Part shown: positions 1 through 57,863 of the stretch, one piece after another
How positions within the stretch are numbered: position 1 is the first letter of the stretch
How the letters are laid out: the number at the start of each line of letters is the position of its first letter
Source of the DNA: an uncultured Candidatus Actinomarina sp.
GTDB taxonomy: Bacteria > Actinomycetota > Acidimicrobiia > Actinomarinales > Actinomarinaceae
Direction: 5' to 3'
Assembly: GCA_902510055.1 (NCBI GenBank)
Contig: CABWZY010000005.1
Location: 1-57,863 of the forward strand
DNA length: 57,863 nt
The notes under the pieces: model-generated
The model's database searches: none
Seen by the model: the letters and a program-made list of their open reading frames with translations, nothing else
What the model was told of the DNA's origin: nothing
Translations under genes and position numbers: made by a program

Positions 1-715
1 AATATTTTAATTTTGCATTTAAAGTAAAATTTACCAAAATCTTTATAGCTACAAAACCAGCAATGAATGAAACAATAGTCGGGATAATAATTTCAAGATT
101 AAAAGTATAAGAAGATTGAACAAAAGTAAGTAGCCAGGCACCGAATATTGTTGGTATCCCTAGAAGGAGGGAAAAATAAATTGCATCAGTTCTTTTTAAC
201 CCTAAATATAAAGCAACTATCAATGTTACTCCAGACCTTGATACTCCCGGAACTAAAGCTATAGCTTGGGCTAAACCAATATAGAGTGCATGCTGTGAGC
301 TTATATTTTCAAATAAGATCCTTCCATCTTCTTGATTCCTCTTAGTAAATTCATAAGATAACAAGAAAGAAGCAAATCCAAAATATGCTATTCCAGTAAT
401 TGTAAGTAAATTAGTACTAGTATCAATAACCTCTTGTATTGGTGAAAATAATCCAATCACTACTGCTGGAATAATGGCAATAAAAATTATTTTTATGGTG
501 TGGTTTAGTTTCTCTTTGCTAAAAAAAGTTTCAGATAATCTATTTCGATAAAACACAATTATTGAAAATAAAGTACCGATATGTAAAAAAGCTATATCAT
601 TAGTGTTTAGTTTTACTGAATCAGAGAGTGAAGAAAAAATAACCAGATGCCCACTTGATGAAATGGGAAGAAATTCAGTAATTCCTTGTATTATGCCAAT
701 TATTAGATCATTCAT
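1..715 (-). CDS. uppP: Undecaprenyl-diphosphate phosphatase (BacA/UppP); 3' end runs off the window
   Basis: Not in ORF track. Reverse translation from ATG at 715 gives MNDLIIGIIQGITEFLPISSSGHL and later GLAQAIALVPGVSRSGVT, both UppP signature motifs. Confidence 0.95.
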   Translation of the reverse strand, partial: MNDLIIGIIQGITEFLPISSSGHLVIFSSLSDSVKLNTNDIAFLHIGTLFSIIVFYRNRLSETFFSKEKLNHTIKIIFIAIIPAVVIGLFSPIQEVIDTSTNLLTITGIAYFGFASFLLSYEFTKRNQEDGRILFENISSQHALYIGLAQAIALVPGVSRSGVTLIVALYLGLKRTDAIYFSLLLGIPTIFGAWLLTFVQSSYTFNLEIIIPTIVSFIAGFVAIKILVNFTLNAKLKY

Positions 716-718
716 CTT

Positions 719-874
719 CTATTTAATACTAGCTAAGTGCCATCTGTTACATTTATTGCAATTATAAATGCTAAATTTCTTTTTATGCTCGGATTCAGCC
801 CATCCACGTTCTTTTCTTGCCTCAATTTCCGTATAAAAGGTTTTTTTCTCTTTGCAGCTATCTAAATTATTCAT
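719..874 (-). CDS. Small 51-aa putative zinc-binding protein
   Basis: Manually translated: MNNLDSCKEKKTFYTEIEARKERGWAESEHKKKFSIYNCNKCNRWHLASIK. C...CxxC..WH pattern; stop lies 3 nt before the uppP start. Confidence 0.7.
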   Translation of the reverse strand: MNNLDSCKEKKTFYTEIEARKERGWAESEHKKKFSIYNCNKCNRWHLASIK

Positions 875-944
875 TACTTACTTAACAATAAATTAAAAAA
901 TGGAATAAAAACTAATATTATTTTTTTAATTAAACTTTAAGCTT

Positions 945-1550
945 ATGAACGTTGCATTAATTTTGATAAGTTATTTAATAGGCTCAATTAATTTTGCCTA
1001 CTTAATATCAAGATTTAAAGGCATGAATATTCAAGATTTAGGCAGTGGAAACCCAGGTTCTTCAAATGTTTTACGAACTATGGGTAAGAAATATGCAATA
1101 GTAGTCCTATTTGGTGACATGTTAAAAGGTTTTATACCTGTAATTATCGGATTGAATTATGACTATTCTCTGATACTGGGTTTTGTTGCTGTTATTGGGC
1201 ATTGTTTTCCTATTTTTTATAAATTTAGAGGAGGAAAAGGTGTAGCTACCTATTTAGGTGTTTATATAGCATTTATTTTCAACCATCCTTCTGCTTTCAA
1301 TCTAGATATTCCATTTTTTGAAGTTAATTTAGTCCTTTTCTTCATTATTTTTTACTTTGGATTAATGAAAATTTTTAGAGTCTCTGCACTTGCGAGTTTA
1401 ACTACAATATCATTGGCTGGTTTTACAGTAATTTATTCAATAACTGATTCATTTACAATAATGTATCAGGTATTTATTATCATTCTAATTTTCTATCAAC
1501 ATCGAGAAAATCTTCAAAGACTATTTAAAGGTGAAGAAAATAAATTTTGA
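945..1550 (+). CDS. plsY: Glycerol-3-phosphate acyltransferase PlsY
   Basis: YLIGSI, GSGNPGSSNVLR, GHCFPIF, FRGGKGVAT, HRENLQRL motifs. Confidence 0.95.
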   Translation: MNVALILISYLIGSINFAYLISRFKGMNIQDLGSGNPGSSNVLRTMGKKYAIVVLFGDMLKGFIPVIIGLNYDYSLILGFVAVIGHCFPIFYKFRGGKGVATYLGVYIAFIFNHPSAFNLDIPFFEVNLVLFFIIFYFGLMKIFRVSALASLTTISLAGFTVIYSITDSFTIMYQVFIIILIFYQHRENLQRLFKGEENKF

Positions 1551-1610
1551 ATTGAAAGATAATCTTTTAAAAGTAATGTAAAATTATTTTAATTAAGTTG
1601 GGGCAGGGCA

Positions 1611-1988
1611 ATGAGTTCAACATTAGTTTTAATAGCTTTATTAGCATCATTATCGATGGCAGTTATTCTGCCAGAAATGCAGATTTCCAAGAGCAATAAT
1701 TCTACTAATTATTCACTTACTCCTGAGTATGATTTCATGGTAAACAAACAACGAAGAGCATATTTAATGATTGGGTTATTTGCTGTAACTACATTTTTTG
1801 TTTCACTCCAGACAATGAGCATAGGTCTCTTTGTTATCCATTTAATTACAGACTGTGTTTTTGGAATCTACGCATTTATTTCTTTTCAAGTGAGAAGGTC
1901 AACTCAACTTCAGAATTCATTAAATACATTTAATGACAATGTTCAAGTTGAATATGGCAATGAGGAATATCTCAAAGAAGCAGTTTAA
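1611..1988 (+). CDS. Membrane protein, possibly a minimal SepX/GlpR-like protein
   Basis: N-terminal TM helix, then KQRR + TM hairpin + HLITD..Y..QVRR, resembling the actinobacterial GlpR/SepX layout; family call tentative. Confidence 0.5.
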   Translation: MSSTLVLIALLASLSMAVILPEMQISKSNNSTNYSLTPEYDFMVNKQRRAYLMIGLFAVTTFFVSLQTMSIGLFVIHLITDCVFGIYAFISFQVRRSTQLQNSLNTFNDNVQVEYGNEEYLKEAV

Positions 1989-1990
1989 CT

Positions 1991-2611
1991 TTGAAACCAG
2001 TTGAATCAATTACTAAAAGTCTGGCTAGAGAATTTGATAAGCTAAACAAGATAAGAGAAGACTCTCTAAGATTATCACGAGAAATTATTCGAGCTTGTTC
2101 AAAAAGTATAAGAAATGTTCATAGAAATGAATTAAAAGATGCGAAAACTTTTTTAAAAGAGGCAGAGAAAAAAAATACGCAGCTAAAAAACAGCTTAAAG
2201 AGCTCACCAGAGTTAAGGTTTGCTGGATATATTGTTGAAGCTGAAAAGGAACTGGTCGAGGCTTCATTGGTTTATGAATATGAATTAAATGGTGAGATTC
2301 TTAAATATAACTCAATGAATGTATCAGCATCAAGCTATATACAGGGCATAGGAGATGCAATTGGAGAGTGGAGAAGAAAAGCCTTAGATCATTTAAGAAA
2401 ATTAGATATTGAAACTGGAGAAAAGTATCTAAAAGTTATGGAATCAGGGATGGATATATTAAATGAACTTGATTATCCAGATGCCTTAACAGGAGGTTTA
2501 AGAAGATATGCAGATAATGCAAGAGCATTAATTGAGAGAACCCGTTCTGATATTACAAATGCTGTTGTTAATGATTCATTAAGAAGAGATTTATCTAAGA
2601 TAGATAAATGA
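1991..2611 (+). CDS. Translin/TRAX family (COG2178) RNA-binding protein or nuclease
   Basis: RE..LRLSREIIR..S..I..VH, ELVEA and YIQGIGDAIGEWRR match translin/TRAX motifs; TTG start. Confidence 0.8.
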   Translation: MKPVESITKSLAREFDKLNKIREDSLRLSREIIRACSKSIRNVHRNELKDAKTFLKEAEKKNTQLKNSLKSSPELRFAGYIVEAEKELVEASLVYEYELNGEILKYNSMNVSASSYIQGIGDAIGEWRRKALDHLRKLDIETGEKYLKVMESGMDILNELDYPDALTGGLRRYADNARALIERTRSDITNAVVNDSLRRDLSKIDK

Positions 2612-3111
2612 ATTATAAATTTATAACCGGGGAAGTTTTACCTCTCCCAGAAAACACATCTTGGGCTGACGGTACAAAATTACAAGATATATATCCAAAC
2701 TCTTCTTTTGTAAGTGGAACAGAAAATCCTGAAGGAATGAAAATCCATCCAGTGGTCAAAGATAATATGGTTCACATTAAATATACATTTGAAGAAAGAT
2801 TTGCTGGGGGACCTGGTTTAGTTCATGGAGGTATTCTTGCAGCCGCAATAGATGACCTCATGGGTTATGCAACTGTAATACATAATCATATGTGTGTAAC
2901 AGCAAATTTATCTGTTAATTATATTTCACCAGTTCCTGTTGAAGAAGAGTTCGAAATATACGCTTGGGTAACAAAACTTGATGGAAAAAAAGTTTCAACA
3001 GAGTCAATAATAAAATCAGGTGACAAGATTCATGTTGAGTCGAGCGCTTTATTTATAGAAATTCTAGAAGAAGTAGAAGAAATATTTAAGATAGATAAAA
3101 ACTATCCGTAA
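2608..3111 (+). CDS. PaaI-family (hotdog) thioesterase
   Basis: GGPGLVHGGILAAAIDD, TANLSVNYISPVP. Confidence 0.9.
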   Translation: MNYKFITGEVLPLPENTSWADGTKLQDIYPNSSFVSGTENPEGMKIHPVVKDNMVHIKYTFEERFAGGPGLVHGGILAAAIDDLMGYATVIHNHMCVTANLSVNYISPVPVEEEFEIYAWVTKLDGKKVSTESIIKSGDKIHVESSALFIEILEEVEEIFKIDKNYP

Positions 3112-3112
3112 G

Positions 3113-4954
3113 TTATATCTTTGCTGTAAGGAAATGACTCATTGACTGGATGCTAATCATAGGATTGACTCCAGAACATCTTGGAAAAACGGATGAATCT
3201 GTAATATAAACATTTTCTAACCCATGGACTTTTCCGTCAAGATCAACAACCCCTTCACTCGGGTTAGGATTCATTCTTGCTGTTCCCATTTGGTGTGCAG
3301 AGCCAAGTAATATTCTGAATGGTTGATTCTTTATTGAAGTCACTTTATTGATAAATTCTTCAATTGTTTCTTTTGAATCTTGTTTCCAATGAAGCGTTGG
3401 TGAAGAAGCCACCATAATTTCAGTAGCACCAGATGAGTGATATGCTTTAACAAGATTTACTAATCCTTCTACAAGGTGATCGTGGTCAAATTTATTGAAA
3501 TCATATTTCCATAAATGTTGAGGTGATTTATTTACTATGGAACCACTACTTGTATCTGACGTTAAAACTATTGCTGCAGACCAGTAGTTGTAATCTTTTA
3601 CAAAGCTTGCAAAGGAGTCAGTATTATTTGGAAAAAATGGAAAAAATAAACTTGGATGCATTGGGAGTCCTTCAAGAATATATCCGTAATTATCATTTTT
3701 GAACAAAAACTCATCAGAATAAATTCCCTGCATGCTTCCATCCCATGCCTTTTGCTCTTCACCATATTTTCCAGCAACTCCAGATACAGGATGGAGTTTT
3801 AGGTTCTTTCCTAACTGTTTATTTGAATACCCACTATCCATTAATATTTTTGGCGTATTTAATGCTCCAGCAGACAAAATAACCTTATTTACAGCTATTT
3901 TCTTAGTATTTGAACCATTCTCAACCTCTATATGAGTAGCTCTTTTATTGCTTATAACTAACCTTTTAATGTTCGTATCACTGTATATATTTTTTGGATC
4001 AAAAGTATCCTCTGAAAACCATGATGTATATGATGAGTTTCTGCTTTCATAACCAGAACCAAACGTAGAAAATCCATCTTCTAAATGATCTAAGTTGCTT
4101 AAGTTTCTTGGAATAATTTTATACCCTATATCATTTTTTTCTAATCCCTCTATGAGCTTTACTTCTTTATGCGGTATCTTATTATTTTCTTCACTTACAT
4201 TTAATTTTTTACAAACGTAATCCATACTGTTCTTAAATGTTTCTGAATTAAAGTACTTATCTTGATTGGTTAGCGAATCCCATTCATTTAAAATATTGTC
4301 TGGAGTTTTTAAAGAGGTTGTCCAGTTTATAGTTGTTCCTCCACCTACACTTTTTCCAGCTAATAGAAGAACATTAAATTTTCTCGTTTGTTGCATGCCG
4401 TAGCTTTCATAAAAATTGTGATAACCAAACGTTTCGTTATTTGTTTCTTTATTTAAGTAACTCCCTTTATCAAATATTCCAACTTCATATTTTTCACTAA
4501 GGACGTTAGCAGCCACACCGCCTCCAGCACCGCTTCCAATAACAGCAACTTCAATGCTTTCAGGAAATTCATTACTCTTTTTTTCTATTTGTCCATTTTT
4601 GTGAACAGGGTATTCAAAATGTTTATAGAGATTTCCCTCTCCAGTAAGTGACCTTGCGTTACATATTCCAAACAATGTTGAGATAGATGTTCCAAGTTGT
4701 CTTAAGAGCATTAATGATGAATTTTGTAAGTTATTTATAAAGGAAGGAATGTTTTTATCTTTAATTAAGAACTTTCTAATCCCAAATGAGAAAGTGAAGA
4801 AGAATAGTTTTAACTGGTTAATCTCACTTTTATCTGGATAATTTTTTAATATAAAGAAAAAATACTCTTCAGCGTTTTCTCTTTCTGCATCATCAAAATT
4901 TGGATATAAACTTGAGAAAATTTTTTTAAAGCTTTTACTAATTCTTGTATCCAT
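3113..4954 (-). CDS. GMC-family FAD oxidoreductase (long-chain alcohol oxidase-like)
   Basis: IGSGAGGG, GGGTTINW, SAGALNTPKIL, SAHQMGTARM, DSSVFP..SGVNP. Confidence 0.9.
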   Translation of the reverse strand: MDTRISKSFKKIFSSLYPNFDDAERENAEEYFFFILKNYPDKSEINQLKLFFFTFSFGIRKFLIKDKNIPSFINNLQNSSLMLLRQLGTSISTLFGICNARSLTGEGNLYKHFEYPVHKNGQIEKKSNEFPESIEVAVIGSGAGGGVAANVLSEKYEVGIFDKGSYLNKETNNETFGYHNFYESYGMQQTRKFNVLLLAGKSVGGGTTINWTTSLKTPDNILNEWDSLTNQDKYFNSETFKNSMDYVCKKLNVSEENNKIPHKEVKLIEGLEKNDIGYKIIPRNLSNLDHLEDGFSTFGSGYESRNSSYTSWFSEDTFDPKNIYSDTNIKRLVISNKRATHIEVENGSNTKKIAVNKVILSAGALNTPKILMDSGYSNKQLGKNLKLHPVSGVAGKYGEEQKAWDGSMQGIYSDEFLFKNDNYGYILEGLPMHPSLFFPFFPNNTDSFASFVKDYNYWSAAIVLTSDTSSGSIVNKSPQHLWKYDFNKFDHDHLVEGLVNLVKAYHSSGATEIMVASSPTLHWKQDSKETIEEFINKVTSIKNQPFRILLGSAHQMGTARMNPNPSEGVVDLDGKVHGLENVYITDSSVFPRCSGVNPMISIQSMSHFLTAKI

Positions 4955-5138
4955 AGTTTTATGATAGCTAGGGAAATCTTAGAAAGCCTGTAACTATTAG
5001 CCCTTTTCGTAGTCTAAGTAGTGTGACCAAAAAAGATAATTATATCTTTTAACTCAATCATCATAATTTGAAAATACTTTGTATGAATTATTGAGCTCGG
5101 TAACATTCAAAATCCAAACAATATATGGGAGAAGATTA

Positions 5139-5363
5139 ATGTACAAAATTAATACTATTTATCCACGATTTGAAAACAAAAAGTTATCAGAATTTTGGTT
5201 TGAACTTTGGCTAGTAAGAAAAAAAATTGTCTTCTGGCTTATTTATGTTCCAATTATTGTAATAATTACTTTTTATTACAACACAAAAAAAAGTCTTGGT
5301 CTACACGATCCAAAAAAAATACCATTTTGGTTAAAAAACATTACTAAGAAGGATGAGGAGTAA
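5139..5363 (+). CDS. Hypothetical small membrane protein
   Basis: One TM segment (IVFWLIYVPIIVIITFYY). ATG at 5139 follows GGGAGAAG and is preferred over the track's TTG at 5079. Confidence 0.55.
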   Translation: MYKINTIYPRFENKKLSEFWFELWLVRKKIVFWLIYVPIIVIITFYYNTKKSLGLHDPKKIPFWLKNITKKDEE

Positions 5364-5366
5364 ATT

Positions 5367-5555
5367 ATGAACGATCTATCAGAAGTTAATGAAGTGGCTT
5401 TATTGCAAGCACTATTAACAAGAAAAACAGAGAATGGTCATCCATTATTTAAAGAAGCTTCAATAACTAATAAAGATGGAAAAGTACAACTTTTAGGCAT
5501 TATTGCCAATATTGAAATGACTCTTACACCTAAAGAAGAAGGATCAGTCGCATGA
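5367..5555 (+). CDS. Hypothetical protein (62 aa)
   Basis: GAGGAG SD upstream; directly follows the previous ORF. Confidence 0.6.
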   Translation: MNDLSEVNEVALLQALLTRKTENGHPLFKEASITNKDGKVQLLGIIANIEMTLTPKEEGSVA

Positions 5556-5759
5556 GGTTTCTTCCAGTTTTTTAGGCAATTTTTGATTTATGTAAGATGA
5601 GATTTTAAATTCGTCACAAAATAGATACATAGATTTTAGCAATAAGCCTTGTAAAACAGTTCCTTTTAAGTAATTAGAGAATTAGTTTTGTGACTCAATA
5701 AGGACTAATTTTATGAAAATATTTAAACGCACTTATAAATTTCTTTATAAGATATTTAT

Positions 5760-6602
5760 ATGTCAAGTTTTGTTTGTTGGGTGTCAGCAAGTTCAATAGA
5801 AAATTATGATCTTTGTGTAGAGACAGAGCAATGGGGAATTGGAAAATCTTCAGGTGTTGCAAATAGTCATGCTAAAAAAATAAAAAAAGGTGATAAATTA
5901 TATATTTGGGTTGGAGGAAAAGGTTATGTTGGAGTTGCTGAAGTAAATTCAGATGGTCCTGTAGAAGTTACTAAAGAAACAAAAGTTCCCTGGGAAGGAG
6001 AATATTCTTATACGATTCCTTGGAAGTTAATAAAAGAACTAGAAAATCCTATATATCTTGAGTTCCCCAGAAAGGATGGGCAAGTCCAAATTATCACAGG
6101 AATACCTCAAGGGGTTACGATTAGTGGATTTTTTGAAATAAATAAAAATCAAACATCTGCATTGGAGAAGCTATTTGAAATAAGGAATGAAGAAGAAACG
6201 AGGAAAAGTACTGATTCTGGTTCAGGTAAAGATGTCTCTCCAGCAGAAGCTAGGCTTACCCTATCAGAAACACTTGTAAGTGATCAGAGGGTTGTAAAGT
6301 GGATTAAAGATTTATATCAAGGAACTTGTCAGTTCTGTAATAATTTACTCACTACTCCTAAAGGTAATTATTCTGAAGCAGCTCATATAAAAGCTAAAAG
6401 AGATGAGGGAGACGACCATGAAGAGAATGTACTCTCACTTTGCCCCAATTGTCACAAACAATTTGACAAGGGAGCATTATGGTTAACTGATGACTTGGAA
6501 ATTATACATTTTGAAAAAGGCGAAATTGGTTCTTTAAACTTAGACGAGAATCATAAATTAAATTTAGATAACATAAAGTTTCACAGAGAAAAATTTAATT
6601 AA
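5760..6602 (+). CDS. EVE-domain + HNH endonuclease (putative modification-dependent, type IV restriction enzyme)
   Basis: N-terminal EVE/PUA-like (ENYDLC...WG...IKKGDKLYIW..G..EV...Y.Y.I); C-terminal CQFC...EAAHIK...ENVLSLCPNCHKQFD. Confidence 0.8.
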   Translation: MSSFVCWVSASSIENYDLCVETEQWGIGKSSGVANSHAKKIKKGDKLYIWVGGKGYVGVAEVNSDGPVEVTKETKVPWEGEYSYTIPWKLIKELENPIYLEFPRKDGQVQIITGIPQGVTISGFFEINKNQTSALEKLFEIRNEEETRKSTDSGSGKDVSPAEARLTLSETLVSDQRVVKWIKDLYQGTCQFCNNLLTTPKGNYSEAAHIKAKRDEGDDHEENVLSLCPNCHKQFDKGALWLTDDLEIIHFEKGEIGSLNLDENHKLNLDNIKFHREKFN

Positions 6603-6615
6603 CACACACAAGATA

Positions 6616-7386
6616 TCACTTGTTTTGATTTTCCTCAAAAGATATTTCTGATAAATCATACTTATCAAAAGTATCAAATATATTTATTAAATCTTTTCTA
6701 AACGCTCTAAAGCTTGTTTGTCTTAAATTTTTCTTATGCTTAAACAATATATCAATAGAGATGTAGTTATTGATTATGCTATTAATAATTGATTTAGAAT
6801 CATATTTAACATAGGTAACTTCTTTCATCCAAAATCTTTCTTTACCGTCATGATCATGCTCAATATCACAGTAGATAAAAGCACCTTCTTTAAATTTTGT
6901 TGATAATTTATCTTCTAAAATATTGATATTCCAAGACAAATATGCTTTACCTTTACTATCGCAAAGCTCAATTAAGCTATTGTCATCAGATATATCTAAA
7001 TATAAACCTTGCGCATTAGGATTTCTGTATTTGACAGTATTATTTTTAAATTCACTAGTTTTACAAACATCTTCATACCACTCATAAAATAATTTATTTG
7101 TATCGCCCCTAATCCATTTTTCTTGCTTGAAGAAATGTGGATTTTGAGCAAACAATGTAATAAGTGATTTACTAATTAAGTTATGACTTTTTAATTCTAT
7201 TCCTCGGTAATCAGGAGTCTGATTATTATTCATTTCTACTTCACATAGTTTTTCTACGGTTCTTCCTATATGTGTATTAGCTGTAGGTGGGCATTCTCCT
7301 GTAATCACATTCCCATAACAAGGAACAAAACCTTTATAGTGAAAAAAAGCTAGTTTTTTTAATAAATCATCTTTAAAAATATCCAC
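6616..7386 (-). CDS. MvaI/BcnI-family restriction endonuclease
   Basis: IGRTVE.L....NN...PDY.GIELKS.....LITLF family motif; lies downstream of a methyltransferase. Confidence 0.8.
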   Translation of the reverse strand: MDIFKDDLLKKLAFFHYKGFVPCYGNVITGECPPTANTHIGRTVEKLCEVEMNNNQTPDYRGIELKSHNLISKSLITLFAQNPHFFKQEKWIRGDTNKLFYEWYEDVCKTSEFKNNTVKYRNPNAQGLYLDISDDNSLIELCDSKGKAYLSWNINILEDKLSTKFKEGAFIYCDIEHDHDGKERFWMKEVTYVKYDSKSIINSIINNYISIDILFKHKKNLRQTSFRAFRKDLINIFDTFDKYDLSEISFEENQNK

Positions 7387-7410
7387 ATAATCATATTGGT
7401 GGTTAAGAAG

Positions 7411-8658
7411 TTAATCTTCAACTATATTAAGAAAATGTTTCCCTATTTTGTTAGCTAACCCAACAGGTACAGCATTCCCTATTTGAGTGTATTTTGGTAA
7501 TTCTCTATCAAAATTATTTTCTCTTGGGTTTCCCGCTCTTCTAGATCCTCCTGTAGTTTTCTTACCATAGAACCTATACCAATCAGGGAACATTTGAAGC
7601 CTTGCCCATTCACGAACTGTTAAAATTCTTGGTTGTGAATAGTGGACATAATCATCAGGTAAGGAGGTTGCAGTAATGTTAGGTCCATCTTCTCCCCATT
7701 TTTTAGGAATTAATCTTTGCGCAAACTTTTTAGTTTTTAAATGACTAGGGATTTTTCCCTCATTTTTAATCATGTAATTAAATTTTTCAATTACCTTTTT
7801 ATTATGATTTGCATATTCTTGATCAGTTAAAATATCTCCCTTTTCAAGTTTTTTTCTACCATTTTTCCGCATTATTTTTTGATAATCACTTCTTGGAGGT
7901 TTTAAATAGTTATTAGTGCTGTAAGTTTTTGTATAGTTTGGATCTATCAAATCAGAAAGTATATCAACTGGATCAGGAGGTGTTCCAGATGGATCTGGCA
8001 AAAAACCATCAGCTGTTTTTGATTTTTTTAAGTTGAATTTTATATCATTACGAAGACCTACTAAAAGAACTCTCGGTCTGTTTTGAGGAACTCCATAATC
8101 TTTTGCTTTTACCAATGACCAACTAGTGTCATAATTTTTTAAAGCATCAAAAGTTTTTCTAACATCATCCCAAATTTCACCTTTATCACCATCTGTATTC
8201 CATCTAGCTGAGAGTAAGCCTCTTACATTTTCAAATAGAAAAATTTTAGGATTTAATCTATTTATTAAATATGCCATATCCTGATATAAGAAATTTGATG
8301 GGATCTGTTCTTTATTAACTGAATAAGTTCTCCTATGACCTATTCCAGAATAACCCTGGCAAGGAGGGCCGCCAGCTAATAATGTTAGGTCTCCTGAATT
8401 GACATCTATGTTATAGGTAGTTTTAAAGTCATTAATAAGAGTATTGAGATATTTTTTGTTTGATATCATTGCTTTTACGTCATTAGAGTTAAACCTTTCC
8501 CTTAAGTAAGGATTTTTTTTATCTCTATTTATTAAATAGGACTCAAGGGCGTCATTGTTTAATTCATTTACATATATAGATTCAAACCCTGCATCTTCTA
8601 AACCAAGTGATAGGCCTCCACATCCGGCAAAAAGATCAATGGCTGTATATTTTTTCAT
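7411..8658 (-). CDS. DNA (cytosine-5)-methyltransferase
   Basis: Motif I DLFAGCGG, IV GGPPCQGYS, VI FENVRGL, VIII VPQNRPR, IX TVREWARLQ.FPD, X QIGNAVP. Confidence 0.95.
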   Translation of the reverse strand: MKKYTAIDLFAGCGGLSLGLEDAGFESIYVNELNNDALESYLINRDKKNPYLRERFNSNDVKAMISNKKYLNTLINDFKTTYNIDVNSGDLTLLAGGPPCQGYSGIGHRRTYSVNKEQIPSNFLYQDMAYLINRLNPKIFLFENVRGLLSARWNTDGDKGEIWDDVRKTFDALKNYDTSWSLVKAKDYGVPQNRPRVLLVGLRNDIKFNLKKSKTADGFLPDPSGTPPDPVDILSDLIDPNYTKTYSTNNYLKPPRSDYQKIMRKNGRKKLEKGDILTDQEYANHNKKVIEKFNYMIKNEGKIPSHLKTKKFAQRLIPKKWGEDGPNITATSLPDDYVHYSQPRILTVREWARLQMFPDWYRFYGKKTTGGSRRAGNPRENNFDRELPKYTQIGNAVPVGLANKIGKHFLNIVED

Positions 8659-8726
8659 TTAATAGTTATTTTAATTTATTATTTACAAAAAATCCAGGTC
8701 TTACAGTAATTAAATATTGTGACATC

Positions 8727-8966
8727 TTATTTAATAAATAATTCATGAAATAAAGAATATAAAGGATCTTTTTTATCATAAATCATATAAGCCCAATCTT
8801 TTTTATTATCTAATTGGAATTGTTTGTCTGCATCTTTTTTTAACATGCCATTGTCAATATTATGTAAGTATATTTCTTGAGCCTCAGAGATACCATCTTT
8901 ATCAATTAGATCCTTTAGTGCTTTTCTAATAATTTCTAGCTCATTATCTTTTAGTTCAATATTCAT
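8727..8966 (-). CDS. Hypothetical protein (79 aa)
   Basis: Overlaps the upstream gene by 11 nt; same orientation as the methylase. Confidence 0.55.
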   Translation of the reverse strand: MNIELKDNELEIIRKALKDLIDKDGISEAQEIYLHNIDNGMLKKDADKQFQLDNKKDWAYMIYDKKDPLYSLFHELFIK

Positions 8967-9420
8967 CTATATTCCAATTTTCTTCGTATGTATTTGTCAA
9001 AATAGCGAAATAGTCTTTGAAAACCTTGTCTTTCATGTTTTTATTTTGAATTTCAATAAAAGCAAGTATGAGGAGAACAACTAACCAATTTGGAGGTTCT
9101 CCATGAAAGAAGTTGTGACTTCGATCCAAACCAAAAAGTGTATAGAAAAAATAAATAATAGGAGCAAGGATTGAAGAAACCAATAACCTATAAAGGTGTG
9201 AAAACGAATAAAACATTCGAGATGCAAGAAATACGAGTATGGCAAGGGCTGCATGAATACCAAGCATTTTTAATAATACAATTGGCAGGTAAAACTCTAC
9301 TGGTGGTTTATTACCGAAGAAGATTAGTAGGTAGCCAGGATCATAAGTTAAATAGATGCTCAAATTTAGGCCTAATGTAATAATGAGTAGTCTTAAAATG
9401 TTATATTGTTTTTTTTCCAT
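8956..9420 (-). CDS. Hypothetical membrane protein (~4 TM)
   Basis: Several hydrophobic segments; ATG at 9420 preferred (track starts at 9429). Confidence 0.6.
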   Translation of the reverse strand: MEKKQYNILRLLIITLGLNLSIYLTYDPGYLLIFFGNKPPVEFYLPIVLLKMLGIHAALAILVFLASRMFYSFSHLYRLLVSSILAPIIYFFYTLFGLDRSHNFFHGEPPNWLVVLLILAFIEIQNKNMKDKVFKDYFAILTNTYEENWNIDEY

Positions 9421-9447
9421 GATTAACAATATAACTTTGACCTATGA

Positions 9448-9479
9448 CAAAAAAGACTCAGTTGCCTGAGTCTTTTTTG
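9448..9479. terminator. Perfect 14-bp hairpin, bidirectional intrinsic terminator-like
   Basis: caaaaaagactcag-ttgc-ctgagtcttttttg with A/T tracts on both sides. Confidence 0.75.
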
Positions 9480-9581
9480 CGTAAGTTGGTAATTATTTGC
9501 CCTGCACCTAGTGACTGAAAACTCATCTTATAAAAGTAGTACGACAGAAAAGTGTCATAAGGAGTTAGTAAATTATTAATT

Positions 9582-9845
9582 ATGGAAGAAGAACAAAAAG
9601 AAATACTCGACGGAGTAATTATCGATTTAACAAAGATAGGAGACTTAGAAAGAGAACTCTTTGCTGGTGCTTTTGAAGACATTCTTCAAAAATTTCCAGG
9701 TAACGACAAAATTTCATTTAAGTTGTTTACAAATCATCCCAGTCATGAAGAGCCTATAATGAATATAGCTACATGTGACGATGGAGAGGTAGATGCTAAT
9801 AATCCAGAATTATATGAATATATATTTAACTTAATTCATGAATAG
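9582..9845 (+). CDS. Hypothetical acidic protein (87 aa)
   Basis: Clean ORF overlapping the next gene's start. Confidence 0.6.
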   Translation: MEEEQKEILDGVIIDLTKIGDLERELFAGAFEDILQKFPGNDKISFKLFTNHPSHEEPIMNIATCDDGEVDANNPELYEYIFNLIHE

Positions 9846-10845
9846 ATCGAAATTTTTTTATTGGAACAAATTATCTCTTTTTCTAATAATTTTTCTTTCA
9901 TCCTGTGTAGAAAATCAAGTTGTTGAAGAATCTGCAATAACTACAACTACTTCTATTGAAATAGTAAGTAATACAACCTCAACTACGACAACACTTGATA
10001 CCTACCAACTTCAACCTATTTTTTTGGAATGGTATGTTCAAAACAGTGTGAATGGATATATTAACTTAACTGAAGAAGAGGTAGAGAAAACTATTACATT
10101 ACATAGAAAATGGCCTAGTTATTTTGAGTGGAATGAATCTGAATGTTATATCAAAGACAGCGGGACAACACAAGAAGCATTGCTTGATGAGTTTTTTCCG
10201 GTAATTTATGAAAATGATTGGTATTTTGATACAAGCTACATAGTTACAAATGATGATAATGAGTATGTTTACTGGCTTGATATTGGTTATTATTGTGCAT
10301 TAAAAAGTGATACTGCAGAATATAGAGATTTCACACCACTGTATGGGAAACCATTCTACCAAAACAATAAATGGTGGATATTTGAAGTTAAAAACTCTCT
10401 TGATCTAACAGGATATTCGGAATCACGTGTTCCTGGAATGTATGCAACCTGGGGTACAAGAGTAGAGCTAGAAGATTTTGAAAAAACATATGATGAGTGG
10501 ATAACAAATTCAATTAGTCCAGAAATTGTATTTGGTAATTGTCCAGAAGAGACTGTTACTGAAAAATCTTTTGAGCTTTCTTGGGATATAGTTGCAGGTA
10601 ACTCAGATATAGATTATGTTTTTATAGTTTTTGAAAAAAATGGTGAGTATGAAACAAGGGCTTACTTTGAGAAAGAATTCAATGAAGACATATTTCCATT
10701 TCCTTTAGCTAATACTCGAGGAGAGTTTGGTCAATTAGTCTCTAACTCTGATGAAGGTATAACAAACTATGTTGTTTCTTTCGAAGTAACTGACGAGTTA
10801 AATAATAGAACTCGCAGTAGCTGCGAAATTACTTTTGATAATTAA
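9838..10845 (+). CDS. Putative lipoprotein with Thr-rich linker
   Basis: Signal peptide with lipobox FLSSC, followed by TTTTS...TTSTTTT. Confidence 0.75.
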   Translation: MNRSKFFYWNKLSLFLIIFLSSCVENQVVEESAITTTTSIEIVSNTTSTTTTLDTYQLQPIFLEWYVQNSVNGYINLTEEEVEKTITLHRKWPSYFEWNESECYIKDSGTTQEALLDEFFPVIYENDWYFDTSYIVTNDDNEYVYWLDIGYYCALKSDTAEYRDFTPLYGKPFYQNNKWWIFEVKNSLDLTGYSESRVPGMYATWGTRVELEDFEKTYDEWITNSISPEIVFGNCPEETVTEKSFELSWDIVAGNSDIDYVFIVFEKNGEYETRAYFEKEFNEDIFPFPLANTRGEFGQLVSNSDEGITNYVVSFEVTDELNNRTRSSCEITFDN

Positions 10846-10977
10846 ATTACTATCAAGGGTTCAGTGTTATTGAGTGATAATTTATTTAATACTATAAAAT
10901 ATAATTTTTTCTTTTATTTGTAAAAATATTTTTTTCAATTTAAATGGAATTATTTCTAATTAATTATAATAAGTCTG

Positions 10978-12915
10978 ATGAGCGGGGTTACAGGGCTTGC
11001 TAAAAGGCTTAACTTGTCTATTGAGCAAGTTACAATAATAATGAAAAAACTGGATATCCCAGTTAATTCTCCTGATTATATTCTTACAACCAAAGATGTA
11101 AAAAAAATAAAAAAATATGTAAGAAGAAATAACGGCTCTTTATTAAAAGATATATTTGTTACCTCTGTTGCAATAATGTCTTTATATTTTATGTTTACCA
11201 CAATAGGCGGCTTGATTATGAGTACACCTAATAATGAAGCATCAACACCTACAACATCAATTTTTATAAATGAGAGATCTCCAGTGCAAAGTGGAATAGT
11301 TCACTATTACTTATCATCAAACGAATGCAGGCCTGTAGATTACAGTGAGACGGATTTCTTAGTTGTTGAAAATATAAAAGTATTTTTATCTAATGAGGGG
11401 TATTACACCGGCACTATTGATGAAGTTTTTAATACAAAATTAGAGAGTAGTGTAAAAGATTTTCAAAAAGATATGGGGATAAGAATTGATGGAGTAGTTG
11501 GACCAACAACTCACAAAATGATGCAAAATTATGATTCCTGTTCTAAGACATCAAAAGTAACACTTATTACTTGTTACGGAGGAGACTATAAAGCATATTT
11601 GGAGTGTACAAGTCCATATGGAGGCTCTGCGGTAGAGGCCTCAAGTACATCCTCTCAAGATACTGAATCTCCAAAATGGGGCAGTGATTCTCTACAGCTC
11701 ACAAGAGTGAATGGAACATTTCTTGATATCCTCTGGGGTCACGTAACTGACAATAATGGAATTGATAAGCTCCACTTATATGTTGATGGAGAATTGCATT
11801 CCTCAGTTGATGGTAGTGGATGCAAAGCAAGCTGTAGTAGCACTACAAGCGAGACAAGGTTTAAAGTTACAAATTTATCAGTAGATACTTCATACGTATT
11901 TGAAGTTGTAGCTTGTGATAGTTCTGGAAACTGTTCAAAAAACAACCCAACAACTGCACAGCTACTTATTGATAAGCCACCTGTTTGGGATGATCCTAAT
12001 CCACCTGTTGTCGATAATCTAGGTACAGGATTTGATTTAACTATTCCTACTGGCTCAGTAATTGATGATCTAGGTGTAGTTTCTTATGAGGTATATGTAA
12101 ACGGTACGCTTTCCACACATACAGAGATTTCTGATTTTCATTTTTCTGTTACCCCACCATTCGATACGCATTGTGGCAAACAGGAGGTATATGTTGTAGC
12201 ATATGACACCGCTGGTCAATCTTCAAAAAGTCCTACCGTTGAATTTACTAGGAATGCCTGGGGAAGCAGTGGTTGCTCATCAGTAGCTGTTGCAACTACA
12301 ACTACAACTACAACTACAACTAATTCAATAACAAGTGCAAATAGATGGGTTATAGCTGTTATTGATGAAACTGCTGGAGCATATACTTGTGGTGGTAGTC
12401 CTCCTGTCTATAACTACAACCTCTTTCCTGGACCGATGCACAATGGTATCTGCGATGTAAATGGTGCATGGGGTGAGTTTAGAACACTATGGCCAAATAG
12501 AAAGTTTTTCTTAATAGAACCTTGGGAGAATGTAGGTGGGACCACCCAAAGTTTAACTGGGCTAGATCAATCATTATCTACTACTACTAATATAAAAATG
12601 CCTACAGCATTCGTAACAGAGGCTCAAGCTGGGGTGAAAGCAGTTTATATACAAAGTACTAGAAATACTGGCGGGACAGATTGGTGGAGTAAAATTGGTG
12701 GTAGTAGTCTTCCAAGTGGTGCAGAGGTAATTCTCTGGGTTGATAATTCAGGAAGTTTACTTTATCAATATGTTCAATCAGAATATAATGCCTTCAAAGC
12801 TGCTGCTGCAGCTGCAAATGTAACCGTGACAGAAGTTACTAATTTAACATATTTAATGGGTGGAGATCTCAAAAGAGAAGACTGGATTAATCCATTTGAT
12901 CCTGATTATCCATAA
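10978..12915 (+). CDS. Membrane-anchored multidomain protein: IF2_N-like HTH, TM, peptidoglycan-binding domain, two FN3-like domains, poly-Thr linker, vWA-like C-terminus
   Basis: VKDFQKDMGIRIDGVVGPTT (PG_binding_1); TDNNGI..Y...VTNLSVDTSYVFEVVACDSSGN and DDLGVVSYEVYVNG..VVAYDTAG (FN3); WVDNSGS. Confidence 0.75.
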   Translation: MSGVTGLAKRLNLSIEQVTIIMKKLDIPVNSPDYILTTKDVKKIKKYVRRNNGSLLKDIFVTSVAIMSLYFMFTTIGGLIMSTPNNEASTPTTSIFINERSPVQSGIVHYYLSSNECRPVDYSETDFLVVENIKVFLSNEGYYTGTIDEVFNTKLESSVKDFQKDMGIRIDGVVGPTTHKMMQNYDSCSKTSKVTLITCYGGDYKAYLECTSPYGGSAVEASSTSSQDTESPKWGSDSLQLTRVNGTFLDILWGHVTDNNGIDKLHLYVDGELHSSVDGSGCKASCSSTTSETRFKVTNLSVDTSYVFEVVACDSSGNCSKNNPTTAQLLIDKPPVWDDPNPPVVDNLGTGFDLTIPTGSVIDDLGVVSYEVYVNGTLSTHTEISDFHFSVTPPFDTHCGKQEVYVVAYDTAGQSSKSPTVEFTRNAWGSSGCSSVAVATTTTTTTTTNSITSANRWVIAVIDETAGAYTCGGSPPVYNYNLFPGPMHNGICDVNGAWGEFRTLWPNRKFFLIEPWENVGGTTQSLTGLDQSLSTTTNIKMPTAFVTEAQAGVKAVYIQSTRNTGGTDWWSKIGGSSLPSGAEVILWVDNSGSLLYQYVQSEYNAFKAAAAAANVTVTEVTNLTYLMGGDLKREDWINPFDPDYP

Positions 12916-13022
12916 ACTTTTTTACTATAACCATATCTAAATAAACAATATCTGAGTACTCCTCCATACCAGTGACATGTTGATTAACTGAAAAAACTAA
13001 ATTATTTGATTATCTTTAGAAT

Positions 13023-14477
13023 ATGGGTTCAAATAAAATACCAATAATATCGACTACTAAACTTGAAAAAGTTAAAAACTGCAATGCCTCAAACGCTAAA
13101 CCAGAGCCACGTGTTAATTCAGGAACACTGACAAGATGGGGCATTCTAAATGATGCAATAGGAGATTGGTTGAATAACGATGCTCCTGAAGAAACTGCAA
13201 TAAAAAAAGCAGAGAATGAACACTTTGGGAGCTTTGATGACCTTCAAAAGAGAATATTATCAAATATGTTTAGTGACTTTAGAGTTCTTTATCCCAAGAG
13301 GAAAGCAGAAATTGATATAGATTTTCCTAGCAAAACAGTATTTAAGGAGATTAACGGTGAAGAACATGGCATGTCTGCTTATTTTCAATATCAAGTTAGT
13401 GATAAAAATACAATTGAAAATATAAAACTAAAAATTGGAAGGCCAGATATTAATGAAATTGATAGAGCAATCTATTCGGCTGATAAATTAGACAATGAAA
13501 CCTTTTATGCGGGAGCAGTTGCAAATACAGAATTAATTGAGATTGAGGATATAGAAAATCCTCAAAATATTATTGATGATTATTTTGATATCTATGAAGA
13601 TTTTTTAGAGAATCCAAATAAAACAACTCCTGGATCGCACTGTTTAAGTAAATGTGGCAGACCTGCTGTCTGTGGTGAGTTCCCTGTAATAGGAGATGAA
13701 AAAATTAACACACGCTATCGCGGGATAACTGTATCCAAAACAAACATCAGAGATGTAGAGAAGTGTGAAAGAAAAGCCTCTTGGAATTTTCAGTATTCAA
13801 TACCAAGAGATAAAGAAGACTCTTTCAGTGGTGATTTTGGAATAACATTTCATTATGTCGCTCAAACAATGCTTGTTAATAATAACAATCGAAATGATGA
13901 AGGTGAAAAAGAGCGATTGGCATCATTAATTGAGAATGAAGATGATGATACACAAAAAAAGATATTTAAAAAATACGAAGAATTATTAGAAAAATTAAAA
14001 GGGTATGAAAATTTAGATATTACGTTATCTGAATATCCAGTAGGTTTTACACCTATAACACAAGGTCTCATTGCAAATAAAGACTTAACTGTTAAAGAAG
14101 GAAGGGTTGCGACCTCATTTATAGGTAAAGCAGATTTGCTTGGACGCTTAGATGGTGTACCAATTGTTATTGAATTAAAAACCGGTAAAAAACACCCAGG
14201 AGATTTAACAGAGGCTGAGCTTTATGCTTTAGGTGTATCGAAACGTTTAAAAGCAAAAGAAGTTATTGTTTTACATATTTATGTAAATGAAGATAAAGAT
14301 GAAGCCAATGAACGTAGATTTGGAGAAGATGAGTTCATTTCTATAGAAAAGAAGTTCGAATCCTTTGCTGAAAAAATAGCTTCCTGGAATCCAAATGATG
14401 CTTTATCTCCAAGCTACGAAGTAGGAGATTGGTGTAATTATTGCGAATTTCAAGAAACATGTGCTGAATTTAGATAA
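13023..14477 (+). CDS. PD-(D/E)XK nuclease (RecB/AddB/Cas4-like) with an internal tandem duplication
   Basis: GKADLL...IVIELKTGK...LYA active site; C-terminal WCNYCEFQETC; N-terminal half repeats the Cys pattern. Confidence 0.8.
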   Translation: MGSNKIPIISTTKLEKVKNCNASNAKPEPRVNSGTLTRWGILNDAIGDWLNNDAPEETAIKKAENEHFGSFDDLQKRILSNMFSDFRVLYPKRKAEIDIDFPSKTVFKEINGEEHGMSAYFQYQVSDKNTIENIKLKIGRPDINEIDRAIYSADKLDNETFYAGAVANTELIEIEDIENPQNIIDDYFDIYEDFLENPNKTTPGSHCLSKCGRPAVCGEFPVIGDEKINTRYRGITVSKTNIRDVEKCERKASWNFQYSIPRDKEDSFSGDFGITFHYVAQTMLVNNNNRNDEGEKERLASLIENEDDDTQKKIFKKYEELLEKLKGYENLDITLSEYPVGFTPITQGLIANKDLTVKEGRVATSFIGKADLLGRLDGVPIVIELKTGKKHPGDLTEAELYALGVSKRLKAKEVIVLHIYVNEDKDEANERRFGEDEFISIEKKFESFAEKIASWNPNDALSPSYEVGDWCNYCEFQETCAEFR

Positions 14478-14516
14478 GGTTATCTTTACAGTTTTTTTCT
14501 TAATATAATTATCTTG

Positions 14517-16766
14517 ATGGACTTATCAAGAACACCAATAGAGCTTGTTGAATCAGTATATAAATCATTAACTGAGAATATTGCAACGCTAAGAGAGAGA
14601 AAAGGAACTCCCTTAACTCTTGCAGAAAAAATTTTGTTTGGTCATGCTAAAGATCCTTCATCAATTTCATTAGAGAAGGGCGAAGACTACGGAGATTTTG
14701 CACCTGATAGAGTAGCGATGCAAGATGCAACAGCTCAGATGGCACTTTTACAATTCATGCAGGCTGGCATGGAAAAAACAGCTGTCCCATCAACTGTTCA
14801 CTGTGACCACCTTATTCAAGCACATGAAGGAGCAACTAGCGATCTAGAGGTTGCAAATAAAACACATAAGGAAGTTTTTGATTTCTTACGTTCAGCATCA
14901 CAAAAATATGGAATAGGTTTTTGGGGACCAGGAGCTGGAATCATACATCAAGTTGTTCTAGAACAGTATGCATTCCCAGGTGGAATGATGATTGGTACCG
15001 ATAGCCATACACCAAATGCTGGAGGTCTTGGAATGGTAGCCATTGGTGTTGGGGGAGCTGATGCAGTAGATGTTATGGCCGGAATGCCATTTAATACAAA
15101 AATTCCAAAATTAATTGGAGTAAAACTGACTGGATCTTTAAGTGGATGGACTTCTCCCAAAGATATAATTCTTAAAGTAGCTGAAATTTTAACTGTTAAG
15201 GGTGGAACGAATGCAATAGTTGAATATTTCGGTGAAGGAACTACTTCAATTTCAACTACAGGTAAATCAACTATTACAAATATGGGTGCAGAAATTGGAG
15301 CAACATGCTCAATTTTTCCATTTGATAGCAAAGGACAAGATTACTTAGTTTCTACTGGAAGATCAGATATTGCAGAGCTTGCAGAGACAAGGATGGATTT
15401 ATTAACTGCAGATCAAGAAGTTTTAGATGAGCCAGAAAAGTATTTCGATCAGGTTATAGAGATAGATTTAGATACTTTAGAACCACATATTGTAGGGCCT
15501 CACACACCAGATTTAGCTAGGTCAATTTCAGATTTGAAAGAAGATGTTGAAGAAAATGAGTATCCAATAAAAATTTCAAGCGCACTAATTGGTTCATGTA
15601 CAAACTCTTCTTATGAAGATATTGGTAGAGCAGCCTTTATTGCTCGAGAAGCTGCAAAGCATGGTCTTAAAGCGAAAGTTCCATTGATGGTTACTCCAGG
15701 TTCAGAACAAACAAGAGCAACTATTGAAAGAGATGGTTATTTGAAAGACCTTGAAGATATTGGGGCAACAGTATTAGCAAATGCTTGTGGTCCATGTATT
15801 GGTCAATGGAAAAGAGATGATATTAAAGAAGGAGAGAGTAACTCAATTGTTTCCTCATTTAATAGAAACTTTCCTGCACGTAATGATGGGAATGCAGAGA
15901 CGCTTTCATTTATTGGATCTCCAGAAACAGTAATAGGACTAGCACTAGGTGGAAGATTAGATTTTAACTTTTTGAGTGATACGTTAACTGATAAAGATGG
16001 AAATGAAATTTCATTAAGTCCACCGGTTGCTGATGAGTTACCTGATGCTGGATTTGAAACAACTCTTGAAGGATTTATTCAACCAGGAGAAGGTGAAGTA
16101 GATGTAGTGATCGACCCTGAATCAAATAGATTACAAGCATTAGTTCCTTTCAGTCCTTTTGAAAGTGATAATTATCATTCAATGACAGTATTAATGAAAG
16201 CAAATGGAAAATGTACAACTGATCATATTTCTCCTGCAGGAAAATGGTTGCAGTACAGAGGTCACTTAGAAAATATTTCACAAAACTTATTTATTGGAGT
16301 TAACAATGCATTTACTGAAAATGCTGGAGAAGGTATAAATCAGTTAGATAATTCAGTCATGCCTTTACCAGACATTGCAAAGTCATATCACGAAGAGGGT
16401 GTCAACTGGATAGCTGTTGGAGATGAAAATTATGGTGAAGGTTCTTCAAGAGAGCATGCTGCAATGGAACCAAGATTTAGAGGGTGTAAGGTTGTTTTAG
16501 TAAAAAGCTTTGCACGAATTCATGAAGCAAATCTTAAAAAGCAAGGCATTCTTCCACTGACATTTGAGAACAAGGAAGACTACAACTTGATTGATCAAGA
16601 AGTTAAAATAACAATAAAAAATGTAGAGGAAATTGCACCAGACGTACCAGTTGTTATATCAATAGAGAAAACTGGTGGAGAGACAAAAGATATAAAAGCT
16701 AATCACTCTCTTTCAGATGAACAAATAGAGTGGTTTAAAGCTGGTTCTGCCTTAAATTCTATATAA
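14517..16766 (+). CDS. acn: Aconitate hydratase (mitochondrial-type, ~750 aa)
   Basis: [61 protein letters not shown]. Confidence 0.95.
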
Positions 16767-17417
16767 ATGGAAAATATTTCAGATAAGATTCAAAAGATAC
16801 GCTCAGAGTACGGAGATAAAGCTTTAGTTCTAGAAGATCTAAATAGTGACCCTATACAACAATTTGAATCTTGGTTAGCAGATGCAATTGAGGTAGAAGC
16901 GAGTGAACCAAATGCAATGGCTATTTCTACAGTAGATTCTGAAAACAACCCGAGATCACGTTATGTTTTATTTAAAAATATAGTTAATGATTCATTGGTT
17001 TTCCATACTCATTATGAAAGCTCAAAAGCTAAAGAAATTAATAACAATCCAAATGTTTCAGGGATCTTTTTCTGGCCTGAAATTTATAGACAAATTAGAT
17101 TTGAAGGTGTCGCGAGTATTGCTGACTCAAAAGTTTCTGATGAATATTTCAAATCAAGACCAAGAGGAGGGCAGCTAAGTGCATGGGCTTCTCACCAGAG
17201 TGAAGAGATTGAAGGTAGAGAGATATTAGAGGAAAGAATAAAAGAGTTAGAAAAAGAATTTGAGGGTAAAGAAATTCCAAGACCTGAATTTTGGGGTGGT
17301 TACTTGATTGATGTTCATCATTGGGAGTTTTGGCAAGGTAGAAAAAATAGAACACATGATAGGTTTTCTTATTCTAAAGTAGATACTGAATGGAAAACAG
17401 TAAGGCTATCACCATAA
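16767..17417 (+). CDS. pdxH: Pyridoxamine 5'-phosphate oxidase
   Basis: EPNAM, YFKSRPR..QLSAWAS.QS, WEFWQGR.NR.HDR, RLSP. Confidence 0.95.
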   Translation: MENISDKIQKIRSEYGDKALVLEDLNSDPIQQFESWLADAIEVEASEPNAMAISTVDSENNPRSRYVLFKNIVNDSLVFHTHYESSKAKEINNNPNVSGIFFWPEIYRQIRFEGVASIADSKVSDEYFKSRPRGGQLSAWASHQSEEIEGREILEERIKELEKEFEGKEIPRPEFWGGYLIDVHHWEFWQGRKNRTHDRFSYSKVDTEWKTVRLSP

Positions 17418-17418
17418 T

Positions 17419-18084
17419 ATGAGAAACATAAAAATTACAAAAGACTTTATCAATTCAAAAAATACATCTGTCTTATATGAGTCAGGAAACACAAAAGTAT
17501 TAATAACTGTTTCCATCTCTGACAGGCTACCTGGTTGGCTTGAAAATTCAGATTCAGGATGGCTCACTGCAGAGTACAATATGTTGCCAGGTTCTTCTGG
17601 AAATAGAGTTTCAAGAAAAGCTTATGAAGGTGGAAGGTCAAAGGAAATATCTAGATTAATTGGAAGATCGCTTAGAGCAATTTGTAATCTTAAATTACTG
17701 AATGGATATATGGTCACGGTCGATTGCGATGTTTTGGAAGCTGATGGGGGAACAAGGACCGCTTCAATTAATGGTTCCTGGATAGCTTTAAATGAAACAT
17801 TTAATAAATTGGTTGAAAATGGTGAATTAGTTCAAAATCCTTTAGAGAATCAGATAGCTGCAGTTTCTGTTGGGATAGTTGATGGAGAATATATTGTTGA
17901 TTTGGACTATGAAAATGATTCACAAGCAGAAGTTGACCTCAATTTAGTCTTGAATGACAAGTATGAAATTCTAGAAATTCAAGGTACGGCAGAAAAGAAA
18001 CCATTTTCAAAAGAAGATTTAGATAAATTATTTGAATTAACAAAAAATGAAATTAATGAAATATTTGAAGTTCAAAAAAATTAA
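17419..18084 (+). CDS. rph: Ribonuclease PH
   Basis: GWLTAEYNMLP, EISRLIGRSLR, DCDVLEADGGTRTASING. Confidence 0.95.
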   Translation: MRNIKITKDFINSKNTSVLYESGNTKVLITVSISDRLPGWLENSDSGWLTAEYNMLPGSSGNRVSRKAYEGGRSKEISRLIGRSLRAICNLKLLNGYMVTVDCDVLEADGGTRTASINGSWIALNETFNKLVENGELVQNPLENQIAAVSVGIVDGEYIVDLDYENDSQAEVDLNLVLNDKYEILEIQGTAEKKPFSKEDLDKLFELTKNEINEIFEVQKN

Positions 18085-18656
18085 TGGAAATTTTATTAGC
18101 TACTAAAAATAAGAATAAGTTTATAGAGTTAAAAAATATTTTTGATCAATCAAACTCTGAACATGAGATTCTCTTTTATCCAGATTTAATTGAAGTAGAA
18201 GAAGATAAAGAAACTATTTTGGATAATGCAAAGAAGAAAGCAATTGAGGTATTCAACCAGTATGAAAAACCTGTTATTGCTGATGATTCTGGTTTATTTG
18301 TTGATTCTTTAAATGGCCATCCTGGAGTTAAATCAGCACGTTATGCAGGAGATGAAGCTAATGACGAAGATAATATTCAAAAGGTATTAAATGAAATGGC
18401 AAATGAAGAAAATAGAACAGCTTCTTTTAAAACTGTATTGTTTTTCTACGACGGAAAAAATGAATTAACAACAGAAGGAATTTTGGATGGACAAATTACA
18501 TTTGAGAGGAGAGGGGATAATGGATTTGGATATGATCCAATATTTGAATATGAAGAAAGAACCCTTGCAGAACTTTCATTAAATGAAAAAACAGAGATAA
18601 GTCATAGAAATATTGCATGCACTAAGATGGTTGAGTTGTTAAATGAAAAAATATAA
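18084..18656 (+). CDS. rdgB: dITP/XTP pyrophosphatase (RdgB/HAM1)
   Basis: ADDSGL.VD.L.G.PGVKSARY, GFGYDPIF, ISHR; follows rph. Confidence 0.95.
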   Translation: MEILLATKNKNKFIELKNIFDQSNSEHEILFYPDLIEVEEDKETILDNAKKKAIEVFNQYEKPVIADDSGLFVDSLNGHPGVKSARYAGDEANDEDNIQKVLNEMANEENRTASFKTVLFFYDGKNELTTEGILDGQITFERRGDNGFGYDPIFEYEERTLAELSLNEKTEISHRNIACTKMVELLNEKI

Positions 18657-19323
18657 AAATCTATTAGTAATCTTTTTGTGCTTATTTTTTTCTTCATGTC
18701 AGGCTGAATGGATTATGGATCTTGAAATAAACGAGGATGAGTCAGGAAAGTACTCTATTTCTATTTTACTAGATCAAGAAGCACAGATATTCGCCATAGA
18801 AACTGGTCAGACTGAAATAGGAGGTCTGGAATCAATTGTTGAATCTTTGCCTGAAGGTTTTGGCTCAACTGTTTATCAAAAAGATAAAATGTTTGGAATA
18901 ATGATTCGTAATTCATTCAATAGTATTGAAGAGTTTGAACAACAACTTGATATTTTGTTAAGCGGTGAAAATACTGCATTGTTACTCTTGCCTCTCCAGG
19001 AAATCAAACTCGAGAAAGATGAAAAAGAATTTAAGGTATATGGCGAATTTTCTGCATTACTTAATGGTGAGAATATCACACCAGAAGCAGCTGAAAATTT
19101 ATATTCAGGAAAATTAATGGTAAAAGCACCAGGCAGGATAACAAAACCAAAATTAGATGAAATAAACAATAATACAATTATTTTTACTCATGCAGGATTA
19201 TTAGAGCAGTCTTTCGAAGTCCAATCTACAACATCAAAAATAAATATTACACGTATATTGATTTTCAGTATTTTAGCTATAGCAATATATTTTTTTGGTA
19301 GACAAGTAATAAATAATAAGTAG
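18643..19323 (+). CDS. Putative lipoprotein with C-terminal TM (LppM/DUF3153-like)
   Basis: Lipobox FFSSC, ..INEDESG.., C-terminal hydrophobic anchor. Confidence 0.6.
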   Translation: MKKYKNLLVIFLCLFFSSCQAEWIMDLEINEDESGKYSISILLDQEAQIFAIETGQTEIGGLESIVESLPEGFGSTVYQKDKMFGIMIRNSFNSIEEFEQQLDILLSGENTALLLLPLQEIKLEKDEKEFKVYGEFSALLNGENITPEAAENLYSGKLMVKAPGRITKPKLDEINNNTIIFTHAGLLEQSFEVQSTTSKINITRILIFSILAIAIYFFGRQVINNK

Positions 19324-19332
19324 TATTAATCA

Positions 19333-19359
19333 ATGATGAACATCATAATTATTATTTAA
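19333..19359 (+). CDS. Poly-Ile leader peptide MMNIIIII
   Basis: ATG ATG AAC ATC ATA ATT ATT ATT TAA, upstream of a terminator and an Ile-biosynthesis gene. Confidence 0.75.
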   Translation: MMNIIIII

Positions 19360-19408
19360 GAACAACGAACTAGTCGTTGTTTCCCTTGCGTTGCAGGGGT
19401 TTTTTTTT
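19360..19408 (+). promoter_or_regulatory. Attenuator: hairpin plus intrinsic terminator
   Basis: aacaacga-actag-tcgttgtt (19361-19381); cccttgc-gtt-gcagggg + T9 (19383-19408), 12 nt before the cimA ATG. Confidence 0.75.
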
Positions 19409-19420
19409 GGAAGAGAGAAA

Positions 19421-20977
19421 ATGAAGATAGATGTATTTGATACAACCCTAAGGGACGGGTTCCAGCAGGAAGGAATTTCACCTTCTGTTAAAGATAAGCT
19501 TGCTATTGCTAAGTTACTTGACGATCTAGGTGTAGATTATATTGAAGGTGGCTGGCCCGGTGCTTCTCCCAAAGAAGAAGAGTTTTTTGATAAAGCAAAG
19601 AAAGAATTAAAGCTTACAAATGCAAAATTAGTTAGTTTCGGTTCTACGAGAAAACTAAATATAAAGGTTGAAGACGACCCCCAAGTTAAAGCTTTAGTTG
19701 ACGCTGGAACAGAATATGTTTGTATTGTTGGTAAATCTTCTAATTTGCATATTACCAAGGCTATAGAAACTGATGTAGAAGAAGCAATCAAGATGGCAAC
19801 AGAAACTATTGAATATTTAAGATCAAATGGTAAGAAGGTATTTTTTGATGCTGAACATTTCTTTGATGGATATAAAGAGAATTCAGAGGTAAGTTATAAA
19901 ATCCTTGATGCAGTAATTGATGAGGGCGTTGATTGTTTTATTTTTTGTGATACCAATGGTGGAACCCTTCCACATGAGGTAACTGAGATATTAGGGGAGA
20001 TAACAAAAAAATATCATAAGCAGAAATTTGGTGTGCATTTTCAAAATGATAACGGATGCGCTGTACCAAATTCAATGGCTGCTGTGAATCTAGGAGTAGA
20101 TCATGTCCAAGGAACTATGAATGGATATGGTGAGAGAACTGGCAATGCTGATTTATGTACTTTGCTTCCAAACTTAACTTTGAAAATGGAACATGATACC
20201 GTTCCTTTGGATTCTCTTGAAAAATTAACACCGATTGCAAATCATATTGCAGAACTAGTAAATGTAGCTATTGATTCAAGACATCCTTATGTTGGGTCAT
20301 CAGCATTTACACATAAAGCTGGCCTACATGCTTCAGGTATGGCGAAAGATAGTTCACTTTATGAACATATCGATTCAAGTAAAGTTGGGAACTTTACAAG
20401 GACAACAGTTTCTGAGCTAGCAGGAAGAGCTAGCGTTATAACAAAAGCAAAAGAATTCAATATTGAACTTTCAAATGAAGATGCAAAAAAATTAATAGAA
20501 GAAGTACAGAATCTTGAACATCAAGGTTTCCAATTTGAAGCTGCTGATGGCTCTTTATTTTTATTAATGAATAAGATAAAAGGTTCAAATCCGGATTATT
20601 TTGATTTTGAAAGCTTTAGAGTATTTTCTGAAAGAAGAAATTCTGAGAATGTTGTTTCAGAAGCTGTTTGCAAGATTAACGTCAACGATCAAAGATATGT
20701 CACTACGGGTGAAGGAGTTGGCCCTGTTGATGCATTAAGTAAAGCTTTAGTAAGTGCCCTTCGTAATGACTATCCAGACATAGAAGTTGTTAAGCTAATA
20801 GACTACAAAGTTAGAATCATTGACTCAACTGATGGAACAGAAGCTACGACAAGAGTGTTAGTTGAGTTTACAGATGGAAAAAGAAAGTGGAATACTGTAG
20901 GAGTACACCAAAATATTATTAATGCATCTTGGAATGCTCTTTGTGACGGTTTCAATTTCTATTTTATGTCTTCTTAA
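19421..20977 (+). CDS. cimA: Citramalate synthase (CimA, LeuA-like DRE-TIM family)
   Basis: DTTLRDG.Q.EGIS, YIEGGWPG, FFDAEHFFDGYK, CDTNGG, NGYGERTGNA, IDYKVRI. ATG at 19421 preferred over TTG at 19391. Confidence 0.9.
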   Translation: MKIDVFDTTLRDGFQQEGISPSVKDKLAIAKLLDDLGVDYIEGGWPGASPKEEEFFDKAKKELKLTNAKLVSFGSTRKLNIKVEDDPQVKALVDAGTEYVCIVGKSSNLHITKAIETDVEEAIKMATETIEYLRSNGKKVFFDAEHFFDGYKENSEVSYKILDAVIDEGVDCFIFCDTNGGTLPHEVTEILGEITKKYHKQKFGVHFQNDNGCAVPNSMAAVNLGVDHVQGTMNGYGERTGNADLCTLLPNLTLKMEHDTVPLDSLEKLTPIANHIAELVNVAIDSRHPYVGSSAFTHKAGLHASGMAKDSSLYEHIDSSKVGNFTRTTVSELAGRASVITKAKEFNIELSNEDAKKLIEEVQNLEHQGFQFEAADGSLFLLMNKIKGSNPDYFDFESFRVFSERRNSENVVSEAVCKINVNDQRYVTTGEGVGPVDALSKALVSALRNDYPDIEVVKLIDYKVRIIDSTDGTEATTRVLVEFTDGKRKWNTVGVHQNIINASWNALCDGFNFYFMSS

Positions 20978-21029
20978 TTAGATTTTTTTATAACATTTTA
21001 TTTATACTATTTAATGTAAGGAAAATAAC

Positions 21030-22976
21030 ATGAATGAAAAAATTGAGAACTTATTAAACGAAGATCGTTTATTTGAACCAAGTGAAGAATTAAAAAATAA
21101 TGCAAATGCAACATCAGAATGGTTTAAAAATGCTGAAGAAGATAGATTAGAGTACTGGAAGCAACAGGCGCTTAATAGAATAACGTGGTTTAAAGAACCT
21201 ACCGAAGTCTTAGATGATTCAAATGCACCATTTTTTAAATGGTTTAGTGATGGAGAGTTAAACCTTTCATATAACTGCCTTGATAGACATTTAGAAACAG
21301 ACGGGGATAGAGTCGCATATTACTGGGAAGGCGAACCCGGAGATACTCAAGAGATTACCTATAGAGATCTTTATGAAAGAGTATGTAAGTTATCAAATGC
21401 ACTTAAAAGTTTAGGAGTGCAAAAAGGAGATAGGATAGCTATTTATCTTGGTATGACCCCTGAGATAGTAGTTTCTATGCTTGCTTGTGCAAGAATTGGA
21501 GCAGTGCACTCTGTAGTATTTGGTGGATTTTCAGCCGAAGCACTTTCTGATCGTATAAATGATGCTGAAGCAAAGGTTGTTATAACAGCTGATGGTGCAT
21601 GGAGAAGAGGGGATATTGTTCCTCTAAAAGAGAACGTGGACAATTCCTTAGAGCTAACTGAATTCATTGAAAGTGTGATTGTAGTAAAAAGAACCGGACA
21701 AGAAGTAGATATGAAAGATGGTAGGGATTATTGGTATGAGGAGATTGTTGGAGAGCAGTCTGCAGAGTGTGAGCCTGAAGTAATGAATGCAGAAGACTTA
21801 CTCTACATACTTTATACTTCTGGAACCACAGCAAAACCAAAAGGCATTGTTCACACACAGGCAGGTTATTTAACTGGTGTTACTACAACTCATAGTGCAG
21901 TATTTGATGTTAAAGATGATGATATTTATTGGTGTGCAGCAGACTGTGGATGGGTTACTGGACATAGTTATATTGTCTATGGACCATTAGCTAACAAAAC
22001 AACAAGTGTTATGTATGAAGGAGCACCAAATGCGCCAGATGAAAAAAGGTTATGGAGCATAGTTGAGAAATATAAAGTAAATATTTTTTATACAGCACCA
22101 ACTGCGATTAGAGCATTTATGAAGTGGGGAGTTGAACATCCAAAAGCTCACGATTTAAGTTCACTAAGACTCCTTGGGTCTGTTGGAGAACCAATAAACC
22201 CTGAAGCTTGGATGTGGTATCACGAAAATATTGGCAATGAGCAATGCGCTATTGTTGATACCTGGTGGCAGACAGAAACAGGATCAATTATGATTTCACC
22301 TCTACCGGGAATAACTAGTACAAAACCAGGATCAGCATGCGGACCATTACCTGGGATTGATTCTGTGGTTATTGATGAAAAAGGTAATGAAGTTGGAAAA
22401 GGTGAAGGGGGTTATCTTGCTATTAAGTCTCCTTGGCCGTCCATGTTAAGAACTGTATATGGAGACGATAAAAGATATCTCGATACGTATTGGTCACAAC
22501 ACGAAGGTCTGTACTTTGCAGGTGATGGAGCTAAATATGATGATGATGGTTACGTATGGTTACTTGGAAGAGTAGATGATGTAATGAATATCTCCGGTCA
22601 TAGAATCTCTACAGCTGAAGTAGAGAGCGCATTAGTTTCTCACGAATCTGTTGCTGAGGCTGCAGTAATAGGAAGGTCTGATGAGATAAGTGGCGAAGCA
22701 ATTGCTGCATTTGTTTCATTGATTGGAACAGATGAAGGAGATGAAAATTTAATATCAGAATTAAGGCAACATGTAAGTGACAAGATTGGACCTATAGCAA
22801 AACCAAAAAGCATTGTTATTACAGCTGACCTTCCAAAAACAAGAAGTGGAAAAATTATGAGAAGGTTGCTTAAAGATATTTCAGAAGAAAGAAAATTAGG
22901 TGATGTAACAACCTTAGCTAATGCAGATATAGTTTCTGAACTACAGACTCGTTCTAAAGATTCTGACGAGGATTAA
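21030..22976 (+). CDS. acs: Acetyl-CoA synthetase
   Basis: YTSGTTAKPKG, DCGWVTGHSY, VDTWWQTETG, LPKTRSGKIMRR. Confidence 0.97.
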   Translation: MNEKIENLLNEDRLFEPSEELKNNANATSEWFKNAEEDRLEYWKQQALNRITWFKEPTEVLDDSNAPFFKWFSDGELNLSYNCLDRHLETDGDRVAYYWEGEPGDTQEITYRDLYERVCKLSNALKSLGVQKGDRIAIYLGMTPEIVVSMLACARIGAVHSVVFGGFSAEALSDRINDAEAKVVITADGAWRRGDIVPLKENVDNSLELTEFIESVIVVKRTGQEVDMKDGRDYWYEEIVGEQSAECEPEVMNAEDLLYILYTSGTTAKPKGIVHTQAGYLTGVTTTHSAVFDVKDDDIYWCAADCGWVTGHSYIVYGPLANKTTSVMYEGAPNAPDEKRLWSIVEKYKVNIFYTAPTAIRAFMKWGVEHPKAHDLSSLRLLGSVGEPINPEAWMWYHENIGNEQCAIVDTWWQTETGSIMISPLPGITSTKPGSACGPLPGIDSVVIDEKGNEVGKGEGGYLAIKSPWPSMLRTVYGDDKRYLDTYWSQHEGLYFAGDGAKYDDDGYVWLLGRVDDVMNISGHRISTAEVESALVSHESVAEAAVIGRSDEISGEAIAAFVSLIGTDEGDENLISELRQHVSDKIGPIAKPKSIVITADLPKTRSGKIMRRLLKDISEERKLGDVTTLANADIVSELQTRSKDSDED

Positions 22977-22979
22977 TTC

Positions 22980-23465
22980 TTGGGCGAAAAAACTTTTACA
23001 TGGGTAGACCCAAAAGAGCTTTCTGATAACTTTCTACACTTAGATAGCGCTGATAGGAAAAAATTTGTTTTAGATCACACTATGAAACCTCCTATAGGTG
23101 AGTTGATGAATTTTCAAGGTGTTGAAATAGATGAAGAAGGTTGTGTTACCTGGATCGCTTCTCCACAAGAGTATCATTACAATCCACTTGGAAATGTTCA
23201 TGGAGGTTTTGCTGCAACGTTATTAGATTCCTGTAACAGTATTACTGCTAATTGTGCTTTAGATAAAGGTTATGGCACTATGACTGCTGAAATAAAAGTA
23301 AGTTATTTAAGAGGAATATCCTTAGATACAGGGGATATGTTTGCCAAAGGGAAAATAGAGAAACTAGGTAGAAGAGTAATTTTTGTAAGCGGTAAGTTGA
23401 CTGATAGTAATGGAACTTTATATGCAACTGCTACATCTACAGAATTAGTAGTAGAAATTAAATAA
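22980..23465 (+). CDS. PaaI-family thioesterase
   Basis: HYNPLGNVHGGFAATLLDS. Confidence 0.9.
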   Translation: MGEKTFTWVDPKELSDNFLHLDSADRKKFVLDHTMKPPIGELMNFQGVEIDEEGCVTWIASPQEYHYNPLGNVHGGFAATLLDSCNSITANCALDKGYGTMTAEIKVSYLRGISLDTGDMFAKGKIEKLGRRVIFVSGKLTDSNGTLYATATSTELVVEIK

Positions 23466-23471
23466 ACTAAG

Positions 23472-23554
23472 TGCGGATGAGAGGACTCGAACCTCCACGA
23501 GCAAAGCTCACTAGATCCTAAATCTAGCGCGTCTACCAGTTCCGCCACATCCGC
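23472..23554 (-). tRNA. tRNA-Leu(TAG)
   Basis: GCGGATGTGGCGGAACTGGTAGACGCGCTAGATTTAGGATCTAG, long variable arm, GGTTCGAGTCC. Confidence 0.95.
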
Positions 23555-23566
23555 TAAAATGTCGCG

Positions 23567-23639
23567 TGGGTCGCCGGGGACTTGAACCCCGAACCTGCGG
23601 ATTAAGAGTCCGATGCTCTACCAGTTGAGCTAGCGACCC
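23567..23639 (-). tRNA. tRNA-Lys(CTT)
   Basis: GGGTCGCTAGCTCAACTGGTAGAGCATCGGACTCTTAATCCG...GGTTCAAGTCCC. Confidence 0.95.
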
Positions 23640-23735
23640 TTTTATACAGAGTAACCTATGTAATATTAGTTAACTATAATTTTTTTGATTTATTGTTTCC
23701 ATAAAACCAGTATCATGGAACAATAATTAGACGTG

Positions 23736-23810
23736 CGGGCTGTGGCTCAGCTTGGCTAGAGCGCCTGCTTTGGGAGCAGGAGGTCGTGAGTTCGAATCTC
23801 ACCAGCCCGA
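23736..23810 (+). tRNA. tRNA-Pro(TGG)
   Basis: CGGGCTGTGGCTCAG...CCTGCTTTGGGAGCAGG...GTTCGAATC. Confidence 0.95.
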
Positions 23811-23815
23811 CGCAC

Positions 23816-23886
23816 GCGGGTGTAGCTTAGTGGTAAAGCTCCAGCCTTCCAAGCTGGCTACGAGGGTTCGATTCCCTTCACCCGCT
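23816..23886 (+). tRNA. tRNA-Gly(TCC)
   Basis: GCGGGTGTAGC...CCAGCCTTCCAAGCTGG...GGTTCGATTCCC. Confidence 0.95.
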
Positions 23887-23890
23887 CAAG

Positions 23891-23964
23891 GCTCTCGTAG
23901 CTCAAACGGATAGAGCAACAGACTTCTAATCTGTAGGTTATAGGTTCGAGTCCTATCGAGAGCG
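23891..23964 (+). tRNA. tRNA-Arg(TCT)
   Basis: GCTCTCGTAGCTCA...ACAGACTTCTAATCTGT...GGTTCGAGTCC. Confidence 0.95.
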
Positions 23965-23971
23965 CAGACGT

Positions 23972-24047
23972 GGTGATCGTAGCTCAGTCTGGTTAGAGCG
24001 CCTGGTTGTGGTCCAGGAGGTCGCGGGTTCAAATCCCGTCGGTCACC
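23972..24047 (+). tRNA. tRNA-His(GTG) with encoded G-1
   Basis: (G)GTGATCGTAGCTCAG...CCTGGTTGTGGTCCAGG...GGTTCAAATCCC. Confidence 0.95.
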
Positions 24048-24065
24048 CAAAATTTAAGGAGAATA

Positions 24066-25385
24066 GTGAAATATAAGATAAAAAATAATTCTGATTTTGA
24101 AAAAACATTGGAAATTCAAGTAGATATAAAAGATTTAGTAGATTTTAGAGAAGAGGCAATTAAGAAAATTGGAAGTCAATTAAAAATAAAAGGATTTAGA
24201 CCTGGAAAGATTCCTGCAAACATTGTAGAAAGAGAAGTAGGAGAAGAATATATTAATGAAGAAGCTGTAGAAATGTATCTACCTGAAAATTTATTTACAA
24301 TTCTTAAAGATGAAGAAATTTCACCTGCAACAAGACCAGCTATCAAAGAGATTAAGAAAAAAAAGAACTCTTTCGATGTTGAAGTACTTATAACCTTGTG
24401 GCCAAAAATTTCTAAATTACCAAAACTTGAGCAAACTGTTGAAGTTGAGTCAATTAAGCCAACAAGTGAGGAAATTGATGATCAAATAGAAAGAGTGAGA
24501 TCACAATTTGCTGAAGCAACCAAAACGGATAGAGCAGTTAAAACTGGTGATTATGTGTTAATTAACTTAACCTGCACAAAAAATAATAATGAGATTAAAG
24601 ATTTCACTTTTAGTGATCGTTTATACGAAGTAGGAACAGGTTCTTTAATAAAAAGTCTTGATAGCAAATTAGAAGGTGTTGCTTCTGGAGCGATAATTAA
24701 ATTTACAGATAATATTGAACAAATTAATGAGGAAAATGTTGATGTTACTGTTTTAGTAAAAGAAGTAAGAGAAAAGATTCTCCCAGACTTAACTGATGAA
24801 TGGGTCTCTGAAACAACGGAGTTTTCAGATATTAAGGAACTAAAGTCTGAATTAGAAAAAAATATTGAGAACGTCAAAAAACAACAAGTTTCGTCTCAAT
24901 ATCAAGCAGGGTTAACAACCAAATTAATAGAAGAAGCGGATGTAAAATTACCTGAGCAGTTAGTTGTTGCAGAAATGGATAATATTTTGCAAAATTTCTT
25001 AGCTGAATTAGAGCAAAATAATATTAAATTAGAAGACTATTTCAAAATAACTGGATTAACTGAAGAAGCCTTGAGGGAAGACTTAAACCAACAAGCTTCT
25101 AGGAACTTAAGCATGGTGTTGATATTAGATAAGGTTATTGAAGATTTTGAAATAAAATTAAATGACAATGATAATTCTCTAATAGAGGAACATATGGAAT
25201 CTCACGATAGTGATAAAGATGAGGTTGAAAATACTACCCATAGGATGAATTTAGAAGCAGAATCATTAAGAAATAAAGCTATGTTACATATTTTGCAACA
25301 TGGTGTATCAATTGATAAAAATGGTGAAAAAGTAAACCTACAGGATGTATACAATCAAGAGAGTGAAACAGGAGAGGAAGAATAG
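24066..25385 (+). CDS. tig: Trigger factor
   Basis: [10 protein letters not shown] signature; GTG at 24066 after AAGGAG (the track's start lies inside tRNA-His). Confidence 0.93.
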
Positions 25386-25386
25386 T

Positions 25387-26004
25387 ATGGAAAAAGAACC
25401 TTCAAATTATGTAGTGCCTACTGTTATTGAAAATACAAACAGAGGTGAAAGAGCATTTGATATTTATTCAAGACTTTTAAAAGATAGAATTATTTTCTTG
25501 GGGACACCAATTGATGATACTGTTGCAAATTTAATTATGGCGCAGTTATTACATTTAGAGTCAGAAGATCCAGAAAAAGATATATATGTATATATCAATT
25601 CTCCAGGTGGTTCAATAACTTCTTTATTTGCTATATATGACACCATGAAATATATAAAACCAGATGTTGCAACTGTATGTATGGGTCTAGCAGCTTCTGC
25701 TGGAGCAGTAATCTTAGCTGGTGGAACACCGGGTAAAAGATACTCCCTTCCCCATGCAAGAATAATGTTACATCAACCTGCAGGTGGCGCAGAAGGAACA
25801 TCAAAAGATATTGAGATTCAAGCAAAGCTTATAACTGATATGAGGCACCAAATTAATGGGTTATTGGCAGAATTTACGAAGAAAGATATAGATCAGATAT
25901 CTGTTGATACAGATAGGGATTTCTGGATGACCGCACAAGAAGCCTTAGAATACGGTATAGTGGATGAAGTACTAACTCAAAGGGAGTTAGTAGACAAAAA
26001 ATAA
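25387..26004 (+). CDS. clpP: ATP-dependent Clp protease proteolytic subunit
   Basis: [35 protein letters not shown]; ATG at 25387 after GAGGA. Confidence 0.97.
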
Positions 26005-26019
26005 CAGCAGGGTAAATAT

Positions 26020-27288
26020 ATGGCTAATAAAGAATCGTCATCAGAACCTTTAAAGTGTAGTTTTTGCGGAAAATCCCAGAAGCAAGTAATTAAATTAATC
26101 GCCGGTCCAGGTGTTTATATATGTGACGAATGTATTGAACTATGTGTAGAGATTATCGAAGAAGAAAAAGTTGAAAGCATAGATTCATCTCCTGAAGATT
26201 ACTTACCACTACCAAAAGAAATAAATCAGTCTCTCAATGAATATGTAATCGGTCAATCTGAATCTAAAAAAACACTTGCTGTTGCAGTTTATAACCATTA
26301 CAAAAGAATTTATAAAGGCGACACAATTAATGATGACTTAGAGATACAGAAATCAAACGTATTAATTTTAGGACCAACAGGAAGTGGAAAAACTTTATTA
26401 GCTCAAACATTAGCAAAAATATTACAAGTTCCTTTTGCAATAGCAGATGCTACAACATTGACAGAAGCGGGATATGTAGGTGAAGATGTAGAGAATATTT
26501 TATTATCTCTTATACAAGCAGCAGACTTTGATATTAAGAAAGCAGAAAAAGGAATAATCTATATTGATGAAATTGACAAAATCACAAGAAAATCTGACAA
26601 CCCTTCAATAACTAGAGATGTTTCTGGTGAAGGTGTTCAGCAAGCATTACTTAAAATATTAGAAGGAACGGTTGCTCAAGTACCTCCACAAGGGGGAAGA
26701 AAGCATCCTCAGCAGGAATATTTACAGATAGATACTAACAATATTTTATTTATCGTAGGAGGTGCTTTTGATGGCCTTGATGAGATAATAAATCGTAGAC
26801 TTGGTGAAAATTCAGTTGGTTTTAATACCAATTTAAAAGATAAGGATAAATTAAATTCACATGAAATATTTCAGAATGTAGAGCCAAGAGATTTAATTAA
26901 ATATGGTTTAATCCCAGAGTTTATAGGGAGGTTGCCAGTTGTAACGAGCGTTGATGAGCTAGATCAAGAAGCTTTGATAGAAATACTAACTGAACCAAAG
27001 AATGCAATTACAAAACAATTCCAGAAAATATTTGCATTAGATGATATAGAATTAAAATTTACTGATGATTCTTTAGTAGCAATGTCCGAACTTGCGCTTA
27101 AAAGAAAAACAGGAGCAAGAGGTCTTAGGTCTATTTTGGAGAAAATATTGCTTGATGAAATGTACGAATCTCCATCAAGAAAAGATATTGAGCAGATAAT
27201 TATTGATAAAGAAAATGTTACTGATGATATTCAGCCAAAAATGGTTTTAAAAGAGAAAAAAGAATCTAAAGATTCAAAACCAGCATAA
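26020..27288 (+). CDS. clpX: Clp protease ATP-binding subunit ClpX
   Basis: CSFCGK zinc finger, [22 protein letters not shown]. Confidence 0.98.
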
Positions 27289-27292
27289 ACCT

Positions 27293-29887
27293 ATGCAAGA
27301 CGAAACCTATGAGCCATTAGCTATTGAGAAAAAATGGCAAGAGAACTGGGATTTAGGTAATAAATTTGCACCAATAAGTTCTGATAAAAAATTTTCAATC
27401 GTTATTCCACCACCAAATGTAACCGGATCTTTACATATGGGACATGCATTAGAGCATTCAATTATTGATGTAATTACTCGTATTAAAAGGCTTCAAGGAT
27501 ACGAAACTTTATGGGTTCCAGGAACGGATCATGCAGGAATAATTACTCAGTTATTAGTTGAAAATGAATTATCTGAAAATGGAATAGAGAAAGAAGACAT
27601 TGGAAGAGAAAACTTTATATCAAAAGTTTGGGAATGGAAAGAAAAATCTGGAGAGAACATTGCAAGTCAAATGAGAAAACTTGGGATGAGCTGTGACTGG
27701 TCTCGTGAAAGGTTCACTATGGATGAAGGTCTTTCTACAGCTGTAAGAGAAGTATTTATAAAACTTTATGAAGATGGGTTAATTTATAAAGGTACACGAA
27801 TGGTTAATTGGGACACAGAACTTATGTCTGCAGTCTCTGATCTTGAAGTGACCTTAAATCCAGAAAAAGGAAAATTGTGGAGTATTAAGTATAAAACAGG
27901 AGATTCCTTTTTAACTATTTCCACGACACGACCGGAGACCCTCTTAGGGGATACTGCAGTTGCTGTAAATCCTGATGATGAAAGATATAAAAATCTAATT
28001 GGTAAAACAGCTGTTGTACCCTTAGTGAATCGTGAGGTTCCAATAATTGCAGATGAATATGTTGATCCAGAATTTGGATCAGGATGTGTAAAGATAACAC
28101 CTTCACATGATTTCAATGATTATGAGATTGGAGAAAAACATAACTTAGAATTTATTCAATGTATAAACCTTGATGGGACAATAAGTGATGAAGATTTTAT
28201 TCCTGAAAACTTAAGAGGGAAGGATAGGTTTGAAGCTAGAAAGTTATTAATAAGTGACTTACTGAAAATAGAACAGCTAGAAAAAGAAGAAGATTATGAC
28301 ATTCAATTACCAAAAGGAGATAGGTCAAAAAGTATTTTAGAGCCAATGATTACAGAACAATGGTTTGTAAAAACAGAAACATTAGCAAAGGAAGCAATAA
28401 ATGCTGTAGAAACAGAAGAGATTAAATTTGTACCAAAAAACTGGGAAAAAACTTATTTTGAGTGGATGTACAATATTCAAGATTGGTGTATTTCAAGGCA
28501 AATTTGGTGGGGCCACAGAATACCAGCTTGGTACGACGAAGAGAACAATATTTATGTAGGGAACTCAGAAGAGGAAATAAGGGAGAAGAATAATCTTTCT
28601 AAAGAAACTAAATTAAGACAAGATGAAGATGTATTAGATACATGGTTTTCCTCTGCCTTATGGCCTTTTTCAACTTTAGGATGGCCTGAGGAGTCTCAAG
28701 ATTTAAGTTCTTACTATCCAACATCATTACTAGTAGTAGGTTTTGACATAATTTTCTTTTGGGTAGCAAGAATGATTATGATGGGCATTAATTTCCAAAA
28801 AGCAGTTCCATTTAATGACATACTTGTGCACGGATTAGTAAGGGACTCGAAAGGAAGGAAAATGTCCAAAAGCCTTGGAAACACTGTTGACCCTTTAGAG
28901 TTGTCTGACAAACATGGAGCAGATGCTTTAAGATTCTCTTTAGTTGAAAAAGCTTCTCCCGGTCAGGATGTACCATTTGACGAAGAATGGACTGTAGCAG
29001 CAAAAAAATTTGGTAATAAGATATGGAATGCTTCTAAATTTGTCCACATATATACAGACGGTAAAGAGTCGAATGATTTAAGCACAATAGAATGTGAAGA
29101 AAATAAATGGATAATAACAAAGTTCGATAGTGTTCTTGATGAATTTAATTCTTTGTTTGAGAAATATAAAATTTCAGATGCTTACAAGTTACTTTATAAC
29201 TTTCTTTGGTCTGATTTATTTGATTGGTATTTTGAGTTTTCGAAAAATTTAATTGAAAACGAAAATCATAAATCAGAAACTATGGAGGTTCTTAATTCAG
29301 TATTTCTTAAATCAATAAAGATTCTTAACCCAGCAATGCCTCACATAACTGAAGAAGTATGGGAAACATTTAATGAGGAAGTATTAATTAGTAATAAATG
29401 GCCCGAAAAATATAATGTAACTGAAGAAAATACTGGAAGTGTTGAAGATTTAAAAAATTTGATTTCTAAAATACGAAACTTTAAAGCCACTTATAAAGTA
29501 AAAAATAATACTGTTTTAAAAATATACTCAGACAGAGAGACAGAAGATTGGTTTAAATATCAACTTGAATCTCTAGCAAAAGTCGAAATACAACAAGATA
29601 TCTTTAGCTCGAAGGAAGGTCAGGCTGTTTTACATTTTAATTCAGGAAATTATGATTTTGTTATTTCTGCTGAAGAATATATTGATGTAGAGGTTGAAAT
29701 TACAAAATTAAATAAGAAGATTGAAGATATAGAGAAATCTATAGAGATTTCAAACAAAAGACTTGAAAATGAAAAATTCATGAAAAATGCAAAACCAGAA
29801 CTTATTGATGAAGAAAAATTAAACAAGGAAGCTTTAGAGATTGAGCTTAATGTTATACAAGAAACTCTTAAAGAATTAGGTAATTGA
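27293..29887 (+). CDS. valS: Valyl-tRNA synthetase
   Basis: PPPNVTGSLHMGHA, WCISRQIWWGH, KMSKS. Confidence 0.98.
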   Translation: MQDETYEPLAIEKKWQENWDLGNKFAPISSDKKFSIVIPPPNVTGSLHMGHALEHSIIDVITRIKRLQGYETLWVPGTDHAGIITQLLVENELSENGIEKEDIGRENFISKVWEWKEKSGENIASQMRKLGMSCDWSRERFTMDEGLSTAVREVFIKLYEDGLIYKGTRMVNWDTELMSAVSDLEVTLNPEKGKLWSIKYKTGDSFLTISTTRPETLLGDTAVAVNPDDERYKNLIGKTAVVPLVNREVPIIADEYVDPEFGSGCVKITPSHDFNDYEIGEKHNLEFIQCINLDGTISDEDFIPENLRGKDRFEARKLLISDLLKIEQLEKEEDYDIQLPKGDRSKSILEPMITEQWFVKTETLAKEAINAVETEEIKFVPKNWEKTYFEWMYNIQDWCISRQIWWGHRIPAWYDEENNIYVGNSEEEIREKNNLSKETKLRQDEDVLDTWFSSALWPFSTLGWPEESQDLSSYYPTSLLVVGFDIIFFWVARMIMMGINFQKAVPFNDILVHGLVRDSKGRKMSKSLGNTVDPLELSDKHGADALRFSLVEKASPGQDVPFDEEWTVAAKKFGNKIWNASKFVHIYTDGKESNDLSTIECEENKWIITKFDSVLDEFNSLFEKYKISDAYKLLYNFLWSDLFDWYFEFSKNLIENENHKSETMEVLNSVFLKSIKILNPAMPHITEEVWETFNEEVLISNKWPEKYNVTEENTGSVEDLKNLISKIRNFKATYKVKNNTVLKIYSDRETEDWFKYQLESLAKVEIQQDIFSSKEGQAVLHFNSGNYDFVISAEEYIDVEVEITKLNKKIEDIEKSIEISNKRLENEKFMKNAKPELIDEEKLNKEALEIELNVIQETLKELGN

Positions 29888-31029
29888 TAGATTTCGAAAA
29901 ATTCTTAAATGATCGAATCAACAATAATAAAAATTTAGAAAACCTTGCTTCGTTCTTTACTGAAGACGAACTCTCATACCTTTCAGGTAAGTCTATATCA
30001 ATAGTTGGTACAAATGCTAAAACATCAACAGCTAATTACATTTATCAGGTATTGTCAGAATTAGGCGTAAAAACACTTTTATTTACTTCTCCACATTTGA
30101 TTTCTTATGATGAGAGGATTCAGTCAAACCAAGATGAAATTAACCATTCTCATTATGTTAAAAAGATAAAAGAATTTGAAGAGAAAAAAAGTATAAATTT
30201 AGGATATTTTGAAACTTTATTTTTAATTGCTTGTAAAACTTTTATTGATGAAAAATTAGATATTTTTATAGTAGAGGCGGGGATAGGGGGACGTTTAGAT
30301 ACGACTTCTATGATAGATTATAAAAATGTAATCTTAACGAATGTTGGTTATGATCATCAAGATATATTGGGTGAAACACTTGAAGATATTCTCTATGAAA
30401 AAATAAAAATTTCAAACAAAATAGATAATTTAGTTTGTGGGGATATTTCAAGCAAACATAAAGAACTTATTTCTAAAGAATTAAAAGATACTTCGATTTC
30501 GTATTTAGATCAAAATAATAATTTTAAATCAAATGAAGAAGACTTTAGATTAAAGAATATTGATTTAGCTCTATTTTCAATAGATAAAATTTTAGGAAAA
30601 GAGATTAAGTCAGAAACTATTTCAAAGATTAAAGAATATAAAGTACAAGGAAGGTTTGAAATAATTAATAATAATCCAGTGAAAATTTTGGATGGAGCTC
30701 ATAATATTTCAGGATTTGAGACTTTTTTTCAAAATCTTGATCACTTATATAAAGACATTCATTTTCAGTGTTATCTAGGCTTAAAAGAAGGTAAAGAATT
30801 TCAAATAATACTAGATTTTTTATCAAAAAAAGAAAATATCTCTATAAACATAATTGAAGATAATAGTTTCTACAATCAAATGAGCTGTAAGAATTTAATT
30901 AGTTACTTAGAAGAAAGAAAAATTAATTTTGAATTATCAACGATAGAGAAATTTCATTTGTCTAAACAGCATTGTATTTTGATAGGGAGTTTATATTTAA
31001 TTGGAGAGTACAAAAAGGAATTTAAATGA
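29884..31029 (+). CDS. folC: Folylpolyglutamate/dihydrofolate synthase (divergent)
   Basis: [14 protein letters not shown]...[27 protein letters not shown]; between valS and ndk. Confidence 0.88.
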
Positions 31030-31424
31030 AAACATTTTTTATGGTTAAACCAGACGGCGTAAAAAGAAATCTTATTGGAGAAGTTATCTCTAGAGTTGAA
31101 AAAGAAGGATTTCAGATTACAAAAGTTAAGATGATGGATATTTCAGAAGAATTAGCTAAAGAACACTATGGAGAACATGCTGATAAGCCTTTTTTCAATG
31201 ATCTTGTAAGTTTTATAACTAGTGGTCCCGTTGTAGCAATGGAAGTTCAAGGTGATGATGTTGTTTCAGAGATAAGAAGAATAATGGGGGCTACAAACCC
31301 TTCAGATGCAGACCCAGGGACAATAAGAGCTGATTTAGCTACAAAACTTGAAGAAAATGTTGTGCATGGATCAGATTCACCAGAGAGTGCTGAAAGAGAA
31401 TTATCACTTTTTTTTAAGAATTAA
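31026..31424 (+). CDS. ndk: Nucleoside diphosphate kinase
   Basis: [20 protein letters not shown]. Confidence 0.97.
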
Positions 31425-31468
31425 ATTTTTATTTTCTTTGGCCCTGCAGTCTATTAATCTGAATATAC

Positions 31469-32512
31469 ATGGCAGGAATTAATCTAAGAAGAACTTTATT
31501 TGGCGGCAATGATATTGCAATTGATTTAGGTACAGCAAATACTTTAATTTACGTAAAAGGTGTAGGAGTCGTTGTTGATGAACCAACTCTTCTTGCAATT
31601 CAAAAGAGTGATAGGACTATTTTTACCTATGGTGAAGAGGCAAAAAAATTAGTTGGAAGGGTTCCTGATTCTATTGAGTTAGTAAAACCATTAAGAGATG
31701 GTGTTATTTCAGAAATTGAATATGCAGAGGAGTTAGTAAAAACGTTATTGTCAAAAGCCATTGGAAGATCTTACTCTAGACCAAGAATAATTATTTGTGT
31801 ACCCAATGGTGTAACTAGCGTCGAGCAGAGATCTATTGAGACCGCGGCACACGCAACAGGAGCTTCAGAAGTCTTTACTATTGAAGAACCAATGGCTGCT
31901 GCGATTGGTGCTAACTTACAAATTTTTGAACCATTTGGAAATATGGTAATTGACATTGGTGGTGGTACTACTGAAATTGCAGTTATATCTATGGGTGATG
32001 TTGTAAATGCTAACTCAGTAAGAGTTGGAGGCGAAGACATGACAGATAAATTGATTGAGTGGCTTAGAAGTGAACATGCTATGTTAGTTGATGAAGGAAT
32101 AGCAGAATCATTAAAACATGCTGTAGGATCTGCTTATCAATACGATAAAGAACCTCAAGTAACTGTTACAGGAAGAGATATTGTAAAGGGTGTACCAAAG
32201 CAGGTGTTATTAGAAGCATCAGATGTTAGAAATGCTCTCGCACCAGTAGTTAATGAAATTATTGAAGCCGTTAGAATTTCCTTATCACAGACACCCCCGG
32301 CTTTAGTGTCTGATATTGATAAATATGGAGCATGGCTAACAGGGGGAGGTTCGATGCTGAAGCAGCTTGATAGAAAAATTGCAGAAGAATTGGGTATACC
32401 CATTAACATGACTGAAGATCCATTAAGTACAGTAGTTGTAGGCTCAGGGATCTGTTTAGAGAGATTTGAAGATTATAAGTCTGTGTTAAAATCTTCTGAT
32501 AAACCAAATTAG
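31469..32512 (+). CDS. mreB: Rod shape-determining protein MreB
   Basis: IAIDLGTANT, EEPMAAAIGA, DIGGGTTE, LTGGGS. Confidence 0.96.
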   Translation: MAGINLRRTLFGGNDIAIDLGTANTLIYVKGVGVVVDEPTLLAIQKSDRTIFTYGEEAKKLVGRVPDSIELVKPLRDGVISEIEYAEELVKTLLSKAIGRSYSRPRIIICVPNGVTSVEQRSIETAAHATGASEVFTIEEPMAAAIGANLQIFEPFGNMVIDIGGGTTEIAVISMGDVVNANSVRVGGEDMTDKLIEWLRSEHAMLVDEGIAESLKHAVGSAYQYDKEPQVTVTGRDIVKGVPKQVLLEASDVRNALAPVVNEIIEAVRISLSQTPPALVSDIDKYGAWLTGGGSMLKQLDRKIAEELGIPINMTEDPLSTVVVGSGICLERFEDYKSVLKSSDKPN

Positions 32513-32515
32513 TAA

Positions 32516-33310
32516 ATGTTTCAAGAACCTCAAAAAAGAAGAAATTATATAATTTATATATTATTTATTTTCCTTTCGGGGTCTATTTTTTTAGTAGATA
32601 TATTCTCAAATAAAAAATTTTCCAATCTTATTTCTGATAATACAGATTTTTTATTCCCTGTTAGTCAAGAAGCCATTGGTTTGTTTGATTCATTAGAGCT
32701 AAATTTTATTAAAAATAAAAATACTCTGATTAATGAAAATATAAGATTAAAAAATGAGGTCATAGAACTCAGAAAACTTAAGTTAATTAATGAGAGATTA
32801 GTTGAAGAAATAAGGTCAAATAATGAATTAATCAAGAATGTCAATATTGAAAATGTTGTTTATTATAAATCTACTATTTTAATTAAAAACACTGAAGATG
32901 AGTACCTTATTTCTGGTGGTAGAAATATTAACTTAAACAAAAATGATCTTATCTTAAACGAGGAAGGTTTTGTTATTGGCTATATAGTTAAGGTATTTGA
33001 TGACCATTCTCTTATAAGTGCAATCATAAATAGTGAATTTTCTATCCCAGGAATTGACAAATATGGTAATCAATATTTAATAACTTCAAACAGAGAAGAG
33101 CTGTTAATCAATTCAATCAATATTGAAGAAGTGAACTTAAATATTGATTATATTTCTACAGATGTAATTTTTGATCATATAGGACAATTCCCGATTGTTA
33201 GATTATCCAATGAAGAAGTGTCTAGTGCTAATAATAAAATTTCAGCTGTCGTGGGTATAGATTATAAATTTAATTTTGATTCAAATATCTATATCGTAAA
33301 AGAAAAATGA
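32516..33310 (+). CDS. mreC: MreC (highly divergent)
   Basis: N-terminal TM, coiled coil (ENIRLKNE), G.N.....ND.IL..EG.VIG.I; follows mreB. Confidence 0.75.
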   Translation: MFQEPQKRRNYIIYILFIFLSGSIFLVDIFSNKKFSNLISDNTDFLFPVSQEAIGLFDSLELNFIKNKNTLINENIRLKNEVIELRKLKLINERLVEEIRSNNELIKNVNIENVVYYKSTILIKNTEDEYLISGGRNINLNKNDLILNEEGFVIGYIVKVFDDHSLISAIINSEFSIPGIDKYGNQYLITSNREELLINSINIEEVNLNIDYISTDVIFDHIGQFPIVRLSNEEVSSANNKISAVVGIDYKFNFDSNIYIVKEK

Positions 33311-33771
33311 AAACCTTAAGGAACTCAAGTTATATAGTTTTATTTATAGCTGTACTTGTTATCGAACTATTGATCGGGGTTTTTTCTGAGTTTTCAGATA
33401 TAGAAATATTACCTTTTCTAATACTTTTATTTTATATTTCAATAAATAAATTTTCTAATGCTTATATTTTTGCTTTTTTCTTTTCTGGTATTTACTACGA
33501 TCTTTTTTACACTTCTAATTATTTCGGATCTACAAGTGCTAAATTTCTTTCAATAGCAATTGTTGTTAATTTTATTAATAACAAATTAAATGATAATTTG
33601 TTTAGTGAGTTTCTAGTATTTTTTCTTGCAGTAGCAATATATAAATTTGAGTTTATTATTTATGCATTTAATTTTATTCAGTTAACAATTATTATTTTAA
33701 TAAGTGTTATCAATTACTTTTTATTTAAGTTAATCAACATTACTCTTAAAGGGGATGTTTTTAAGAAATAG
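33307..33771 (+). CDS. mreD: MreD (divergent)
   Basis: Multi-TM protein with FFSGIYYDL....FG; position between mreC and pbp2. Confidence 0.7.
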   Translation: MKTLRNSSYIVLFIAVLVIELLIGVFSEFSDIEILPFLILLFYISINKFSNAYIFAFFFSGIYYDLFYTSNYFGSTSAKFLSIAIVVNFINNKLNDNLFSEFLVFFLAVAIYKFEFIIYAFNFIQLTIIILISVINYFLFKLINITLKGDVFKK

Positions 33772-35593
33772 ATTTAATTATTTAGCTTTATTATTTATTT
33801 CATATTTTATATTTATTATTATTAATTTTTTTTCATTACAGATATTAAATATAAACGACTCTATTGAAAAAATAGATCAACAGACGTATGATGTATTTTA
33901 TCTTTCAGCTCCTAGAGGCGAAATATACGATGCGAACAAAGAAAAACTAGTTACATCTTCACTTGAACCACATTTGTTTATAAATTTAAGAAAAATTAAT
34001 GATGACAATATTGTTCAATATAAACAATATTTAAAATATAATTTTAAAGATTTAAAAAATAGCGATTTTGAAGATATTTTCAACAGTAAAGAGTTGTTAT
34101 ATCTTATAAGAAATATTAATGATTTAGATTATTTAGAGAGGCAGTCTTTACTAGAGTTGGATGCTTTTGAAATATTTGATTATCCAATAAGACAATATAA
34201 TTTTGGGAATATTGCATCTCATATAATTGGATATATCGGTAGGCCCACGTTAGAAGATTTTGAAGCATACCCTGAGAGCATTAGAAATGGGATAGTTGGC
34301 AAGAGTGGTGTTGAGAAATATTATGAGGAGAAATTATCTGGAATAGCTGGCCAAATAGTTTTTAAAGGTACAGAAATTATAGATTTTACTTCACCACAAC
34401 CAGGGGAAGACCTCTATTTGACAATAGACATTAAAACACAGAGAATAGCAACTGAGTCATTATTAGAAGGCATAAAACTAGCAAATGAAAATTTTGATTC
34501 TGAAAATATTATTCAAAAAGGTTCAATTGTTGTTATGGATATAGATTCTGGAGCAGTGGTGTCTATGGTCTCCCTACCAGATTTTGATCCGAATAAGTTC
34601 GTTAAGGGTATTTCTTCATTTGATTTTGATCAGTTAAATAGAATTGATGCTTTTAATAATTTCGCAATACAGGGTTTATACCCACCAGGTTCTGTATTTA
34701 AATTAGTAGCTTACTGGTTAGCTGAAAATGAAGGATTATTTCCTGAAGGTATTAGCTCGAGAAACAACACATTGAAATGTGAAGGAAAACTATCGTTTAG
34801 TTTTAATGATGGATCGCAACAAGTTTATAATGACTGGAAAGAAAATGGTCATGGAAATGTTGACTTAAGTTCTGCCATACAACAGTCTTGCAATGTATAT
34901 TTTTGGGATATAGCATTAAAAATCTGGAGAACCTATGAAGGAAGCTCAAATGAATCAATATTGCAAGAATATGCAAGAAATTTAGGTTTTGGAAAAATAA
35001 CTGAAATTGATCTTCCTTATGAAAAAGCGGGTGTAGTCCCGGATAGAAAACTTTTTGAAGATTGGACAATAACTAAACCTGAATTAGTTAGACCAGAAGG
35101 CTGGCTTGGTGGAGACCTAATGAATTTAATTGTAGGTCAAGGGGCTATTACTACTACACCTATACAAATAGCAAATGCATATAAAACCTTATTAACAGGA
35201 TATTCTTCTGCGCCTTATTTTGATAAGAATAAAGATAATATTCAAAAAATGAAAAATAATAATATTAATGATGAGTTTATAGAGTTCTTACTTGACGATT
35301 TAAATTTGGTTACAAATAAGAACGGTACTGCATATTATGCATTTGAAGTTTTAGGTAGCAAGGCGAGTGATATAGGTGGAAAAACTGGAACAGCACAAAA
35401 CCCAGGTGATAAGAATAGTACTTCATGGTTTGCAGGTGTTGATTCAGTCTCTAATCCAAGGTATGTTATCGTTACAGTTGTTGATGAAGGTGGTTCAGGA
35501 AGTGCAGTAGCTGCCCCCATATCAAGAAGGGTAATACAGCATCTAATTGGGGTAGATTTAACTCCTGTAAAGTTTGGAGAAATAACAGAATGA
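33755..35593 (+). CDS. mrdA: Penicillin-binding protein 2 (class B)
   Basis: APRGEIYD; SxxK (PPGSVFK), SCN, GKTGTAQ. Confidence 0.9.
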   Translation: MFLRNRFNYLALLFISYFIFIIINFFSLQILNINDSIEKIDQQTYDVFYLSAPRGEIYDANKEKLVTSSLEPHLFINLRKINDDNIVQYKQYLKYNFKDLKNSDFEDIFNSKELLYLIRNINDLDYLERQSLLELDAFEIFDYPIRQYNFGNIASHIIGYIGRPTLEDFEAYPESIRNGIVGKSGVEKYYEEKLSGIAGQIVFKGTEIIDFTSPQPGEDLYLTIDIKTQRIATESLLEGIKLANENFDSENIIQKGSIVVMDIDSGAVVSMVSLPDFDPNKFVKGISSFDFDQLNRIDAFNNFAIQGLYPPGSVFKLVAYWLAENEGLFPEGISSRNNTLKCEGKLSFSFNDGSQQVYNDWKENGHGNVDLSSAIQQSCNVYFWDIALKIWRTYEGSSNESILQEYARNLGFGKITEIDLPYEKAGVVPDRKLFEDWTITKPELVRPEGWLGGDLMNLIVGQGAITTTPIQIANAYKTLLTGYSSAPYFDKNKDNIQKMKNNNINDEFIEFLLDDLNLVTNKNGTAYYAFEVLGSKASDIGGKTGTAQNPGDKNSTSWFAGVDSVSNPRYVIVTVVDEGGSGSAVAAPISRRVIQHLIGVDLTPVKFGEITE

Positions 35594-36663
35594 GAGAAAG
35601 AAAAATTACACTACTTGGCCCTGAAGGAACAAATCTTTCGATATTTTTCTTATTTCTAGTTTTTAATTTTATTTCGTGGTTTACTCTTTTTGTCCTTTCT
35701 GAAGGTATTGAACTTAATTTCAATAATATATTGATCCGGCAAATAATATTTTCATTGATATCATTTTTGGTATTTTTTTCAATAACTTATATTTCAATTG
35801 AAAATATACGCCAATTTATAGATTCTTTGTTTGTTATTATTACAATTTTATTAGCTATTTTACTTAGAACTACTCCAAAAGCAGGTGTTAGACGTTGGTT
35901 TGATTTGGGCCCTATAGATTTCCAGCCTTCAGAATTCGCAAAAGTAATAACAGTTTTATTTATTGCAAACTATCTGACTAAAAGAAAATCGAGATACCCA
36001 TTATTTTTATTTTTAGGGTTTATTTTAATGCTGATATTGATGCAACCTGATTTGGGAACTTCAATAATTATTGGTTTTGTTATTCTTACAATGATTTTTG
36101 TTAGTGAAGTAAAAATAAGATATCTAGTACTTATAGCTCTATTAGTCGTTACTTTCTTTTTTGTTTTCTTAGAATCTGGTCTTATTAATGAAAACCAACT
36201 CAATAGAATTAATGATTTTTTTAGTGCAAATGATGACTTTCAACAATCTCAAAGTAAATTATTAATATCTAGTGGAAGCTTGTTTGGTCAATATTTTGAA
36301 TTAAATAAATTAGAAAAAGTATTTGTACCTGTAGAAACAACAGATTTTATTTTTGCTGCCTACTCCTATAATTTTGGTTTCATAGGTGTTGTATTTATTT
36401 TAACTATGTGGTTATTGTTCTTTTTTAGATTAGGCCAAATTATAAACATTTCTAATTCAGACTTTGAGAAGTTTGTTATTACTGGTTTTGTAACACTATT
36501 AGCTTTTCAAATTATTGTAAATATTTCAACGATATCTGGATTACTTCCATTAACTGGATTACCTTTTCCTTTACTTAGTTTAGGTGGGTCTTCAATGGTT
36601 TCTACAGCTATTATTTTTGGAATTACTAATAGGATTTTTATTGAAAATAACTTAGTTATTTAA
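35590..36663 (+). CDS. rodA: SEDS glycosyltransferase RodA
   Basis: RRWFDLG..DFQPSEFAK, QPDLGT, TDFIF, TGLPFP.LS.GGSS. Confidence 0.9.
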   Translation: MRERKITLLGPEGTNLSIFFLFLVFNFISWFTLFVLSEGIELNFNNILIRQIIFSLISFLVFFSITYISIENIRQFIDSLFVIITILLAILLRTTPKAGVRRWFDLGPIDFQPSEFAKVITVLFIANYLTKRKSRYPLFLFLGFILMLILMQPDLGTSIIIGFVILTMIFVSEVKIRYLVLIALLVVTFFFVFLESGLINENQLNRINDFFSANDDFQQSQSKLLISSGSLFGQYFELNKLEKVFVPVETTDFIFAAYSYNFGFIGVVFILTMWLLFFFRLGQIINISNSDFEKFVITGFVTLLAFQIIVNISTISGLLPLTGLPFPLLSLGGSSMVSTAIIFGITNRIFIENNLVI

Positions 36664-36736
36664 TATTTAAATCGTATTAACCTAAAAGATATGAGTTTTT
36701 TAATATATTTTTCACATCAGTTATTTGGAGGTTTAA

Positions 36737-38209
36737 ATGTTTGGTATATTCAAGAGATCAACTGTAGTACGTAAAAGTGAAGACAGATTTGATAAATCAG
36801 AGACAAAATGGTTTAAAGGGCAAAAAGTAAAAATAAAATCTGGAACAACTAGTTCCAGTTCATTTAACAGAAATCAGAACAGGAAAGCTTCAAGGCAAAC
36901 TTGGTTTAGAGAAAAACCTTTGCCAGTCCCTGTTGTTGATAAAAAGCAAATGCTTATTAGTTTTAAAGGTGGTTCTTCAAAAATTGCTATTCTAGAAGGT
37001 GCAACTCTGGTTGAGTATTACACAGCTGAGTCTAAGTCAAAGTCATTAGTTGGAAATATTTATTTAGGAAAAGTTAAAAACATTTTACCTGGAATGGAAG
37101 CAGCATTTGTTTCATTTGGTGAAGAAAAAAATGGTGTTTTATATGTAGCTGATGTTGCAAATTCGAGAAGGGGATCAAAGATAGAAAATATTTTAAAACA
37201 GGAACAGGAAATACTTGTACAGGTTGTAAAAGATGCAATGGGTGAAAAAGGAGCAAGACTTACTGGCCAAATTTCATTTCCAGGAAGATATTTAGTTTTA
37301 ATTCCAAACTCAAACTCAAAAGGAATTTCGAGGAGACTTCCAGACAATGAAAGAAATAGGTTAGATAGGATTATTAAAAAAATTAAACCCCAAGGCTTTG
37401 GAGTAATAGTAAGAACTGCAGCTGAAGGCGTTAATGAGGCATCTCTAAAAAGTGATATTGAAAAATTAATTAATGAATGGGATAAAGTTTCTGGAAACGA
37501 CTCAGGTTCAGCACCAGTTCTTATTCATGAAGAGCCGGACTTATCAGTTAAGGTTATAAGAGAACACTTAGGAACAAATTTTAAAAAGTTATTAATTCAA
37601 GGTGGAAAGCATTTTGAGGAGATTAAAGACTATATCAATGAAACCTCCCCTGAATTAAATGATATTGTTGAGTCATATAATGACGAGCTTGAATTATTTG
37701 AAAGATACCATATTGAAGATCAAATAAAAAAAGCACTGGATAGAAAGGTTTGGTTGCCTTCAGGGGGACATTTAATTATTGATAGAACAGAGGCCTTGAC
37801 TGTTATTGATGTAAATACAGGAAAATTTGTCGGTAAAGATAGCTTAGAACAAACTGTTTATGAGAATAATCTAGAAGCTTCAGAAGAGATAGCTAGACAG
37901 TTAAGATTACGTGATATTGGTGGAATAATTGTTATTGATTTTATTGATATGGAATCAATAAAAAAGCAAGAATCATTGTTACAAAAATTTAAGCAAGAGT
38001 TAGCTAAAGATAAAACTAGGACTCAAGTATTTAATGTATCAAGACTAGGCTTGGTTGAGATGACAAGAAAGAATGTTTCAGCGGGCCTTATAGAAAGTTT
38101 TTCAGAAGAATGTGAAGAATGTAATGGTAGGGGTCTTATAATAAATGATATTTTTTCAAATAATTCCGTAGAAGATAATTTACTTGAATCAGATGCCGTA
38201 GTAGAGTAG
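36737..38209 (+). CDS. rne: Ribonuclease E/G family
   Basis: VGNIYLGKV.NILPGMEAAFV, TEALTVIDVNTG, RLRDIGGIIVIDFIDM, CEECNGRG. Confidence 0.93.
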   Translation: MFGIFKRSTVVRKSEDRFDKSETKWFKGQKVKIKSGTTSSSSFNRNQNRKASRQTWFREKPLPVPVVDKKQMLISFKGGSSKIAILEGATLVEYYTAESKSKSLVGNIYLGKVKNILPGMEAAFVSFGEEKNGVLYVADVANSRRGSKIENILKQEQEILVQVVKDAMGEKGARLTGQISFPGRYLVLIPNSNSKGISRRLPDNERNRLDRIIKKIKPQGFGVIVRTAAEGVNEASLKSDIEKLINEWDKVSGNDSGSAPVLIHEEPDLSVKVIREHLGTNFKKLLIQGGKHFEEIKDYINETSPELNDIVESYNDELELFERYHIEDQIKKALDRKVWLPSGGHLIIDRTEALTVIDVNTGKFVGKDSLEQTVYENNLEASEEIARQLRLRDIGGIIVIDFIDMESIKKQESLLQKFKQELAKDKTRTQVFNVSRLGLVEMTRKNVSAGLIESFSEECEECNGRGLIINDIFSNNSVEDNLLESDAVVE

Positions 38210-38216
38210 TTGAGTT

Positions 38217-38543
38217 ATGAGTAAATATGCTGTTATAGAAGTTGGGGCTAAGCAAGAAAGAGTAGCTGAAGGCGATATTCTGGAAGTCCCAAAAAGTTTT
38301 TCATTAGATTCAATAAATCCTATCTTATTAAGTCCAAGGAAAGGCTCTATAGTAACTGATGAAAAAAGCTTATTAGAATGCTCTGTTAATTTAGAGTTAA
38401 TAGACGAAAAAAAATTAAAAAAATTAAACATATTTCAATATAAAAATAAGACTGGCAACAGAAGAAGAGTTGGATACAGGGATGAAGTAAAAGTTGTGAA
38501 AGTAAAATCAATATCAAATAAGACTTCAGGAGAGGAAGAATAA
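38217..38543 (+). CDS. rplU: 50S ribosomal protein L21
   Basis: YAVIE.G.KQ.RV..GD, YKNKTG..RR.G.R; precedes rpmA. Confidence 0.92.
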   Translation: MSKYAVIEVGAKQERVAEGDILEVPKSFSLDSINPILLSPRKGSIVTDEKSLLECSVNLELIDEKKLKKLNIFQYKNKTGNRRRVGYRDEVKVVKVKSISNKTSGEEE

Positions 38544-38546
38544 CTA

Positions 38547-38798
38547 ATGTCAAAAACTAAAGCTGGTGGTTCAACTAGAAACGGAAGAGATTCAGAATCC
38601 AAACGACTTGGTACAAAAGTTTTTGATGGTCAAGATATTTCAGCAGGTTCAATTGTTATTAGACAAAGAGGAACAAAGATTCATCCGGGTGAAAATGTTT
38701 CAAAAGGTGGGGATGATACATTATTTGCAAAAGTAGATGGAGTAGTCAAATATTCATCTAGGAATGGTAGAAAATTAGTAAATATCATTCCGAAATGA
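38547..38798 (+). CDS. rpmA: 50S ribosomal protein L27
   Basis: [33 protein letters not shown]. Confidence 0.97.
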
Positions 38799-38799
38799 A

Positions 38800-39996
38800 A
38801 TGTTTGTTGACAATGTCGAGCTAAGCTTGCTTTCTGGAGCAGGTGGCTCAGGATCTATAAGTTTTAAATCTAAAGGAACCAAAAGCTCTCCCAATGGTGG
38901 CACTGGTGGAGAAGGCGGTTCTATCTATTTTAAATCCGATGATAGTATTTATGACTTTAGTTCAATTTATTCAACAAGTTCATTTAAAGCTGAAAATGGA
39001 GAAGATGCTGGAAAAGATCTTAAAGATGGAAAAAATGGAAATAATCTATTTATTAATGTTCCTTTAGGAACTTCTATATTAGTTAATAATGAAAAAGTAG
39101 CAGAGATACTTAAGAATGAGGTTACCTTTCTAATTTGTAAAGGAGGCAAGGGAGGAAGAGGGAACAAAGATTTAATTGCAAAAAGAAATCCGAACCCAAA
39201 AATTTCAGAATCAGGAGAAAAAAGAAAAAAAGTAAATGTAAGGCTTCAATTAAGCTTAATAACTGACATTGCAATTTTGGGACTTCCTAATTCTGGAAAG
39301 AGTACATTAATTAAGACAATAACTAACTCAAATGCTAAAACTGGAACATATCCATTCACAACTATTACTCCAAATTTAGGGGTTTATGAAGGTAAAGGAA
39401 AACCATTAGTAATTTGTGATTTGCCTGGATTAATAGAAGGAGCTTCTGAAGGTGTTGGTATGGGAGATTCAATTTTGAAACATTTAAAAAACTCAAAAGT
39501 TTTAATTTTATTATTAGATCCAAGTAATTCAGAATATAGCGTTGATGAGCAAGCTAAATTAATTGAAAAAGAAATGTATAAATATAATAATGATCTAAAA
39601 AAACTTCCAATTATAAAAGTTGTTAATAAATCAGATTTAGGTATTGAAAATAATGAATATCTGAATATATCAGCAATAAATAATAAAGGTATAAACAAAT
39701 TGATTGAAAGTATAGATAAATATGACTACAGCGAACTTGATACAATAAATAAAAGCTTTGAGAAGATAAGTTTAGAAGAGGATCTTTTTTCTATAGAAAA
39801 ACATGATGACAGCTGGGAAGTAACAGGAGACTTAGTCGACCGAATTACTAATTTAAATGGTAATGAGTACGATGTATTTAATGAAATTTCATATAGATTT
39901 GAAAAGTCAGAAATACCATCGCAACTTGAAGATATGGGAATTAAAAAAGGCGATTCAATAAAATTAAACAATTCTGAGTTTAAATATGAAAAGTAA
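38800..39996 (+). CDS. obgE: GTPase Obg/CgtA
   Basis: MFVD, Gly-rich Obg fold, GLPNSGKST, YPFTT..PNLG, DLPGLIEGA, NKSD. Confidence 0.95.
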   Translation: MFVDNVELSLLSGAGGSGSISFKSKGTKSSPNGGTGGEGGSIYFKSDDSIYDFSSIYSTSSFKAENGEDAGKDLKDGKNGNNLFINVPLGTSILVNNEKVAEILKNEVTFLICKGGKGGRGNKDLIAKRNPNPKISESGEKRKKVNVRLQLSLITDIAILGLPNSGKSTLIKTITNSNAKTGTYPFTTITPNLGVYEGKGKPLVICDLPGLIEGASEGVGMGDSILKHLKNSKVLILLLDPSNSEYSVDEQAKLIEKEMYKYNNDLKKLPIIKVVNKSDLGIENNEYLNISAINNKGINKLIESIDKYDYSELDTINKSFEKISLEEDLFSIEKHDDSWEVTGDLVDRITNLNGNEYDVFNEISYRFEKSEIPSQLEDMGIKKGDSIKLNNSEFKYEK

Positions 39997-41047
39997 AAAA
40001 AATATAGTTATAAAAATAGGAACAACTTCAATTATTAAAGATGGAGAGTTAAACCTAGGCTTAATGGACTCTCTTGCTTCCTCCATAAAAGAACAAAAAC
40101 AAAATGGATTTAATTTTGTTATCGTAACTTCAGGTGCTGTCCAATTAGGAGCGAATGAACTAAACCTTGACCAAAGACCTACTGAGTTAAAGTCTTTACA
40201 GGTAGCTTCTTCTGTTGGTCAAATTGCTTTAGTTAATTCTTTTAAAGAAGTATTTAAAACTAAAGATTTAAAAATAGGGCAGGTATTAATGTCTAAGAAT
40301 GTTCTTGAAGATCGAAATCAATTTGTAAACACATCTGAGGCTCTAAATGAATTAATAATACAAGACATTATTCCTGTAATAAATGAAAATGATATTGTTG
40401 CTACTGAAGAATTAAAATTTGGTGATAACGACAGACTTTCCGCAATAGTAGCAATTGTAGTGAAAGCAGAAAAATTAGTATTAATAACGAATCAGGAAGG
40501 GTTATTTGATTCTGATCCACAAAAATCAAAAACTGCAGAAAAAATAAATTATATTGAATACGATTCAGACGAATTAGCTGACTTGATACCAACATCATCA
40601 ACAGGAGAGGGTATGGGAGGATTCTCAACAAAAATTATGGCTTCACAAATGGCTGGATTTTCTGGAATTCCTACGCAAATTATAACCTGGTCAGATGATT
40701 GTATTAAGAAAGTAGTAAACAATGAAGATATTGGCACATTTGTTAAACCATCTTCTAAAAACGTAAAACTTAAAAAATTATGGATAGCATACGGAATGCC
40801 AATTGTAGGACGAATAAATATAGATGACGGTGCAAGGGATGCTTTAATTAAGGACGCTTCATTATTGTCTAGAGGAATTAATAAAGTTAATGTACCTTTT
40901 GAAAGTAATGAAGGAATTGAAATTTTTGATACTAGTAATTCATTAATTGGTAAGGGAATTTCTAAAATATCTAGTAAAGAGTTTAGCTTAGATAAAGATG
41001 CTGAAAATAAAGTAGTTATTCATAAAGATAATTTATTAATTTTATAA
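39986..41047 (+). CDS. proB: Glutamate 5-kinase
   Basis: IVIKIGT, VTSGAV, PVINEND....E.KFGDNDRLSA, C-terminal PUA. Confidence 0.95.
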   Translation: MKSKKNIVIKIGTTSIIKDGELNLGLMDSLASSIKEQKQNGFNFVIVTSGAVQLGANELNLDQRPTELKSLQVASSVGQIALVNSFKEVFKTKDLKIGQVLMSKNVLEDRNQFVNTSEALNELIIQDIIPVINENDIVATEELKFGDNDRLSAIVAIVVKAEKLVLITNQEGLFDSDPQKSKTAEKINYIEYDSDELADLIPTSSTGEGMGGFSTKIMASQMAGFSGIPTQIITWSDDCIKKVVNNEDIGTFVKPSSKNVKLKKLWIAYGMPIVGRINIDDGARDALIKDASLLSRGINKVNVPFESNEGIEIFDTSNSLIGKGISKISSKEFSLDKDAENKVVIHKDNLLIL

Positions 41048-41087
41048 AACATTTTAAATATTCTTGAAATCAAATTAATCTTGATAT

Positions 41088-42329
41088 GTGTTAAAAGAAA
41101 TAGGCGAAAAAGCAATAATTGCTTCAAAAGAAATAAATCAATTAGATACAGATAGAAAGAATCATCTTATTAATGATATGTCTGAGCAGCTTCTTGAAGA
41201 TTCTGATTTAATATTAAAAGCAAATAAAAAAGATCTTGATAATGCTAATGAACTAGACCTTTCACCATCTCTAGTTGATCGTTTAACTTTAACCAGGGAG
41301 AGAATTGAAGGTATGAGTAATGGTTTAAAAAAGATTATTCCACTTAAAGATCCTGTAGGTGAAGTAACGAAATCATGGACAACTGATGATGGACTTAATA
41401 TTAATAAAGTAAGGTCTCCTTTTGGAGTTATTGGAATAATCTATGAAGCAAGGCCTAATGTTACCAGTGATGTTTCAGCCCTTTGCATCAAGTCTGGTAA
41501 TGCAGTAATTTTAAAAGGCTCTAGTTATTGTTTAGATTCTAATTCTGAAATACTAAATTCTTTACAAAAAACATTAGAAAAAAATAAAATTAATAAAGAT
41601 GCTATCCAGCTTATTAAAAGTAAGGAAAGAGAAGATACTATAAAATTTATGAAACTGACTGAATACATTGATTTAATTGTTCCTAGAGGAGGCAAGGGTT
41701 TAATTAATACATTAGTAGATAATGCAAAGGTTCCATTTATTTTAGACGGAGATGGCAATGTGCATCTTTATGTACATGATGACGCAAATCCCAAATATAT
41801 AATCGATATAATTATTAACTCAAAAGTGCAAAGACCAGGAGTGTGTAATGCTCTTGAAACTTTGATATTAAATAAATCCATATATCAAAATATGGGTAAA
41901 GAAATCATAAATGAACTACTTAAAAATGATGTTGAGCTTTTTGTAGATGAAATAATAACCACTGAATTCCCAGATCTAGAAATAGCTAACGATGATCATT
42001 ATATGACCGAATTCCATGATTTAAAGTTAGCAATTAAAATTGTTGATGACTTGGATGAAGCAATACAGCACATAGAAAAATATTCCTCAGGCCATACTGA
42101 AGCAATAATTTCTGAATCTAACGAGGTAGCAAATATATTTTCTAAATCTATAGATTCCTCAGTTATTTTTATTAATGCTTCTACAAGGTTTACAGACGGT
42201 GAAATGTTTGGTTTTGGTGCCGAAGTGGGAATTAGCACTCAGAAATTGCACGCTAGAGGTCCAATGGGATTAGAATCTTTAACAAACGAAAGATATGTTG
42301 TTGAAGGGTCAGGAACAGTAAGAAAATGA
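41088..42329 (+). CDS. proA: Gamma-glutamyl phosphate reductase
   Basis: IYEARPNVT, RPGVCNALET, NASTRFTDG..FG.GAEVGISTQKLHARGPMGL. Confidence 0.96.
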   Translation: MLKEIGEKAIIASKEINQLDTDRKNHLINDMSEQLLEDSDLILKANKKDLDNANELDLSPSLVDRLTLTRERIEGMSNGLKKIIPLKDPVGEVTKSWTTDDGLNINKVRSPFGVIGIIYEARPNVTSDVSALCIKSGNAVILKGSSYCLDSNSEILNSLQKTLEKNKINKDAIQLIKSKEREDTIKFMKLTEYIDLIVPRGGKGLINTLVDNAKVPFILDGDGNVHLYVHDDANPKYIIDIIINSKVQRPGVCNALETLILNKSIYQNMGKEIINELLKNDVELFVDEIITTEFPDLEIANDDHYMTEFHDLKLAIKIVDDLDEAIQHIEKYSSGHTEAIISESNEVANIFSKSIDSSVIFINASTRFTDGEMFGFGAEVGISTQKLHARGPMGLESLTNERYVVEGSGTVRK

Positions 42330-43159
42330 AAATTAATGATCTAACTATAGACGGATTAGAGCAAGAAAACTATTTTGCAACTCAGGAACTTATTGATGTT
42401 GTTAACGCTGCAATATTTTTAGACAAGCCTTTATTGATTGAAGGTCCGGCGGGTACAGGAAAAACTTTTTTGGCTAAAACACTTTCTGCATTACTCAATT
42501 TAGAGCTTATAAGACTTCAATGTCATGAAGGAATTGATGAAGATAAATCGGTTTATGAATGGAATTACAAAAAGCAACTTTTATCAATACAAAAAAGTGA
42601 AGAAAATGAAAATCTTTTTGATGAAAAGTACTTAATTAAAAGACCTATTTTGACTGCTTTAACTACTGAAGAAAACTCACTTTTTTTAATCGATGAAATT
42701 GATAGATCAGATGAAGAGTTCGAAGCTTTACTATTGGAAGTTCTTGCTGAAAATCAAGTTACAATTCCAGAGTTTGGAACAATAAAAGGTAGTGAAAATA
42801 GAATTACAATTCTCACCTCTAATAGCACGAGGGAGTTGTCAGATGCTCTTAGAAGGAGATGTATATATTATTATCTAGATTTTCCGTCTATTGAAATTGA
42901 AACTAAAGTTTTCATGAACAGTATTGAAGATATAGATGAAAATGAAGCCAGAAAATATGCCTCTCTTGTATCGTTTATTAGAAGCTTAAGTCTTAATAAA
43001 ATTCCTTCTTTAATTGAGTCTGTTGAGTGGGTTAAATATAATAACTCAAAAGATCAAGAATCAGTTAGATCTAATCTAGGTATATTATTAAAAGATAAGT
43101 CCGATCAAAAGAAATATGTAGAAAAACTAGAAGAGTCTAATGAGTTTAACCAAGAATGA
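42326..43159 (+). CDS. MoxR-family AAA+ ATPase (CoxD-like)
   Basis: LLIEGPAGTGKT, RLQCHEG.D....YEWNY.KQLL, LIDEIDRSDEEFEA, LSDALRRRC. Confidence 0.9.
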   Translation: MKINDLTIDGLEQENYFATQELIDVVNAAIFLDKPLLIEGPAGTGKTFLAKTLSALLNLELIRLQCHEGIDEDKSVYEWNYKKQLLSIQKSEENENLFDEKYLIKRPILTALTTEENSLFLIDEIDRSDEEFEALLLEVLAENQVTIPEFGTIKGSENRITILTSNSTRELSDALRRRCIYYYLDFPSIEIETKVFMNSIEDIDENEARKYASLVSFIRSLSLNKIPSLIESVEWVKYNNSKDQESVRSNLGILLKDKSDQKKYVEKLEESNEFNQE

Positions 43160-44507
43160 AATTTTAAATTTTTCTGAGTTTTGTAAAAATAACAATTATT
43201 TTATTCCAACTGACCAACTTAAAGTATTTTTCGAATATAAGAATCTCAAAAATTTAAAAAATTTAGAAAAAGAACTTCTTTATTTATATTTTTTAATTCC
43301 TAAAAATAGAGAGGATCAGATTCATCTTAAAAATTTAATTAATAGATATTTTAATCATTCAATTGAAAATAATGACTCAACAAGTTATTCGTTATTGAGT
43401 GAATATTCTAATGACGATAGTGACCTACATAAGATTATCTCAGATTTAAATGCTGGAAATTATGAAAATTTTGATACCCTTGTAAAAAGTGTAATTGAAA
43501 ATTTTGGTGATATAGATTTTTCAAGACCAGTATCAAATGATTATTGGTTAAATCAAATAAAAAAAAGTTTTAAATATCAAGAAACTATGATGTTATTTTC
43601 TAATTATGAATTCGATGAAGTTTCATCTATTACTAATTTAATAAATAAAAATAAATTTAATGATTTATTAGATATGAAGATACTAGAAATCTTGAGTGAG
43701 GAAAGAAATAAAGCAAAAGATTCATATCAACCATCAGAACTTGAACCAAAAACACAATTAGGGGAATTAGATTTCCTTTATACAGATCCAAATGAAAGAA
43801 GGATTCTATTAGAACAAACTTATAAGTTAGGTAATAAATTAGCTATAAAATTTAAAAGGCACATAAAACAAGCTAGTAAGGGAAAATTGCATTTTAGAAA
43901 AACAATTAGAAAGTCTATGCAAACAGGTGGAATCTTCCAAAAAATAATAATGAGACCAAAATTATTACGAAAACCCAATCTAGTTATTGCTTGTGATATA
44001 AGTGGTTCAATGGCTTTGTATTCACTTTTTGGCATAACGCTATTGTTTGGGATGGTAAGTAGATTTAGCTCAATCAAAGCTTTTGTATTTATAGATGGTT
44101 TAACAGATGTAACAAAAACATTGAAAAAATTAAAAAAGAATGAAATTGATTCTGTTTTACATAATTGGAACAGTTATGTAAAAAGTGATGGACATTCTGA
44201 TTATGAAAAATCATTTCAAGATTTAATAGATCAAAATAAAAAGCTAAATTCTACAACGAAGAGTCTTATTGTTATAGGGGATGGAAGAAATAATTATAGA
44301 AATATATCTGAAGAACTTATTAATAATTTATACAATCAATTTGAAAAAATTTATTGGATGAATCCTGAAAAGAAAAAGTACTGGAATACAGGAGACAGTC
44401 AAATAAAAAAGTTTGAAAGAATAACTAAAACAACTTCTGAAGTTCGAAATTATAATCAGTTACGTGATTTTGTGAACAATATAGATTTTAAAAAGATGCT
44501 GAAATGA
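43140..44507 (+). CDS. VWA-domain protein (CoxE-like)
   Basis: RKTIRKS, CDISGSM (MIDAS), IGDGRNNY, YWMNPE....W.TGDS. Confidence 0.85.
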   Translation: MSLTKNEILNFSEFCKNNNYFIPTDQLKVFFEYKNLKNLKNLEKELLYLYFLIPKNREDQIHLKNLINRYFNHSIENNDSTSYSLLSEYSNDDSDLHKIISDLNAGNYENFDTLVKSVIENFGDIDFSRPVSNDYWLNQIKKSFKYQETMMLFSNYEFDEVSSITNLINKNKFNDLLDMKILEILSEERNKAKDSYQPSELEPKTQLGELDFLYTDPNERRILLEQTYKLGNKLAIKFKRHIKQASKGKLHFRKTIRKSMQTGGIFQKIIMRPKLLRKPNLVIACDISGSMALYSLFGITLLFGMVSRFSSIKAFVFIDGLTDVTKTLKKLKKNEIDSVLHNWNSYVKSDGHSDYEKSFQDLIDQNKKLNSTTKSLIVIGDGRNNYRNISEELINNLYNQFEKIYWMNPEKKKYWNTGDSQIKKFERITKTTSEVRNYNQLRDFVNNIDFKKMLK

Positions 44508-45070
44508 AAATAACAGGAATTTTAGGAGGAACTTTTGATCCTCCACATAATGCACATTACGAGATAGCTCAAAGAGCTATTAATCAATATAATTTAGATA
44601 GAGTAATTTTTATACCGACAGGTAGTCCTTGGCAAAAAGATATAGAAACTTCATATGATGATAGGTACATAATGACAAACTTACTGATTAACAGCAACCC
44701 CTTATTTGAAATAAGTGACATTGAAAAATCTGTAAATGAACCTTCCTATACTGTTGAGACTCTAAAAAAACTAAATATAGAAAAAGAACATATGTTTTTC
44801 ATACTTGGTGCTGATGTTGCTATTTCTATAGACACCTGGAAAGATTATAAAGATTTAGATTTATTAACTAACTTTCTCATTGCGCCAAGAGAAGAAATAA
44901 CTAAAGAAAAATTAGTAAGCGAATTTCCATTTGAGTTTAACTTAATTGAAGGTGATGAATTAGATATAAGTTCTACTGGAATTAGAAATAAAATAATAAG
45001 TGAAGAAAGCATTGAAGGCAAAATTCCTGCAAAGGTTCAAAATTATATTAAAGAAAATGAGTTATATTAA
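44504..45070 (+). CDS. nadD: Nicotinate-nucleotide adenylyltransferase
   Basis: GGTFDPPHNAH, SYTVETL, FILGAD, ISSTGIR. Confidence 0.95.
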   Translation: MKITGILGGTFDPPHNAHYEIAQRAINQYNLDRVIFIPTGSPWQKDIETSYDDRYIMTNLLINSNPLFEISDIEKSVNEPSYTVETLKKLNIEKEHMFFILGADVAISIDTWKDYKDLDLLTNFLIAPREEITKEKLVSEFPFEFNLIEGDELDISSTGIRNKIISEESIEGKIPAKVQNYIKENELY

Positions 45071-46518
45071 GATTTCCAAGTTTTCTTATAAAAAAGTATT
45101 GCAATAGGGAATATTTCTAATCTTCCAACAATCATTAAAAATGATAAGATCATTTTTGAGTAGCTATCAAGAAATGCATAGTTATTTACTGGTCCAACTT
45201 CTTTTAAACCAGGTCCAATATTATTCATTGCTGATGCTACAGCACTTAAAACACCCTCAAAAGAAAGGTTTAATCCAGACATATTTGTACTTATACTTAA
45301 AGCAAAACTTCCTAACACAAATATTGAAACATATAAAATAAAGAATGTTTGCACAGATTCAATCATTTTTTCGGGTAAGACTGATTTTGACATCCTAATT
45401 TTAAATATTGCATTGGGGTAAATGATTTTTCTTATCTCGTTTCTTACAGATTTAAGCAAGGCTATAACCCTTATTGTTTTGATTCCTCCAGCTGTTGAGC
45501 CTGCCATTCCACCTAAAAACATAAGTCCGAGTATAAAAATTCTAAAGTCTACATGCCAAAGCTGATAATCAACATTTGTATAACCAGTAGTTGTTATTAA
45601 TGTTAACGCTGTAAAAAATGCTGTATTTATCGCTTCATTGAACGTATCGCTTATAGATAAGCTTTTTGGAATAAAAATAACTGCTGTTGTAATCACTATA
45701 AAAAGATAAAATTTAAATTCTGTACTCTCAAGCAATGCTTTAATTGTTCTAAAACTTTTTAATAACAAGGTGAAAGAGACTCCAGCAATAAACATAAATA
45801 TAATGATTATCCACTTAGCTAGAATAGAAAATTCAGAAACAGAAGAATTTAATGTACTAAAGCCGCCTGTCGAAAGGGTTGTAAATGAATGATTTAAAGC
45901 TGTAAATAAATCTAATCCCGAAAAATACAGAAGTAATGTTTCTATCAAAGTTAGACCAGCGTAAGCCAACCAAAGTAATTTAGCTGTATCTTTAAATTTT
46001 GGAGTTAATCTATCCGTAGTTGGTCCAGGAGATTCGGCTTTGAATAGATTAATGCCGCCAGAACCTAATAAAGGCAAAACAGATATAGTTAGAACAACAA
46101 TTCCCATTCCTCCTAACCACTGAGTAATTGATCTCCATAGCAGTAGGGCTGGATTAACAGATTCTATATCAGTCAAAATAGAAGCTCCAGTAGTTGTAAA
46201 GCCTGAAATTGTTTCAAAAAGTATATCAATGAAGCTTAAATTGCTATTTGAAAAAACATATGGCAGCGTTCCAAATAATGAAATAAATATCCATGAAATA
46301 CCAACAGCTGCAAATCCTTGGATTGTTGTTAGTTGTTTTGAAGGGATGATTTTTTTCCTAACAATAAAAGTGACTAATAAAGTAATTAATAGTAATGATA
46401 AGAGTGAAATAGCAAATCTGTAATCCTCTAGATAAAAAGCATATAAAATAGAGGGTATAAGAGCAATACCTAAAACAGGGTATATCGCCGAATTAATGAA
46501 TGCAATAATTTTAAACAT
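45067..46518 (-). CDS. trkH: Trk potassium uptake permease TrkH
   Basis: FETISGFTTTGAS, QWLGGMGI, TLSTGGFS, GSTAGGIK, NNIGPG, GRLE. Confidence 0.93.
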   Translation of the reverse strand: MFKIIAFINSAIYPVLGIALIPSILYAFYLEDYRFAISLLSLLLITLLVTFIVRKKIIPSKQLTTIQGFAAVGISWIFISLFGTLPYVFSNSNLSFIDILFETISGFTTTGASILTDIESVNPALLLWRSITQWLGGMGIVVLTISVLPLLGSGGINLFKAESPGPTTDRLTPKFKDTAKLLWLAYAGLTLIETLLLYFSGLDLFTALNHSFTTLSTGGFSTLNSSVSEFSILAKWIIIIFMFIAGVSFTLLLKSFRTIKALLESTEFKFYLFIVITTAVIFIPKSLSISDTFNEAINTAFFTALTLITTTGYTNVDYQLWHVDFRIFILGLMFLGGMAGSTAGGIKTIRVIALLKSVRNEIRKIIYPNAIFKIRMSKSVLPEKMIESVQTFFILYVSIFVLGSFALSISTNMSGLNLSFEGVLSAVASAMNNIGPGLKEVGPVNNYAFLDSYSKMILSFLMIVGRLEIFPIAILFYKKTWKS

Positions 46519-46524
46519 TGTATT

Positions 46525-47868
46525 TTAGCAAAAAAGAGTTTCGACTTGCTCTATAGAATTTGGATGGGTAAATACTACTAGCTTATCTTTAGCAGCAAAT
46601 TTCCAAGTACCAGAAGGAATAAATGTATTTTCTCTCCTTGTAACACCAGCGATTAAACAATTATCAGGAAGGTCAATTTCTGCAATAGTTTTGTCTATTA
46701 CTGGACAATCATTACTTAATAATATTTCAAGAGCTTCTATATCAGTATCTTCAAATAATATGTCTAACGTTACTTGACTTGAACGTACATCTTGCAATAT
46801 AGAATTAGCTGCAGCAATTCTTGTTGAAATTGTTGCTTGAATAGATGTTTCTTTTAATAGTTCAATGTAATCTATCTTATTTACTCTTGTGATTATCTCA
46901 GTTGCACCTAAAGCTTTCCCAACGAGAGAGCAAACTATATTTTTTGAGTCATCTTTACTTAGTGCAACGATTGCTGATTCTTCATCAATGCCTATATCAG
47001 TTAAATTATTTGGCACTTTTGGATCATTACAAACAACAATAATATTTGAATTATTTTCAGCAATTCTATTACAGTCAGTCTCTATATCATCAATAACAAT
47101 AACTTCATATTCTTTGTGTAGTCGTTTTGCTAAAAGTTCAGAAGCTCTAGATGCACCTACAATTACAACTTTTTTAATTCTATTTTTTTCCTTAATGCCA
47201 AGTAATGAAAGAGCAGTTTGTATATCATTATTCTTTACAATTATTTTTACATGATCTTCTTCTTGAAGAAGTGTATTACCATTTGCAATAAGTGATTCTT
47301 TTTCTCTGACATAAGCGGTAACAAGCCAATTCTCTCTTCCACCAAATTCATGTATATCCGTTAACTTCTTTCCAAGTAATGGAGAATCTTTTGAAAGTAC
47401 GCCGCCAATAGATAACAACTCACCATTGCCAAATTCATAAATATCATAGATACCTGCTCGAGAGAGAAGTTTTTCAATCTCATCACAAGCTTTATCAGAA
47501 GGGTCTATTATTTGATCAATTTTTAATTCTTCCAGCTCATTTTTCATTGAACCATCCTGGACTCTAGCAAATGATTTTTTTGTACCCATATTTTTTGCAA
47601 TATAACAAGAAAGCATATTTACATTTTCATTGTCTGTTACTGCAATAATTAAATCAGTATCTTCAGCACCAGCCTCAATAAGAGAAGAAGGGCTTCCTCC
47701 ATTTCCCTGTATAACTAAAGCATCTAAAGAGGAGTTGAGTTCTTCAACTTTACTTTGGTTTTCTTCGATTAAAGTAACATCATGCTGTTCGCTAGAAAGC
47801 TTATTAGCTAAGAAGTTTCCTACTTCACCAGCTCCGACGATTATTATTTTTTTCAAATCTATCCTCAT
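46525..47868 (-). CDS. trkA: Trk potassium uptake regulatory subunit TrkA (long, two-module type)
   Basis: IIIVGAGEVG..LA..L..E.HDVT; second Rossmann VVIVGA; start ambiguous (47856/47868/47886). Confidence 0.92.
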   Translation of the reverse strand: MRIDLKKIIIVGAGEVGNFLANKLSSEQHDVTLIEENQSKVEELNSSLDALVIQGNGGSPSSLIEAGAEDTDLIIAVTDNENVNMLSCYIAKNMGTKKSFARVQDGSMKNELEELKIDQIIDPSDKACDEIEKLLSRAGIYDIYEFGNGELLSIGGVLSKDSPLLGKKLTDIHEFGGRENWLVTAYVREKESLIANGNTLLQEEDHVKIIVKNNDIQTALSLLGIKEKNRIKKVVIVGASRASELLAKRLHKEYEVIVIDDIETDCNRIAENNSNIIVVCNDPKVPNNLTDIGIDEESAIVALSKDDSKNIVCSLVGKALGATEIITRVNKIDYIELLKETSIQATISTRIAAANSILQDVRSSQVTLDILFEDTDIEALEILLSNDCPVIDKTIAEIDLPDNCLIAGVTRRENTFIPSGTWKFAAKDKLVVFTHPNSIEQVETLFC

Positions 47869-47915
47869 AATTAAGAATAGTGTCATTATTTTTTACATGG
47901 TAAGATATTTATTAA

Positions 47916-48275
47916 GTGTCGAAAGAAAAGAAAAATATAAGTAAAAACAACTTTTTTCTCGATAGTATTATTGATGTTCTTTTAATCCAAAAATGTACAG
48001 ATATTAAAGTTTTTGATCTTAAAGATAATAACTATACGGATATAGCTATATTATGCAATTCTAATTCAAAAGCTCAAATGAATGCATCAGTTAAAAAATT
48101 ACATTTAATTGCAAAAGAAAACAATAAAGAATTTAACTCAGAAGGATTAAATTCAACCTGGGTACTAATTGAGTTTGGTAGTGCAACAGTACATTTTTTT
48201 ACTGAAGAAGCAAGAGAATACTATAATTTGGAAGATTTGTATTTTGATAGCAATCTAGTAGATCAATATGCCTAG
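47916..48275 (+). CDS. rsfS: Ribosomal silencing factor RsfS (Iojap)
   Basis: DIKVFDL, EG....WVLIEFG...VH.F..EAREYYNLE.L. Confidence 0.9.
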   Translation: MSKEKKNISKNNFFLDSIIDVLLIQKCTDIKVFDLKDNNYTDIAILCNSNSKAQMNASVKKLHLIAKENNKEFNSEGLNSTWVLIEFGSATVHFFTEEAREYYNLEDLYFDSNLVDQYA

Positions 48276-48288
48276 TCTTTATAATTAT

Positions 48289-48361
48289 GGGGCTGTAGCT
48301 CAGTTGGTAGAGCACGTGCATGGCATGCACGGGGTCAGGGGTTCAAATCCCCTCAGCTCCA
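48289..48361 (+). tRNA. tRNA-Ala(GGC)
   Basis: GGGGCTGTAGCTCAGTTGGTAGAGCACGTGCATGGCATGCACG...GGTTCAAATCCCCTCAGCTCCA. Confidence 0.95.
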
Positions 48362-48370
48362 CAGAAACTG

Positions 48371-49600
48371 GTGAAATTTTTGTATATTAAAGAAATATAT
48401 TTACAAACTAAAGAACTCATAGGTTCACAATTTTTGATTGCAGTAATTTCTGTTCTTCAAGTGTCTTATGTTGTTAAACAGTTGGGTGTAGAAAATTTTG
48501 GAACCGTTACTTTAATTATTACACTGCCTAGTTTGATATTTAGAGCCACTCATTCTAGAAATAGTGATGTTACTTTACTCGCATTAAAAAAAGGTCAGAA
48601 TATTTTTACTGATTCATTATTTTTTGATTTTTTTATAGGATTATTCTCCTTTACTGTTTGTTTTTTAACTTTTTATAGTGAGCTTGGACATTATTTTGGA
48701 ATACAAAAAATAACCCCTATTATTTTGTTGTATTTGTTTTCAAGAATTGTTCAAACTTTTTCTGAGACTTCAAAAGCAATTTTAATATTTAATGGAAAAA
48801 TGAAAAGTTTTTCATTCCTAGAATTTTTTACAGTTCTAATAAGATTTTTATCTATATTATTTTTATTTCGAGTTGACCCAAGCATTGAGAGCTATCTTAT
48901 TTCCCAAACAATTTATTCTTCCACTTATGGTTTACTAGGTATTTATTTAGCTACTAGATATGCCAAAATCCAATTAATAAATATTGAATCATTGTCTATA
49001 TATTTTAAAAAAATTAAAAAATCTTATGGAAAACTTAGGTTTGATCAAATAGTAGGTTTAATTCCTCAGCATTTAGATGTTATTCTTTTAGGTGTTATTA
49101 GTGATATCTCATCTGTTGGGATTTATAAATTTGCTAAAAAATTGATAGAGCCAATAAATTATATAGTTGTTACATTCAACCCATGGTTACAAAATAAGCT
49201 AAAAGATTCATCTTCAAGTTTTGAAATCAATGTTTTTTTCAAAAAAATATTACTTCCATTAAGTTGTTTAATCTCAATAATGTATGTGGGATTTGGCAAA
49301 AAAATAATTTCAATTCTTGGTTCAGATGAATTTAGCGACTCATATATACCAATGTTAATTTTGTTAATAGGTTTTATATTCTATCTTTATACATTTTGGA
49401 TTAGACAGTATTTATTATTTAACGACTTGATTACTTTCCATGCTTATGGGAGGTTAATTTATTCTGGTGTGTTTTTATTACTTGCAATTCCATTAGCTCA
49501 AATTTATTCATCAAGGGGAATTGCTATCTCACTATCTTCTGCGATGGTCTTACAAAAGTCCTACGAATATCTCATATATAAGAAAAAATTAAAATCATAA
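48371..49600 (+). CDS. Wzx-like polysaccharide flippase (MOP superfamily)
   Basis: Many TM segments, LG.ENFG, D.ILLG......VGIY..A.K; probable GTG start at 48371 (the track's start is inside the tRNA). Confidence 0.8.
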   Translation: MKFLYIKEIYLQTKELIGSQFLIAVISVLQVSYVVKQLGVENFGTVTLIITLPSLIFRATHSRNSDVTLLALKKGQNIFTDSLFFDFFIGLFSFTVCFLTFYSELGHYFGIQKITPIILLYLFSRIVQTFSETSKAILIFNGKMKSFSFLEFFTVLIRFLSILFLFRVDPSIESYLISQTIYSSTYGLLGIYLATRYAKIQLINIESLSIYFKKIKKSYGKLRFDQIVGLIPQHLDVILLGVISDISSVGIYKFAKKLIEPINYIVVTFNPWLQNKLKDSSSSFEINVFFKKILLPLSCLISIMYVGFGKKIISILGSDEFSDSYIPMLILLIGFIFYLYTFWIRQYLLFNDLITFHAYGRLIYSGVFLLLAIPLAQIYSSRGIAISLSSAMVLQKSYEYLIYKKKLKS

Positions 49601-49625
49601 ATTATTCACCATTATCATAAAGATT

Positions 49626-50996
49626 ATGAAATTAAATAAAGATACTAGTTATTTAATAGTTATATTTTCTTCAATCATATTAATTTTTCTTGATGCTTAT
49701 GAAATATTTTCTATACCAATTTCATGGGTAGGTATGAGTTTGTTATTAGCCTTGTCCTTATTTGAATTTGAAAATCTTTTTACTAAAAATACAAAAGATA
49801 TTTTAATTATCGGGTTGTGTATTGTTTTAATTCCCCAAATATTTTATTTAGTATTTTTTGAATCAACCAGTTCTGATCTGATTTATATTTCCTTAAGGAT
49901 TTTTAATTTTATATCATTTTTTTTAGTATTATTTTTTACTCTTTATTATTTTAAAAATGAAAAATTAGACTTATTTTTTAAATATACAAAATACATAATC
50001 TATTTTTTTTCAATAGCAACTATATATATATACTTAGCACAAATATTTGACCTATATGAACCATTAAGAAATAGGTCAAATACAAATATGTTTCGTGAAT
50101 CTGATCAGTCTATATTCTGGTTATCTGAACCACACAGAGCTATGGGAACTTTCAGAGAACCTGTTTTCTTAGTTACTTTTTTCTTTCCAATTATTCTTTT
50201 ATATTTGTATTACACAAAAAGAAAAACTTTACTTCTTCCCATTTTCTCTGGTATAGCAATGGGCCTTACAAGAAGTAATTATATGAAGTTATTTTGTATT
50301 ATCTTTTTAGTCTTTTTATTAATTCAATATTTTCTTAATAGAAAAATAAAATTTGAATTTCTTATTTTTTTTGGTTTGATTATTGTTTTTTCTACTTTTG
50401 GTGTATTTGAATGTAATTTAAACCCTCAAAGCAATGAATGTTTGGAATATCAAGAGGATGTTGAGAATATGAATAGTTCTGGAGAAATAAGAATTGATTC
50501 AAATATAGACGAACCAGTTGTCGAACTAGGAAATGATAGGATCAACGTTGTTAAATATTTTTTAACATCAATCAAATTTATAAACCCTGAAAGCTTTAGC
50601 AATGTTAATTCAGATTTTCAGTCTTATTCTTCTCTAAGGGTTAATGAGGAGATGTATTTCTCTAACAGAACTTTACCCAAGTATTTACTGCAAAGATACA
50701 GTACAGAAAACTTTGGAACAGGAAATTATTCTCTAGTCAAATATAAAATGAATGTACAAAACTTGTTTGTATTTTACACTCAAGCCTTTGGAATTATCTT
50801 CCCTTTATTCTTATTTCTATTTATCTTTCATTTTCTTTATACAAAAAAAATTAATTTGAAGACTATATTTTTACTTCTTGTAATTTTATTTTTCTTTGTT
50901 AGTCCTATTGAAGAAGTTAATTCATACTACGGTTTAATTATTGGTATCACCTATAATTTTCTTTTTAAAGATAGAATTACATATGAACAAATATAA
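49626..50996 (+). CDS. Wzy/O-antigen ligase-like polytopic membrane protein
   Basis: Multiple TMs, RAMGTFREP, LTRS, large external loop; adjacent to a flippase. Confidence 0.7.
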   Translation: MKLNKDTSYLIVIFSSIILIFLDAYEIFSIPISWVGMSLLLALSLFEFENLFTKNTKDILIIGLCIVLIPQIFYLVFFESTSSDLIYISLRIFNFISFFLVLFFTLYYFKNEKLDLFFKYTKYIIYFFSIATIYIYLAQIFDLYEPLRNRSNTNMFRESDQSIFWLSEPHRAMGTFREPVFLVTFFFPIILLYLYYTKRKTLLLPIFSGIAMGLTRSNYMKLFCIIFLVFLLIQYFLNRKIKFEFLIFFGLIIVFSTFGVFECNLNPQSNECLEYQEDVENMNSSGEIRIDSNIDEPVVELGNDRINVVKYFLTSIKFINPESFSNVNSDFQSYSSLRVNEEMYFSNRTLPKYLLQRYSTENFGTGNYSLVKYKMNVQNLFVFYTQAFGIIFPLFLFLFIFHFLYTKKINLKTIFLLLVILFFFVSPIEEVNSYYGLIIGITYNFLFKDRITYEQI

Positions 50997-52050
50997 TTTT
51001 TCAGCTGGACCAGCAAGACTTCACCCTTCTGTGATAAAAAAGGCCAATGATTCAATAATTAATTATCAAGATTCGGGAATGTCTATATTAGAAATTTCCC
51101 ACAGAAGTAAAGAATATAAAGAAATCATGGAAAAATTAAAAGTAAATTTAACTGACTTATTAAATATTCCTGACGATTATTTTATTTTACTTCTTCAAGG
51201 AGGTGCTACTTATCAAAATACTTTCATACCTTACAATTATGGATTAGATAATAAAATAGGTTGTCTCATAACAGGCGAGTGGAGTAAAAAAACATTTAAA
51301 GATTTTAGATTAGTAAAAGATACCGAAATGATAAATTTAGAGGATTCTAAAATAGAAAAATTTTTATATGAAGACAACAGTGAATACTTTAAAGACACAG
51401 AGTATTTACATATAACATCAAATGAAACAATAAATGGCATTCAAATAAGAGATTTTAAAAAAATCAACCATCCTTCATTGATTATTGACATGTCGTCTGA
51501 TTTGGGATCATATAAATTTGATTGGGACAATTTAAAATACATTTATGCTGGAGCCCAAAAAAATATGGGTATTCCTGGTGTAACTATATGTATAGGGGAT
51601 GAATCTGAGTTAACTGATCTTAATAATCCTTCATATTTAAATTTGAATAAATTATCAGAAAATGATTCTGTTCTAAATACTCCATCTACATTTTCTGTAT
51701 ATATATTATATTTAGTTTGTGAATGGATGATAAAGTCGGGTGGTCTAGATTATTTTGAAAAACAATCAAAAAAACATTCTGAACTTCTATATGAGCAACT
51801 TGAGACTTATTCTGAAAATATTTTGTTGCCGATTTCTAAATTTGCTAGAAGTAGGTCAAACATTGTATTTAACTTTATAGATAGCGCTTTAGAAGAAGAA
51901 TTCTTAAGTGAAGCAGAAAAAAATAATATTGTAGGAATCCAAGGACATAGAAGCGTAGGGGGTATAAGAATAAGCCTTTATAATGCTGTAGATTCTGAAA
52001 TGGTGAAGTACTTGTCAGACTTTATTTCTAGATTTTTTGACAAAAAATGA
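50983..52050 (+). CDS. serC: Phosphoserine aminotransferase
   Basis: YNFSAGPA, EISHRS, LQGGA, TSNETING, DMSSD, AGAQKN.G, GHRSVGG.R.SLYNA. Confidence 0.93.
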   Translation: MNKYNFSAGPARLHPSVIKKANDSIINYQDSGMSILEISHRSKEYKEIMEKLKVNLTDLLNIPDDYFILLLQGGATYQNTFIPYNYGLDNKIGCLITGEWSKKTFKDFRLVKDTEMINLEDSKIEKFLYEDNSEYFKDTEYLHITSNETINGIQIRDFKKINHPSLIIDMSSDLGSYKFDWDNLKYIYAGAQKNMGIPGVTICIGDESELTDLNNPSYLNLNKLSENDSVLNTPSTFSVYILYLVCEWMIKSGGLDYFEKQSKKHSELLYEQLETYSENILLPISKFARSRSNIVFNFIDSALEEEFLSEAEKNNIVGIQGHRSVGGIRISLYNAVDSEMVKYLSDFISRFFDKK

Positions 52051-52706
52051 AAATTAGTAAAATTTCTAGCTACGAATTTAAAAAATATAACGTCACAGGA
52101 GTCGAAACTGAAATAAATATTTCAAAAAAAAATAATTTAAAAATTATTTTGCATGAAGAATTAGCAACCCCAATTAAAGATCAGGACACTATATTAATTA
52201 ATGAATTTGAACCTTTGTTATTTTCTATTGATATGGAAACATCACAATTGCTTGATAGTACAGAATTAGATATTGATTTGATGACTCTCCTTGATGGTCA
52301 TCATAGATTTGATTTCATATCTCGGAACAACATAGACTCACCATTCAAAGTTATAATTGTTTCTTCTGAAGACGTGAACATTGATTCTTATCTTTCTGAA
52401 ATAAATATTGAAAAGGCTGATTTTATAGATTTTTTAGAAAGTAAAAACTTTGTAATTAATTCAAGCTCAAAATATTATTTAAAAATAGATGATATTATTT
52501 ATTCCTCAGATGAGATATTAGATATTTATGATTTATATAATTTTAAGAGAGAATGTTTTCAAAATGGATTCATTACTCCTTTTGCAAATGATAATGACAT
52601 AAGTAATGAAAATATACTAAGTTTCACACCTATTAAGTTAAATGAATTTTATAAAGAAAAATATCTCTTTCCTCCTAAATCAACCTGGATAACTCCTAGA
52701 ATTTAA
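52047..52706 (+). CDS. ParB/Srx-fold protein, shortened DUF1015-like
   Basis: ILHEE, LLDGHHR and C-terminal FPPKSTW.TPR; ATGA overlap with serC. Confidence 0.65.
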   Translation: MKISKISSYEFKKYNVTGVETEINISKKNNLKIILHEELATPIKDQDTILINEFEPLLFSIDMETSQLLDSTELDIDLMTLLDGHHRFDFISRNNIDSPFKVIIVSSEDVNIDSYLSEINIEKADFIDFLESKNFVINSSSKYYLKIDDIIYSSDEILDIYDLYNFKRECFQNGFITPFANDNDISNENILSFTPIKLNEFYKEKYLFPPKSTWITPRI

Positions 52707-52713
52707 GGCTGGT

Positions 52714-53820
52714 ATGTTAATTTGTCATATAATTAATTCTCTTAATAGAGGTGGGGCAGAGACTCATTTGCATGACTTAATTCAAGAACAGTTAAAAAAT
52801 AATTATGTTTTAAAACTAGTTGTTATAGGTCCAGATAATCAAAATATAATTTCTTTAAAGCAAGAAATAAATAATTTAGGAATAGAAGTAAAAAGACTAA
52901 AGGGTCCGAGAATGTTTAATGTTACTTCTTATTTTTCACTTGCTAGTTATCTAAAAAAACAAAATATTGAATTAATACATTCTCATCAACCAAGAAGTGA
53001 TTTTATGATATTTCTTTTGAAAAAGTTTTCAAGGCATATTTCTAATATTAGATGGATAGTTAGTGTCCATGGAAAATATGATACCTATTTAGAAAAAAAT
53101 AAATTTAGCAATATTTTTCGCAAAATATTTATGAAAAGATTATCTAAGTTTTGGGAAAATGCATCAACAGTAATAGCAATTTCTGACGAAGTAAAAGAAT
53201 GGATTAATAATTTAAATTCTTCTCTAAATGTTGCAGTTATTCCATATTGGGTAAATAAAAATTTAAAAAAAGAAATAGACTTAGAGAATATAAAATTAGG
53301 TTTCCTTGGAAGATTAAATCAAAACAAGGGAATAGAAGATTTTATAGAAGCTCTCAATAGTATTGACTTAAATGAAAATAATTTTACAGTAAATATTGGT
53401 GGCTATGGAAACTCTGAGTATATTAATAAATTAGTTAAAAATATTGAAGATAAAAACAGGACTTGTGTTAATTTTCTTGGATATGTAGAAGATAGAGAGA
53501 AATTTTTTAATGAAGTAGATATATTTGTTTTTCCCTCATACTCAGAAGGATTAGGTTTAGTCCTTCTTGAGGCAATGAGTTATTCAAAAATATGCATAAC
53601 AAGAGATGTTGAGCCTATGAATACCTATATAGATACTGGCTCAGGATATTTGTTTAATAATGTCGATTCTTTAATCGAAAAATTAAATTTGGCCATAAAT
53701 GATTTAAAACAAGATTATTCTGTTATTGAAAAAAAATTGTCTAATATTGATAAGAAATTAGAAAAATCAAGGGTGGAAGAAATATTTCCAAAATTTCAGG
53801 AAGTTTATAAATATGAATAA
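52714..53820 (+). CDS. Glycosyltransferase family 4 (GT-B)
   Basis: INSLNRGGAE, GRL...KG, FVFPSYSEGLGLVLLEAM. Confidence 0.92.
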   Translation: MLICHIINSLNRGGAETHLHDLIQEQLKNNYVLKLVVIGPDNQNIISLKQEINNLGIEVKRLKGPRMFNVTSYFSLASYLKKQNIELIHSHQPRSDFMIFLLKKFSRHISNIRWIVSVHGKYDTYLEKNKFSNIFRKIFMKRLSKFWENASTVIAISDEVKEWINNLNSSLNVAVIPYWVNKNLKKEIDLENIKLGFLGRLNQNKGIEDFIEALNSIDLNENNFTVNIGGYGNSEYINKLVKNIEDKNRTCVNFLGYVEDREKFFNEVDIFVFPSYSEGLGLVLLEAMSYSKICITRDVEPMNTYIDTGSGYLFNNVDSLIEKLNLAINDLKQDYSVIEKKLSNIDKKLEKSRVEEIFPKFQEVYKYE

Positions 53821-56248
53821 TTTTGAATTTGAAAAAATTGAAAAGAAATGGCAGGACCACTGGTCTAGTACCAAAATTATTGAATGCGACTTTGATTCAG
53901 AAAAACCTAAGTTCTACAACCTTTGTATGTATCCATATCCTTCAGGTGATCTTCACATGGGTCACGTTAGAAACTATACAATTGGTGATGTTATTACTAG
54001 ATATAAATTATTAAATGGTTTTAATGTTTTATCTCCAATGGGTTGGGATTCCTTTGGTTTACCAGCTGAAAATGCAGCAATAAAAACTGGGATTCATCCA
54101 AGAGAATTTACCGAAGAGAGAATTACTAATATGAAAGATCAAATAATTCGACTCGGGTCACTTTATGACTGGGACAGAGAACTAGCTGCTCACTCTGAAG
54201 ACTATTACAAATGGACACAGTATCTTTTTATTAAACTATACGAAGCTGATTTAGCTTATAAAAAAGATGCACCGGTTAATTGGTGTAATTCATGTAAGAC
54301 TGTATTAGCAAATGAACAGGTTGTAGATGGGAACTGTGAAAGATGTGAAACAGAAGTTAGCCAAAAAAATCTCAATCAGTGGTTTCTAAAAATTTCAAAT
54401 TATTCTGAAGAGTTGTTAACTGGATTAGAGAAAATTGGAAATTGGCCTGAAAATGTTAAAACTATGCAAAAAAATTGGATAGGAAAATCAGAAGGGGCAC
54501 AATTCGAATTAAAAGTTAGTGGTTCTAATATTTTATTTGAAGTTTTTACCACAAGACCAGATACTCTTTTTGGCATGACATTCGCAGTTATTTCTCCTGA
54601 ACATGAACTTATGGAAAACATATTAGAAATTTCTGATAACAAAAATCAGATTAAAGAATATATAGAAAAAGCAAAGTCTAAGTCTGAGTTTGAAAGGATG
54701 TCAATTACAAAAGAGAAATCAGGTGTAGACACACACTTAAAAGTTATGAATCCTATGACCAACGAAGAAGTTCCACTATGGATTGCTGATTATGTATTAA
54801 TTAATTATGGAACAGGTGCAATAATGGCAGTACCAGCACATGATCAAAGAGACTATGATTTTGCAAAAAAATATAATATAGAAATTCGACAAGTAATCAT
54901 GAATAAAGAGTCACAAAAAAATGTAGAGACAGAAGCCTATATTGAAGAAGGGGTATTAATTAACTCAGGAGAATTTAATGATCTAAATTCTCATACTGAG
55001 GCGAGTCAGAAAATCATTCAGTATTTAGAAAACAACAAAATGGGAGATAAAAAAACTACATTTAGACTAAGAGATTGGTTGATAAGTAGACAAAGGTACT
55101 GGGGTTGCCCGATACCATTAATTAATTGCGAAGAATGTGGATTAGTAGCTGAAGATATAAAAAATCTTCCAGTTCTTCTTCCAGAAATTGAAAATTATTT
55201 AAATACAGATGGGTCTCCTCTTTCAAAGAGTGAAGAATTTGTAAATGTTGAATGTCCAAAATGCAATAAACCAGGATTAAGGGAAACAGATACTATGGAC
55301 ACTTTTGTTGACTCTTCTTGGTATTTTTTGCGTTTTTTGGACCCTAAAAATTCAGAAGAGCCTTTTAAATCTAAGTTTATAAATGATTGGCTTCCAGTTG
55401 ATCAATATATAGGTGGAGTTGAACATGCTATATTACATTTACTGTATTCAAGATTTTTTGTTAAAGCTTTAAGAGATTTAAAAATGATTGACGTGGACGA
55501 ACCTTTTAATAACTTATTTTCTCAGGGAATGATAAATTTTGAAGGGGCAAAAATGTCAAAATCAAAAGGTAATATTGTTGATCCAGAAGGATATTTTAAA
55601 TCACACGGAGCAGACGCTTTAAGGCTATATATTTTATTTATGGCTCCTCCAAGTGATGGTGTAGATTGGAATGATGGTGGCATTGAAGGGACTAAACGAT
55701 TTTTGAATAAATTATGGGAAAATTTGGCTCAAATAATTGATATGAAGATTGATGAAAACAATATTAATGAATCTGGCACAGAAATTGAAAGGCAATTGAA
55801 TCAATCAATAGAGTCAATAACTAACCACCTAGAAAAGTTTGAATTTAATACTGCAGTATCGGATTTAATGATTTTAAATAATAATCTTTCTAGTTATTTA
55901 AATAATACTGAATTGATAAGTTCGGACCTTAAAGACCAAATCATTAGAGATGTATGTTTATTGATATATCCTTTAGCACCTCATTTTGGTTCAGAAATAT
56001 ACAATAACTATTTTAAAGAAGAAATCAGCAAAGAAGATTGGGTAAAGCCTAATAAAGAGAAATTAACTAATCCTACATATGAATTGGTGATTCAAATTAA
56101 TGGAAAAAAGAAAAACGCTGTTGAAGTTGATAGAGGCACTACTCAAGAGCAAGCTGAAGAAATATGTAAAACTCAATTTAACATAGAAATTAATGACGCA
56201 AAAAAAGTAATTTTCTTGGAAGACAAGTTAATAAATATAGTAATTTAA
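53813..56248 (+). CDS. leuS: Leucyl-tRNA synthetase
   Basis: MYPYPSG.LHMGH, RLRDWLISRQRYWG, YIGGVEHAILHL, KMSKS. Confidence 0.98.
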   Translation: MNNFEFEKIEKKWQDHWSSTKIIECDFDSEKPKFYNLCMYPYPSGDLHMGHVRNYTIGDVITRYKLLNGFNVLSPMGWDSFGLPAENAAIKTGIHPREFTEERITNMKDQIIRLGSLYDWDRELAAHSEDYYKWTQYLFIKLYEADLAYKKDAPVNWCNSCKTVLANEQVVDGNCERCETEVSQKNLNQWFLKISNYSEELLTGLEKIGNWPENVKTMQKNWIGKSEGAQFELKVSGSNILFEVFTTRPDTLFGMTFAVISPEHELMENILEISDNKNQIKEYIEKAKSKSEFERMSITKEKSGVDTHLKVMNPMTNEEVPLWIADYVLINYGTGAIMAVPAHDQRDYDFAKKYNIEIRQVIMNKESQKNVETEAYIEEGVLINSGEFNDLNSHTEASQKIIQYLENNKMGDKKTTFRLRDWLISRQRYWGCPIPLINCEECGLVAEDIKNLPVLLPEIENYLNTDGSPLSKSEEFVNVECPKCNKPGLRETDTMDTFVDSSWYFLRFLDPKNSEEPFKSKFINDWLPVDQYIGGVEHAILHLLYSRFFVKALRDLKMIDVDEPFNNLFSQGMINFEGAKMSKSKGNIVDPEGYFKSHGADALRLYILFMAPPSDGVDWNDGGIEGTKRFLNKLWENLAQIIDMKIDENNINESGTEIERQLNQSIESITNHLEKFEFNTAVSDLMILNNNLSSYLNNTELISSDLKDQIIRDVCLLIYPLAPHFGSEIYNNYFKEEISKEDWVKPNKEKLTNPTYELVIQINGKKKNAVEVDRGTTQEQAEEICKTQFNIEINDAKKVIFLEDKLINIVI

Positions 56249-56926
56249 GTGGCTAATTTAATAGTAACTCCAAGTTTGATAAGCGACATTTCATTAATAA
56301 ATGATGAATTGAAAATAAAATCTAATATAGAAAAAATATCTTTTGAAGAATTTATATCGGAAAATAGCATCACTTTATTTGAAAATGACAATTACAAATT
56401 TATTTATGATAAATATGTTTCATATGCAGAATTAAATAAACTAAATTTCAATTTTAATGAAAACTATATTTTCCAAATTAAAAAACAGAACTTAAGTAAA
56501 TTTTCAAATGAAAATAGTGAGATTAACGTCCATTACATTGAGCCACAAAAAGAAAAAGAGATTTTCCCATGGGATTTTACTAAAATACTATTTTCTTCAA
56601 AAATACAATTACAATCTGAAATAGTTGATCATTTCTGTATTAATGAAAATACATTTAAACAATTTCTTTCATATTTTCATAAAGAACTAATTAGATTAAA
56701 ACTCACATTTCTATATGACGATGATGAGATTTCAAATGTACTTGTTGAAAAAATAGATTATAAGTATCAATTAGCTAGAGAGAGAAATTCAAAATACAAT
56801 ATTGATGATATTGATAAATGTCTAGAAAATATATACAAAATAGAAAAACTTATTTTAGAAAGTGGATTTAATTCTGAAAATGCTAAAAGATTTATAGTTT
56901 CTTCAAAAAGCTTACTTCAATTTTGA
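56249..56926 (+). CDS. holA: Probable highly divergent DNA polymerase III delta subunit
   Basis: Mainly positional (leuS-x-rpsT-lepA); weak similarity (TLF early in the protein, FPWDF.., C-terminal helical collar). Confidence 0.5.
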   Translation: MANLIVTPSLISDISLINDELKIKSNIEKISFEEFISENSITLFENDNYKFIYDKYVSYAELNKLNFNFNENYIFQIKKQNLSKFSNENSEINVHYIEPQKEKEIFPWDFTKILFSSKIQLQSEIVDHFCINENTFKQFLSYFHKELIRLKLTFLYDDDEISNVLVEKIDYKYQLARERNSKYNIDDIDKCLENIYKIEKLILESGFNSENAKRFIVSSKSLLQF

Positions 56927-57151
56927 AATTTTTGATTTGTTTCTGTCTCTGAAACTTTTAGAAATAACTCCTTCAGAATAAGCTTTATCTAGGCTTCGTA
57001 TAACTTCTGATTTATTGTCTAAAACTAAATTATTTTCATCATCGTAAATAGATTTCATTGATGTTTTAAGAGAAGTTTTAGCAGCCTTATTTCTTATATT
57101 TCTTTTATTATTTTGCCTTATTCTCTTTTTTTGTGATTCATTATTCGCCAT
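56912..57151 (-). CDS. rpsT: 30S ribosomal protein S20
   Basis: MANNESQKKRIRQN.KR..RNK..K..LKT, LDKA...GVI......R.KS. Confidence 0.93.
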   Translation of the reverse strand: MANNESQKKRIRQNNKRNIRNKAAKTSLKTSMKSIYDDENNLVLDNKSEVIRSLDKAYSEGVISKSFRDRNKSKISKLK

Positions 57152-57190
57152 CTAAAACCTCTTAGTATATAAGATAATAACTTATTAAAT

Positions 57191-57778
57191 ATGTTAACTA
57201 ATAAAAATATAAGAAATATCTCGATAATTGCACATGTTGATCATGGAAAATCTACATTAGCTGATAGGTTTATTGAATATTCTGGTTTAGTCAAACCTGG
57301 AGACCATGTAGACCAAATTCTTGACACTATGGATCTTGAGAGAGAAAGAGGTATAACTATTAAATCACAACCTATCAGGTTGAAATTTCAAGATACAATA
57401 ATTAATTTAATAGATACACCCGGACATGTTGACTTCTCATACGAAGTCTCAAGAGCTTTAATAGCATGTGATGGGGCAATATTGCTTGTAGACGGAACTC
57501 AAGGTGTTCAGGCTCAAACTTTTGCACATTCTTATGCAGCTATTGAAGCAGGTTTAGACATAATACCAGTGATAAATAAAATAGACTCTGTTGATGTTGA
57601 AGTTGAGAATGTATCAAAACAGATATATAACTTGATAGGATCTGAAGATGAAGAAATATTTAAAATATCATCAAAAGAAGGTACAGGTATTGAAGAATTG
57701 ATTCAACAATTGCCAAACCTCATAAGCTCACCTAAGAAAGAAACATACTTATCTAATGAGTCTCTTAACTTTGTATAA
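57191..57778 (+). CDS. lepA: Elongation factor 4 (LepA), N-terminal G domain only; truncated at an apparent chimeric junction
   Basis: [47 protein letters not shown]. Confidence 0.92.
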
Positions 57779-57863
57779 TCATCAGAGTCAGAAGGATACA
57801 CACTAGAAAATACAGTAGGCTGAGGTTCCTTATATCCTGATAAAATTATAGGTTTATCGTCAT
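57745..57863 (-). other. lepA: Inverted internal fragment of lepA (likely amplification chimera)
   Basis: Minus strand reads [38 protein letters not shown], the LepA domain II/III boundary. Confidence 0.85.

Follow-up and report, generated by a model that had tools for sequence, protein, structure and literature searches.

The 57,863-nt stretch of Ca. Actinomarina DNA analysed here, referred to as the window, carries on its forward (+) strand a gene for citramalate synthase, cimA (19421..20977), downstream of a pdxH-rph-rdgB-ORF226 operon. The cimA product scored 637.8 bits against TIGR00977 (cut-off 450), leuA models gave scores below their own cut-offs, and a separate true leuA is present elsewhere in the genome, which upholds the CimA rather than LeuA function favoured by the initial annotation of the locus. 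The upstream ORF (18643-19323) encodes 226 amino acids, and inside its 3' end lies a -35-like hexamer, TAGACA (19299..19304, + strand), followed after 16 nt by a -10-like hexamer, TAGTAT (19321..19326, +), which begins with the TAG stop codon of that same ORF. Six nucleotides further on starts a very short ORF (sORF; 19333..19359, +), ATG ATG AAC ATC ATA ATT ATT ATT TAA, encoding MMNIIIII*. All three Ile codons are used, in a run of five (ATC ATA ATT ATT ATT; 19342..19356, +) that presumably represents the sensing codons. No Shine-Dalgarno sequence is found upstream of the sORF, and a second in-frame ATG at 19336 would give the alternative leader MNIIIII*. One nucleotide past the stop codon begins a hairpin, H1 (19360..19382, +), consisting of the 8-bp stem-loop AACAACGA/ACTAG/TCGTTGTT at 19361-19381 and a closing G19360-U19382 pair added in the fold. 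The next stem-loop, T (19383..19399, +), has a 7-bp stem formed by CCCTTGC and GCAGGGG around the loop GTT, and runs into nine T (the U9 tract; 19400..19408, +), giving about 76 nt from the sORF ATG to the end of the U-tract. The element coordinates in the initial annotation were correct at every position.

A consensus scan recovered the same promoter-like site (9/12 matches) and the same terminator. Within a 1-kb region, terminator-like sites numbered 2, compared to 0.3 expected from shuffles, and promoter-like sites 4, compared to 4.4; as the latter are no commoner than expected, the promoter call is based on conservation and not on the scan. TAGACA is invariant in all 24 distinct genus sequences, and GC-rich relatives have TTGACN at the same position. 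In the parsed elements, a -10 hexamer (TAnnAT or CATACT) ends 6–12 nt before the sORF start, and 6–7 nt before it in nearly all genus sequences, a spacing consistent with a transcript start at or beside the ATG. A separate cimA promoter behind T, which had been listed as a finding that would speak against a leader, has no room judging from the sequence, as the gap from the U-tract to the cimA ATG is 12 nt in the window and 4–14 nt in genus-mates.

For the 101-nt region, the predicted folding energy is -24.7 kcal/mol (z = -3.07), a stability reached by 1 of 200 shuffles. The genome (893,122 bp, 31.5% GC) encodes 14 sORFs of up to 20 codons, counted on both strands, with an in-frame run of at least four Ile, of which only two have a run of five; in so AT-rich a genome, an Ile-run sORF by itself is thus nothing unusual. 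When the whole genome was scanned for sORFs that are enriched in one residue and precede a terminator, only four loci were returned, the cimA leader included. An origin of the element by chance is ruled out by its conservation, which settles the question: the whole arrangement is found in 29/29 Ca. Actinomarina loci, representing 24 distinct sequences, yet CimA identity within the genus is only 75–98%. Over these 24 sequences the stretch from the Ile run through the U-tract is near-invariant, the latter having nine T in every one (3–8 in GC-rich relatives), and the leader peptides include MKKIIIII, MINFIIII, MQKIIIIV, MMNIIIIN and MINIKIIF. Beyond the genus, an Ile-run sORF is present in 35 of 80 named Acidimicrobiia-type loci, and those displayed have a promoter of their own, TTGACN-17-CATACT; the element is found in 2 of 78 other Actinomycetota loci. 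Among 20 genomes of the class, five passed the scripted search; one locus (L039) has two Ile codons only and the same hairpins, and a further class member (G230) also carries the element. A search of positions 18500-20000 against Rfam with E up to 10 returned sub-threshold noise, with best scores of 14–20 bits versus gathering scores of 36–102.

The upstream ORF ends at 19323 and no other terminator is found before T, which together with the 14 Ile-run sORFs of the genome would fit T merely terminating the pdxH-rph-rdgB-ORF226 operon, the sORF being an AT-rich by-product. We consider this highly improbable, as the comparative data already contradict it. The element keeps its position behind two different upstream genes, the second being found in L003-L010 and L012, and GC-rich genomes keep both the element and a promoter of its own, with ATC/ATT runs that are not compositional in these genomes. 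Further arguments against an operon end are the lack of room for a promoter between T and cimA, and the enrichment of Ile but not of Leu and Val. T could nevertheless also serve as terminator of the upstream operon.

In the 57 elements that were parsed, the parts are arranged with little freedom. The Ile run comprises 2–5 codons and ends 0–2 codons ahead of the stop codon, the gap from stop codon to H1 is -3 to +2 nt, and the spacer between H1 and T is 0–7 nt, likewise in GC-rich relatives. The sORF stop is TAG in 33 of 38 GC-rich elements, and H1 pairing often begins with the G of this codon. H1 itself was found in 57/57 elements; its 5' arm occurs in 34 different versions, and its median z is -4.9. 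Paired cells made up 94.3% of the genus alignment, compared to 39–54% in slid controls, with H1 reaching 89.8% and T 100%; the apical pair of H1 varies between AU (8), UA (8) and UG (5). Compensatory changes were observed at 6 of 8 consensus pairs of T among 26 GC-rich relatives. The initial annotation had asked for conserved Ile runs with synonymous variation and for covarying stems upstream of cimA orthologues: the run is conserved in this manner, along with the hairpins, the U-tract and the promoter, and the stems persist although their sequences differ.

Of the 584 leader residues in the parsed elements, 231 are Ile, compared to 8 Leu and 11 Val, in line with the earlier proposal that Ile alone is sensed. 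The Ile codons interchange synonymously, with 89 ATC and 34 ATT in GC-rich relatives, and 82 ATT, 22 ATA and 3 ATC in AT-rich ones. From this composition we infer that the leader senses Ile. A match to threonine dehydratase (TIGR01124) was found in 0 of 41 genomes of the genus, and the control was recovered in 14/14 reference genomes. Ile synthesis thus probably has cimA as its only entry, which would offer a simple reason for a sensor of Ile alone. The same genome has an ilvBNC-leuAB operon with a leader of like design that is rich in Ile, Leu and Val, MKRTQILITLLVLVLM*; this operon is common to the three branched-chain amino acids, and its leader reads all three.

Taken together, the cimA leader is suggested to be an Ile-specific, ribosome-mediated transcription attenuator of the leaderless actinobacterial type, with a probability of roughly 0.7. 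The broader statement that the element is an Ile-responsive attenuator acting at T, whatever its detailed type, appears highly probable, and it is very likely that an eight-codon leader and two hairpins, conserved across a bacterial class, switch cimA on under Ile shortage. Several features of classical attenuators are present, namely an sORF enriched in codons of the end product, a conserved cognate run with synonymous variation, and an intrinsic terminator between sORF and cimA without a promoter after it. An antiterminator favoured upon ribosome stalling was not found in the predicted folds. In the enterobacterial trp, his, thr and ilv attenuators, a Shine-Dalgarno sequence precedes the leader, and there are at least four segments, with a clear 2:3 antiterminator that excludes the terminator. 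The cimA leader resembles them in its cognate-codon run, its rho-independent terminator and the putative use of ribosome position as the signal, whereas a 2:3 antiterminator was looked for and not found.

Leaderless attenuators have been described in other Actinobacteria. For C. glutamicum ilvBNC, a report (PMC11857589) describes a transcript start 1 nt from the leader start codon, no ribosome-binding site, a leader peptide IlvL of sequence MTIIRLVVVTARRLP within a leader region of 292 nt, and overlapping terminator and antiterminator; mutations in the leader codons and the start codon alter regulation, with the start-codon mutant having lost 80% of expression. As at cimA, the system is actinobacterial, with a short leader rich in pathway residues and an intrinsic terminator before the first gene; its hairpins overlap slightly. 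It differs in that three hairpins act as anti-antiterminator, antiterminator and terminator, and in that IlvL senses Ile, Val and Leu (PMC11857589), whereas the cimA leader has Ile codons only, two hairpins, a different target gene and a length of ~76 nt from ATG to U-tract end. Such a three-hairpin arrangement is absent from the cimA leader but found at the ilvB leader of the same genome; from its sequence, the ilvBNC-leuAB leader looks like a true counterpart of the C. glutamicum attenuator.

Seliverstov et al. (2005) predicted actinobacterial short ORFs with cognate-codon runs beside a poly-U terminator upstream of ilvB, and stated that many Actinobacteria are without some of the classical attenuator parts (PMC1262725). 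As far as the accessible parts of that study extend, candidates are reported for ilvB, leuA (the LEU element), trp, cys and ileS, other pathways are stated to show no conserved structures, and neither cimA nor Acidimicrobiia is mentioned (PMC1262725). In S. lividans, leaderless sORFs of 12–29 codons (leuL, trpL, ilvL, alaL, metL and thrL) are likewise followed by hairpins, several with a U-rich stretch, before amino-acid genes (PMC8079986). None of the leaders in the accessible parts of that report is Ile-only or placed before cimA, IlvL having a single Ile codon, and the terms ‘cimA’ and ‘citramalate’ have 0 occurrences in its text (PMC8079986). The initial annotation knew of no description of its arrangement, and for cimA this stands, as we found no published description of such an attenuator on this gene; leaderless attenuators as such are documented for C. 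glutamicum ilvBNC (PMC11857589) and several S. lividans operons (PMC8079986), which makes the arrangement less novel than was assumed there.

How a stalled ribosome would defeat T was addressed with predicted folds. With a ribosome placed at every codon, no antiterminator excluding T was predicted, and T was part of the lowest-energy fold in 9/9 orthologues. The probability of T was at least 0.95 in the 7 of 9 orthologues where the right helix was tracked, and in L013 and L022 T was formed in the predicted folds at every ribosome position. As long as the 3' arm of T is yet to be made, no partner for its 5' arm recurs consistently among 33 sequences. In the window there are two hairpins only, and no base competition between them. 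The initial annotation had offered pairing of caacg with cgttg as a tentative antiterminator, which does not hold: it needs the T loop GTT, no more than 13 of the 24 distinct genus sequences preserve all five of its pairs, it shows no covariation, it is always outcompeted by H1, and it has no counterpart in GC-rich relatives. Conservation is likewise lacking for the proposed atgat-gaac-atcat fold over the start, which is missing from leaders of the MKK... type.

A classical logic can still be formulated, in which H1 acts as the ‘protector’ (1:2) and would be opened by a ribosome stalled on the final Ile codons. The 3' arm of H1, once freed, would hinder T, e.g. by pairing weakly with the 3' arm of the latter (UUGU:GCAA(G)); after the ribosome terminates and leaves, H1 would refold and T would form. 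The Ile codons directly precede the first arm, a placement known for the regulatory codons of the textbook trp and his attenuators. The geometry is also such that a ribosome with its A site on the last Ile codon should open 1–5 bp of H1, and the quasi-repeat relation of H1 (GCAACG...CGTTGT) to T (CCCTTGC...GCAAGGG) allows partial cross-pairings. This logic predicts termination without translation, as described for C. glutamicum (PMC11857589). We nevertheless regard it as unlikely: any 2:3 or 2:4 pairing is too weak to be of use, T remains the lowest-energy fold with a probability of at least 0.95 when the 5' arm of H1 is blocked, the 5' arm of T stays unpaired until its 3' arm is made, and GC-rich relatives are without such complementarity.

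The ilvB leader of the same genome differs in having three hairpins, the H1 equivalent overlapping T by 2 nt. Here, the H1 equivalent is predicted to form with the ribosome at codons 12–14, cutting T from 7 to 5 bp, and to be lost once the ribosome is at codon 15 or further. A similar reach of H1 into T was considered for cimA in 18 of the 24 distinct genus sequences. In 13 of these 18, an extended H1 can take up 2–5 nt of the 5' arm of T, at ~-2 kcal/mol, and no such reach exists in the window or in the other 5 of 18; as a general antiterminator it was therefore rejected. Direct covering of T by the ribosome was discarded because the last Ile codon lies 29–41 nt from the foot of T, which is too far. 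In the sequences inspected by eye, both the 0 and the +1 frame pass through T without a stop codon. Frameshifting or stop-codon read-through across T was nevertheless set aside, since the Ile runs offer no slippery sites and the frame relative to cimA varies, the open frame upstream of cimA being 519 to 544 codons. In a few GC-rich sequences, the sORF of untranslated RNA can pair with the 5' arm of T, over up to 9 nt in L149, but this is inconsistent across the 33. A Trp-rich sORF with a terminator elsewhere in the genome was dropped as a design model, having likewise no predicted antiterminator, and a literature search on upstream hairpins adjoining terminators gave nothing usable.

Mycobacterial polycysteine sORFs are reportedly leaderless and said to unmask a downstream ribosome-binding site, a control at the level of translation without an intrinsic terminator. 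The cimA leader is similar in that a leaderless run of a single codon would serve as ribosome-based sensor of the pathway's amino acid, and different in having a canonical hairpin and U9 between sORF and gene. The parallel makes a post-transcriptional route conceivable, in which a stalled ribosome alters cimA translation or mRNA stability, e.g. by unmasking the ribosome-binding site or protecting the 5' end, and T terminates leakily at a constant level. A pairing of the U-tract with the purine-rich GGAAGAGAGAAAA just 5' of the cimA ATG is indeed possible in the window. We judge this route to be quite improbable, as that pairing is absent in most genus-mates, where only 4–7 nt separate U9 from the ATG, a hairpin plus U9 directly 5' of a gene is a signature of transcriptional control, and H1 would be left without a role. 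Unmasking of the mycobacterial type was thus not found at cimA, where a terminator is present and the pairing between U-tract and ribosome-binding site is not conserved.

For the favoured transcription attenuator, we infer the following course from promoter spacing and element geometry. Transcription would start at the sORF ATG or a few nucleotides off, and a ribosome would load onto the 5' end of the RNA and translate the eight codons without a leader. With ample charged tRNA-Ile, it would arrive at the stop codon adjoining H1 and unzip H1, allowing T to fold, so that RNA polymerase would halt at U9 and cimA would be off. With charged tRNA-Ile scarce, the ribosome would stall within the Ile run, where its front would at most positions fall short of H1 or open only the lowest H1 pairs; H1 would remain folded and more polymerases would pass T into cimA. 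Provided that the element is an Ile-responsive attenuator at T, the folded H1 as the ON state is a tentative assignment, for which the odds are somewhat below even. It implies that untranslated RNA would read through too, whereas the C. glutamicum start-codon mutant behaves in the opposite way.

As a physical basis for read-through with H1 folded, a tether-length or steric switch without competing base-pairing may be envisaged, doubtful as it is. The lowest pairs of T would have to form far inside the polymerase, within its RNA exit channel, and need slack in the upstream RNA. A ribosome stalled in the Ile run would have its front edge at the foot of the folded H1, which joins its own ends 0–7 nt from T, so that the ribosome would be docked beside the foot of T, T would be blocked from completing and the polymerase would read through. 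A ribosome 1–5 codons further on, at the stop codon, would unzip H1 and free 15–25 nt of single strand, upon which T could complete and transcription would end. If true, such a switch would explain why the stop codon adjoins H1, why H1 adjoins T, why an antiterminator is absent, and why protection is lost when the ribosome moves nearer in sequence.

The host has one of the smallest genomes of free-living bacteria (~1 Mb), and the candidate control element, from promoter to gene, takes up ~120 nt and would need no regulatory protein. For annotation, the element would mark TIGR00977-type genes across Acidimicrobiia as citramalate synthases of the Ile pathway and not as leucine enzymes. At least 57 natural variants share a strict common geometry without an antiterminator, which sharpens a puzzle noted for actinobacterial attenuators, i.e. 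how a stalled ribosome could defeat a terminator that is neither covered nor out-paired. At 76 nt from ATG to U-tract end, the leader provides a very small system for solving such antiterminator-less read-through. In marine RNA runs, available as assembled contigs only, a single 781-nt contig, from a run whose RNA status was guessed, spans 18797-19577, while the other contigs cover cimA-coding pieces only, with 90–95% likeness.

The leader upstream of cimA in the window lies on the plus strand and consists of a -35-like hexamer (TAGACA, 19299-19304), a -10-like hexamer 16 nt after it (TAGTAT, 19321-19326) and, a further 6 nt downstream, a short open reading frame (sORF) encoding MMNIIIII (ATG ATG AAC ATC ATA ATT ATT ATT TAA, 19333-19359). 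This is followed by an 8-bp hairpin, H1 (19361-19381), to which the fold with a placed ribosome adds a G19360-U19382 pair, a 7-bp GC-rich terminator hairpin, T (19383-19399), and a directly adjoining T9 tract (19400-19408). The layout and coordinates in the initial annotation matched the sequence exactly on rechecking. The cimA ATG is found 12 nt past the T9 tract, and its 518-aa product matched the citramalate synthase model TIGR00977 with 637.8 bits (cut-off 450) and fell below the cut-off of every isopropylmalate synthase model. A consensus scan recovered the identical promoter-like site and the identical terminator; compared to shuffled sequences, terminators were above expectation (2 vs 0.3), and it was the terminator count alone that exceeded the shuffles. 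No Rfam family came near its threshold. As there is no room for a separate promoter after T, cimA would be expressed solely by read-through of T.

Upstream of the leader are genes for aconitase, pdxH, RNase PH and rdgB, and a 226-aa ORF (18643-19323, plus strand) without NCBIfam match, whose TAG stop doubles as the first three bases of the -10 hexamer. The C-terminus of this ORF is hydrophobic and its final codons contain the -35 and -10 hexamers of the cimA leader; in genus-mates, the TAGACA box encodes a conserved C-terminal ...(V/G)RQ... of the upstream protein.

Taken alone, an Ile-run sORF is not remarkable in an AT-rich genome: at 31.5% GC, this genome holds 14 sORFs of at most 20 codons with at least four consecutive Ile codons. 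Whether the cimA leader is more than chance is settled, at the level of sequence comparison, by conservation. A CimA protein search gave 28 orthologous loci in genus-mates (75-98% identity), and the identical upstream arrangement was found in 29 of 29 Candidatus Actinomarina loci, the window included: TAGACA, 16-17 nt, TAnnAT, 6-9 nt, an 8-codon sORF (7 codons in one locus, L002), H1, T, U9, 4-14 nt and the ATG. The elements comprise 24 distinct sequences, and their sORFs encode MKKIIIII, MINFIIII, MQKIIIIV, MKKIIIIV, MMNIIIIN, MINIKIIF, MMNIIIII and MNIIIII. The Ile run was kept in all 29 loci, with ATC, ATT and ATA interchanging. T could in principle be a mere terminator of the operon that precedes it; the element is nevertheless kept in loci L003-L010 and L012, which have a different upstream gene, and this explanation is very unlikely. 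Judged by these alignments, the finding is real and conserved, and the initial annotation, which proposed a poly-Ile leader attenuator on cimA, was right on its main point.

Named records assigned the relatives to Candidatus Actinomarina and other Acidimicrobiia, with an Ile-run sORF at the same position in 35 of the best 80 loci, and 5 of 20 further genomes of the class met the criterion of the search script. One locus, L039, has the same hairpins with just two Ile codons. In the GC-rich versions displayed, an evident TTGACN-17-CATACT promoter ends 7-12 nt upstream of the start codon; leaders such as MSASIIIIA, MFDTTPTIIIN and MTTVIIIT follow, and after these comes a strong H1, separated from a terminator by a short spacer. 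Outside the class cimA itself is common, with 152 of 201 sampled Actinomycetota genomes above the model cut-off (a tally that counts the unpublished genome G196, which enters no other count), and the leader is rare, an Ile-run sORF being found in 2 of 78 upstream regions from other classes. These two sORFs, MSDSIIIGPLP and MAVLACAGIIIRPLP, precede a different downstream structure, in which a complementary stretch farther along the RNA pairs with the final sORF codons. In these non-Acidimicrobiia Actinomycetota loci (L120 in genome G123 and L126 in G211), the sORFs end in ...IIIGPLP and ...IIIRPLP before the stop, and CCGCTCCCG pairs with the downstream CGGGAGCGG; their sequences suggest that cimA has an independent Ile leader of a more classical type in these other lineages. 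Among 80 sampled regions, cimA lies at most 40 nt behind another open frame in 43.

In total, 66 elements were collected, 62 of them distinct, and 57 were parsed by script; the five unparsed ones (L137, L139, L141, L147 and L172) have interrupted U-runs, and both hairpins are present in L137 and L172. In the parsed set, the terminal Ile run comprises three codons in 24 elements, four in 16, five in 15 and two in 2, and is separated from the stop by no residue in 19, one in 34 and two in 4. H1 has 6-14 bp and starts -3 to +2 nt relative to the end of the stop codon, the spacer to T is 0-7 nt, the T stem 6-10 bp and the U-run 3-9 nt. Ile accounts for 231 of the 584 leader residues, Leu for 8 and Val for 11. 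Across all 62 distinct elements, Ile is encoded by ATC 89 and ATT 34 times in GC-rich elements, and by ATT 82, ATA 22 and ATC 3 times in AT-rich ones. In GC-rich genomes most stops are usually TGA; among the 38 GC-rich elements, 33 end the leader with TAG, and the G of this codon often forms the first pair of H1.

H1 occurs with 34 different 5' arms and had a median z of -4.9 against mononucleotide shuffles, with the caveat that the fold itself served to delimit the segment. Paired cells make up 94.3% of the genus alignment compared to 39-54% in slid controls, and the apical H1 pair alternates between AU (8), UA (8) and UG (5). In a consensus fold of 26 GC-rich sequences T was recovered, and 6 of its 8 pairs showed compensatory changes. 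Across the class (window 19383-19399 and loci L134-L196), both arms of T also keep their sequence, 5' A-CCC-T-(C/T)... and 3' ...(G/A)(G/A)GGG-T, and side by side they look like an anti-Shine-Dalgarno sequence with its Shine-Dalgarno partner, a likeness that may reflect plain common ancestry or a function.

Ile codons are the sole conserved property of the short ORF before T and, by analogy with known leader-peptide attenuation, Ile-tRNA-dependent ribosome stalling would be the obvious signal. When a ribosome was placed at each codon in nine orthologues and the remainder refolded, the lowest-energy fold retained T regardless of ribosome position, and T had a probability of at least 0.95 in the 7 of 9 where the script tracked the correct helix. 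A rival reading, control acting post-transcriptionally, was considered improbable. Before its 3' arm exists, the 5' arm of T had no consistent partner in 33 sequences, whether as free RNA or with the ribosome at the first Ile codon or at the stop. The alternative caacg:cgttg pairing put forward in the initial annotation is possible in the window but did not hold up more widely: it depends on a GTT loop in T, is itself intact in just 13 of the 24 distinct genus sequences, lacks covariation and is always weaker than H1. By these predictions, the cimA leader lacks the classical antiterminator switch: pared down to two hairpins, it does not pass the test for an antiterminator of the classical kind.

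With the unwinding edge of a ribosome taken to be approximately 8-10 nt past the start of the codon in the A site, a stall on the first Ile codons would leave H1 intact and one on the last Ile codon would remove only its lowest 1-5 pairs; a ribosome at the stop codon, which adjoins H1 in 57 of 57 parsed variants, would have to open most of the 5' arm. This modelled geometry suggests which ribosome state is which. Classical logic, with H1 opened by the stalled ribosome, is doubtful. If the element is an attenuator, we favor folded H1 as the read-through state, destroyed by a ribosome at the stop codon (probability roughly 0.4), based on this geometry, the behavior of a second leader described below, and a possible extension of H1 by 2-5 nt at the expense of T's 5' arm (approximately -2 kcal/mol) in 13 of 18 genus cimA leaders tested. 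H1 cannot extend in this way in the window and four others, and base-pairing does not account for a weakening of T by folded H1 in the window. A steric or tether-length switch is the boldest reading consistent with all of the geometry, and is unlikely.

The second leader, built on the same plan as that of cimA, was found on contig C4 of the same genome, outside the window (approximately 50865-50990, minus strand; L211:6866-6967), by two scans, one for terminators before long ORFs and one for residue-enriched sORFs before terminators. It comprises a -10 TATAGT, 8 nt, the sORF MKRTQILITLLVLVLM, a hairpin that takes in the G of the TAG stop, a CCTCCC/GGGAGG terminator, U9 and, after 10 nt, a 570-aa ORF, and precedes ilvB, ilvN, ilvC, leuA (TIGR00973, 628 bits) and leuB; a genuine leuA is hence present apart from cimA. 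Three alternative hairpins were predicted, with an antiterminator-terminator overlap of 2 nt. With a ribosome on codons 12-14, the H1 equivalent forms and claims two bases at the foot of T, which shrinks from 7 to 5 bp; with the ribosome at codon 15 or beyond the H1 equivalent is gone, and in untranslated RNA its 5' arm is tied up in a third hairpin. In these folds, the H1 equivalent behaves as an antiterminator. With separate leaders, the shared branched-chain operon would read Ile, Leu and Val, and the isoleucine-dedicated cimA Ile only. A search for threonine dehydratase (TIGR01124) gave no hit in any of 41 genus genomes, of which five are at least 90% complete, and a control search matched in 14 of 14 reference genomes. 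The genus therefore probably enters isoleucine synthesis by the citramalate route alone, although other routes to 2-oxobutanoate exist.

In the Corynebacterium glutamicum ilvBNC attenuator, the leader start codon lies 1 nt from the transcript start, and regulation depends both on that codon and on the leader codons (PMC11857589). A 2005 study predicted leader peptides adjoining terminators in front of ilvB in Actinobacteria; the accessible portion of that study states that classical attenuator parts are often absent and reports no conserved structures for pathways besides trp, cys, leu/ilv and ileS (PMC1262725). Leaderless leader peptides have been documented by RNA-seq in Streptomyces lividans, with none for cimA in the portion available (PMC8079986), and the available part of a premature-terminator survey does not mention a cimA element (PMC2965389). 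Searches of the main text of open-access papers returned no account of an Ile leader element on cimA. By its sequence features, the cimA element is probably an Ile-specific member of the actinobacterial leaderless leader-peptide attenuator family, on a gene for which such control has no published description in these texts.

Three further candidates lie outside the window in the same genome, all on the minus strand. On contig C7 (1236-1329), a hairpin and U7 come after a Trp-rich sORF (MLKTNNWNWWNLLT), which resembles a leader of the trp type; it has no predicted antiterminator, and no gene start was seen over the following 200 nt. On contigs C8 (5781-5787) and C3 (23636-23643), structured leaders finish with a hairpin and a U-run immediately before the ATG of the ORF that follows (198 and 176 aa, respectively), and may be riboswitch-like or attenuator-like elements.
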